Assembly (NCBI GenBank): GCA_964610875.1
Contig: CAZSWP010000011.1
Span: forward strand, 37,967-87,661
Source: an uncultured archaeon
GTDB taxonomy: Archaea; Asgardarchaeota; Thorarchaeia; Thorarchaeales; Thorarchaeaceae
Reading direction: 5' to 3'
Length of the DNA stretch: 49,695 nucleotides
Positions 1 to 49,695 of this stretch are shown here, piece after piece. Under the pieces are notes generated by a model. That model was not told the origin of the DNA and searched no databases. It was given only the letters and a program-made list of their open reading frames with translations. The translations under genes were made by a program, and so were the position numbers. Numbering within the stretch: position 1 is the first letter of the stretch; each line of letters opens with the position of its first letter.

Positions 1-1170
1 AAAGACTCCCTGTTCATCCAGGTTGAGGTGTCGGGGAATGGGGTTATTCTCAATGTCCAGCTTGTTGAGAATCGCCTCAATACGTCTATCACTGACATAC
101 CCATATTCTGCTTTAGAGATATGTTTTGGTCCACTGAAAACATAATAGACACTCTCTGCGTTGGGCTCTTCGCCTACATCAGCATATGATGATTCTTTGA
201 CAGCATATTCAATCATTGCTCTCAACTGACGTGGCATACTACCCGCATCAGGAATTAGGCCAACATCTGTATACAGTGCTGGAACAACTACTGGGTCAAG
301 CTTTCTGGCATAATCTGCGAGGTCTGTTGTGGGGAATACATCTTTGTCGGGTTCATAAACCCCTGGTGAAAGCATTGCTTCCACAACGTCAAGTGCAAGT
401 GGATTCACCAGTTCAACGAAAGCCTGTTCAGTACGTGCTTCGAGTTCACTACCTTCATCTAGAGTGGATGGCACCATTGTTTCAACAGATTCGATATCTG
501 CAATGTCCACGTTGAGTTCACGTTCAAGATAGCTAACACTGTCAGCACGTCGTGAATTCAGAATACGTTTGAGCATCGTGCGGTTACTTAAGAGAATAGT
601 AAGGTCTGCACCTCTTTCCTGTAACTGAGCACGTAATAATTTCGATACTGCCCAGATGGAGTTCAATGCTTCACTTGATTGTCCTTCAAAAGGGAGAATC
701 CCGATCACGTAAACGAAGATACGACGTCCCTCTTCTTCTTGAAATCTTTGTTTTAGCAACTCAATGATAGCTGGTGTGCCTCCACACCCTGTACCTCCTC
801 CAAGACTGGTGAAAATACAGAATCCTGATACTCCTTCAAATCCTAGGTCTCCAAGCTGATCGAAGATGATATCTTTGGATTCATGGACTGCATTGTATCC
901 GTCCATAAATCTACCACCCACACCAATCTCGCTAGCGCCATAGAGCATTGTATGTTCCTTTGGAATCTCATACTTGGAGCGGACTTTTGTGAGGTCTGCT
1001 CGGTCGGTATTCATTAGCAGATAGCCTCTTACGCGAGAGGGAAGTCTCTTGTCCTTACTCGATTTCAGGTATGAGCCAACGATATTTGACCCACACTCTC
1101 CAACACCAATTGCGAAGACCTCTGCTGCTTTCGTCAGTTCGTCATCGCTTATTTTTCCACCACCAAACAT
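1..1170 (-). CDS. Divergent tubulin/FtsZ-superfamily GTPase (CetZ/tubulin-like), 3' end outside the window
   Basis: Manual translation from ATG at 1170 gives 390 open codons to the window edge. It contains MFGGGKISDDELTKAAEVFAIGVGECGSNIV (T1), LLMNTD (T2), GVGG (T3), FTSLGGGTGCGG (tubulin signature T4), GILPFEGQ (T5), LLSN (T6) and TTDLADY (T7-like). GGAG RBS at 1181-1184 (minus strand). Confidence 0.92.
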   Translation of the reverse strand, partial: MFGGGKISDDELTKAAEVFAIGVGECGSNIVGSYLKSSKDKRLPSRVRGYLLMNTDRADLTKVRSKYEIPKEHTMLYGASEIGVGGRFMDGYNAVHESKDIIFDQLGDLGFEGVSGFCIFTSLGGGTGCGGTPAIIELLKQRFQEEEGRRIFVYVIGILPFEGQSSEALNSIWAVSKLLRAQLQERGADLTILLSNRTMLKRILNSRRADSVSYLERELNVDIADIESVETMVPSTLDEGSELEARTEQAFVELVNPLALDVVEAMLSPGVYEPDKDVFPTTDLADYARKLDPVVVPALYTDVGLIPDAGSMPRQLRAMIEYAVKESSYADVGEEPNAESVYYVFSGPKHISKAEYGYVSDRRIEAILNKLDIENNPIPRHLNLDEQGVF

Positions 1171-1189
1171 TTTGAACAGACTCCAATAC

Positions 1190-3877
1190 TTATCCTCTTT
1201 TTTCTACCATTGATTTCATTATTTCCTTAATAGCCCATGTCAAATATGAGCTGATATCTTCCCTGCTGTAAGTTTCTTTGATTTTTCTAACAGCATCGTC
1301 AATGAATTTTGTTCGTTCATCTGCACTTGCAGCAGGACTAAATCCAGTCATGAACATCTTCATTGATTTGTGCCAATCATCCATCTTCTCAGCTTTCTCA
1401 ACCCATCCCATTCTTAGTTCTTTCAGTTTATTGAAGTATTCAAGTGCTTCATTTAGTTGCACTGCATCAGAGAGAGATTTCTCAAGCTCTTTGATCTTGG
1501 AAAGGTCATATATCAGGTCGCTGAACTCGTCTGGATGTGTTTCATATACTCTTTCAATGGTTGAGTAATACTTTGACCTGTTTTTGATTTCCTTTGTATG
1601 ATCCTCACCATCTTGCCCTGCAATTGACTTGATAACACCAAGCATCTCATCCTGAATGTTTGCTAATGTCAAACAGACCTCAAGAGAATCGGTGACAAAT
1701 TTATCCTCTTCTCTCATCTTTGATGGTACTTGATCAAGCAGTGTGTTCAACCTATCAACAAAGTCTTGCTTTCCTTGTTGTTCAAATATCGATACTGCTC
1801 CTTTGATTTGCTTGTACGCATCATCTGCTCGATTCCTTATTTTCTCCTGAATTGTATTAGAGGTTGTCAAACTCGCCAATACATCAAAAGCATCAGCCGC
1901 GTCTTCAAGCTCTGTGGGAGGTTCATCTTTCAATTTCTGTAGAGTTTCCAACTCCTCAACAAGTGGTACACCAATTGATGCAGCTTTTCCGAAGGAATCG
2001 AGAAGCCCCTTTACTTCTTTCTCCAAGGATTCCAAGACATTTCCTGTTATCCGTTTCTCATAGATTTCAATCATCTTCCTAGCAATCGCAGGCAAACTGA
2101 AGACATTATCCGCAGCCACACCAATGTTGTTTAGTTCACTGATAGCTTCTTGCACATCTTCAGGTAATTCGACACCTGCACCAAGAAGCTTTGCGGCAGC
2201 AAGTCTAATTTTGATACTCAATCTGTATCTGAGATTCTCCAATGCTTCTTGCGCTTTGGCTAGGATACTCTCCTTAGTTGTTCTCATTTCTGAGCGAATT
2301 TCTGCAAATTCAGTCAGTTTGTTGATCTTTGCGGAACCTTCCTCAAGATCAACAATTATCGGTAAGAAGATTTCCGCATAAGCAGGTTTGATAGTTTGAA
2401 GGTCTTGGATAATTGCATCAATCTCTTGTTCACAGGCTTGTCTGAATGTGGCTACACCACTCTCTACAGCATCTCGCAGATTCTTCAGTGATTGCAGAAG
2501 ATAGACAATCCCTCCTTCTAGTTCTTCCACCCTAGGTGCTTTCTTGCTCAGCTGAGCATGATCCAACACCCTGTCTGCAGATGTGGCCAATTCATTAAAT
2601 CGTGTTAGATATTTTCGGATAGAATCAGTAACAGCTTTTCTATGAGCCTCATCCATCTGCTTTGCATGAGTATGAACCCGAATCATATAATCAATTTCGT
2701 TCTTCTTGAGGTCTTTCTTTGCTTCAGCCAGGAATTCTCGTACACTCACTACATCTTTAATACCAGTATCCTCTGGTGAATCAGTTGCTTTTGAAATATC
2801 TTCTAGAATTTCCTCGATTTGGTCTTTCAAAGCAATTTTCACTTGCCCTTCCCAACCAACCATCTCTTGATAGGATGACAGTAGCGTTGGCACATCCTCT
2901 GTTTCTGTTGATATCACTGGGGCCGTGGGTAGCACATCTGACGTAACAGGTATTCCCCCCTCAACAATTTTGCTGGTCACTTCGTGCTTCATATTGATGA
3001 TTCTATCACGAAGCATATTGGCTATTTGAAGCCGTGAAGAATGCATCTGGTTTTCTAATGCCAAGAGGGTAGTAAGGTCTGTTGCTTTTGATGCATCTCT
3101 CGCAAGCATTCTTAATTTCTGGGAAAAGTCCATAGGTAAATCCAATCCCAATCGTGTGGCAGTTTCAACAGATGATTGTAAGGATTCGACATCACTCATC
3201 AAAGAAACCCCAAGCATCCTTCCAACTTCATCTTTTCTGCCATCTAGATATTCTTTTTCTTCCTTTAGCTTGTCAGATAGAATTATCAAATCCGTAAGTG
3301 GGAGGCCTAGTACATCTTGATTTGATACTGAAGTAGTCACAGCACTTCTGTCAATTGTAATATGCCTTTCATAAGTTTCTACTGTCCCTCTATTCTCATC
3401 ATGCAGTTCCTTGGTTTCTCTGGCAATATCATTTCTAAGACTTGAATATTGTTTCGAGAAAGTTTCTGCAAAACCAAATAATTTCTCAAAATCTTGGAAG
3501 TCACCTGCGGCAACTGATGGGAATGGAATTGACGCTACCGCCTTTGCTTCTTTAGGTTTCATTTCCTCAAGTTTCGACATCAGTTCAGTGACTGACTTTT
3601 TCTCCTTCCTATAGAGTTCAGCAAAGTCTCTGACCACTCGCATGAATTCATCTTCAAGATCTCCACCGACTTTCTCTACTTGTGTCTGAACTTTGCGTTT
3701 TCCAAGAAAACCTGCACTTGATAGTTCATTCTCAAGTTTCGCAAAACTAGCAAACAATTCGTATAGCTGGCGTACTTGACGACTTGCTTGTTCATCTAAT
3801 GTGGGATTGACTGAAACGAGCATTCCTTTTAATTCGGAGATTTTGTCTAATTCTCTCCGCCACTTTTTGCTATCCAA
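1190..3877 (-). CDS. Large alpha-helical repeat / coiled-coil protein (895 aa), unknown function
   Basis: E/K/L/A-rich heptad-like sequence with a recurring helix-G-h-x-LP-helix turn (LGLDLPMD, GAGVELPED, IGVPLVEE). No Walker A motif and no TM segment. TTG start with GGAGG upstream. Stop lies 19 bp before the tubulin-like ATG. Confidence 0.85.
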   Translation of the reverse strand: MDSKKWRRELDKISELKGMLVSVNPTLDEQASRQVRQLYELFASFAKLENELSSAGFLGKRKVQTQVEKVGGDLEDEFMRVVRDFAELYRKEKKSVTELMSKLEEMKPKEAKAVASIPFPSVAAGDFQDFEKLFGFAETFSKQYSSLRNDIARETKELHDENRGTVETYERHITIDRSAVTTSVSNQDVLGLPLTDLIILSDKLKEEKEYLDGRKDEVGRMLGVSLMSDVESLQSSVETATRLGLDLPMDFSQKLRMLARDASKATDLTTLLALENQMHSSRLQIANMLRDRIINMKHEVTSKIVEGGIPVTSDVLPTAPVISTETEDVPTLLSSYQEMVGWEGQVKIALKDQIEEILEDISKATDSPEDTGIKDVVSVREFLAEAKKDLKKNEIDYMIRVHTHAKQMDEAHRKAVTDSIRKYLTRFNELATSADRVLDHAQLSKKAPRVEELEGGIVYLLQSLKNLRDAVESGVATFRQACEQEIDAIIQDLQTIKPAYAEIFLPIIVDLEEGSAKINKLTEFAEIRSEMRTTKESILAKAQEALENLRYRLSIKIRLAAAKLLGAGVELPEDVQEAISELNNIGVAADNVFSLPAIARKMIEIYEKRITGNVLESLEKEVKGLLDSFGKAASIGVPLVEELETLQKLKDEPPTELEDAADAFDVLASLTTSNTIQEKIRNRADDAYKQIKGAVSIFEQQGKQDFVDRLNTLLDQVPSKMREEDKFVTDSLEVCLTLANIQDEMLGVIKSIAGQDGEDHTKEIKNRSKYYSTIERVYETHPDEFSDLIYDLSKIKELEKSLSDAVQLNEALEYFNKLKELRMGWVEKAEKMDDWHKSMKMFMTGFSPAASADERTKFIDDAVRKIKETYSREDISSYLTWAIKEIMKSMVEKRG

Positions 3878-4092
3878 GAGTTAACCTCCTGCTACTGCGC
3901 GACTGGTTTTTCACATTTATCAGTATTAAGTGTGTTCTGGATTTATCTATAAAGCGCTATCTCTTATTCAGCCCTTTGAATGTCTAATTGCTAAGGTTTT
4001 TGAGTAATCGCATGGTACAAAAAGGAGATGTAGAAATAAGGGTATGCCCAGTTTACTTAAAAACCGTAAGTTTCCTTTTAGAGTGGATATAT

Positions 4093-6060
4093 ATGTCTAA
4101 TGCATCAGGAGGTTCTGTTGAGGCACTACATCTCAATCATGAGATTCTAGCAAAAATACCTGGTGAGGTCGTTAGTATTGACCAGGATGATGAATTTCTC
4201 TATGCCGCTTTTAACGACCTAAAAGTACGCGTCATCTCAAAGGAAGATTGGCAAATTGAGGCCGTACTAGGTGACACGAATTCCGAACCACTCGCAGTAA
4301 ATGTAGATGATGAACATCTCTATGCAACTTGTGAGAAACGAGTATACGTCTGGAAAAAGGGAACTTGGGGCATGATCGGATGGTTTGAGTTAAGCTATTC
4401 TGCAATTACATCGACGCTTCATGAAGATTCACTCTTTGTGGGAGCGAAAGATGGACGCTTAGTTTCAATTAAGAAGGATACACATGAAACATCCAGTTGG
4501 CAGCTTTTCAAAGCTGATATAACTCAGCTTTGGGCTGACCATGGAATTGTATGTCTTGGTACCGCAAAAGATGAACCTCGAGTGTGGGAGCTAAGAGAAA
4601 ACGCAGCCCCTGCAGAACTAGCTCATTTTGATAAAAAGGAAAAGGGGGCCAAGCTTACAGGTGATGATGAGTTTGTCTTTGTTGGAGTAAATGCAGATGA
4701 GATACACATTTACGATCAAGTTGACTGGACGCTGCTAAGAATCTTAGAATCCACTTTAGAAGAACCTGTGTCTTCTATGTGGTCAAATGGTCTTTATCTC
4801 ATCGTAACTTCCAATGCATCAAGAATAGCAATTTGGGATTTGAGAAAAGCTGCCCTTGTTGGAGAAATTATGACCGATATAGGTCGAGCAAATGCAATTG
4901 CTGGTGATCGAGAATTTCTTTTCTTGGCTACAAACGATGGGTTATTTATTCTACGTTTGAAACTTGATGAACAAGAAATGAATCTCTCTTCAACAAAGGA
5001 TACGAAATATGATAGTCTCCTTAGAACATCCCCCTATGATGTTTTAGAAGGTGTACTTGTTTTGCAAAAGAAGGGTGATGAATTCATGGAAGGGTCTGAA
5101 TATCATAAAGCAGTTGCTGAGTATGAAAAGGCGTTACAGCTACTGATTGACAATACTCATGCTCTACTTGAGGTTCCTAAAGAACGAGAGAGAATCACTA
5201 ATGTTCTTAACACCCGTCTTGGTAAGTCGCTCCTTCGTGCAAAAATCTATGAGCTTCAGGAGTTTTCTGATGAAGTTCAAGAGTTGTCTAAGCAAATTGA
5301 CACCCTTGGGAAGGCACAGGAAACAGAAACTGATGTGGAAAAAAGATGGAATGTTATTTCTAGGGTAATAAAGGAAAGCAGAGTTCTAGCAGAATCTCAA
5401 GCTGGTCATATTCTCAGCTATCAATTAACCAGTCTTGCAGATGAATTAGAGGAGCGACTTGGAAGAACTCAAGACAAACTAGCTAGTTATCGCGAGAGAG
5501 TGGATCAAACTAGAGATTTTGTGGAAAACCTCAGAAACGAATGGAATTTTATCCAGCGAAAAAGAACATTGCTAGAGGAACGGAAAGCTTTCCTAGAACG
5601 TGCAATATCAGATATCCATGGACGCATAGAAGAATATGATGAAGATAATGATGCTGAGGTTAGAGGAATACTGACCACCGCACTTGATGAATATGAAAAG
5701 CTTTTGAAACAAATTTCACATATTCTTGAAGCCGCAGAAACTATTTCGGAACAGATTGTATCAACAAAAGAGGAAGCACTGGCTGCTATAGAAAGTTTAG
5801 CGCAGGTTTTGGAGAAGAAGAAGAAATCTCTTCAACAGATTGCTGATGTGAGTGAGAAGGAGGCTGAAATTTGTCGATTAGAAACCGCTGTCAAACAAGC
5901 AGTAGAAATGGCTGAATCCTTCAAATTGGATGATGAAATTGATGACTTGCAGAGTACGATGAATGAAGTCTTAGGTATTACTGACGAAGGAAAAACTACT
6001 AAAAAGAAGAAGACTACTTCGAAGAAAAGAAAAAAGAAAGATAAGACGAAGAGTGAATAA
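4093..6060 (+). CDS. WD40-like 7-bladed beta-propeller + TPR/MIT-like helices + coiled coil, with Lys-rich C-terminal tail
   Basis: Seven ~40-aa repeats (e.g. VVSIDQDDEFLYAAFNDLKVRVI, LAVNVDDEHLYATCEKRVYVW, VSSMWSNGLYLIVTSNASRIAIWDL), then KGDEFMEGSEYHKAVAEYEKALQLL, long heptads and a KKKKTTSKKRKKKDK tail. ATG 4093 (MSNASGG) preferred over TTG 3988. Confidence 0.8.
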   Translation: MSNASGGSVEALHLNHEILAKIPGEVVSIDQDDEFLYAAFNDLKVRVISKEDWQIEAVLGDTNSEPLAVNVDDEHLYATCEKRVYVWKKGTWGMIGWFELSYSAITSTLHEDSLFVGAKDGRLVSIKKDTHETSSWQLFKADITQLWADHGIVCLGTAKDEPRVWELRENAAPAELAHFDKKEKGAKLTGDDEFVFVGVNADEIHIYDQVDWTLLRILESTLEEPVSSMWSNGLYLIVTSNASRIAIWDLRKAALVGEIMTDIGRANAIAGDREFLFLATNDGLFILRLKLDEQEMNLSSTKDTKYDSLLRTSPYDVLEGVLVLQKKGDEFMEGSEYHKAVAEYEKALQLLIDNTHALLEVPKERERITNVLNTRLGKSLLRAKIYELQEFSDEVQELSKQIDTLGKAQETETDVEKRWNVISRVIKESRVLAESQAGHILSYQLTSLADELEERLGRTQDKLASYRERVDQTRDFVENLRNEWNFIQRKRTLLEERKAFLERAISDIHGRIEEYDEDNDAEVRGILTTALDEYEKLLKQISHILEAAETISEQIVSTKEEALAAIESLAQVLEKKKKSLQQIADVSEKEAEICRLETAVKQAVEMAESFKLDDEIDDLQSTMNEVLGITDEGKTTKKKKTTSKKRKKKDKTKSE

Positions 6061-6065
6061 GCACC

Positions 6066-6692
6066 TTAGCTTGCTGGACTCAAATTCAGTAGATAATCTT
6101 CTGATTCTTCAATTCCATCCTGTACTTGGTCTGACCATTCATCCGTTAAGACTTCCATACTTGGATCTAGCACAATAGCTTGTTGTGAAGCATCAAGAGC
6201 TAGTTGGTAATCTCCAAGTATGAATTTGCATGCGGCATAATTATACCAATTGATTGCTGAATTTGGATCTAATTGGAGCGCCGTTTCAAGTGCCCAACTT
6301 GCCTTTTCCCATTCTTCATCGGCCATGAGTGCCATAGCAAAGAGTTGCCAATCACGTTTGTTGCGAGGATTTAGTTTCAAACTTTCAAGGAGAGCTGAAA
6401 TGCCTTCAGTGGTTTCATTCAATAGTAAGTGCAGGTACGCCTTGTCCGCCCAGACAGAATGTGAATTTGGTTCAATGTTGATGATCCTATCAAGTGCTTC
6501 AATAGCTTTCTTTGGTCGCTTTAGTTCAAGACTACAAACAACTACTTTCTCCCAGATACATTTGTCCTGAGGATCTGATGTAGCAAGACGTTCAAGTTCT
6601 TCAATCGCTTCGTTGAATTGATTCTTAGCCATCAGAGTGTCTGCTATATCGTGTTTTCGTGAATGTTCAATTGATGTACAATGATTCAGCAA
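6066..6692 (-). CDS. Tetratricopeptide repeat protein
   Basis: About 5 TPR units (A...L..DP; W...A.L...L; ALETALQLDPNSAINWYNYA). Confidence 0.88.
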   Translation of the reverse strand: MLNHCTSIEHSRKHDIADTLMAKNQFNEAIEELERLATSDPQDKCIWEKVVVCSLELKRPKKAIEALDRIINIEPNSHSVWADKAYLHLLLNETTEGISALLESLKLNPRNKRDWQLFAMALMADEEWEKASWALETALQLDPNSAINWYNYAACKFILGDYQLALDASQQAIVLDPSMEVLTDEWSDQVQDGIEESEDYLLNLSPAS

Positions 6693-6840
6693 CTCAAACC
6701 CCTTTCCGATCTATGTTATAGTTGCATTTCTTACTATTTGAGGTCCGCAGAAATTGTTAGTTAAGGTTTCCTCTGTCTGCATGGTTTGTGCTATTGGTGC
6801 ATATTGCATAGTTAAGCTATTTCAGATTATAAAGAACTTT

Positions 6841-8310
6841 CTAGATATCCCAATCAATCATTTGTACCTTTGATATTGGACCAAGAAAATGGAGCCCATC
6901 AGGACTCACAAGAAGTAATGGGAACATCTCTCCTTCAAGAAGAGCATCATCCATCCACCCAGCAACAATGATGCTTTTGTTACCTGCTAACACAGTCACT
7001 TCTATAGTATCATTATTCTCTTCATTATCATAGACAACAACATCATAGTTCTTACCTATGAGTGTCATATTGAATTGATAATGTTCATCATCTGCACCAT
7101 CAAATGCTGCCACAATGATATACAATGGAACTCCTACGTAAGTATGACCATCATAACTAACATCTGTTCGGTGATGTTCACATGATGCCAGAGAATAATA
7201 CACATCATGAGTCATGTTCCAGACCTCAACTCCATCAAGCTGCAGTTCCCAAGGAGTGACACCACTCATGATATTGATTTTTACAACATCCTTCGCCCAA
7301 TAATGACTGTCTGTCAAATATCCATCGTTGCTAAGTGTCACAAATCGGAGTGGTCCACCTAACTCAGTGGATAGTGGTTCACCCCCCTCATAATAAGCTA
7401 AAGTTAGTGTGAAGTTTTTGGGTCCTAAGGACTCTTTAGTAATAGGGTCATATGCGGTGAAATTCCCCTCTACTTGGTCTTGAGTGAAGTATGTTTTGTA
7501 ACCATCACTAGCAATGACTTCAAGAGAATATTCCACTGGAACATTGCCAATCTGACTTAGCAACGTTTCAATTACCACCCCTGTATACGTAAATGGTCCT
7601 ACTACGGTGCCGGTTGATTTTATATAAGCCCCTTCTCCCGTGATATTATCCAGTGACTGTAGTTCATTCATACTAAATCTATATGACTTATCATAATTTA
7701 TGATTTGTAGAGCAGATGGTTCTGGATTTTCAAGTATAATTTTTGCAACATTTTCAACACACTGTGGTCCTGCTGCATCCGGGAATATTTCAATAGGAGT
7801 TGAGCTTTCAGCATCGGAATTATCATAGTATCCATCTTCGGGAATGAATATCAATCTAAATCCTTCCTCCCATTCAGGAACTAGTGTACCATTATATTCG
7901 AATGCTAATACCATATCTCCTTGCAAATCATATGCTGTATTATTAGGGAAGACCTTGCCATAATTGAATTTTATTGAATATCCATCGCTGGCATTCACTG
8001 TCAATAATTGCTCCTCTTCCATCCCACCAACAAGCTCAAGCAAATCCGCGATTTTCACACCTCTATAGCTACCAGACCCACGAACGTTCCCATATGAATT
8101 TTGGAAGGAGGTAGTTCCTTCAATGACCGTCATTCCTAACATATCAGACAATGATACAGTTTCCACTTCTCCGTCTGCTGATATGATATCTATAGATGTT
8201 TGACTTGCAGGTTGAAGTGGGTTCAAAGAAATAAATGCTAATGATACGCTTGCAATTATTATCATAATAACAATTATCGCATAGAGCTTTCCGCTTTCAT
8301 TACTTAGCAT
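6841..8310 (-). CDS. Membrane-anchored protein with three tandem molybdopterin-oxidoreductase-like (Oxidored_molyb-like) domains
   Basis: N-terminal TM (LYAIIVIMIIIASVSLAFI), then the repeated pattern Y.GV.I..LL...G / ASDGY / LAY..NG / GPLR.V / W.K.V..I. ATG 8310 preferred over 8427. Confidence 0.72.
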   Translation of the reverse strand: MLSNESGKLYAIIVIMIIIASVSLAFISLNPLQPASQTSIDIISADGEVETVSLSDMLGMTVIEGTTSFQNSYGNVRGSGSYRGVKIADLLELVGGMEEEQLLTVNASDGYSIKFNYGKVFPNNTAYDLQGDMVLAFEYNGTLVPEWEEGFRLIFIPEDGYYDNSDAESSTPIEIFPDAAGPQCVENVAKIILENPEPSALQIINYDKSYRFSMNELQSLDNITGEGAYIKSTGTVVGPFTYTGVVIETLLSQIGNVPVEYSLEVIASDGYKTYFTQDQVEGNFTAYDPITKESLGPKNFTLTLAYYEGGEPLSTELGGPLRFVTLSNDGYLTDSHYWAKDVVKINIMSGVTPWELQLDGVEVWNMTHDVYYSLASCEHHRTDVSYDGHTYVGVPLYIIVAAFDGADDEHYQFNMTLIGKNYDVVVYDNEENNDTIEVTVLAGNKSIIVAGWMDDALLEGEMFPLLLVSPDGLHFLGPISKVQMIDWDI

Positions 8311-8467
8311 TTTGAATGCAACTCCGTTATGCATACTCGTGCAACTCGGTCTTGAATAAATATGTTCTGGAATATACGAGGTTTTCTGAGAATACCATAT
8401 CGGGAAAAGTGTTAAGAAGAAGCTCAATCACGGTAAGACAGTAATATAGTCTGAGGTTGAGAGATTT

Positions 8468-8656
8468 ATGCTTGTTTCATTAAGTGTGCTACTAGCTTTA
8501 CTACTTGCTATGTTGGTACCTTCAATCGTCTGTGGAAAAGATAAGGAATCCGAAGCTGTAGTCAAGAGTGCTAAGGTGGCGGAAACGGAAAAAGAAGAAA
8601 TTACTGAAGAGGAAGAGGAAGAAGAAGAAGAAGAAACAGAAGATAGCTCCAATTGA
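8468..8656 (+). CDS. Small single-pass membrane or secreted protein with poly-Glu tail
   Basis: 62 aa. Hydrophobic N-terminus, GAA/GAG-encoded Glu run, GAGG upstream and a hairpin terminator downstream. Confidence 0.6.
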   Translation: MLVSLSVLLALLLAMLVPSIVCGKDKESEAVVKSAKVAETEKEEITEEEEEEEEEETEDSSN

Positions 8657-8702
8657 TCCTTAGAATCTTCAATAACTCTGGACACTCGAAATAAACATGT
8701 AA

Positions 8703-8746
8703 CTGCGGCACAGTATGAAAGGTGCCGCAGATACTATTTCTTTTTC
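8703..8746 (+). terminator. Stem-loop followed by T-rich tract
   Basis: CTGCGGCAC (8703-8711) / GTGCCGCAG (8722-8730) perfect 9-bp inverted repeat, followed by ATACTATTTCTTTTT. Confidence 0.65.
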
Positions 8747-8823
8747 AGTTGGATATTATGATTGACACTATAGTTAATAATGTCTAGAAAGGGTTAATAG
8801 GTTAAAATACAAGAGCTGAGAGT

Positions 8824-8847
8824 ACAACTGAATTAACTTTCAGTTGT
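8824..8847. promoter_or_regulatory. Palindromic candidate operator upstream of the surface-protein operon
   Basis: ACAACTGAA-ttaact-TTCAGTTGT, a perfect 9-6-9 inverted repeat in intergenic DNA about 165-185 bp before the operon start. Confidence 0.45.
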
Positions 8848-9010
8848 CAGATATTCGCTAGGGAGAGTAGCATGAGTTCAAAGCCGCCAAAACGGAATAT
8901 ATTGTCCGTTCCATACGCCGCCATAGATTTTCTTGAAGACATACTTTAGATTATCGTAGTGTAAGGAAGGCTCTACTTGTTCTAAATTCCCGGCGTGATC
9001 AGTAGAGTAT

Positions 9011-21370: not shown

Positions 21371-21934
21371 CTATCTGAGAGGTTCACCACAGTTTGGGCA
21401 CGAAACTGCATTTGGTGATATCCCAGATTTTCCACAATATGGACAAGATGTTGACGTGCCAATGATTTTCAGAGGCTCTGGGGTGGTATCAACTCTGCCA
21501 TAAGTGGCACGCATTGAAACAATACCTGCAAGCATGGCAAGTATTCCAGATAATACTGCTGGGAATGCTCCAATTATAACGAGGGTTCCTAAATACCCAA
21601 ATCCGGAAACAATGGTATAGCCTGCCAATATTAGCACTGCTAATCCAGTCATACATCCACACGTGATTGCGTTTGCCGTTTCAGCCGTTTCTTCATACCA
21701 ACCTCCACCAACACTTCGCCTTGTCGTACCAGTTATTCCAAAACCAGTTTTAGCGAATATCGCACCCACAAAAAACAGAGCTGCAAGTATTAATTCCATC
21801 CAACTATATATTGGCAGTTCTGCACCTAGTATCTCAATAGAGACATACAAAACTACTGTTTCTATTATCATCAAAATTGCTGATGCTAAGTAGAGTTTAT
21901 AGCTAAGACTCGAACTGACTGTATGTATACTCAT
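21371..21934 (-). CDS. Four-TM membrane protein with C-terminal zinc ribbon
   Basis: Four hydrophobic segments and CPYCG...CPNCG at the C-terminus. ATG 21934 follows GGAG. Confidence 0.78.
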   Translation of the reverse strand: MSIHTVSSSLSYKLYLASAILMIIETVVLYVSIEILGAELPIYSWMELILAALFFVGAIFAKTGFGITGTTRRSVGGGWYEETAETANAITCGCMTGLAVLILAGYTIVSGFGYLGTLVIIGAFPAVLSGILAMLAGIVSMRATYGRVDTTPEPLKIIGTSTSCPYCGKSGISPNAVSCPNCGEPLR

Positions 21935-22119
21935 TATATCTCCCTTCGGTTTCCTTGAAATCCAAGAATCTCTCAACCAATATTATGTGCATATGCTTGA
22001 TTCTAATAAGAACACCGAAATCCGGATTTTTTGAGAGATTCCTCTATTGACTTTGCAAAAATGGCGCAATCATACTAGGATATGTACTCAAGCCATTCTT
22101 ATTTTGTATTGCATAGCCA

Positions 22120-22500
22120 TTATTGCAGTGCAATGGCTTCAATCTCAATTCCTACATCCTTAGGCAATCTTGCTACTTGAACTGCAGCTCTTGCGGGTGG
22201 TTTCTCTGTGAACCACTTTGAATACTCTGCATTCATCTCTGAAAAGTCATCCATATCTCTTAGAAAAACAGTTACCTTGACAACTTTATCCATACTCGAA
22301 CCTGCAGCCTCGATAACGGCCATTACATTCGCCAAACATTGGTTTGTCTGCTCAGTAATGGGTCCAGTAAAAATCTCTCCGGTTTCAGGATTCGCTGGTA
22401 TCTGTCCAGAACAGAATACGAATCCATTACCTGCCACACCCTGTGAATATGGGCCAATTGCTTTAGGCGCACCATCCGTTTCGATTATCTTTCTTGTCAT
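22120..22500 (-). CDS. ridA: RidA family enamine/imine deaminase
   Basis: APKAIGPYSQG, SGQIP, VVKVTVFL, PPARAAVQVARLP and IEIEAIA motifs. Confidence 0.95.
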   Translation of the reverse strand: MTRKIIETDGAPKAIGPYSQGVAGNGFVFCSGQIPANPETGEIFTGPITEQTNQCLANVMAVIEAAGSSMDKVVKVTVFLRDMDDFSEMNAEYSKWFTEKPPARAAVQVARLPKDVGIEIEAIALQ

Positions 22501-22537
22501 TGTTGTTCAATCAATCATAGATGTTACCACAATTAAT

Positions 22538-23407
22538 CTATTCCTGTTTCTTTGCTCGTTTTTTGGCAAGAAACTCTGCCTCTGTTCTTTTGTATCCGGA
22601 GGCATATAGATAATCAAGAATGTCATCATGTTTGTCCTCAACCCAGAATACAACCTTCTTTGACTGAATCTCACAGTGAGCTTTTCTTACTACTTCCTTT
22701 CCATATCCTTGTTTGAAAGCGAATGACACAACTGTACAATCCTTGAGGTTGCTGTCTGTTTCCAGTTGAATGAATCCAACAATAGAACTTGTTTCTGGCT
22801 CAGTCATGACATAACAAGTTCCCCCTCGGATAGCGTACTCCCAACTTACAGGATCTCTATTCCCCCAATAGGTGTCTGGTTCAAGATGGATAAGAAGAGG
22901 GACATGATCCAGTTTTGCCAATTCGACTTGTAGCTCACTATCACTTGGGTCTCCCAAAGCTGGACCGTCAAGACGAAGGATGAGTGATTGAATTCCATAA
23001 TCTAGGGTTTCGATGAACTCTACAGCGTCAAGACTATCTGTTTTGAGTGCTATTGCATGATGAGTAACATTACTTGAATGCTCTATGAATGCTTGTTCAG
23101 ACTCCTCAACAATGGCTCTCCCAACTCCTTTCTTACGAAACTCAGGTGATACTGCAAGCTCCCAAATAACTCCCATTCCAAGAGTGGTTATCATCAAGTT
23201 GATAGTTACACCAACAATCTTCCCTTCGACCTCTGCGACTCTCCAGAGTGATTTTAAATCACCATTCACAAGACTACGATTCCACCAACGTGCAAAAGTA
23301 GCGAAGGATATGTCACTCACATCAGGTATACCTGTTTTGTATACTTCGTAGAACTCAGTTTTTTCATTGTCTTTTGGTGGTCTCACAATTATATCATTCA
23401 TAGTCAT
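22538..23407 (-). CDS. GNAT family N-acetyltransferase (tandem domains)
   Basis: LAVSPEFRKKGVGRAIV acetyl-CoA motif A, plus a degenerate second domain (KQGYGKEVV...YLYASGY). Confidence 0.85.
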   Translation of the reverse strand: MTMNDIIVRPPKDNEKTEFYEVYKTGIPDVSDISFATFARWWNRSLVNGDLKSLWRVAEVEGKIVGVTINLMITTLGMGVIWELAVSPEFRKKGVGRAIVEESEQAFIEHSSNVTHHAIALKTDSLDAVEFIETLDYGIQSLILRLDGPALGDPSDSELQVELAKLDHVPLLIHLEPDTYWGNRDPVSWEYAIRGGTCYVMTEPETSSIVGFIQLETDSNLKDCTVVSFAFKQGYGKEVVRKAHCEIQSKKVVFWVEDKHDDILDYLYASGYKRTEAEFLAKKRAKKQE

Positions 23408-23815
23408 ATCACACTCACCTTATTTTATGCTATCAGAAGTTATTACAACAGCTGTATATTTAGATGACGCAGTGAATATGAGTGTAAAAGTGGAATCTCA
23501 AAAGCATTTTCATTAAAATTAATCGAATAAGTTCATGTGATAATAATATGTAGCTGGGAGTTCTAATTGCTGGCGTTCTTGTTTCTCTGACAATTTTTAG
23601 CTATTATATGGGGCGTGGTGACAAGAATCAATGTTCTTCAGATAGAACATTTGGTAGTTCTATGTATCGTTCTAAAGCATGTGACAGCGAGTTCTTTCCT
23701 CCACCTAGTAGAAGAATACGATAGAGCAGTTTCTGGCAGTGATTTGGGTCCAGCTGGGTAGTACCTTTAAGTAACTGTCATTTTTAGAATTCTGTTCATT
23801 ATATGGTGGCAATAA

Positions 23816-24403
23816 TTGAGTGTTGATTCATCTGAGGAAAATGAAAGCAAGCTTCTGAAAAGGATCAAAGACGACTTCAAGAGATATGATCTCTCTCCTC
23901 CTGAAAGGATTTCTATTCGGGAGGAAAAAATTTCCTTCAAGGAACCGTAAATTTCTTCTGAGAATAATACATTAATTCTTGTCAGAAGAGATGAAACTAA
24001 GCAGTATGATCTTCAAATTGCATGGATTATTGCACTTACAAGAGCAAATACCCATAAAGATTGGAAACTTCGATTTTCAGTTAGATCAGAAGTACTTCTC
24101 GCAGTTCTGATGTTTATTGATTTCATAGTGAATATTATTGCAGCTAACTACTTCGATATGATAATTGGTCTTGTGTTCTTTGCGGTTATCCAGTTCTCTC
24201 TACTTTTACTCACATGGTATACTCTGAAAGGGAAAGAAATGCGAGTGAAACTCATCACAGATTCTATGTTGGATTCCGGAACTTGGCCTGAGTCTAAAGC
24301 TGATGTTTACTTTAGATCACACTCTGGTCTTACAGTAACATATCCCGCAATTGGAATTTTGGTGGTTACTCTTCTAGGATGGCTTCTCTATCTTCCATAT
24401 TAG
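23816..24403 (+). pseudogene. Small membrane protein gene interrupted by an in-frame TAA
   Basis: The frame from TTG 23816 is continuous with ORF 24110-24403 except for one TAA at 23948-23950. The C-terminal part has 3 TM segments. Confidence 0.55.
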
Positions 24404-24488
24404 GTTGTTCTACATGTTTTGGTATTGTTTTCAGTAATTGTTTGTCATTTCAGGACTGTGTTAGAATCCAAGTAATTGATGTTTTTGT

Positions 24489-26522
24489 TCATTTTTTAAT
24501 CAATATCTCATGCTCATCGAAAATGCTTCTACTCGAATTTCCAATGAATATTCTATACACTCCAGGTTCTAATCGCCAATCGTGTCTTTTGATGTCATAG
24601 TATGCAAGGTCTCTCGCATTGATCTTGATTACGCTCTTAGCTTTTTCTTTATCTTTGATGTATATCTTCTTGAACCCAACTAACTCTTGTTTTGGTCGTT
24701 GTACTGCAGAATCTTCTATGCTTGCATATACTTGGATTACTTCCGAACCAATTCGTGGCCCAATATTCTCAAGCTCAACCTTCACTTCAAAACGATCGTC
24801 CATTTCATAAACTGTGGAACTCTCAATCAAGGAACTACCAAATATGAAATCAGTGTAGGAAAGTCCGAATCCAAATGGGAACAAGGGTTCAATCTCTTTA
24901 GTGTCAAACCAACGGTATCCTACTAGTATACCTTCTTCGTAATGGACATTCTTTTCTTCATCACCAGGATATGTCTTAGGATATCCTGTGCTATGTGCTG
25001 GTGAATCACTCAATATCTTCGGGAATGTAATGGGCAACTTACCTGAAGGTGATGTATCACCAAAGAGTACATTAGTAATCGCACGACCTGATTCCATCCC
25101 TGCATACCATGCAATCAAAACAGTAGGAACATTATCTAACCAATCATCCATTGAAATTGGACTGCCTGCAATCAATACAACTATTGTATTTGGATTGACC
25201 TTAGCTGTTTCGATTATAAGACTGATTTGTTCTCCTGGAAGTTTCAGAGTTTTCCTATCTGCTGTTTCAGAGTCCTTACCTTTTCCATGGTCTAGACCCG
25301 CAAAAATGATTGCGATGTCTGCTTTCTCAGGGTCATCAGTGAAACAATCTTTTCCTATCCGCTCTTTCAATCCTTCATAGGGAGTGATTTCGTATAGTGG
25401 GACGACAGCTGAAGAACCTCCATAGAGTAGCTTCCCAAACTTTTTCTTCAGATTTGGTCCTGCAACGAAGATTGTAGTAGCATCATTAGGATTTAACGGA
25501 AGGAGGTCTGAATCGTTCTTTAGAAGAACCATTCCTTCCTCTGCTATTTTTCTCGAGAGTTCCTGATGTTCTGGAGAATTTCGATAATCATGTCTTGGAG
25601 AATCTCCATTTTCGAAAGCACCACAAAGGAACATCACTCTTAGTATACGAAGAACCAGATCATCTATTGCTTCTTCTGAAAATAGTTTTTTCTCAAAAGA
25701 TTTCTGAAGAGAGCCTGTTTTGTACCTGGCAGGCCAAGGCATCTCCAATGAGAGACCTCCATTAACACAACCTTCTGTTGTTTCAATTGGTCTTGTTGCA
25801 AACCAATCTGAAACCACAAATCCATCGAAATTCCATCTCTCCATTAAGATATCTCGGATTAGGTACTTGTGCTCACAGCCATAGGTACCATTCACTTTGT
25901 TATAGGAACCCATAACTGCCCATGGATCTGCTTCAATTACGGTTTCACGAAAAGCTCTAAGATAAATCTCATGAAGTGTTCGTTCATCAACAACAGAATT
26001 GCTGGACCTACGGTCCGTTTCTTGATTATTCGCAGCATAGTGTTTCAAGCATGCCCCAATTCCCTCTTCCTGAACACCTTTGACAAAAGGTATAGCCATC
26101 TCTTTTGTTAGATGGGGGTCTTCACTAAAGTATTCGAATGTTCTGCCATTCAACGGGGTTCTATGAATATTGGTACCGGGTGCAAGTAACATATGCCGAC
26201 CAATGGAAGCTACTTCTCGTGCAATTGCTTTTCCCATTGCTCGTGGGAGGTCTCTATTCCAAGTTGCAGCAAGTGCTATAGTAGCTGGAAATCGTGTACA
26301 TTTTTTGAAACTCCCAGAATGTCTGGCAACACCCAATGGTCCATCTGTCATTTTAAAAGAGGGTATTTCCAATCGTTTGATCGGATCTGTTACATAAAAT
26401 CGCCTTCTGGCATTGCTAGTGAGTAGCTTAAATTTTTCCTCCAATGTGAGTCCAGCTAGCATTTCCCTAGCTTTAGATTCAACATACCTCTTCCGTTCAA
26501 CGTAGACATCCTTATTGTTCAT
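24489..26522 (-). CDS. GH3 beta-glucosidase / beta-xylosidase (cytoplasmic)
   Basis: MTDGPLGV, RTPLNGRTFEYFSEDP, CLKHY and VVSDW (nucleophile), YEEGILVGYRWFD, FPFGFGLSYT, and a C-terminal FN3-like domain. Confidence 0.95.
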   Translation of the reverse strand: MNNKDVYVERKRYVESKAREMLAGLTLEEKFKLLTSNARRRFYVTDPIKRLEIPSFKMTDGPLGVARHSGSFKKCTRFPATIALAATWNRDLPRAMGKAIAREVASIGRHMLLAPGTNIHRTPLNGRTFEYFSEDPHLTKEMAIPFVKGVQEEGIGACLKHYAANNQETDRRSSNSVVDERTLHEIYLRAFRETVIEADPWAVMGSYNKVNGTYGCEHKYLIRDILMERWNFDGFVVSDWFATRPIETTEGCVNGGLSLEMPWPARYKTGSLQKSFEKKLFSEEAIDDLVLRILRVMFLCGAFENGDSPRHDYRNSPEHQELSRKIAEEGMVLLKNDSDLLPLNPNDATTIFVAGPNLKKKFGKLLYGGSSAVVPLYEITPYEGLKERIGKDCFTDDPEKADIAIIFAGLDHGKGKDSETADRKTLKLPGEQISLIIETAKVNPNTIVVLIAGSPISMDDWLDNVPTVLIAWYAGMESGRAITNVLFGDTSPSGKLPITFPKILSDSPAHSTGYPKTYPGDEEKNVHYEEGILVGYRWFDTKEIEPLFPFGFGLSYTDFIFGSSLIESSTVYEMDDRFEVKVELENIGPRIGSEVIQVYASIEDSAVQRPKQELVGFKKIYIKDKEKAKSVIKINARDLAYYDIKRHDWRLEPGVYRIFIGNSSRSIFDEHEILIKK

Positions 26523-26612
26523 GACATTGTGGTCTCCATCTCAGAACAACCTCTCCACGAATAGATGGACTAAAATTAGTTCCGTCGAATAGCGTTGGTA
26601 TCAACTAATAAA

Positions 26613-27230
26613 TTAAGCCACCTTCTTGGCGAATATCCAATATTGTCTTTCTCCCCCCAGCTTGAGAACACCATCGAATTCTATCTCAAAACCAGCTTCT
26701 TTTACATCAGCTAATGTCTTACTCGGGTTGTTATTACTCCATAGCATTGGTTGTCCAAAGAAATTACTCATTCCTTCAGATTCAAAGACACCTGTGTTTA
26801 AGACAAGAATCCCTTCTTTCTTTAACATTCTATGGAAATTAAATATTATCGAAAAATGGTTTGCTCTCGGAATATGCCATAGTGTGTACACGCAAATGAT
26901 TCCATCAAACGACTCATTGGGAAAATCAAGTTCTAGAATATTCTTTTGAAGGAATTGAGCTTCAGGAACATTAGCTTGAGCTAGCTCTATCATCCGTTTG
27001 GAAATGTCAACACCAACAACTGTGAATCCTTTCTTCGTGAGAAATTCTGATGTTGGTTTTCCAACTCCACATCCCGCGTCCAACACCTGACCCGAAGGTG
27101 GTATTAGTTTTATAAATCTCTTCAATTCTCCCAAGAATTTCTTGTTATCTCGGTTGTTATGATAGATCTCTCCCATCTTGTCATAGCTTTCTTCTATGGT
27201 TCTGAATATATCCAAAACTATCAATTCCAT
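26613..27230 (-). CDS. Class I SAM-dependent methyltransferase
   Basis: VLDAGCGVG, VGVDIS, FDGIICVYTLWHIP and LKKEGILV motifs. Confidence 0.92.
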   Translation of the reverse strand: MELIVLDIFRTIEESYDKMGEIYHNNRDNKKFLGELKRFIKLIPPSGQVLDAGCGVGKPTSEFLTKKGFTVVGVDISKRMIELAQANVPEAQFLQKNILELDFPNESFDGIICVYTLWHIPRANHFSIIFNFHRMLKKEGILVLNTGVFESEGMSNFFGQPMLWSNNNPSKTLADVKEAGFEIEFDGVLKLGGERQYWIFAKKVA

Positions 27231-27334
27231 ATTCTATGAATGTTAGACCCACTAGATTTGTAACTATATTGAGTTTCGGATATGCCATTATTTGTCCAGA
27301 AACGAACTGTGAATTAAAAAATTACACTAGCTTG

Positions 27335-29125
27335 CTAGAGGGGCCAGAATAGCAAAATTAGTGGAATTGAAACTGCTATGACGATGAGTGATAGAGGTAT
27401 TCCAACTCGCAGATAGTCACTGAATTTGTAACCTCCTGGTCCCATGACTAATGTACATATGTGATTTCCAAACGGAGTAAGAAAGTTACTTGATGCTCCA
27501 ATTGTGAGAGCCATTAGAAATGAGTCAATTGAAACACCTAAAGTTATTGCAACACTAACAGCTATTGGAGCCATGAGGATTGCTACTGCTGCATTGTTCA
27601 ATATTGCGGATAGTAATAACGCTACCAGCATTACAATAATCAATGCTGCAATTGGATGAATTGACCCACCAATATCAAGTAAGAAATTCGCAATCAATTG
27701 GGTCCCTCCTGTATTTTCTAAAGCTTCTCCAACCGGAATCATTGCTCCAATGAGTATTATCACTGGCCAATTGATACTCTTGTAAGCATCATTGGGTGAA
27801 ATCAGACCTGAGATGATCATAGCTACTGCTGCAAAAGTAAATGAGATTTGGACAGGTAAAATGTTAAGAATGGTCAAAGCAATTGCCGCACCAAAAATGC
27901 CTATTGCAAGTGCCACTTGACGAGGTTGTCCAAGTCTGATATCCCGTTCGATAAGTGATAAGCATCCAAGTGTAATCAAGGTTTCTTGCATCTTATCAGT
28001 TGGAATCTGAAGAAGCAGAACATCACTAACCTTTAATCGAATATTACCCAGACGTGCACTCAATCTTCTTCCTTGGCGTGAAATTGCTAGTAGATTCACT
28101 CCGTAGTTAGCGTGAAGATTCAACTGTCTTGCACTTTTATCTTGCATCACTGAATCCGATGCTATCACAACTTCTATCGTGGTCACTTCATCTGTTTCCA
28201 GATACGAATCCTCATCCATTACCTTTCCAATAAGTTCTAATTCAGCAGAATCGACGAGCATCTTTAGTTCATCTGTGTTCCCTCTAACTATCAAATGATC
28301 ACCTGCTCGTAGCTTTCTCCTTGTAGAGGGCAATCGAATTTGATCTTTACCTCGTATTAATGTAATAATCGCGACATCATCTTCTGCTATTTCTTCGAGG
28401 TCTTTGATACGTTTGTTAACAATCGTTGATTTTTCAGGAACACGGACCTCTGTTACAAATGTCTTTACATGAGCTATAGAATCACTTTTATCTCCCATCC
28501 GAAGAGGGATTATTCTCCATCCAACTAAAGATAAGAATAAGAATCCTGCAAAAGCGACTCCAACGCCCACAGGAGCAAAGTCAAACATAGTGAATGATGA
28601 ATCGTTGTATTGACCCCTAAATAGTGCAATTATAATATTTGGAGGTGAACCAATTAATGTGACTAATCCTCCAAGCATCGAACCAAATGCTATTGGCATT
28701 AGAACAGTTGATTGTGACATTTTATTTTTCTGTGCTATTCGTATCGCTACTGGCATTAAAATCGCGAGAGCACCAATATTGTTCATGAAAGAGGAAAGGA
28801 GAACTGCTAACCCAGTGAGGGTTGATATCAGTACTAACGGATTATCTCCTACACGAGAGGTAAGTCTGGCAATTGAGTCGACGAATCCAGAGTTGATCAA
28901 TCCCCCACTGATTATTAACACTGCTGCTACTGTGATAACAGCTGGGTGGCCAAAACCAAGGAATACTCTATCGAATGGAACTGCGCCAACTAATGTCACT
29001 GCTAACAAAGCTATGAGAGCTACAATGTCATATCTCAATTTATCGATAGAGAACAGAATAAGAGTAACAAGCAAAACTAGCAAAACTAGTGTTAATTCGA
29101 ACGATATGACCTGCAACCAGTTCAC
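27335..29125 (-). CDS. SLC13/DASS (CitMHS-like) permease with two TrkA-C domains
   Basis: SSFMNNIGA, TLIGSPPNII, LNNAAVA and FLTPFGN...VMGPGGYKFSDY motifs, with a central soluble RCK-C pair. Confidence 0.92.
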   Translation of the reverse strand: MNWLQVISFELTLVLLVLLVTLILFSIDKLRYDIVALIALLAVTLVGAVPFDRVFLGFGHPAVITVAAVLIISGGLINSGFVDSIARLTSRVGDNPLVLISTLTGLAVLLSSFMNNIGALAILMPVAIRIAQKNKMSQSTVLMPIAFGSMLGGLVTLIGSPPNIIIALFRGQYNDSSFTMFDFAPVGVGVAFAGFLFLSLVGWRIIPLRMGDKSDSIAHVKTFVTEVRVPEKSTIVNKRIKDLEEIAEDDVAIITLIRGKDQIRLPSTRRKLRAGDHLIVRGNTDELKMLVDSAELELIGKVMDEDSYLETDEVTTIEVVIASDSVMQDKSARQLNLHANYGVNLLAISRQGRRLSARLGNIRLKVSDVLLLQIPTDKMQETLITLGCLSLIERDIRLGQPRQVALAIGIFGAAIALTILNILPVQISFTFAAVAMIISGLISPNDAYKSINWPVIILIGAMIPVGEALENTGGTQLIANFLLDIGGSIHPIAALIIVMLVALLLSAILNNAAVAILMAPIAVSVAITLGVSIDSFLMALTIGASSNFLTPFGNHICTLVMGPGGYKFSDYLRVGIPLSLIVIAVSIPLILLFWPL

Positions 29126-29209
29126 TCCTAATATGAGAATAATTATAGCCCAGATTAAGATTCATTTCCAATTAATACTTATTTATTCCGAATCGTGTTA
29201 ATATGATTA

Positions 29210-30178
29210 TCATGGAGGCGGTGGTGGTACATGAAATCCTCTGACAATCTTGGTCCCAGTTTCTCCTGCCAATGCTCGTGTAATATTTGGAGGGTCCGTA
29301 ATGATTGCCATTTCCCCTCCTTTTTTGATGAAATCTATGCATGCTTCAATCTTTGGAGCCATACTACCAAGTGCAAAGTGTCCTTCTGCCATATATCTCT
29401 CAGCTTGTATATGATCCATCTCGTCAATGGCTTGTTGGTTCTCTTTTCCAAAGTTGAGGTATACCTTCTCAACAGCAGTGGATATAACCAAGACATCTGC
29501 ATCTAATCCGTTTGCTAGTAGTGCTGAGGCTCTGTCTTTGTCAATGACTGCCGCTATACCTTCCAGATTTCCTTCCTCATCTTCAACGACGGGAATTCCT
29601 CCTCCCCCAACCGCATATACTATGATACCTGCTTGGATGAGAGCCCGTATTGCAGGAAGTTCAATTATCTTCTTCGGATAGGGGGATGGAACAACCCTTC
29701 TCCACCCGCGCCCTGAGTCTTCCTTAATTTGCCATCCATCGTCATTCTCACGCTTCTTTGCTTCCTTCTCTTCCATGAATGAACCAACGGGTTTGGCAGG
29801 GTTTTCGAAAGCTGGATCTTCCTTGTCAACCAATACTTGAGTAACAACAGCAGCTACAGGTTTGTGTCTACCCCTTTTCTTGAACTCATTATACATTGCA
29901 CGTTCGATCATATACCCAATGGCTCCTTGAGTATCTGCTCCGCAATAGTCTAAAGGTACTTCATGTAATTCGTGGGCAGCTAATTCTGATCTGCGAAGAA
30001 TGAATCCAACTTGTGGTCCATTTCCCGAGGTTATGACCACGTCCCAACCCTGCTCAATCATATCTGCAATGTGCTTGCATGTTTCCGCAGTTGCAATATA
30101 CTGATCGGGGATTGTCTTGTGAGCTTTATCTCTGATCAATGAGTTTCCACCAATAGCAACGACTGCTTTCTTAAACAT
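29210..30178 (-). CDS. arcC: Carbamate kinase
   Basis: VAIGGNSL, SGNGPQVG, TQGAIGY, RRVVPSPYP, GGGGIPV, AVIDKD and GSMAPKI motifs. Confidence 0.96.
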   Translation of the reverse strand: MFKKAVVAIGGNSLIRDKAHKTIPDQYIATAETCKHIADMIEQGWDVVITSGNGPQVGFILRRSELAAHELHEVPLDYCGADTQGAIGYMIERAMYNEFKKRGRHKPVAAVVTQVLVDKEDPAFENPAKPVGSFMEEKEAKKRENDDGWQIKEDSGRGWRRVVPSPYPKKIIELPAIRALIQAGIIVYAVGGGGIPVVEDEEGNLEGIAAVIDKDRASALLANGLDADVLVISTAVEKVYLNFGKENQQAIDEMDHIQAERYMAEGHFALGSMAPKIEACIDFIKKGGEMAIITDPPNITRALAGETGTKIVRGFHVPPPPP

Positions 30179-30266
30179 AGTATCACACTTCTGAAAGGGG
30201 GGTCAACTTTGATAACTATACCCTTCTTAAACAAATGGGTTCATACAATATCCTGAATTTGTAATC

Positions 30267-31541
30267 TTATGGAATATCAGCGTTTTTATTTAGTTTGCAG
30301 AGATACTCCTCGAATTCATCTACAACTCTTTTGTCTTCTTCTCTCTCTTCCACGAATCTCTCAAGCAGTGTTTCATGTTCTGCAATCAATCTAGTGATGT
30401 CACTTTGATCATCAGAAATCCCTTCTAAGTTTAATACTCTCTCTTGTAACTCGGCTATTTTAGGATACATCTCTATTGCTTGATTATGACGTAGCCAGAT
30501 CTCTCGATTGATTTTCTCTCTTCTCCACCAATAGGATGTAGGATTATACTGTTTTCCACCTATGTTGAATCCTGCATATATATCTGGGTCTTCAAATCGA
30601 AACGGCCAATAGACACTCAAACAAGGTGATGATGAACCAGTAAACAAATGAACTGGAGAGTTTCGCAAGATTGATATTTGACTTCCAGTGGTGCTGTATG
30701 CGTTTTCATGTGAGGGATGCTGACAAACAGCTGCTTGCTCTTGATTCCAGGGTGTCCAGTTAGATGGATGGCTTTGAAGGATTGATGCAATGTCATTGAA
30801 GCTCAGTTCACCTTTCTTTTCAGCAAGACTTTTCCTTGTGAACTCTAAACGGTCATCACAACGTGCAAGATACCTCATTGCAGTATTTCCATAGGCTTCT
30901 GCAAAGTTAAAATCCTCTTCCCTCTCACACCACCCTTCTTCTATTGCATGATTTATGATATCCTTGCTACTAAAGTCCCAATTCTCACCAATAGTGTACG
31001 CGTTGGATATTGAACGAACATCAGTGACTTTTTCAGCTACCCATCTTCTATCAGATGTTTCAAGCACCCACGCTGAGTTCCTATCTGCGATTATGAATGA
31101 ATTGTGGTACATCATGATTCCATCTTGTTCACAGACTCCACCCTGGCCATGGGTTTCAAGGAGTGTGATGATGATATCCAAAGTATCTTTCGCTGTGTTT
31201 CCTCGCTCAAGCCCCAGACGCAAAAGATCCATTCCCAAAAGCCCTGTTTCAGGGACTGCTTCATTGGAAAATACCGCTTCGTTTCCAATAACAACTCCAT
31301 GCTCGTTTGCACCCATCTCTGCTCCCCACATCCAATGCGGTTTACTGAGATAGACTGCATGAGTCTTTGATACTTGTGGAATTTCGATATACGTGCACTT
31401 GAGTTGGTCTTCTGATTCATATTCCTTTGATGGGTAGTAGACAATGAGTTGAGCTTCATTCGGAGGTCTGTCACTGTTCTTACCAAATAGTGTCTTGCCA
31501 TCAATAGTTGAATTTCCCAATGCGACAATTGTATCACACAT
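30267..31541 (-). CDS. C69 family dipeptidase / secernin-like Ntn hydrolase
   Basis: MCDT N-terminal nucleophile, FGKNSDRPPNEAQ, WGAEMGANEHGVVIGNEAV and LLGMDLLRLGLER. Confidence 0.93.
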   Translation of the reverse strand: MCDTIVALGNSTIDGKTLFGKNSDRPPNEAQLIVYYPSKEYESEDQLKCTYIEIPQVSKTHAVYLSKPHWMWGAEMGANEHGVVIGNEAVFSNEAVPETGLLGMDLLRLGLERGNTAKDTLDIIITLLETHGQGGVCEQDGIMMYHNSFIIADRNSAWVLETSDRRWVAEKVTDVRSISNAYTIGENWDFSSKDIINHAIEEGWCEREEDFNFAEAYGNTAMRYLARCDDRLEFTRKSLAEKKGELSFNDIASILQSHPSNWTPWNQEQAAVCQHPSHENAYSTTGSQISILRNSPVHLFTGSSSPCLSVYWPFRFEDPDIYAGFNIGGKQYNPTSYWWRREKINREIWLRHNQAIEMYPKIAELQERVLNLEGISDDQSDITRLIAEHETLLERFVEEREEDKRVVDEFEEYLCKLNKNADIP

Positions 31542-31594
31542 CAGACATCAAGTATAGAAATAGGTAACCTATACTGTTTATTCTTTGGGTAGAA
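31409..31594. repeat. Direct repeat copy A (C69 5' end and promoter); partner at 35750-35935
   Basis: Gap-free alignment at offset 4341. 31409-31487 is identical to 35750-35828 (79 bp); the rest is diverged. Confidence 0.95.
31551..31575. promoter_or_regulatory. Palindromic operator AGTATAG-N11-CTATACT upstream of C69
   Basis: Perfect 7-bp arms, conserved in copy B (35892-35916) although the spacer differs. Lies 10-34 nt upstream of the ATG, just downstream of an AATAAA TATA-like box. Confidence 0.6.
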
Positions 31595-31640
31595 CCGCAA
31601 ATGAACAATTCTAAGAAATGGAACAGAAATGTAGCTCATA

Positions 31641-32933
31641 TCATTCTTCATATTCCACAGTTACAAGATGAGAACTGCAGCTTATACAGGGGTCATATGC
31701 TCTTGCAATCATCTCGAATTGTAGTTCCATATTGCCAGTATCATTAGATGCCAGTAGATTTTCTGCACTCTGACGTATGAATGCTTCGATGTCATCCAAG
31801 AACATCGCGGTAGGAGTGATATAGTTAGCTTGAACAGTCTTACCATGTTCGATCTCGTAATAGTGGATAAGAGTTCCTCTAGGTGCTTCAACTGCACCCG
31901 TTCCACTTCCTGTATGTTTTTGCGCAGAAATGTTCTTGGGAGATTTCGTTGATAGCAGATTCTCTGTGACTTCGATGATTCCTTCCAGTGAGAAAACTTG
32001 TTCAATTGCTTGAGCAAAGTTGTTGTACAAGGGGTTCCTATCCCACCTTGGATTGTAGAGTGTTTCATATGCCTCCTTTGCTTTTCCTTTGAAACGCTCT
32101 CCTAGAAGGAGCACACGGGAAAGAGCACCTACGGTGAATGGTTTTCCTTTGTAAAGACTCCTTTTTGCGAAACTATGAGGTACAACCCGCTCTTCAATAA
32201 CCTCTGTGTAATTCTCGCAATCATGTTCTTTTCCGTCAGAAGTAAGAAGGATATCGCCATAGAAATCATATCCTTTATGAAGAGGTTTACAACAGAGGAA
32301 TTGGGTTTCACGTTCAGGGTGATTGGGAATTTCAATACCACTTAGTAGGTCTATTGTTTCCATAGCGAAGGGTAAAAGATCCTTCGCTTCGTTGTGTAAG
32401 GATTGGATGGTTTCTGAAGAAGGAAGTTTCCCAAATCCTCCAAGGATTGGATTCTCACCATGAATCATCCTTCCGCCCATAGTTTTCATTACTCTGTTCG
32501 CGAATTTCTTCAATTCAAGCGCTTTTGCAACAGTGGGTCCATGTTCGGAACCCATCGCCACAGCATTATCGTATCCTAGAAAATCGGGAAGAGCAAGAAA
32601 GTATAGATGAAGACTATGACTTTCTAAAATTTCTCCATGATGCATAAGGTGACGATATGCTACTGTTGTTTCTGGGACTTTTATATCAAGAGCTTTCTCA
32701 AGTGCTCGGATGCTAGCGAACTTATGAGATAGATTGCAGATAGCACATATCCTAGGAACTATGCTGATATCTTCTTCTGGGGTTTTCCCTATAACCAAGG
32801 TTTCGAAAAGACGAGGCCCCTCCAGGATCTGAAACTGTACGTCAGCAACCTTGTTATCCTTAATCCTGACATGAATTGCACCATTTCCTTCTACTCTTGC
32901 AAGAGGCTTGATTTCGAAAATCTTCTCACTCAC
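31641..32933 (-). CDS. hydA: Group 3b [NiFe] hydrogenase (sulfhydrogenase) large/alpha subunit
   Basis: ARVEG, L1 PRICAIC, VEAPRGTL and L2 RAYDPCISCSSH followed by a cleavable tail. Confidence 0.95.
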   Translation of the reverse strand: MSEKIFEIKPLARVEGNGAIHVRIKDNKVADVQFQILEGPRLFETLVIGKTPEEDISIVPRICAICNLSHKFASIRALEKALDIKVPETTVAYRHLMHHGEILESHSLHLYFLALPDFLGYDNAVAMGSEHGPTVAKALELKKFANRVMKTMGGRMIHGENPILGGFGKLPSSETIQSLHNEAKDLLPFAMETIDLLSGIEIPNHPERETQFLCCKPLHKGYDFYGDILLTSDGKEHDCENYTEVIEERVVPHSFAKRSLYKGKPFTVGALSRVLLLGERFKGKAKEAYETLYNPRWDRNPLYNNFAQAIEQVFSLEGIIEVTENLLSTKSPKNISAQKHTGSGTGAVEAPRGTLIHYYEIEHGKTVQANYITPTAMFLDDIEAFIRQSAENLLASNDTGNMELQFEMIARAYDPCISCSSHLVTVEYEE

Positions 32934-33739
32934 TTTTCTTCCTCCTCTGACGCCAAATCCTCAATATATTGTAAAATCTCATATCCTCCATAGTTGCGTA
33001 TTCGTCTAGTAATCTCATCTTGAGAGAGACCAAATTCCTTCAGTAGCTTGAAGTGATAGGGGAAGTTGCCATCATCATTCGGGCCCCAACATCCAACACA
33101 GGGTAATCCATGATTGATACATACCGACCCGCAACCACCACTAGTCAAGGGTCCTAAACAGAATTGGTGGTCATTCAACAAGCATTTGTTTTCGTTAAGT
33201 TTACACTCATGACATACGGGATGAGTGTATTCTTCAGGGTCCAGACCATGAATAAGCCTGGAAAGAAGTGATAGGGTCTGGTTCTGACTAATTGGACAAC
33301 CGGGCAAATAGTAATCTACAGTGACATGATGATCGACAGGAGTTGAATCAATAGGTGCTGTAATGAACTTGGCTTTTCCATACACTGCTTCCAGACGTTC
33401 TTGGAAGCTTCCGTCATTTGCATACATAGCCTGAGGACCACCGAGTACAGCACAATTGCCAATTGCTACAAGTATCTTTGACCTGTCCCTGATTTCTTTG
33501 ACATGTTCTCGTTCTTCTTCAGTACTGATGCTTCCTTCTATCAGAGCTATATCGAGATCTTCTTCTATCGGGTTGCTTGATGCCATTACAAACGATTGAA
33601 CATCTACAGCTTCGAAGAGATTCAGAATTTCATCTTCAGTATGGATAATTAGGAGCTGATCCCCTGCACATCCGGTGAATCCATAAATGCCAAGTTTTGG
33701 TTTCTTGGGACTGTGGGGATTTTTGCCTTTTGCTACCAT
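32930..33739 (-). CDS. hydD: Group 3b hydrogenase small/delta subunit
   Basis: GCAGDQL, IEGSI, AIGNCA, LPGCP, VCHECK, CLGPLT.GGCG..C and PCVGCWGP. Confidence 0.93.
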   Translation of the reverse strand: MVAKGKNPHSPKKPKLGIYGFTGCAGDQLLIIHTEDEILNLFEAVDVQSFVMASSNPIEEDLDIALIEGSISTEEEREHVKEIRDRSKILVAIGNCAVLGGPQAMYANDGSFQERLEAVYGKAKFITAPIDSTPVDHHVTVDYYLPGCPISQNQTLSLLSRLIHGLDPEEYTHPVCHECKLNENKCLLNDHQFCLGPLTSGGCGSVCINHGLPCVGCWGPNDDGNFPYHFKLLKEFGLSQDEITRRIRNYGGYEILQYIEDLASEEEEK

Positions 33740-33740
33740 T

Positions 33741-34592
33741 TCATATCAACTCCCGAAAATGAAGAGTGTCCCAATAAGTGAAGACAGGTCCATCTATACA
33801 AGTATACAAATGATCCAATACACAATGCCCGCATTTCCCAATTCCACAACGCATCCTCCGCTCCAAGGTCATCTGAATCATATTCTTAGGAATCTTTAGC
33901 TTTAGCAACTCATCAATTACGAACTTGTACATAACCGGGGGGCCACAAATTACAGCAGTAGTAGTTTCTGGATTGATTTCTGGCAGGTCATTGAATAGTG
34001 TAGTGACAACCCCTATGTTCTCAGTCCATTCACCTTTTGGATCTTCATCTACTGTATAGAATGAATCTATGTCATCTCGATTCTTGATCTGGAAAAACTC
34101 ATTTTTGAACATGAATTCATCAGGATTCTTTGCACCATATAGGAAGAATAACTCGTCAAAGTGATCACGGTTATCTAAGACATAGTAAAGGATAGAGCGT
34201 AACGGAATGACTCCAAGGCCTCCAGCAACTATGATGATATCCCTTTCGTGCATTGGTTCAAGTTTGAAACCATTGCCATATGGTCCCCGAACAAAAACAG
34301 TATCGTTATCTCGGAGTTTGAAGAGGGCATTTGTCAATTTGCCTGCCTTTCTGATACCCATTTCCAGGATTCCCGGGCGAGATGGTGTTGAGGAAAGTGA
34401 GAATGGTGCTTCTCCCACACCCGGAAGAGAGAGCATAATGAATTGCCCTGGATTGTATTGAAAGGACATTGCCTTCGATACATCCACGTGGCGCACTTGG
34501 AAAAATCTGTGATCTTTAATCAAGTTATAATGTCGCACTATTCTCGCGGGTTCGGGTTGAAATGGATTGGGTGTATTCTCAGAGATGTTCAT
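33741..34592 (-). CDS. hydG: Sulfhydrogenase gamma subunit (FAD/NAD(P)-binding, 2Fe-2S)
   Basis: PGQFIML, GEAPFS, RGPYGNGF, AGGLGVIPLRS, CGPPVM and ERRMRCGIGKCGHC...CIDGPVF. Confidence 0.93.
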   Translation of the reverse strand: MNISENTPNPFQPEPARIVRHYNLIKDHRFFQVRHVDVSKAMSFQYNPGQFIMLSLPGVGEAPFSLSSTPSRPGILEMGIRKAGKLTNALFKLRDNDTVFVRGPYGNGFKLEPMHERDIIIVAGGLGVIPLRSILYYVLDNRDHFDELFFLYGAKNPDEFMFKNEFFQIKNRDDIDSFYTVDEDPKGEWTENIGVVTTLFNDLPEINPETTTAVICGPPVMYKFVIDELLKLKIPKNMIQMTLERRMRCGIGKCGHCVLDHLYTCIDGPVFTYWDTLHFRELI

Positions 34593-35632
34593 TCTTCAGG
34601 CACCTCACATTTCGTCAGAGCATCAGAAACTGTTAGAACATTGATGTCGACTGGACATGTTTCCACACATCTCCCACATCCTACACATGAAGGCCGTCCA
34701 AATTCATGAGGGAATGCCTTCAGCTTATGAGTGTACCATAACTTCAAACGGCTTGCTCGATCCTTACGGAAATTATGATCTCCAGCGACATCACTGTAAT
34801 CAACAAACATGCAGCTATCCCAGAAACGTTCTCGTCGACCACTTTTATCTGAACCTATATCAAGGACATCTCGTACATCATAACAATTGCAGGTAGGACA
34901 TACCATTGTGCATTGGCCACATGATAAGCATTTGTTTGCAAAGTAGTCCCAAACTTCACTATCATAACTCAAGTCCATGATATCCGGCATACTATCAAAG
35001 TTGAAGGATTTTTTGAACATGCTATCTCTCATTTCGCGCCAGGCGATGTACTGTTGAATCTCATCGTGTGTTACATGGTCGGCAAAGAATTCTTCTCTGT
35101 TCAAAATCATATCATGACCAAGGTTTGAACCAACCCATACTAGATAAAAATCATCGAGGTTGACAAAGAAGAGGTCAAAACCGGACTCAACAATATCTGT
35201 TCTCGTCGACTTACACAATGCGTTCTCAGTCGGAAGGCATGAGAAGCCAATGATTGCAGTGTTCTTTCTGAAACCTGCATAGTAAGGATCTTGGGGTTCG
35301 ACCATAAAGACCTCGTCAAGTCTGAGAATACCGTGAATCTCACAGGGATGGACTCCTAACACTACTCGCTTTTCGATGACCGAATAATCTGGCTTGAATC
35401 CATCAACACCGAATTGAAACATATCAAATCTCATTGGGTGAAACAATTTCTTGAGAGGGAGGAGAGTTGTATTTCCAGAAATCTCCAAATCCTCAATTTT
35501 CTCTATTCTATCAAACACAAGCACGTCATTCTTACGAGTAGGACCGTAAAGATGCCCAAATGCCTCAAGGCTTTCCAAGAAATCGACGAGATGGGTCGAA
35601 TCCATTTTTAATATCTGCAATACTAACACCAA
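34589..35632 (-). CDS. hydB: Sulfhydrogenase beta subunit (4Fe-4S dicluster)
   Basis: GVHPCEI, CLSCGQCTMVCPTCNC, WDSC and CVGCGRCVETCPVDI. Exact start codon uncertain. Confidence 0.92.
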   Translation of the reverse strand: MVLVLQILKMDSTHLVDFLESLEAFGHLYGPTRKNDVLVFDRIEKIEDLEISGNTTLLPLKKLFHPMRFDMFQFGVDGFKPDYSVIEKRVVLGVHPCEIHGILRLDEVFMVEPQDPYYAGFRKNTAIIGFSCLPTENALCKSTRTDIVESGFDLFFVNLDDFYLVWVGSNLGHDMILNREEFFADHVTHDEIQQYIAWREMRDSMFKKSFNFDSMPDIMDLSYDSEVWDYFANKCLSCGQCTMVCPTCNCYDVRDVLDIGSDKSGRRERFWDSCMFVDYSDVAGDHNFRKDRASRLKLWYTHKLKAFPHEFGRPSCVGCGRCVETCPVDINVLTVSDALTKCEVPEE

Positions 35633-35640
35633 GCGTTACC

Positions 35641-35663
35641 AAGAGTCATTAGAATGGACTCTT
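35641..35663. promoter_or_regulatory. Inverted repeat immediately upstream of hydB
   Basis: AAGAGTC-attagaatg-GACTCTT, 7-9-7. Confidence 0.4.
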
Positions 35664-35672
35664 TACTGCACA

Positions 35673-35882
35673 CTATAAGATTACACACTCAAAAAGATTG
35701 AGTATTAGTCCAAAATGCCATTTTTCGCAATGAAATTGATTTATGGCGGCTTCTGATTCATATTCCTTTGATGGGTAGTAGACAATGAGTTGAGCTTCAT
35801 TCGGAGGTCTGTCACTGTTCTTACCAAACAGCGTCTGACCATCAACTGTTGAGTTTCCTAAATCTACTATTGTATCACACAT
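35673..35882 (-). pseudogene. Truncated 5' fragment of a C69 peptidase gene
   Basis: The first 44 codons match 30267-31541 (MCDTIV.LGNST.DG.TLFGKNSDRPPNEAQLIVYYPSKEYESE); similarity ends at 35750. Confidence 0.9.
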
Positions 35883-35935
35883 TGGACATCAAGTATAGAA
35901 ATGTGTGAACTATACTGTTTATTGTTTGGGTAGAA
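35750..35935. repeat. Direct repeat copy B; partner at 31409-31594
   Basis: Aligns to copy A and carries the same AGTATAG/CTATACT palindrome at 35892-35916. Confidence 0.95.
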
Positions 35936-36027
35936 GCTAAATTGTAATTTCTGAGATATAGCACAAAAATAATATAGCCTTATTGTTTGATATATGGTGT
36001 CTTCTGCGCGAAGACGGTTGTGTTTGT

Positions 36028-39000
36028 ATGAGAGATTGGAGTGGCTTTTGTGTACCTATTGTAGTAATCTTGATGTTTCAGCTTTTTCTCGTGGCATCAA
36101 TACCAGTTTTAAGTGATGTTAGGAGTCCAACCGAACAGCGAATTTCCAATGACATCGTTGAAGAACAAAAAGAAACAACCTTAGCTGATTCCTTTCAACC
36201 TGATGGGTTGAAGACAAATGTCTTGCTAAACCCTGGTTTTGAGGAATAAGAAAGTGGGCATGCTAAATATTATTCTAAAGGAGTATCACCATATGAATAT
36301 GGTAATGCAAGCTATCCGATTGATACTATAAATGGATCCTATGCTGGATTCATTAAGGGACAGTGCAATGGAGATACTCCTAGCTATGCTTATCTGTACC
36401 AATACTGGTCTGGACAAAACAATAGGCTATTCAATGAAAGTCTGACTTTAGATTTCTTCTGGCACCTCTATGCTAATCCTGACCTATGGGATGAATGTAC
36501 TGTTTATATTTATGTAGAAACGCAAAATTCGACATCTGATTTAATCCAACTTAGATACAATCTTTCCTATGGTAATAGTTTCGAGTCAGAAGCCACTAAC
36601 GATACATTGGAATATAACTTCTTGCTGAATGATACACTTGACGAAACACATCATTTTCATCGTAATATCACTAAAGATATCAATTCGATTCCAGAATTTG
36701 GTCCTATTGATGATTCTAGGTATTTTCAAAGTGTTAGAATATATGTACATTCACGGAAACCAACATCTGCACCTTCTTCTGGTCCTATTACTCTTCTCGT
36801 GGATGATTTTATGTTGAAGAATAAGACCAATTATGACTATTTCACGAATGGTGATTTTGAACTTGGAGATGGAAGCAATTGGTCAACAAATAATAGGTCT
36901 CCTGGGTATTTCACACAGACTAGTGATTGTCTTCAAGGAACATATGCAGCAAACCTCACCTCAAAAATAGTAATCCCTTCTTATGCAGAGTCTACTGGAG
37001 GTTTCTATCAATATTTTGACCCAGTTGCGAAGAGAGGTCTTATTTCCAATAAATCGAGAGATATTGTTATCAATATGAGTTGGAAATATAACCACCGCAC
37101 TATGTTTAGTCTGAATGAATACGCATATTTATGGTTGACATTCAGGGATAAGTTTAGTAATCAATATACCTTATACTTCATACTAGGACACAACGAATAC
37201 TCAGCTGGAGCATTTCATAACTCCTCAAATCGATACTATTTCAACTCTACGAATAATGGCATACAAGACTTTTGGAGTAACCTTTCTCTCGATATGAATG
37301 AGTATCTTGCTATTGGGGGTTGGGAAAATGTTAGTTTAACATATTTTGGTGTTAGGGTTCAGGTGATTGGCGGCAGTGGCACCTTTGTCGAATTGCTTGT
37401 TGATGAACTTTCAATTGTGACCTATCCCACAGTGGACCCTGGTTTTGAATATACATGGTATGATGATGGTATATCTCCATTCATTGCTTGGGATCATATC
37501 AATGCTGCTCCTGGTGAGATTTCTGCGGTTCAACAAGCTCATGCAGGGAAGTATGCATGCAACATCACCGTCAATGATAGCGACGATTGCAAGGTTCGGA
37601 GGAAATATTCAAATCCCGTAATCGAACCAAATATGGAATTGGATTTCTGGTGGTGACTCGATGATATAATGGGCAAAGACGTTTGCTACGCTGAAGTGGA
37701 GTTATATCTTATCGGAGGCTATTATTTGTACTATACCTTGGGATCATCATTGAGTTATAGTCATACTAATACATCATCTATAGTAACCTATCAAGTCACA
37801 GGGTTCAATGTCACAGACCAATGGCATCATTTTTCCAGAAACATGACTGAGGACCTTTCGATATTTACGACTTCTGAAGATTGGCGACTTCTATCGATAA
37901 GTGTGATAGTAGAATGTGGCAGTGATGAACGAGTTTCGCTTCTTGTAGATGATATCCACTTCATGGATGCGAATCCTCCAATCATTCATGAAGTTGATTG
38001 GCCTGGTGGTTCAGTGCAACCAAATGAAGCAGTCAATGTTGAGATTAATACAACAGATGCAAGTCCTGGTATTGGAATTGTCAATCTCTATTACTCAACT
38101 GGTGAGGAATGGACCAGACTAGAAACAACATCTCAATCAGATGTATATTCCGCCACCATACCAGGTCTTTCTCATGGCTCTGAGGTTCAATTCTACGTGA
38201 ATGCTACAGACCTCTGTGGGAAATCGGCAATTGATGACAATAGTGGATTGAATTACAGCTATAGTGTGATAGATACAATTGATCCTACTCTCTCATTCAC
38301 ATCTCCAAGTAATAATTCGGAAGTGCCACATGATATTTGGATTGAAATCGACGTCAATGACAATGATGGTGTTAGGTGTGTTGAGTGGTATCAAAATGGA
38401 TCCAGAATCGCCAACTTCATCTTTGGACCATATGATAACTACTGGTATGCTAACCAACTGGAGCTAGGTACCTACAAAATCAGTGTGATAGTGAGGGACT
38501 TTGCGGACAACAGTGTTGAGAAATGTCTCATACTCACTGTGATTGATAATCACCCACCAAACATCAATCATCCGGATGATGTCACTTTCACTGTTGGAAC
38601 AACAGGACACTCAATTGTCTGGGAGCCCTGGGATGCGAGGCCTGAGTCATATGTCATCTATAGAAATGGTACTGAAATAGCATCTGGGAATTGGAATTCT
38701 ACAATTGAATCTTCAGTAATTGTGTGTGATCACATGACTGTCAATCTTGACGCTCTTGATGTTGGTGTGTACAACTACACCATTTCTGTTCAAGACACCG
38801 TTGGACACGTCAGTGTAGATACAGTCATTGTGACAGTAGAAGATGACTCCACAAGCACATCAACAACTACGACAACCACTACCACCGATACAACTACTGA
38901 TTCAGAAACTGATACATCTACAACGCCAACCACAACTGAATCTGAAGATGATGACACTCTGCTAATTCTGATTATAGCTGGAGTAGGAGCAATAGTTATT

Positions 39001-39042
39001 GTTCTGGTTGTGGTCATAGCTCTAAGAAAAAGGAAGAAATAG
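36028..39042 (+). pseudogene. Large cell-surface protein (3 CBM-like jelly-roll repeats, Ig-like domains, Thr-rich linker, C-terminal TM) broken by two in-frame stops
   Basis: ORFs 35983-36249, 36607-37656 and 37669-39042 share one frame, interrupted only by TAA 36247-36249 and TGA 37654-37656. Repeats start NPGFE/NGDFE/DPGFE and end LLVDD/LLVDE/LLVDD. Signal peptide starts at ATG 36028. Confidence 0.85.
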
Positions 39043-39045
39043 ATT

Positions 39046-39065
39046 TGGAGTCCTTCGGGGCTCCA
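39046..39065. terminator. Hairpin with cUUCGg tetraloop between convergent genes
   Basis: TGGAGTCC-TTCG-GGGCTCCA, 4 nt after the stop at 39042. Confidence 0.7.
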
Positions 39066-39119
39066 CTATTCCTAATTAAAAAATTTGTAATTTGATAGGC
39101 ATATGAAGAACCATATTTA

Positions 39120-39842
39120 CTAATCTAATTCAAGCCAGACATCAAGATATTTGCCTTCTATATCATCTGCTTGAATTACATCCTGTCCTGTCATCTCGAT
39201 AACACAGCTCTTTACTGCTCGTAGTATTTTCGTATTTTTCTTGATGAGCAATTTAGCATATGTGATGGCATCATCAACAACTTGCTCCTGTTTGAGAACC
39301 CTATCTGCAAGTCCAATTCTCAAGCATTCATCAGACTGCACTCTTCTTCCACTCATGAGGATGTCCTTAGCCCTTGCAGGGCCAACAAGATGAATCAGGT
39401 TCGAGGCTGCTCCAGCTCCTGGAAAGATGTCAAGATCAATCTCAGGTAGACAATAGAACGCATTCTCTGCAAAGAATCTGAAGTCACACGCTCCAGCAAC
39501 CATTGCACCAAATCCAAAGCAATATCCATTCACTGCAGCAATTGTAATGGAGTTTCTGTTCTCACGGATTTTTCTAATAATCACTTCAAGGTCTTTGAAG
39601 AATCGTTTGTAATCTTCGCCCTCTAGTCCCTTGATCATCTCTAGATCAAACCCTGCTGAGAAGGATTTATCACCTGCACCAGTTATTATGATAGCTAGAA
39701 TTTCTTCACTGTTGTACAAATCCTCCATGGTCTCAGAGAACCTGTCCAACATCTCTCGTGTCACTGAATTCAACTTATCCGGTCGGTCCAATGTGACAAT
39801 AGCCAATGAGTTTTTTATTTCGAGATTTATGCCTCCATCCAT
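39120..39842 (-). CDS. Enoyl-CoA hydratase/isomerase family protein
   Basis: LDRPDKLNS, FSAGFDL, AAVNGYCFGFG, CDFRF, PEIDLDIFPGAG and IGLADRV motifs. Confidence 0.92.
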   Translation of the reverse strand: MDGGINLEIKNSLAIVTLDRPDKLNSVTREMLDRFSETMEDLYNSEEILAIIITGAGDKSFSAGFDLEMIKGLEGEDYKRFFKDLEVIIRKIRENRNSITIAAVNGYCFGFGAMVAGACDFRFFAENAFYCLPEIDLDIFPGAGAASNLIHLVGPARAKDILMSGRRVQSDECLRIGLADRVLKQEQVVDDAITYAKLLIKKNTKILRAVKSCVIEMTGQDVIQADDIEGKYLDVWLELD

Positions 39843-39942
39843 ATTGCTGATCTCCTTTTACTGCGAAACGTAGTTTTTTCTTAAATCTAGTGGGTATGAT
39901 GTAATGCCAACTCTCTTGCATTGATGAACAATTACACATAAT

Positions 39943-41697
39943 CTAGACCAATTGAAATGTGCTAGCTAGAACTACTGCAAGCACAAGGGCGCAAATTATT
40001 GCTGTAGCAAGATCATTTCTTGTTACGCTGCCAACCCACACCATCAACCAAGTCACTGCACCAAATAGGACTGTGAATACCAACATCAAGAGACCTATGA
40101 ATAGGATGAATCCCAGTTGCACTCCAAGCAGGAATGGAACATATAGGATTCCAAGAAAGATGACTTGGCCAAGTAGTCTGTGGAGGAGAGCTCGAATTGA
40201 TGTATCCACAAACTGTCTGAGGCCTACATAATTCCTATCTATACCCACTACTGCATCAAGCCACATTTTCTCACCATAGAAAAGTGGTGTCAGTAGTACA
40301 GCGAGGATGACAGTGTAGGCTGCTCTTGATAGCACTGCGTTACCAACTACTTGTGGAGTGAAACCAATCTTATTGCTGAATAGAAACGTAGAAATTCCTG
40401 ACCAGATTAGTAGCCATAGCAATATTGGGATTATCAGTGATAACGTCTTGATAGTAGTATCAAAGATTGATTTCCATATGCTCCGAAGATTTGAGATATC
40501 ATACTCCTCTGTTTCTTCTCTTCCTACGAATCTTCTCATGATGACCACGGTAAATGCAAATGCCACAAATGAATACATGATGAACCCTGTGCCGAATGAG
40601 ATACCGATGATATTGATTCCTGCAAAATCAAAACCGAATCCTGCTAGTACGATGAACATGAAAACAATGCTCAAGGAGAAACTGAATAGAACACTGAATC
40701 TTCTTGCACGTTTCCTCTCCATTGGTGCAATCTTTTCATTCTTGTCAGGAAGGTATTTCGTAGGGATGAATGCATATGCAATCAGGATTACTGGGAACAG
40801 ACTGAGTACTAGAGCTGCTGCAGATACCGTATTTCCTATGTTCGCTATCTGATGAATTTGATCAGTGGAAGATAATGTGTACTGAAGTTGTTCTTCTCCT
40901 TGAAGTGATGATACCATCCAATCAATTGACTCGCTTATGATCAGTGAATCAGAAGTTTCAAACAAGTGATTGGTTGGACTCAAGACTAATCGTCTGGCTG
41001 TACCATCTTCAAAACTGCCATAGGTTGTTTTCTCCTCAACTTCTGAAATTCCGGTAGCATCTCTCAGTGTTTGGTATGCTACTTCCGGAGAGACCAACTC
41101 ATCCCAGATTCCTGATGCAATCAATAAATTCTCGGGAGCAGTGGTATTTATGGTTAGTTCAAGTCCTCCAAAATCATTTCCCATGCCACCTCCAATTATT
41201 ACAGTAGCATTTGGCAGAATAGGCATAGTTTGGAATATCAAAGAGATGCCTGCTCCTAGTGAATGTCCTAACACGCCATATGTTGTATCACTAACGTCTG
41301 CATACTCTGTCTGAACATATTTGACCGCTTCATAGGCATCATTGACGCCTTCAAAGAATGTATCGAATCCAAATGTTTCTCCGGAAATACCATGACCTGC
41401 AAGGTCCACAGCTACAACAGTGAAATTTCTCCTAGCCAGTTCAATATTGTATGGACTCATGGCTCCTCTTGAGCCAGAGATTCCATGAATGGTAAGCACT
41501 ACAGGATATGGTTCACCAAAATTGTCTGTTGTAGGTTTGTAGACCGAGAAACTGACCATTCGGCCATTCGTCCTAGTTATTGTGAATTGTTCTATCGTGA
41601 TTGTTCCAAATCCTCGTTCAGCAGCATAACCAAGGTAAAGTCCTGAAACTACAATTATACTAAGAATTACTAGAGAAACATATCTGGTCTTTGGCAA
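39943..41697 (-). CDS. Membrane-bound alpha/beta hydrolase (N-terminal anchor, extracellular hydrolase, multi-TM C-terminus)
   Basis: HGISG, DLAGHG, GHSLG nucleophile elbow, WDELV (Asp) and TNHLFE (His), followed by about 7-8 TM helices. Confidence 0.88.
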   Translation of the reverse strand: MPKTRYVSLVILSIIVVSGLYLGYAAERGFGTITIEQFTITRTNGRMVSFSVYKPTTDNFGEPYPVVLTIHGISGSRGAMSPYNIELARRNFTVVAVDLAGHGISGETFGFDTFFEGVNDAYEAVKYVQTEYADVSDTTYGVLGHSLGAGISLIFQTMPILPNATVIIGGGMGNDFGGLELTINTTAPENLLIASGIWDELVSPEVAYQTLRDATGISEVEEKTTYGSFEDGTARRLVLSPTNHLFETSDSLIISESIDWMVSSLQGEEQLQYTLSSTDQIHQIANIGNTVSAAALVLSLFPVILIAYAFIPTKYLPDKNEKIAPMERKRARRFSVLFSFSLSIVFMFIVLAGFGFDFAGINIIGISFGTGFIMYSFVAFAFTVVIMRRFVGREETEEYDISNLRSIWKSIFDTTIKTLSLIIPILLWLLIWSGISTFLFSNKIGFTPQVVGNAVLSRAAYTVILAVLLTPLFYGEKMWLDAVVGIDRNYVGLRQFVDTSIRALLHRLLGQVIFLGILYVPFLLGVQLGFILFIGLLMLVFTVLFGAVTWLMVWVGSVTRNDLATAIICALVLAVVLASTFQLV

Positions 41698-41751
41698 CTC
41701 ATATCCTCCACTAAGAATAATCAGATATCTTCTATTTCATTCTTAGAATAT

Positions 41752-42084
41752 TTGTCTTCGCTTTATCCTGTTTTCGGATGTCCTGGTGCTTTGGATGTCC
41801 GCTTACCTAGGGACTCAGCAAGAAATGAGGAACGGTATCTAAAGATGATTTACAGATATTTCGACTCAGGCGGGAGTCTTCCTGAATGGACCGGGGGACA
41901 AATCTGGCAATTTCATAGAATATTGGAAGAGTATAGCAAGGCTTTGAAAGAAGCTAGTTTCGTTATTTCCGAGATTATTGAGCCAAGACCTGCTAAAGAG
42001 CTCATTCAAAAGTATCCTCATGTATTAGCCTTTGATGCAGATAGATGGACACATTTCATAATCTTCGAGTGCTTGAAAAGATGA
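41752..42084 (+). pseudogene. C-terminal remnant of a class I SAM methyltransferase
   Basis: FHRILEEYSKALKEASFVISEIIEPRP...HFIIFECLK resembles methyltransferase C-termini. No SAM-binding GxGxG, and no room for one before the divergent gene at 41697. Confidence 0.6.
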
Positions 42085-42092
42085 TTGCAGAT

Positions 42093-42464
42093 TCATTCTC
42101 TCTGCCTGCTCTCATAATCCTCGATTGCTCTATGCAGTGCATCGGCAGCAAGATTTGAACAATGCATCTTCTGAGGTGGTAGACCGTCAAGAGCTTCAGC
42201 TACTTGATTACGCGTGAGTTCCTTGGCTTCTTGAATTGTCTTTCCAATGACCATCTGTGTTGTCATTGAAGAAGTAGCAATAGCTGCAACGCATCCGAAT
42301 GTTTCCACCTTGGCATCTACAATAATGTCATCTTCTACTTTGATATAGATCCGCATCATATCCCCACATACAGGGTTTCCAACCTCTCCTATTCCATCAG
42401 GGTTCTCAATCTTTCCCATATTCTGTGGGTTTACGAAGTTTTCTTTCACTTTGTCTGAGTACAT
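42093..42464 (-). CDS. iscU: Fe-S cluster scaffold IscU/NifU-N (MisU-type)
   Basis: YSDKV..F.NP.N.G, GNPVCGD, FGCVAAIA and LPPQKMHCSNLA, with all three Cys present. Confidence 0.96.
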   Translation of the reverse strand: MYSDKVKENFVNPQNMGKIENPDGIGEVGNPVCGDMMRIYIKVEDDIIVDAKVETFGCVAAIATSSMTTQMVIGKTIQEAKELTRNQVAEALDGLPPQKMHCSNLAADALHRAIEDYESRQRE

Positions 42465-42546
42465 TCGGAATGCCTCACTTTAGATGCCCCTAAAATTTGC
42501 TTATCATTCTTACTCTATTACCATGAACTGGAATGAAAACATTCTC

Positions 42547-43308
42547 TCAATTTAGAGACCTGATGAAATCACAAATTCTTTCAATAACCAAGTCAACTGC
42601 TTTTTGTCCCTTCTCTTTGGTAGCTTTTGTCGAATAGCCAACAGTTCCAGATTCCGTGAAATCTTTCATTGTAAGATTTGTTGCTATTTGTGGGGGTTTT
42701 GCTAGCATGTTTGCTTCAACATACTCTGGGTATGGTGTTTTGCCAGGTTCATCAACTCGTTTTTCATCCAACACTCGCTGACCAAGTGCCCATGAAACCG
42801 AGGTTTCCATGTCACATGCATGAAAGACTGGGGGTGTGAATATCTCTGGCACTTTATCCATTATCATTGACCACCAATTCAACGCAAACACATTGGAATC
42901 AATGAGGTCTCGGAGTTCATGGAGAGCAACTGAGATTGCTGTAGTATTTCCGCCATGACCATTTAGAAGAATGATATTCTCAAAGCCATGTTCCGAAAGT
43001 GAAACGCAAATGTCAACATAAATGTTGGACAGTGTGCTCTCGCTAAGAGTTATTGTTCCTTTGAATTCCATGTGGTGAGGTGAATAGCCATATGCAAGAG
43101 TTGGAGCCAAGCTGACTTTGGGATCAGGCCATAATGCTTCACATACTAATTCACCAAATCTAGTAGCAATATAACTATCATTGTCTACTGGTAATGCTGG
43201 TCCATGCTGTTCGTTTGAACCCACAGGAACAATCACACTTTTGCACTCCTGCAAACGTTCTTCCACTTCTTCCCATGTCATTTTTGCTAATTGATACGGG
43301 ATTGACAT
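42547..43308 (-). CDS. Creatininase-family amidohydrolase
   Basis: PVGSNEQHGPALP..ND, GYSPHH..F.GTI, NGHGGN and HA...ETS motifs. ATG 43308 preferred. Confidence 0.9.
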   Translation of the reverse strand: MSIPYQLAKMTWEEVEERLQECKSVIVPVGSNEQHGPALPVDNDSYIATRFGELVCEALWPDPKVSLAPTLAYGYSPHHMEFKGTITLSESTLSNIYVDICVSLSEHGFENIILLNGHGGNTTAISVALHELRDLIDSNVFALNWWSMIMDKVPEIFTPPVFHACDMETSVSWALGQRVLDEKRVDEPGKTPYPEYVEANMLAKPPQIATNLTMKDFTESGTVGYSTKATKEKGQKAVDLVIERICDFIRSLN

Positions 43309-43373
43309 AGTGAAATCACTTTGTCCTCCCCTTATTATCATATATGTAGAACACAGAATTGCAGTCAGCATTG

Positions 43374-44591
43374 CTACCATTCATCACAAGGTAAATTATG
43401 ATGATGCTCGTTTTCATCAGTAGTTGACGGTGCAAAATATTCTCCTGATTTAAGTGGACTGAATTCCCTTAGACGCTCAACAGTTGTTGATAAGATGTCT
43501 ATAAATTCGTCTATTTCTTTTGTGTTGTTATAACGGGAAAACGACACTCTAAGGGAGCCATGAGAGACCTCGGGTGGATAGTTAAGACCCTTTAGTACGT
43601 GACTTCCCTGGAGTGTTTTTGAGGAACATGCTGACCCAGTCGAAACTGAAAACCCATTCATATCAAGATGAACCAGCATTGCCTCTCCCTCTATTTGTTT
43701 CACTAGCAATGATACAAGTCCGGGTATTCTTTGTGTCGGATGACCTGTGAATTCAATCTCAGGTATCTTTTCAGAAAGTCCATTTCGAAGATGATCAGCA
43801 AGTTGTTTCAAGTACTCTGAGTGTTTTGGTTCCCAGATTTCTACTGCTTTGGCAAAACCTACTATTGCTGGGATGCTCTCGACACCAGGTCTCAAGCGCC
43901 GTTCTTCATCTCCACCTTCATGGAGCCGTTCAATCTGAGTTTTTCTTCTGATATAGAGGGCACCAACACCTTTTGGTCCATGAACGAGATGTCCATCGAT
44001 TGTCACTAAATCAACTGGTATTTGCACTGTGTTGATTGGAATCTTCAGGTATGTCTGAGTTGCATCAATATGGAAGATAATCCCATTTGCAGAAGTAATC
44101 TCAGCTATTTTTTCAATTGGTTGGACAACTCCAACCTCACCATTCCCATGGTGTATAGAAACAAGAACTGTACTTTTACGGATTGCTTTTTGAAATTCAT
44201 CCAAGTCAATCAATCCATTCTTATCAACCTCGAGATAGGATATCTCATACCCCTCTCCTTCTAATCGTTGACAAGATTTCAGTACTGATTGTACTTCAAT
44301 TGAAGTTGTGATTATGTGTTTGCTACTCTCACGATTTACCTTGGCCACACCTCGAATTGCTAAGTTATTTGATTCTGTAGCTCCAGATGTAAAAATAATA
44401 GTTCGTGGATCTGCCTTTAATGAGCCTGCAATAATCTTTCTTGCATCCTCCATACCTCTAACAGCTGCAACATCTTGCGCATGACTCATCTCAAGACCAG
44501 ATGTCCCATAATATTCTCTAAAATATGGTAACATTGCTTCAATTACACGTTCATCCACCTGAGTAGAATTCGCGTTATCGAAATAGGGCAT
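43374..44591 (-). CDS. iscS: IscS/NifS-like cysteine desulfurase homologue lacking the canonical PLP Lys and His
   Basis: YFDNA, FTSGATESNN, HIDATQ, HGPKGVGAL, STGSAC322SS and SLRVSFSR are present. DGHL replaces S[GA]HK and EVQS replaces EHxA/S. Confidence 0.88.
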   Translation of the reverse strand: MPYFDNANSTQVDERVIEAMLPYFREYYGTSGLEMSHAQDVAAVRGMEDARKIIAGSLKADPRTIIFTSGATESNNLAIRGVAKVNRESSKHIITTSIEVQSVLKSCQRLEGEGYEISYLEVDKNGLIDLDEFQKAIRKSTVLVSIHHGNGEVGVVQPIEKIAEITSANGIIFHIDATQTYLKIPINTVQIPVDLVTIDGHLVHGPKGVGALYIRRKTQIERLHEGGDEERRLRPGVESIPAIVGFAKAVEIWEPKHSEYLKQLADHLRNGLSEKIPEIEFTGHPTQRIPGLVSLLVKQIEGEAMLVHLDMNGFSVSTGSACSSKTLQGSHVLKGLNYPPEVSHGSLRVSFSRYNNTKEIDEFIDILSTTVERLREFSPLKSGEYFAPSTTDENEHHHNLPCDEW

Positions 44592-44597
44592 CGACTG

Positions 44598-45044
44598 TCA
44601 GTCCTTACATGCTCTGCAGTCTTCCTTGACATGCTCACAATACTCACGGTGAATCTCACACATGACTCCCTTATCCCGCAATAGTTTGATGAGATGATTG
44701 ATCTCTCTTGTCATTGTTTCATAGATGAATTCTCCCTCGTCTCTTTCGTCCCAGGCGTCTATGATGACATCTGCAGATTTTCCTACTTCAGGTAGGATAT
44801 CCTCAGGAATCTCAACTTGGTCTCCACGTGATCTCTTTGACTTCTTAAGCTTGTATTGGGTTACTGCCGGCTCTGTAACACCAAGCATCTTCGCTATGGT
44901 CTTCTGTGCCATGCCTCGTTCAATCATAACTCTAGCTAGTTCTCTTCTAATGGCTGGAAGCACATACCAGACCTCGACTTCTTGAGGCATTAGCCAGGTA
45001 CGTTTTTTCCTACGTTTCTTGGTTCCACTTTCTGTTGATGACAT
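44598..45044 (-). CDS. Archaeal HTH transcriptional regulator with C-terminal Cys/His cluster
   Basis: PQEVEVWYVLPAIRRELA...QKTIAKMLGVTEPAVTQY (HTH) and CEIHREYC...CRAC. Stop is 6 bp before iscS. Confidence 0.88.
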   Translation of the reverse strand: MSSTESGTKKRRKKRTWLMPQEVEVWYVLPAIRRELARVMIERGMAQKTIAKMLGVTEPAVTQYKLKKSKRSRGDQVEIPEDILPEVGKSADVIIDAWDERDEGEFIYETMTREINHLIKLLRDKGVMCEIHREYCEHVKEDCRACKD

Positions 45045-45189
45045 CGAGTAACCCTCGTCTTAACAAACGTTATCCGTGGTGCTTTTCACTATGGTTAAGA
45101 ATGATGACCTAATAAGGGTGATGGCTTAGACAAAGGTTTGAACCAAACTGATAAGGTATGGACTCCATAAAGCTATAAGGCGAGTTCAC

Positions 45190-45915
45190 ATGAATGAAGA
45201 AATTATCAAAGCTGCAGATCTCATTAGGAATTCATCTTATCTTATTGCACTAACAGGAGCAGGCATATCACGAGAGTCTAATGTCCCAACCTTTAGAGGA
45301 AAAGACGGATTATGGAGAAATTATGATCCAATGGAACTTGCCACTCCTCAGGCATTCAAAAATAATCCGAAACTTGTCTGGGAGTGGTATGCTTGGCGTC
45401 AAGGGCTTATTGCTTCGTGTGAGCCAAACCCCGGTCATACCTCACTTGTTGAATTGGAAAAGAAAGGAATATTGAAGACTCTTATCACACAGAATGTTGA
45501 TGGTCTGCATCCCCGTGCAGGTTCGCAAAATGTACTACCTGTACATGGTGATTTATGGGAAGTAAAGTGTACTTCTTGTTCATACGGAGGAAGACTATCT
45601 GAACCCGCCACAGAGATTCCGATTTGTCCAGAATGCAGGTCTAATCTTCGTCCTGATGTCGTATGGTTTGGCGAGAATCTTGACATCAACATAATGCATC
45701 AAGTAAGAGAAGAACTGAATTCAGCTGATGGTATTCTTGTGATTGGAACATCTTCTGTGGTGCAGCCAGCTGCATCATTTCCAATTGCTGTATCGAATAG
45801 AGGTGGATGGATTATCGAAATCAATATTGAAGAAACTCCATTGACTCCCTTAGTGACAATCCACCTGAACGGACCATCTGGTGAATTACTCCCATCCATT
45901 GTAGAACGACTGTGA
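45190..45915 (+). CDS. cobB: NAD-dependent protein deacylase (Sir2/CobB)
   Basis: LTGAGISRES..PTFRG, TQNVDGLH, HG, CxxC...CxxC, RPDVVWFGE and GTSSVVQPAA motifs. Confidence 0.95.
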   Translation: MNEEIIKAADLIRNSSYLIALTGAGISRESNVPTFRGKDGLWRNYDPMELATPQAFKNNPKLVWEWYAWRQGLIASCEPNPGHTSLVELEKKGILKTLITQNVDGLHPRAGSQNVLPVHGDLWEVKCTSCSYGGRLSEPATEIPICPECRSNLRPDVVWFGENLDINIMHQVREELNSADGILVIGTSSVVQPAASFPIAVSNRGGWIIEINIEETPLTPLVTIHLNGPSGELLPSIVERL

Positions 45916-45929
45916 AACGAACTTATGAC

Positions 45930-47264
45930 TCAAAAAGTCAGTGACCTTGCCTTGGCTAACGCTTCCGCTCCCTCCTGAGCCCTTCCCATCTTGAGAAGAA
46001 TCTCTCCGAGTTTCTGGTATGTATCGGCGTCTTCTGTATCAATTGATGTAGCTTTTTTCAGCACACTAATAGCTTGGTCAAATCTGCGATTCCTTTCAAG
46101 AGTGAAAGCAAAATCCTTCAAAAATTCTGTGTTGTTTGGTTGAACCTTCAATGCTCTCAAAACGGCTCTGCTTGCCTGAGTATATCTCTCCTGTTTTATC
46201 AAGGTATGACCCAGCATACCCCATGCATCGCTATCATTGGGCATCAATTTCACATATCTGAATAAGGCTCTTGCTGCAGCCCGAAATTCCTCAACCGAAG
46301 TATATGCCTTTCCCAATATCAAGAATGCTTTGTGATTTCTAGGTTCATTCTCTATAACCTGCGAGAGGATTTTAATTCCTCTTTGTGTTCTCTTATCCTT
46401 TACGAGCATCTCACCTAATAGAACAAGTGCTTCTGTATTGTTTGGGTCTACTTCTAATCCCTTCTCTAGTGATCTAATAGCCTTCGCATATTCTCTGTTT
46501 TTTGCATATACTTTGGCATAATCAAACCATGACTCAGAATCACCATATCTTGATGGCGGTTTTCTAGTTGTACCAGATAGAAGTTCTGTGACAGATGCAT
46601 GAGTTTCTATTACTGTTTCAGCATTATCATCAACTACTCTGTCTTCTAGAATTTCTTTTCCGAGTTTATGAGCGTCTTCTTGGGATTCACCTCGCGAAAA
46701 GATAGGTAATGATTTTTTCACAGAATCAATCCCTTCTGATTGTAGTTGCTCTGAATGAATATCGGAATGAACTACTAGCTCACTCAATTTAGTGCCAACG
46801 CTCTTTAATGAGGAATCTCTTGTTTGATAGCGACTAGGTAAGCTCCCTTTCACATGTTTCTCTCGCAAATCACTACGGAGGATTGCCCATGATTGCCCCT
46901 TTTTCCCACGCAACTCTAAGAGATGTTTTCCTGCCTGTTCAGCATCCGTTTCTCTTCTCTGTTTCAATCTAATGATACAAAGTCTTTCCCAAGCTTCTGC
47001 TAAGGTAAGGTCAATTTCCACAGCCCTAGAATAGCATTCATCAGCTTTGGAAGCTTCTCCAATGTCCTCATAGATACCACCAAGTATCATCCAAATTCTT
47101 GTATTGCCTTCAAATTTCTGTGCAGCCCCTCTGAGTTCTTGTATTGCTGCCTCAAGATTTTCCTGTTCAAGATACTCTTGAGCACGACCAAGACATTCTT
47201 CTAGTGAATTTGTCGCATCAATTGATTTTTCTTTTAGCTTTGAATCCCCTTCATCTGTTGACAA
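45930..47264 (-). CDS. TPR protein (two TPR blocks separated by a low-complexity linker)
   Basis: About 3 N-terminal and 6 C-terminal TPR units. Confidence 0.88.
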   Translation of the reverse strand: MSTDEGDSKLKEKSIDATNSLEECLGRAQEYLEQENLEAAIQELRGAAQKFEGNTRIWMILGGIYEDIGEASKADECYSRAVEIDLTLAEAWERLCIIRLKQRRETDAEQAGKHLLELRGKKGQSWAILRSDLREKHVKGSLPSRYQTRDSSLKSVGTKLSELVVHSDIHSEQLQSEGIDSVKKSLPIFSRGESQEDAHKLGKEILEDRVVDDNAETVIETHASVTELLSGTTRKPPSRYGDSESWFDYAKVYAKNREYAKAIRSLEKGLEVDPNNTEALVLLGEMLVKDKRTQRGIKILSQVIENEPRNHKAFLILGKAYTSVEEFRAAARALFRYVKLMPNDSDAWGMLGHTLIKQERYTQASRAVLRALKVQPNNTEFLKDFAFTLERNRRFDQAISVLKKATSIDTEDADTYQKLGEILLKMGRAQEGAEALAKARSLTF

Positions 47265-47399
47265 CCTTACAATCCACCACGAACTACTGTAGCTATTTCT
47301 ACCTGAAGACTAATGAGAGTTCTGTTTAGAAACTCGTCGTGATTTTAGGCAAGAGATAAATGTCTGATATTTCGGTGGATATGCTATGGGTGTTAGTGG

Positions 47400-48398
47400 A
47401 TGAGAATACTAGTTACCGGAGCTACTGGTTTCATTGGTAGAGCAATTGTTAATCATCTGATTGAACTTGAACACGAAGTCATTGCTTTGGTTCGTGAAAC
47501 AAGCAATCGTTCAGGTATCCCTGAAGAAGTTGAATTTGTTGAGGGTAATATGCTAGATCTAGAAAGTCTAGAGAATGCTGTGAAAGATGTAAAAGCTGTT
47601 ATACATCTAGCTGCATATTTTGATTTCTACCCTTCTGATGCGGACTTAATGTATCGCGTTAATGTTGAGGGCACAAGAAATCTTCTGGACGCCTGTGTTG
47701 GATCGACTATTGAGCGTTTTATCTACGGTTCAACCACAGAAACAATTGGTCCTGTCCGTTATCCGCCTGGAAATGAAGATACAGAGCTTCGACCACAATT
47801 TGATTATGGAAAAAGTAAGGTGATTGCTGAACGCTCTGTCAGAGAACTCTGTTGTGACACAGGGATTGAGTACGTTATTATCCGCCCTACTGGTGTAATG
47901 GGGGAAGGTGATCAGTATACTGCATTCGAGTTAATTGAAGCAATCAATAATGGTGATGTTCCTGTTTTACCTGGTGATGGCGAGAAGCATATCATGTATA
48001 CTCACATTGATGATGTCGTTGAAGGCTTTGTTGCGGCGTTGTCATCAAAATCTGCTGCGAATGAAACAATAATTCTCTGTCCTGATCATCCCATGAAATA
48101 CAAACAACTAATTGAATACCTTGGAGATATTCTTGGAGTAAAAGCACCGAAGAGATATGTTTCAACCACTCTTGCAAAGGTGGGAATTGGTCTTCTTAGT
48201 CCATTAAAAAACAGAGGTAAGACGACATTTCTTTGGCATACTCAGACCATTCAGAGTATGGACGAAGATAGATGGTATTCAAATGACAAGGCAAAGAAAT
48301 TACTGGGCTGGAAACCTCAAGTCACTATGGAGGAGGGTATCAAGAGAGAGATAGAGTGGGCATGGGAGATGAATCTCCTAGAACGGAGGAAAGAGTGA
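47400..48398 (+). CDS. NAD-dependent epimerase/dehydratase (extended SDR)
   Basis: TGATGFIG, HLAA, VNVEGT, YGKSK and RP motifs. Confidence 0.93.
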   Translation: MRILVTGATGFIGRAIVNHLIELEHEVIALVRETSNRSGIPEEVEFVEGNMLDLESLENAVKDVKAVIHLAAYFDFYPSDADLMYRVNVEGTRNLLDACVGSTIERFIYGSTTETIGPVRYPPGNEDTELRPQFDYGKSKVIAERSVRELCCDTGIEYVIIRPTGVMGEGDQYTAFELIEAINNGDVPVLPGDGEKHIMYTHIDDVVEGFVAALSSKSAANETIILCPDHPMKYKQLIEYLGDILGVKAPKRYVSTTLAKVGIGLLSPLKNRGKTTFLWHTQTIQSMDEDRWYSNDKAKKLLGWKPQVTMEEGIKREIEWAWEMNLLERRKE

Positions 48399-49695
48399 TG
48401 GATGCAACCATTGGTTTCATCCTAATCATCCTACCAATTATCTTGGCTTTCGTAATGCTCCTTTTTCTAAAACAAGCTGCAGACACAACAGGTGTTGTAG
48501 TTTGGCTTCTGACGGTAGTAATTGCTGTGCTTGCATTTCAGACAGATATTGGCGTAGCATTAGTTGCTAGTTCTGCTGGAATTGTACGGTCATTCCCAAT
48601 CTCACTAATGGTGGCGACTTCAATTCTGATGATGACATACATGCAAGAAACGGGATCTCTACAGAGATTGATCGTATTCTTCAAGACGCTTGGAGGAGGA
48701 AGCAAACCGATGCAAATTATGCTCATCAGTCTTGGTCTTGGACTGTTTCTTGTAGGCATTGGGGCAACCCCTGTGTCCATGCTTCCTCCTGTAATGTTAG
48801 CTCTTGGATTTTCCCCATTAGTTGCTGTTGCACTTCCATCCATAGGGTATGACCCGCTAACAACATTTGCACTTCTTGGTGTGCCTGCTGAAGTTTTTCG
48901 CGATGTATATTCAACTGTTTCAGGTACTGAAGTTGAACTCTGGTATGTCGGATCTGTTTTTGCGATGTACATGCCTGTGGTTTCTGTTGGAATCGCTATC
49001 TCAATGCTTTGGATAGCAGGAGGAAAGAAGCTCCTAATGAGCCGCGAAGGATTGCTTCTTGCAATAATCTCAGGGGCAACTGCAGGAGTAGTAGCTATTG
49101 TATGCAATCTGCAGTTTGTGAATTTGACACGTTTGACAAATGTAATCGCTGGAACTGCTGTATTATTCATTCTATTTGTTTACAATAAGGTACTAAAGAA
49201 ACCTTTCTTAGATAGGTCTGTATTGAAAGACGAAGACTACAAGACTGAAGAATCTATGAGTCTTCTCCGAGCGAGTATCCCTTGGACTATTCTTGTCGTG
49301 CTCAGTTTCTTGACCACTTTGGTAGAACCCATTAAACAACTCTTGGTTGGAGACTATGGGCTTGTTGTTTTTGGACAGTATCTGAATAATGCATCTGAGG
49401 TAATTCCTTACGCAATCAATACCAATTTTCTGTGGCATGCTTATACTTTGATGCTTATTGCAACACTTGTTTCAATGCCGTTTTTCAAGAATGATAAAAC
49501 TATATTGAAGAACACATTTCGAAAATTTCTGAAGAGAGCACCACGTCCAGTCCTTGCTGCAGCAGTATTCTTTGGAATGGCTGAAGTAATGAATTTCAGT
49601 GGATTTTTCATAAATCCTAGTGGAATTTGGGTTCCTCCCACAGACCCAACAAATAATATGGTATACTTACTTGCGACATTGACTTCAAGTTCTCT
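48398..49695 (+). CDS. L-lactate permease family transporter (runs off the right edge; not in the ORF track)
   Basis: ATG 48398 overlaps the upstream TGA. Manual translation gives MDATIGFILIILPIILAFVMLLFLKQAAD...MQETGSL...GIGATPVSMLPPVMLALGFSPLVAVALPSIGYDPLTTFALLGVP, an LctP-like pattern with many TM segments. Confidence 0.8.
   Translation, partial: MDATIGFILIILPIILAFVMLLFLKQAADTTGVVVWLLTVVIAVLAFQTDIGVALVASSAGIVRSFPISLMVATSILMMTYMQETGSLQRLIVFFKTLGGGSKPMQIMLISLGLGLFLVGIGATPVSMLPPVMLALGFSPLVAVALPSIGYDPLTTFALLGVPAEVFRDVYSTVSGTEVELWYVGSVFAMYMPVVSVGIAISMLWIAGGKKLLMSREGLLLAIISGATAGVVAIVCNLQFVNLTRLTNVIAGTAVLFILFVYNKVLKKPFLDRSVLKDEDYKTEESMSLLRASIPWTILVVLSFLTTLVEPIKQLLVGDYGLVVFGQYLNNASEVIPYAINTNFLWHAYTLMLIATLVSMPFFKNDKTILKNTFRKFLKRAPRPVLAAAVFFGMAEVMNFSGFFINPSGIWVPPTDPTNNMVYLLATLTSSS

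What the first reader, a model, noticed from the sequence alone, without database searches (positions are those of the whole stretch)
1..3877. Unannotated divergent tubulin-like GTPase in an operon with an 895-aa helical-repeat partner
Seen: a tubulin/FtsZ-superfamily ORF missing from the ORF track. Its T1 GECGSNI is closer to tubulin GQCGNQI than to FtsZ GGGG.NA, T4 is SLGGGTGCG and T7 is TTDLADY. It lies 19 bp downstream of a long all-helical protein with no ATPase or TM. Established: canonical FtsZ has N.DFAD in T7 and sits with division genes; CetZ, TubZ and FtsZl1/FtsZl2 are separate families, and FtsZl families associate with coiled-coil genes. Inference: a two-component cytoskeletal module (GTPase filament plus dedicated scaffold or MAP-like protein) in a probable Asgard archaeon, possibly a distinct clade.
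Basis: partly seen in the sequence, partly recalled or inferred. Interest (0 to 1): 0.85.

Follow-up and report, generated by a model that had tools for sequence, protein, structure and literature searches.

The report
Asgard tubulin-like gene with two partners
The open frame is a real tubulin/FtsZ-type GTPase of the Asgard-only "Asg.Tub" family, which was named in 2023 but never studied at the bench. It sits between the same two unknown helical proteins wherever it occurs, so it is probably an unexplored filament system in the archaea closest to eukaryotes.

Summary
Window 1-1170 (- strand) encodes a tubulin/FtsZ-superfamily GTPase with the stated T1, T4 and T7 motifs, 19 nt after an 895-aa all-helical protein.

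- **The gene is broken by the assembly.** A 10-N scaffold gap lies just before window base 1. The last 33 codons (window 1-99) match no homologue. The true C-terminus (106 aa) lies just past the gap, so the whole protein is about 460 aa.
- **The family is published.** It is "Asg.Tub" of Santana-Molina et al. 2023 and is uncharacterised. It forms its own clade. By profile it is nearest to CetZ (E 6e-28), far ahead of tubulin and FtsZ (about 1e-9).
- **The module has three genes.** They are A (895 aa rod), TUB and B (355 aa). In 251 Asgard genomes they occur in the same 8 of 28 families (98, 96 and 96 genomes). They are adjacent in all 19 loci fetched.
- **A and B match no known family or fold.**

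Direct binding and polymerisation remain untested. My one complex prediction (TUB with B) gave no answer.

This scan has already found the same module on other DNA, in at least 37 genomes.

Verdict: a real member of a named but unstudied family, of moderately high interest.

The parts
1..99 (-). 33 codons (YVSDRR...QGVF) read in frame after Gly357, with no counterpart in any homologue. They abut a 10-N scaffold gap that lies just before window base 1. They are either an assembly tip or chimera, or the edge of a strain-specific insertion.
   Evidence: In homologues ...KAEYG is followed directly by MHLKEAL. All 96 genome matches end at query residues about 357-365. The 99 nt occur only once in the genome. 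The N run is at C11:37957-37966.
100..1170 (-). Asg.Tub gene, residues 1-357: GTPase domain, the family-specific insert of about 45 aa between T6 and H7, the T7 loop, and the first part of the C-terminal domain. The remaining 106 residues lie beyond the gap at G000:C11:37635-37955 (L005:11636-11956, -).
   Evidence: PF00091 at 72.9 bits. It is 92% identical to 464-aa homologues. The 106-aa ORF past the gap aligns to residues 358-460 of the homologues. Motifs are shown.
1171..1189 (-). 19-nt spacer between gene A and the tubulin-like gene, with a GGAG ribosome-binding-like motif.
   Evidence: Sequence read directly. The same tight spacing is seen in the 19 related loci.
1190..3877 (-). Gene A: an 895-aa acidic, all-alpha protein made of successive helical bundles. 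It is the first gene of the operon and has a TTG start.
   Evidence: AF2 model with mean pLDDT 86.5, all helices. No Pfam family above threshold. No significant PDB match. It is co-distributed with and adjacent to the tubulin-like gene.
3878..3987 (-). Upstream region of the operon: AGGAGG at 3890-3885, 7 nt before the TTG start, and an AT-rich TATA-like box TTTATAGATAAA at 3953-3942. It is shared with the divergent WD40 gene.
   Evidence: Sequence read directly. The promoter assignment is inference, with no transcript data.

Best explanation
Window 100-1170 (- strand) is the first 357 codons of an Asg.Tub gene. Asg.Tub is the Asgard-specific, CetZ-like branch of the tubulin/FtsZ superfamily. 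The gene is whole in the organism, at about 460 aa, but the assembly splits it with a scaffold gap. It is the middle gene of a three-gene operon, A-TUB-B. A is an 895-aa helical-bundle rod. B is a 355-aa protein with an N-terminal three-helix bundle, a disordered linker and a conserved C-terminal helical domain.

Most likely mechanism (inferred, not shown): TUB binds GTP and polymerises head to tail. The T7 aspartates of one subunit complete the GTPase site of the next, giving dynamic protofilaments as in CetZ, FtsZ and tubulin. A and B are dedicated cytosolic partners that bundle, measure, cap or anchor these filaments. Together they would form a cytoskeletal system separate from the two true FtsZ division proteins that the same genome also encodes.

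Shown here: family identity, intact nucleotide and catalytic motifs, strict co-inheritance and adjacency of the three genes, and the lack of membrane segments or known domains in A and B.

Inferred: polymerisation, binding of A or B to TUB, and the cellular role.
For: Superfamily and motifs:
- PF00091 scores 72.9 bits.
- The T1, T4 and T7 residues, including D283 and D286, are invariant in 27 members.

Family identity:
- Homologues of about 460 aa occur in Thor-, Hod-, Heimdall- and Hermod-archaeal MAGs.
- The Asg.Tub members listed in the supplement of PMC9871819 include Heimdall LC-3 OLS26264.1, whose printed start is that of P0114, and Thor KXH77455.1.
- The family is a clade with 99-100 SH-aLRT support.
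- Against 1.84 billion representatives, the family scores 1e-205 and 1e-189, the next hit 6e-44, and the rest 1e-19 or weaker.

Nearest named family:
- CetZ, by PDB profile search: 4b46 at 1e-13, 3zid at 6e-9, 4b45 at 3e-8.
- hhalign gives E 6e-28 over 365 columns for CetZ, against about 1e-9 for Asgard tubulins and FtsZ.

The module:
- In the same 251 Asgard genomes, TUB is found in 96, A in 98 and B in 96. All three lie in families f1, f2, f6, f8, f12, f15, f16 and f22, and none was found in the other 20 families.
- The order A>TUB>B on one strand, with spacers of a few to tens of nt, holds in all 19 primary loci, while the flanking genes differ between lineages.
- A and B have diverged to about 20% identity where TUB keeps 41-55%, yet they stay adjacent.

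Operon signals:
- A Shine-Dalgarno motif precedes A. There are 19-nt and 3-nt spacers, and a T-run follows the stop of B.

Other points:
- The genome also has FtsZ1 and FtsZ2 above the TIGR00065 cut-off.
- None of the three proteins has a TM segment.
Against: - No experiment or transcript data exist for any member.
- I found no characterisation in the literature searched.
- The fold of TUB itself was not predicted here.
- The signature GGGTGCG carries Cys where all studied relatives have Ser or Thr. T7 has Thr where FtsZ and tubulin have Asn. So nucleotide handling could differ.
- A and B gave no informative fold or family match, so their roles rest on gene context alone.
- In this particular assembly the gene is interrupted. 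If window 1-99 is a real insertion, this strain's copy could be disrupted.
Confidence: 0.6

Rival explanations
1. It is simply a divergent CetZ. It would control cell shape in the CetZ manner, and the two neighbouring genes would be lineage-specific accessories without a direct role.
For: CetZ is by far the nearest named family. A tree that holds Asg.Tub, its six nearest unnamed relatives and CetZ together is not rejected (p-AU 0.18). One member is auto-annotated 'Tubulin-like protein CetZ'.
Against: The 14-31 CetZ representatives, including P0143, which matches H. volcanii CetZ1 (4b46) at 3e-113, form a clade that excludes Asg.Tub with 94-97 SH-aLRT support. Asg.Tub has its own insert of about 45 aa and a conserved C-terminal tail. 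The published analysis found that the genomic contexts of CetZ and these CetZ-like groups are unrelated. The A and B genes are kept next to it across eight Asgard families.
Confidence: 0.15
2. It is a GTPase that does not polymerise. It would act as a nucleotide-dependent switch or assembly factor in a stable complex with A and B.
For: The Cys in the T4 signature, the Thr in T7 and the large acidic insert near the longitudinal interface are unusual. The partners are obligate.
Against: Both T7 acidic residues, which matter only when subunits stack head to tail, are invariant. All studied members of the superfamily with intact T7 loops polymerise (established knowledge of FtsZ, CetZ, TubZ and tubulin).
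Confidence: 0.15
3. It is a true tubulin relative or precursor that forms microtubule-like tubes, as the tubulin-like T1 motif suggested to the first reader.
For: T1 GECGSN resembles beta-tubulin GQCGNQ. The last C-terminal helix aligns weakly with the H12 region of Asgard tubulins (E 1.2e-4 over 36 columns). In some published trees Asg.Tub branches near tubulins.
Against: There is no Tubulin_C (PF03953) match in the protein or anywhere in this genome. hhalign to Asgard tubulins covers only 117 columns at E 7.6e-10, against 365 columns at 6e-28 for CetZ. The authors of the 2023 study themselves argue against a tubulin affiliation.
Confidence: 0.05
4. It is a DNA-segregation or mobile-element system of the TubZ/PhuZ type.
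For: It is a small operon of a tubulin-like GTPase with accessory genes, and Tubulin_2 (PF13809) gives a weak hit of 19.5 bits.
Against: That hit is below the cut-off of 27. The locus is chromosomal, with housekeeping neighbours such as purine synthesis genes and a CoA ligase. It is single-copy and inherited in whole families. No DNA-binding domain is detected in A or B. No repeats or integrase genes lie beside it.
Confidence: 0.05

Closest known systems
Asg.Tub (Santana-Molina, del Saz-Navarro & Devos 2023, Front Microbiol 13:1100249, PMC9871819). Probably also the 'CetZ-related Asgard archaeal clade' used as an outgroup in bioRxiv 10.64898/2026.02.15.705738.
   Same: It is the same protein family. 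The four sequences listed under that name (two Thorarchaeales, Heimdall LC-3, Heimdall B3-JM-08) carry the same GIGECGSN, GGGTGCGGTP and TTDLADY motifs. LC-3 is P0114 of my hit list. The paper also noted neighbours that are unknown proteins with coiled-coil regions.
   Different: The paper had four sequences and gave no function. It did not describe a fixed three-gene module, its distribution, or the nature of the partners. Here the module is traced through 8 of 28 sampled Asgard families, with a second A-TUB pair in one of them.
CetZ (Duggin et al. 2015; structures 4B46 CetZ1, 4B45 CetZ2, 3ZID)
   Same: CetZ is the nearest named family by sequence profile over both domains and the first C-terminal helix. 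Both are non-division tubulin-superfamily paralogues of archaea that also keep FtsZ1 and FtsZ2.
   Different: Asg.Tub lies outside the CetZ clade in my trees. It has E-C in T1, Cys in T4, an insert of about 45 aa after T6, and a longer conserved tail. It is always flanked by A and B, which CetZ genes are not.
BtubA/B-BtubC of Prosthecobacter and AtubA/B operons of Asgard archaea
   Same: Both are operons of tubulin-superfamily GTPases with a dedicated non-GTPase partner gene (BtubC stabilises the filament).
   Different: Those are true tubulins with Tubulin_C and form heterodimers. Here there is a single GTPase, no Tubulin_C domain, and the partners are not TPR proteins. In the genomes sampled, true tubulins were found only in families without Asg.Tub.
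Halo.Tub, the CetZ-like protein of the 'Halo_adaptin' system (Makarova et al. 2024, PMC10936438)
   Same: It is another CetZ-like outlier that sits in a conserved multi-gene module with non-enzymatic partner proteins. It branches near Asg.Tub in the published trees.
   Different: Its partners are beta-propeller/Ig 'adaptin-like' proteins and a Vps4-linked system. A and B are all-helical and no ESCRT genes lie beside them.

Membership tests
Tubulin/FtsZ superfamily | GTPase domain matching Pfam PF00091 above the gathering score | tested here: met
   72.9 bits against a cut-off of 33, residues 17-201.
Tubulin/FtsZ superfamily | Glycine-rich T1 and the T4 signature GGGTG[ST]G | tested here: met
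   G22, G24, G27 and G124-G130 are invariant. The signature reads GGGTGCG, with an invariant Cys in place of Ser or Thr.
Tubulin/FtsZ superfamily | T7 loop with a catalytic acidic residue that activates GTP hydrolysis in the next subunit | tested here: met
   TDLAD aligns with FtsZ NLDFAD and tubulin N.DL.E. D283 and D286 are invariant in 27 members. Activity itself was not tested.
Asg.Tub | Groups with the sequences listed under that name (KXH77455.1, OLS30664.1, OLS26264.1, PWI48967.1) | tested here: met
   The start of the sequence printed for OLS26264.1 in the supplement equals that of P0114. The query is 50-92% identical to family members, and the family has 99-100 support as a clade.
Asg.Tub | Restricted to Asgard archaea | tested here: met
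   All named hits are Asgard MAGs. Only two full-length 50%-identity representatives were found among 1.84 billion proteins. It was found in 96 of 251 Asgard genomes. Other phyla were searched only through the protein libraries.
CetZ (canonical) | Falls inside the CetZ clade that holds H. volcanii CetZ1 and CetZ2 | tested here: not met
   The CetZ representatives (P0143 matches 4b46 at 3e-113) form a clade without Asg.Tub, with SH-aLRT 97 and 94. A sister relation is not rejected (p-AU 0.18).
CetZ (canonical) | CetZ-specific consensus residues defined by Brown & Duggin 2023 | not tested
   The residue list was not retrieved. Only the paper's text on the family boundary was read.
FtsZ | Scores above the TIGR00065 equivalog cut-off | tested here: not met
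   36.7 bits against 295.2. The genome's two real FtsZ genes score 418 and 396 bits.
Tubulin proper (alpha/beta/gamma, OdinTubulin, AtubA/B) | Tubulin C-terminal domain PF03953 | tested here: not met
   No hit in the protein and none in the whole genome. hhalign to Asgard tubulins covers 117 columns only.
TubZ/PhuZ-type segregation systems | Tubulin_2-type GTPase with a DNA-binding adaptor (TubR-like) on a plasmid or phage | tested here: not met
   PF13809 scores 19.5 bits, below the cut-off of 27. No DNA-binding family was found in A or B. The context is chromosomal.

The most novel reading that the evidence does not exclude
A-TUB-B is a third, Asgard-specific tubulin-type cytoskeleton. TUB would form GTP-driven filaments. 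Its conserved tail, in which the first helix is CetZ-like and the last weakly resembles tubulin H12, would serve as an outer docking surface for the rod protein A and the adaptor B. That would be a prokaryotic counterpart of the relation between tubulin and microtubule-associated proteins. It is present in Hodarchaeales-type genomes, which are among the closest relatives of eukaryotes, and it seems to be an alternative to true tubulins in the genomes sampled.
Probability: 0.3. Interest if true: 0.8.

Novelty: new variant of a known kind. Interest (0 to 1): 0.6.

Why it matters
Asgard archaea are the closest prokaryotic relatives of eukaryotes, and their actin, ESCRT and tubulin systems are being used to reconstruct how the eukaryotic cytoskeleton arose. 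Asg.Tub is a tubulin-superfamily branch that appears in trees only as an unstable outlier between CetZ and tubulin, and it has no known function.

It comes as a fixed three-gene cassette with two partner proteins of unknown fold, in about a third of the sampled Asgard genomes, including Hodarchaeales-type ones. That turns it into a concrete and cheap experimental target of three soluble proteins. If the three form a filament system, archaea would have a further tubulin-type cytoskeleton with dedicated accessory proteins. That would bear on when filament-binding partners first evolved.

Tried and rejected
- **Complex prediction.** TUB (alignment A2) with the C-terminal domain of B (residues 146-355) scored 0.17 and 0.19, under the mark of 0.32. 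The verdict was 'no answer', so nothing follows from it. A with TUB could not be tried, because only one job was allowed and A is too long to send whole.
- **Fold searches for B.** Foldseek against PDB gave nothing below E 0.19. VIA-align wide matched only the N-terminal three-helix bundle to generic spectrin-, Not5- or CorA-like bundles at Z 8-10, below the level that is meaningful for helical bundles. The ESM Atlas gave TM 0.3 or less by the query. The C-terminal domain was not folded alone, so I do not claim a new fold.
- **Fold searches for A.** Foldseek's best hits were dynein tail and PRC1 at E 0.07 or weaker and TM about 0.1. VIA-align gave Z 11 or less on single bundles such as catenin, talin or BAR domains. 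The protein atlas returned only A's own cluster. Pfam on 21 members gave nothing consistent.
- **Closing the gap.** Two microbial-mat runs hold the locus at depth about 4, but no contig covers L001:1370-1718, the stretch around the gap. An exact 40-mer from window 21-60 is absent from the metagenome contigs. The origin of window 1-99 stays open.
- **Names for the nearest non-family relatives.** The cluster look-ups gave almost no names.
- **An intein at the break.** Rejected: the residue after the break is Met, not Cys, Ser or Thr, and the inserted stretch starts with Tyr.
- **The careful (bootstrap) tree.** It did not finish in the time allowed, so SH-aLRT quick trees were used.
Full report
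**1. What is in the sequence**

On the - strand, an ORF starts at ATG 1170 and runs off window base 1 (390 codons). It shows up only when open-ended frames are listed. Its product matches Pfam Tubulin/FtsZ GTPase (PF00091, 72.9 bits against a cut-off of 33).

Nineteen nucleotides upstream ends an 895-codon ORF (1190-3877, TTG start preceded by AGGAGG). Its product has no Pfam or NCBIfam family above threshold and no hydrophobic segment. It is predicted to be entirely alpha-helical.

**2. The 3' end**

The window is G000:C11:37967-87661. Directly before its first base lies a run of 10 N, one of 32 such scaffold gaps in this assembly.

Homologues are about 460 aa long. In them the sequence ...KAEYG is followed at once by MHLKEAL.... 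In this genome, 33 codons follow the Gly (window 1-99) that match no homologue. All 96 genomic matches stop at query residue about 357-365. These 99 nt occur nowhere else in the genome.

A 106-codon ORF starts right after the gap, with exactly MHLKEAL. It aligns to residues 358-460 of the homologues at up to 90% identity. So the gene continues on the next scaffold piece, and its true product has about 460 residues.

What the 99 nt are could not be settled. They may be an assembly tip, a chimera, or the edge of a strain-specific insertion. The two public runs that hold the locus have no contig over this stretch, and an exact 40-mer is absent from the metagenome collection.

**3. Family**

Word-indexed search found 194 relatives. 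The full-length ones are 440-480 aa, and all named ones come from Asgard MAGs (Thor-, Hod-, Heimdall-, Hermod-archaeota). Nearly all are called 'hypothetical protein'.

A profile of 27 members was searched against 1.84 billion 50%-identity representatives. It found two full-length family representatives (1e-205 and 1e-189), then one distant protein at 6e-44, then nothing better than 1e-19. The family is therefore sharply bounded.

The literature already knows it. Santana-Molina et al. [quoted passage not shown] Their supplementary files list its four members, with sequences carrying the same motifs. One of them, Heimdall LC-3 OLS26264.1, starts exactly like my hit P0114. [quoted passage not shown] I found no paper that characterises the protein.

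**4. Relation to the known families**

The table gives comparisons of the Asg.Tub profile with the named families.

| Compared with | PDB profile search | hhalign |
|---|---|---|
| CetZ | 4b46 1e-13; 3zid 6e-9; 4b45 3e-8 | E 6e-28 over 365 columns, both domains |
| Tubulins | beta and gamma about 1e-6; OdinTubulin 9e-6; AtubA 1.4e-5 | Asgard tubulins: E 7.6e-10 over 117 columns |
| FtsZ | not among the best 60 listed | Asgard FtsZ: E 1.8e-9 over 167 columns |

4b46 and 4b45 are H. volcanii CetZ1 and CetZ2.

In maximum-likelihood trees, built with LG+G4 on 81 rows and LG+C20 PMSF on 51 rows, the groups behave as follows:
- Asg.Tub is one clade (SH-aLRT 99-100).
- The CetZ representatives, one of which matches CetZ1 at 3e-113, are another clade (97 and 94).
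- Asgard tubulins and FtsZ are also separate clades.
- The deep nodes have no support.

An AU test rejects Asg.Tub plus CetZ as an exclusive clade (p 0.0013). It does not reject that clade once the six nearest unnamed relatives of Asg.Tub are included (p 0.18). These groups were chosen after the tree was seen, so the tests are only indicative.

In short, Asg.Tub is CetZ-like but lies outside canonical CetZ, and it is neither FtsZ nor tubulin. It scores 36.7 bits on TIGR00065 against a cut-off of 295. Neither the protein nor the genome has a Tubulin_C domain.

**5. Features of the protein**

Invariant in 27 members are the T1 glycines with E25 and C26, the signature G124-G130 with C129, N196 in T6, and D283 and D286 in T7.

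Aligned with CetZ, FtsZ and Asgard tubulins, TDLAD occupies the place of FtsZ NLDFAD. The catalytic acid that a subunit inserts into its neighbour's GTP site is therefore kept.

Specific to the family are an acidic insert of about 45 residues between T6 and H7 and a well-conserved tail of about 70 residues. In isolated profile comparisons, the first tail helix matches CetZ (E 9e-5 over 31 columns). The last matches the H12 region of Asgard tubulins (E 1.2e-4 over 36 columns). Both matches are weak and are leads only.

**6. The module**

I searched the same 251 Asgard genomes with the three proteins.

| Protein | Genomes with a match (of 251) |
|---|---|
| TUB | 96 |
| A | 98 |
| B (355 aa, encoded directly downstream of the gap, outside the window) | 96 |

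All three are confined to the same eight families (f1, f2, f6, f8, f12, f15, f16, f22). None was found in the other twenty, including 0 of 54 in f9 and 0 of 26 in f5.

In all 19 primary loci that I fetched, the order is A>TUB>B on one strand with short spacers or overlaps. The genes on either side are conserved only within lineages. The divergent WD40 gene at window 3988-6060 is one of these lineage-specific neighbours (Thor family only).

Against this genome, A falls to about 20% identity and B to about 24% in the most distant lineages, where TUB keeps 41-55%. In family f22, two genomes fetched carry a second A-TUB pair without B (L024, L025). The A-TUB pair thus looks like the core.

In this genome the operon has the following signals. 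A TATA-like box and a Shine-Dalgarno motif precede A. There are 19-nt and 3-nt spacers. A T-run lies 10 nt after the stop of B. The promoter and terminator assignments are inference.

**7. The partners**

A is modelled with mean pLDDT 86.5 and pTM 0.40. It is a chain of helical bundles with helices of 30-45 residues. In Hodarchaeales-type genomes it is 1140-1185 aa, with extra sequence between the conserved N- and C-terminal parts.

B is modelled with mean pLDDT 81. It has a three-helix bundle (residues 7-111), a disordered linker (112-145) and a compact helical domain (150-355, pLDDT above 90). That domain holds the invariant residues D159, P183, P226, L230, G291, E296, R298 and K354.

Neither protein gave a significant match in PDB, the ESM Atlas or Pfam. 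All three proteins are acidic and lack membrane segments.

**8. How it most likely works**

By analogy with every studied superfamily member that has an intact T7 loop, TUB should assemble head to tail in a GTP-dependent way and hydrolyse GTP on assembly.

The obligate, co-diverging partners suggest direct binding. A is a long rod that could run along or cross-link filaments. B is a two-domain adaptor whose conserved C-terminal domain would bind TUB or A, while its N-terminal bundle binds something else.

The genome keeps FtsZ1 and FtsZ2, so the module is not the division ring. This mechanism is inference. The single complex prediction I could run (TUB with B residues 146-355) gave no verdict.

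**9. Novelty and score**

The protein is a new member of a family published in 2023. What the literature I could search does not describe is the fixed three-gene cassette, its distribution and the nature of the partners. I rate the whole as a new variant of a known kind (a tubulin-superfamily filament with accessory proteins), with interest 0.6.

The same module has been reported many times by this scan on other genomes, with the same reading. I reached my reading before seeing those notes, and they do not count as independent evidence.

Noticed in passing
window 1-99 and the 10 N just before window base 1 (G000:C11:37957-37966): The scaffold gap falls exactly at the Gly357/Met358 junction of the tubulin-like gene. 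The 99 nt on the window side are unique and match no homologue. The other scaffold piece starts one base before the Met codon. This pattern fits an assembly-graph branch point, such as a strain variant with an insertion or a spurious tip.
   Followed up: partly
window 3988-6060 (+): A 690-aa protein with weak WD40 propeller hits and a helical C-terminal half is transcribed divergently from the operon. Its homologue keeps that position only in the three loci fetched from the same (Thor-type) family that have it (L006-L008), and in no other lineage fetched. It is therefore not part of the conserved module.
   Followed up: partly
L024:4060-8831 and L025:1055-5827 (family f22, Hodarchaeales-type): A second, paralogous A-TUB pair (A 1141 aa, TUB 444 aa) lies elsewhere in the genome. 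It has no B gene and is followed by a convergent 735-740-aa gene. Several other f22 genomes showed a second TUB match.
   Followed up: partly
L026-L033 (families f3, f14, f21): True tubulins with a Tubulin_C domain were found in only 7 of 251 Asgard genomes, all in families where Asg.Tub was not found. Conversely, none of the 96 Asg.Tub genomes had one. The numbers are small and the genomes are related, so this is only a hint of complementary distribution.
   Followed up: no
L034:8001-10149: The nearest relative outside the family (P0127, E 6e-44, organism unknown) is followed, with a 14-nt overlap, by a 262-aa protein. Its C-terminus aligns weakly to the end of B (hhalign E 3.7e-4, probability 36%). 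No A-like gene lies upstream, where the genes encode SMC, ScpA and dihydroorotate dehydrogenase.
   Followed up: partly
L005:8677-10089 (G000:C11, just downstream of gene B): A 470-aa CoA-binding / succinyl-CoA-ligase-like protein (of the type seen in ADP-forming acyl-CoA synthetase) follows the module in families f1 and f16 but not elsewhere. It is probably a lineage-level neighbour only.
   Followed up: no
tree, rows rep_P0140 to rep_P0209: A well-supported clade (SH-aLRT 100) of 13 unnamed tubulin-superfamily representatives of 397-450 aa is distinct from CetZ, FtsZ, tubulin and Asg.Tub. One member is labelled 'tubulin-like protein CetZ' by JGI. I did not identify it.
   Followed up: no

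What the first reader, a model, noticed from the sequence alone, without database searches (positions are those of the whole stretch)
42093..45044. Minimal Fe-S assembly locus built on an IscS that lacks the PLP-binding Lys and His
Seen: the Schiff-base motif S[GA]HK reads DGHL (Leu202, CTC at 43986-43988). The PLP-stacking EH reads EV (Val100). NNE and SGT read NGE and PGV. The mobile-loop Cys (GSAC322), the intact ORF and a normal IscU are retained. Established: E. coli IscS needs Lys206 and His104; Archaeoglobus fulgidus IscS lacks the Lys, has no desulfurase activity and lends its Cys as a cluster ligand on IscU. Inference: a more degenerate, probably PLP-free pseudo-desulfurase acting as co-scaffold or sulfide carrier, implying cysteine-independent, sulfide-fed Fe-S assembly. 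Several coordinated changes argue against sequencing error.
Basis: partly seen in the sequence, partly recalled or inferred. Interest (0 to 1): 0.78.

Follow-up and report, generated by a model that had tools for sequence, protein, structure and literature searches.

The report
Cofactor-site-dead IscS paired with IscU
A Thorarchaeota (Asgard) genome carries a well-conserved look-alike of the sulfur-donating enzyme IscS that has lost most of its vitamin-B6 pocket but kept its sulfur-carrying cysteine and its IscU partner; it is a more extreme lineage of an oddity already known from Archaeoglobus, and it is not the cell's only iron-sulfur route.

Summary
The 405-aa IscS homologue (43374-44591, minus strand) reads Leu202 (CTC) at the Schiff-base Lys and Val100 at the stacking His. 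It also reads Gly151, Asp199 and Val237 at three further B6 contacts, while the GSAC322 loop is kept.

All 59 near-full-length orthologues aligned (57-70% identity) lack the Lys. dN/dS is 0.04-0.08, so this is a selected state and not decay or a sequencing error.

The gene always follows a Cys-rich HTH gene (24 of 24 loci) and usually precedes a normal IscU. The creatininase-family gene between them occurs only in this window.

Compared with A. fulgidus IscS (Lys to Asp, still binds PMP), this clade has lost more of the pocket. It has gained new invariant residues and a disordered acidic tail of the form His3...DDW.

The most likely role is a non-catalytic partner of IscU that lends Cys322.

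"Cysteine-independent assembly" does not follow from the data. The same genome also holds:
- a TusA-DsrE-IscS(Lys to Asp)-IscU cassette;
- SmsCB;
- a Lys-bearing SufS-like gene;
- a Lys-bearing NifS-SelD fusion.

Loss of the Lys independently of the Archaeoglobus type is not shown (AU p 0.59).

This scan has already met the same kind of gene in other Asgard genomes. Verdict: a new variant of a known kind, of moderate interest.

The parts
44598..45044 (-). 148-aa XRE-type HTH protein with a C-terminal Cys/His motif (C129, H132, C136, C143, C146). It is the first gene of the cluster and probably its regulator.
   Evidence: Only weak HTH_37/HTH_3 matches, and no NCBIfam family. It lies directly upstream of the IscS-like gene in 24 of 24 orthologous loci; one of these is partly masked. 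C129, H132, C143 and C146 are invariant in the 25 readable rows, and C136 is missing in three of them. There are 340 homologues, none with a Pfam domain on record, and the names that sources give are mostly Thorarchaeota. Its stop lies 6 nt before the iscS start.
43374..44591 (-). IscS* : a 405-aa type-I IscS/NifS-fold protein without the Schiff-base Lys or the stacking His.
   Evidence: PF00266 at E 9.6e-73, but below every NCBIfam desulfurase equivalog cut-off. The AF2 model has pLDDT 90.6 and TM 0.90 to NFS1, A. fulgidus IscS and E. coli IscS. The Lys is lost across the whole clade. dN/dS is 0.04-0.08.
43986..43988 (-). Leu202 codon (CTC), at the position of E. coli Lys206.
   Evidence: Among 59 orthologues this position is His 37, Leu 12, Arg 8 and Val 2, while its neighbours D[GA]H and [IV]HGPKG are fixed.
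44292..44294 (-). Val100 codon (GTA), at the position of E. coli His104.
   Evidence: In the clade this position is Thr 26, Val 25, His 6 and Arg 1. It is His in 100% of canonical sequences.
43995..43997 (-). Asp199, at the position of the phosphate-binding Ser203.
   Evidence: Asp in 97% of the clade and in 0% of 141 canonical representatives.
43626..43628 (-). Cys322 of the mobile loop GSACSS (E. coli Cys328).
   Evidence: The loop reads GSACSS in every clade member whose sequence covers it. Cys is in all 182 aligned rows that cover the column. The loop has low pLDDT (322-324), as a mobile loop should.
43377..43445 (-). Clade-specific C-terminal tail (residues 383-405): G-x-Y-F-A, an acidic run, HHH, then D-[LIV]-P-x-D-[DE]-W at the C-terminus.
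   Evidence: The tail is conserved in the clade: G383 100%, Y385 97%, H398 83%, W405 83%. It is absent from canonical, K-to-T-clade and Archaeoglobus-type sequences. AF2 predicts it disordered, with pLDDT below 50.
42547..43380 (-). Creatininase-family (PF02633) hydrolase, up to 277 aa, inserted between iscS* and iscU.
   Evidence: PF02633 at E 3.8e-62, below all NCBIfam equivalog cut-offs. None of the 24 other loci has it. Other genomes carry unrelated genes at the same junction.
42093..42464 (-). IscU scaffold, 123 aa, canonical.
   Evidence: PF01592 at E 1.2e-46. TIGR03419 scores above its cut-off. It aligns with PDB 7c8m and 4eb5_C at E about 1e-51; Cys33, Asp35, Cys58, His101 and Cys102 are present.

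Best explanation
IscS* is a non-catalytic descendant of a type-I cysteine desulfurase. It keeps the IscS fold, the mobile Cys322 loop and the substrate-site Arg. It has lost the Schiff-base Lys and most other B6 contacts, so it cannot carry out PLP-dependent desulfuration.

By analogy with A. fulgidus IscS2-IscU, I propose that it works as the structural partner of the neighbouring IscU. It would hold IscU in an (IscS*-IscU)2 complex and offer Cys322 as the fourth ligand, or as the sulfur-handling thiol, for the nascent [2Fe-2S] cluster. Sulfur would come from outside the protein: as sulfide, or from another donor in the cell.

The Cys/His-bearing HTH protein upstream probably regulates the cluster.

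Shown here: the residue losses, their conservation under purifying selection, the intact fold, and the gene linkage. Inferred: complex formation, the role of Cys322 as ligand, the absence of cofactor, the sulfur source, and the regulator's function.
For: - Six of nine B6 contacts (E. coli numbering, from my own knowledge of the E. coli IscS structure) are replaced: H104V, N155G, S203D, K206L and T243V here, and Q183H in 61% of the clade. T76, D180 and H205 are kept.
- The former Lys position drifts (His, Leu, Arg, Val) between fixed neighbours, as expected for a site without a role.
- All 59 near-full-length orthologues aligned lack the Lys. dN/dS is 0.04-0.08 in unsaturated pairs.
- The GSACSS loop is kept in every clade member whose sequence covers it.
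- The fold is intact: pLDDT 90.6, and TM 0.90 to NFS1, A. fulgidus IscS-IscU (4eb5) and E. coli IscS.
- A canonical IscU lies downstream here. It also lies downstream in 14 of the 19 other loci whose contig reaches far enough, and 2-14 kb away on the same contig in four of the other five.
- Precedent: A. fulgidus IscS (Lys to Asp) has no desulfurase activity and gives a Cys ligand to the IscU cluster (PMC7585200, PMC8918507, PMC13066941).
Against: - No biochemistry exists for this clade.
- D180, T76, H205 and the substrate-site Arg are retained, and A. fulgidus IscS still binds PMP. Some ligand binding in the pocket therefore cannot be excluded.
- New clade-invariant residues (T30, D40, D199, E229, R232, T282) and the His3/acidic/Trp tail point to a gained function that the co-scaffold model does not explain.
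- In genus g13 the HTH-IscS* pair stays together while IscU is displaced by kilobases, so the tightest link is to the regulator and not to IscU.
- The window's copy deviates at 10 of 137 clade-invariant sites (clade median 1). Its own branch cannot be tested for relaxed selection, because dS is saturated against every available relative.
Confidence: 0.6

Rival explanations
1. Persulfide relay. Cys322 of IscS* accepts sulfane sulfur from a real desulfurase (the SufS-like protein on contig 32 or the NifS-SelD fusion on contig 4) or from the TusA/DsrE carriers on contig 29, and passes it to IscU. This would be a SufE/SufU-like transfer role rather than a pure ligand role.
For: The genome encodes two class-V enzymes with Lys and His intact, and also TusA and DsrE. 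The Cys loop is invariant and predicted mobile. Relatives in the K-to-T clade sit directly beside TusA-DsrE.
Against: No carrier or desulfurase gene lies in any of the 24 other Thor-type loci (about 1.5 kb each side) or in the 49.7-kb window. No interaction data exist. This reading overlaps with the best explanation rather than excluding it.
Confidence: 0.2
2. Gained function. The rebuilt pocket (Asp176, Asp199, His201, often His179 and His202) and/or the His3-acidic tail bind a metal. IscS* would then be an iron donor or chaperone, or a docking subunit for a further partner of IscU.
For: New residues are invariant in the clade and absent from canonical sequences: D199 0%, D40 0%, E229 0%, T30 0%. 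The tail is conserved and disordered, and ends in an acidic run plus Trp, which is typical of docking peptides. The sister lineage P0129 already has the HHH tail.
Against: His179 and His202 are not conserved; the window itself has Gln and Leu there. I had no model coordinates to test whether the residues cluster. The terminal [DE][DENS]W is not a genome-wide signal: only 4 ORFs of 150 aa or more carry it.
Confidence: 0.12
3. Residual or alternative B6 chemistry. The protein still binds PLP or PMP non-covalently, or through another Lys such as the one in GPKG, and turns over cysteine or a related substrate slowly.
For: D180, T76, H205 and the substrate-site Arg are kept. A. fulgidus IscS binds PMP without the Lys (PMC8918507).
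Against: The stacking His is gone. The phosphate-binding Ser is an Asp in 97% of the clade, the phosphate-binding Thr is Val or Ile, and the Asn is Gly. The GPKG Lys is near-invariant in all IscS, including the inactive A. fulgidus protein, so it is not a substitute. No Lys is invariant in the clade and absent from all canonical sequences; K325 is the only candidate and sits in 16% of canonical and 71% of K-to-T-clade sequences.
Confidence: 0.06
4. Decaying pseudogene or assembly error in this MAG.
For: The window's copy has the longest terminal branch in the clade and 10 deviations at clade-invariant sites.
Against: The ORF is intact. The same substitutions occur in 24 other genomes of 8 genera. 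dN/dS is 0.04-0.08 in the clade. Most of the window's deviations are conservative: A to S, L to M, I to V, D to N.
Confidence: 0.02

Closest known systems
Archaeoglobus fulgidus IscS2-IscU (AF0564/AF0565; PDB 4eb5, 4eb7, 4hvk; D199K variant 4r5f)
   Same: Both are type-I IscS-fold proteins without the Schiff-base Lys, with the loop Cys kept, encoded beside a canonical IscU. In A. fulgidus the protein has no desulfurase activity and gives a Cys ligand to the [2Fe-2S] cluster on IscU (PMC7585200, PMC8918507). The model of the window protein has TM 0.90 to 4eb5.
   Different: The window protein is not its orthologue. The orthologue in this genome is the contig-29 paralogue (E 4e-134 to 4eb5, same SSND motif), whereas the window protein scores 4e-91. 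The Archaeoglobus type keeps His104, Asn155 and Ser203 and binds PMP. The Thor type has Val/Thr, Gly and Asp at those positions, plus Val/Ile at Thr243, and it has a His3...DDW tail. It is led by an HTH gene and has no TusA-DsrE beside it.
Methanosarcina acetivorans IscS1 (isc1 cluster) and the wider set of Lys-less IscS genes linked to TusA-DsrE
   Same: A Lys-less IscS paralogue that coexists with other IscSU copies and with SufBC/SmsCB in an anaerobic archaeon (PMC7585200).
   Different: I did not place the M. acetivorans sequence in my trees. The K-to-T clade sampled here (IEDFPV, SAHT motifs) and this genome's contig-29 cassette carry TusA-DsrE. The Thor-type loci do not.
MIS (MisS-MisU), the minimal ISC-like system (as summarised in PMC13066941 and PMC12192291)
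   Same: A two-component IscS-like plus IscU-like pair with no chaperone, ferredoxin or carrier genes in the operon, coexisting with SMS in an archaeon.
   Different: MIS is described as containing a cysteine desulfurase. This MisS-like protein cannot be one by PLP chemistry.
Canonical IscS/NifS/NFS1 cysteine desulfurases (PDB 1p3w, 3lvl, 5wlw, 9wep)
   Same: 40-45% identity, the same fold (rmsd 1.2-1.5 A), the same loop Cys and an IscU partner.
   Different: It lacks Lys206, His104, Asn155, Ser203 and Thr243. It scores below all NCBIfam equivalog cut-offs, for example NifS 407.7 against 530.75 bits.
IscR ([2Fe-2S] Rrf2-family regulator of isc operons), for the upstream HTH gene only
   Same: A small DNA-binding protein encoded first in an iscSU cluster, with three invariant Cys and one invariant His. 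That ligand set is the one IscR uses (my own knowledge).
   Different: It has no Rrf2 domain, only weak XRE-type HTH matches. Cluster binding is untested.

Membership tests
Type-I cysteine desulfurase (IscS/NifS/NFS1), as an enzyme | Class-V aminotransferase fold of IscS type | tested here: met
   PF00266 at E 9.6e-73. The AF2 model has TM 0.90 and rmsd 1.2-1.5 A to NFS1, IscS and A. fulgidus IscS.
Type-I cysteine desulfurase (IscS/NifS/NFS1), as an enzyme | Schiff-base Lys (E. coli Lys206) | tested here: not met
   Leu202, codon CTC. Lys is present in 141 of 141 canonical representatives.
Type-I cysteine desulfurase (IscS/NifS/NFS1), as an enzyme | Cofactor-stacking His104 and the contacts Asn155, Ser203 and Thr243 | tested here: not met
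   Val100, Gly151, Asp199 and Val237. The canonical residues are 97-100% conserved for His104, Asn155 and Thr243, and Ser is the majority residue at Ser203, with no Asp.
Type-I cysteine desulfurase (IscS/NifS/NFS1), as an enzyme | Nucleophilic Cys on the mobile loop (Cys328) | tested here: met
   GSAC322SS, kept in every clade member that covers it.
Type-I cysteine desulfurase (IscS/NifS/NFS1), as an enzyme | Score above a curated equivalog cut-off (NCBIfam NifS, IscS, DndA) | tested here: not met
   407.7 against 530.75; 364.4 against 548; 355.4 against 643.2; 336.5 against 480.
Type-I cysteine desulfurase (IscS/NifS/NFS1), as an enzyme | Cysteine desulfurase activity and bound PLP | not testable with these tools
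   This needs purified protein.
A. fulgidus-type inactive IscS paralogue | Lys replaced, loop Cys kept, IscU encoded nearby | tested here: met
   Here a creatininase-family gene is inserted between the two.
A. fulgidus-type inactive IscS paralogue | Orthology with AF0564 (SSND motif, His104 kept) | tested here: not met
   The contig-29 paralogue is the orthologue (E 4e-134). In the free trees the window protein lies in a different, strongly supported clade. A common Lys-less ancestor is nevertheless not rejected (AU p 0.59).
A. fulgidus-type inactive IscS paralogue | B6 pocket retained (PMP bound in 4hvk) | tested here: inconclusive
   By sequence, three pocket residues that the Archaeoglobus type keeps are lost here. 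Binding itself was not testable.
A. fulgidus-type inactive IscS paralogue | The Cys serves as ligand of the [2Fe-2S] cluster on IscU | not testable with these tools
   This needs a structure or spectroscopy of the complex.
MIS (MisS-MisU) minimal system | An IscS-like plus IscU-like pair with no chaperone, ferredoxin or A-type carrier genes in the cluster | tested here: met
   The cluster holds the HTH gene, IscS*, the creatininase-family gene and IscU only. The flanks are a Sir2-family gene, an ORF with no family and an alpha/beta hydrolase.
MIS (MisS-MisU) minimal system | MisS acts as the cysteine desulfurase of the pair | tested here: not met
   The catalytic Lys and His are absent.
IscU/NifU-N scaffold | Three Cys, the Asp and the His ligand set; a score above the curated cut-off | tested here: met
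   TIGR03419 scores 200.5 against 187.9 bits. The alignment to 7c8m and 4eb5_C shows the residues in place.
IscR/Rrf2 regulators (for the HTH gene) | Rrf2 winged-helix domain | tested here: not met
   No Rrf2 hit. Only weak HTH_37/HTH_3 matches (E 0.004-0.008), and PDB matches are weak XRE-type ones.

The most novel reading that the evidence does not exclude
The Thor-type IscS* is not merely a dead enzyme but a rebuilt Fe-S assembly subunit. Its former B6 pocket has been refitted with new invariant acidic and polar residues. It has gained a disordered His3-acidic-Trp tail that binds iron or recruits a partner. The whole unit is controlled by an Asgard-specific Cys3His HTH protein that senses cluster status, as an analogue of IscR. 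The graded series seen here would then record, step by step, how an enzyme became a scaffold. That series runs from the Lys-bearing, HTH-linked IscS of G025, through the P0129 type (Lys to Leu, His kept, HHH tail), to the Thor type.
Probability: 0.15. Interest if true: 0.7.

Novelty: new variant of a known kind. Interest (0 to 1): 0.45.

Why it matters
A. fulgidus IscS raised a question that is still open: how does an IscS-IscU pair build clusters without desulfurase chemistry, and why does it still hold PMP (PMC8918507)?

This clade is a natural, strongly selected version in which the cofactor pocket itself appears to be gone. It could therefore separate the scaffold or ligand role of IscS from any residual B6 role.

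It occurs in Asgard archaea together with three other candidate sulfur and cluster routes, so the division of labour between them can be tested. The graded relatives give an evolutionary series from enzyme to non-enzyme.

It does not show that these organisms make Fe-S clusters without cysteine.

Tried and rejected
I took gene context from the genome search and the fetch from genomes instead.
2. A functional link between the creatininase-family gene and Fe-S assembly is rejected. The gene is absent from all 24 other loci, and unrelated genes occupy the same junction elsewhere.
3. The claim that the Thor type lost its Lys independently of the Archaeoglobus type is not upheld. Free trees separate the two. 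However, a tree with all these Lys-less lineages held together has a log-likelihood 12.3 units higher, and the AU test gives p 0.59.
4. I tested whether the C-terminal ...DDW is a genome-wide targeting signal like the C-terminal tripeptide that the eukaryotic CIA machinery recognises (my own knowledge). Only 4 ORFs of 150 aa or more end in [DE][DENS]W, and 17 end in [LIMV][DES][WF]; I saw no link to Fe-S assembly in that short list, which I did not annotate. The idea is unsupported.
5. I looked for an operator palindrome in the 145-bp HTH/Sir2 intergenic region and found no inverted repeat.
6. I looked for another Lys that is invariant only in this clade and could hold PLP. None was found; K325 is also present in 16% of canonical and 71% of K-to-T-clade sequences.
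7. The 2022 MIS/SMS paper (doi 10.1038/s41559-022-01857-1) is not held, so I could not check what it says about Lys-less MisS.
8. No model coordinates are available, so I could not measure distances in the pocket.
Full report
**What is there**

The finding's coordinates hold four genes on the minus strand:
- A 148-aa HTH protein (44598-45044).
- A 405-aa IscS homologue, here called IscS* (43374-44591). It starts 6 nt after the HTH stop.
- A creatininase-family protein (42547-43380). Its longest ORF overlaps the IscS* stop by 7 nt, although a later start is possible.
- A 123-aa IscU (42093-42464), 82 nt further on.

Pfam gives Aminotran_5 (E 9.6e-73), Creatininase (3.8e-62) and NifU_N (1.2e-46). 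The first protein gets only weak HTH matches. Close homologues are named Candidatus Thorarchaeota. The window is contig 11 of a 3.75-Mb assembly that is 95% complete.

**Check of the observation**

- DGHL where S[GA]HK is expected. Leu202 is CTC at 43986-43988.
- IEVQSV where IEH is expected. Val100 is GTA at 44292-44294.
- NGE where NNE is expected.
- RPGV where R[SA]GT is expected.
- GSAC322 is kept.

I compared these positions with 141 canonical IscS/NifS representatives, one per 50%-identity cluster of a 1.8-billion-protein library. The canonical residues are His 100%, Lys 100%, Asn 97% and Thr 99%.

The residue roles and E. coli numbers come from my own knowledge of the E. coli IscS structure. 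The conservation figures are computed here.

IscU is normal. It passes the TIGR03419 equivalog cut-off. It aligns with the M. thermoacetophila and A. fulgidus IscU structures at E about 1e-51, with all ligand residues in place.

**Not an error and not decay**

All 59 near-full-length orthologues aligned (57-70% identity) lack the Lys. The position reads His 37, Leu 12, Arg 8 and Val 2, between fixed neighbours D[GA]H and [IV]HGPKG. The His104 position reads Thr 26, Val 25, His 6 and Arg 1. The loop reads GSACSS in every member that covers it.

Among 301 Asgard genomes sampled, the orthologue (E below 1e-160) occurs in 24 others. All of them lie in 8 genera of the window's own GTDB family. The clade forms its own 50%-identity cluster, and the next relatives are 40-45% identical.

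For orthologue pairs whose dS is not saturated, dN/dS is 0.04-0.08.

The window's own copy is the most divergent member of the clade (terminal branch 0.30). It departs at 10 of 137 clade-invariant sites, against a median of 1 and a maximum of 12, and most of these changes are conservative. Its own branch cannot be tested, because dS is saturated against every relative.

**The active site is rebuilt, not only eroded**

Some positions are at least 85% conserved in canonical sequences and differ in the clade:
- the Asn of the GNPSS motif becomes Thr30 (100% of the clade);
- a Gly becomes Asp40 (100%);
- His104, Asn155 and Gln183 change (Gln183 is His in 61%);
- Ser203 becomes Asp199 (97%);
- Lys206 is lost;
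- Thr243 becomes Val or Ile;
- an Asn becomes Thr282 (100%).

Two further positions are not that conserved in canonical sequences but are fixed in the clade. Glu229 (100%) stands where canonical sequences read only Gln or His. Arg232 (100%) is also new.

Thr76, Asp180, His205 and the substrate-site Arg are retained.

The clade also has a 23-residue tail: G-x-Y-F-A, an acidic run, HHH, then D-[LIV]-P-x-D-[DE]-W at the C-terminus. Canonical, K-to-T-clade and Archaeoglobus-type sequences lack it.

An AlphaFold2 model built on 102 sequences is confident (pLDDT 90.6, pTM 0.88). The exceptions are the Cys loop (322-324) and the tail (383-405), both below 50. The model superposes on NFS1, A. fulgidus IscS and E. 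coli IscS at TM 0.90 and 1.2-1.5 A.

**Gene context**

The HTH gene lies directly upstream of IscS* in 24 of 24 other loci. A divergent Sir2-family gene lies beyond it in 16 of them.

IscU follows IscS* in 14 of the 19 loci whose contig extends far enough. The other five all belong to genus g13. In four of them a short IscU lies 2-14 kb away on the same contig.

The IscS*/IscU junction is a variable spot:
- creatininase only in this window;
- a 366-aa protein with no family in G236;
- a Zn-ribbon protein in G164;
- rubrerythrin-like ORFs downstream in g13.

The creatininase-family gene is therefore a lineage-specific insertion and not part of the system. No TusA or DsrE gene occurs in any Thor-type locus or anywhere in the window.

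In the HTH protein, Cys129, His132, Cys143 and Cys146 are invariant in the 25 readable rows, and Cys136 is missing in three of them. Its 340 homologues carry no Pfam domain and, where sources name them, are mostly called Thorarchaeota.

**The rest of the genome**

The same assembly encodes:
- On contig 29, TusA-DsrE-IscS-IscU. This IscS has the SSND motif (Lys to Asp, His kept) and is the true orthologue of A. fulgidus IscS2 (E 4e-134 to 4eb5). This IscU carries a weak, partial pyridine-nucleotide-disulfide-oxidoreductase-like extension.
- On contig 35, SmsC-SmsB, the minimal SUF pair.
- On contig 32, a SufS-like protein with Lys, His and Cys intact.
- On contig 4, a 758-aa NifS-SelD fusion with Lys and His intact.
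- On contig 3, a second SufS-like protein without the Lys.

The window's locus is thus one of at least three candidate Fe-S assembly routes, and PLP-competent desulfurases exist. Cysteine-independent assembly is possible but is not implied by the data.

**Evolution**

The trees were FastTree on 183 rows and IQ-TREE on 64-66 rows, the latter with the B6-site columns removed. They give the following picture:
- The Thor clade has 100% support.
- Its sister is P0129 (Lys to Leu, His kept, an HHH tail without the terminal Trp), at 95% in one tree.
- In the tree a Lys-bearing IscS from genome G025 comes next (I did not read the support of that node). It is also preceded by a homologue of the HTH gene (31% identity) and followed by IscU, TusA and DsrE.
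- A broad K-to-T/H-to-D clade, linked to TusA-DsrE, belongs to the same starred group.
- The Archaeoglobus type falls elsewhere in the free trees.

This looks like a graded series from enzyme to non-enzyme. However, a tree that holds the Thor, K-to-T and Archaeoglobus-type lineages together has a log-likelihood 12.3 units higher than the quick free tree, and the AU test gives p 0.59. Neither independent loss nor a single origin is shown.

About 15 of the 149 other 50%-cluster representatives nearest the query lack the Lys (my count from the tree labels), so Lys-less IscS is recurrent and widespread.

**Mechanism**

The literature gives the precedent. A. fulgidus IscS has Asp at the Lys position and has no desulfurase activity. 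It binds PMP and provides a Cys ligand to the [2Fe-2S] cluster on IscU. Sulfide has been proposed as the sulfur source (PMC7585200, PMC8918507, PMC13066941).

The Thor type has in addition lost the stacking His, the Asn, and both hydroxyl residues that hold the phosphate, one of them replaced by Asp. A B6-free protein is therefore the most economical reading.

I judge a non-catalytic IscU partner that lends Cys322 the most likely role (0.6). Rivals are:
- a persulfide-relay role (0.2);
- a gained metal-binding or docking role (0.12);
- residual B6 chemistry (0.06);
- decay or error (0.02).

Only the residue pattern, the selection, the fold and the gene linkage are shown. All biochemistry is inferred.

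**Novelty**

Inactive Lys-less IscS is known from A. fulgidus and from M. acetivorans IscS1. In the held papers I found no description of this Thorarchaeota clade, its extended pocket loss, its tail or its HTH partner. I could not read the 2022 MIS/SMS paper.

Earlier notes of this scan describe the same kind of gene in other Asgard genomes, and the TusA-DsrE cassettes as well. My results agree with them and were obtained independently on this genome.

Verdict: a new variant of a known kind, of moderate interest.

Noticed in passing
L042:3682-5486 (own genome, contig 29, bases 15681-17485), plus IscU at L010:1093-1872: A second 'dead IscS' cassette: TusA (81 aa), DsrE (117 aa), IscS with Lys to Asp (the A. 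fulgidus IscS2 orthologue, E 4e-134 to 4eb5), and a 259-aa IscU carrying a weak, partial Pyr_redox-like C-terminal extension.
   Followed up: partly
Own genome, contig 4, bases 101092-103365 (L002): A 758-aa fusion of a NifS-like domain (Lys and His intact) with a C-terminal part that I read as SelD (selenophosphate synthetase) from the sequence; no family search was run on that part. It is a candidate selenocysteine lyase or cysteine desulfurase.
   Followed up: no
Own genome, contig 3, bases 87714-88943 (L004), and contig 32, bases 25434-26720 (L001): Two SufS-like class-V proteins. The contig-32 copy keeps Lys, His and Cys and stands alone beside an RPA-like gene. The contig-3 copy has no Lys at the Schiff-base position (SGNIG).
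   Followed up: no
window:42547-43380 (minus strand): A creatininase-family hydrolase below every NCBIfam equivalog cut-off (MftE, IolN, creatininase, ArfB). It is inserted between iscS* and iscU only in this genome. Its function is unknown.
   Followed up: partly
window:44598-45044 (minus strand): An HTH protein with invariant Cys129, His132, Cys143 and Cys146, plus Cys136 in most copies. It belongs to an uncharacterised family of 340 members without any Pfam domain, and it always precedes the Lys-less IscS. It is a possible cluster-sensing analogue of IscR. No inverted repeat was found in its 145-bp upstream region.
   Followed up: partly
window:45190-45915 (plus strand): A Sir2-family deacylase, divergently transcribed from the HTH gene. 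The same arrangement occurs in 16 of 24 orthologous loci.
   Followed up: no
L039 (G025, contig 79, bases 11844-15980): An HTH homologue (31% identity), then an IscS with a canonical Lys/His active site, then IscU, TusA and DsrE. In the tree this IscS branches next to the Thor clade and its sister P0129. It is a possible pre-loss stage of the system.
   Followed up: partly
L043:4834-5289 and L045:4156-4590 (genus g13): A rubrerythrin-like ORF lies just downstream of IscS* where IscU has been displaced by several kilobases. A DUF2148 ferredoxin-domain protein lies nearby.
   Followed up: no
window:41752-42084 (plus strand): A 110-aa ORF convergent on iscU, with no Pfam or NCBIfam match.
   Followed up: no
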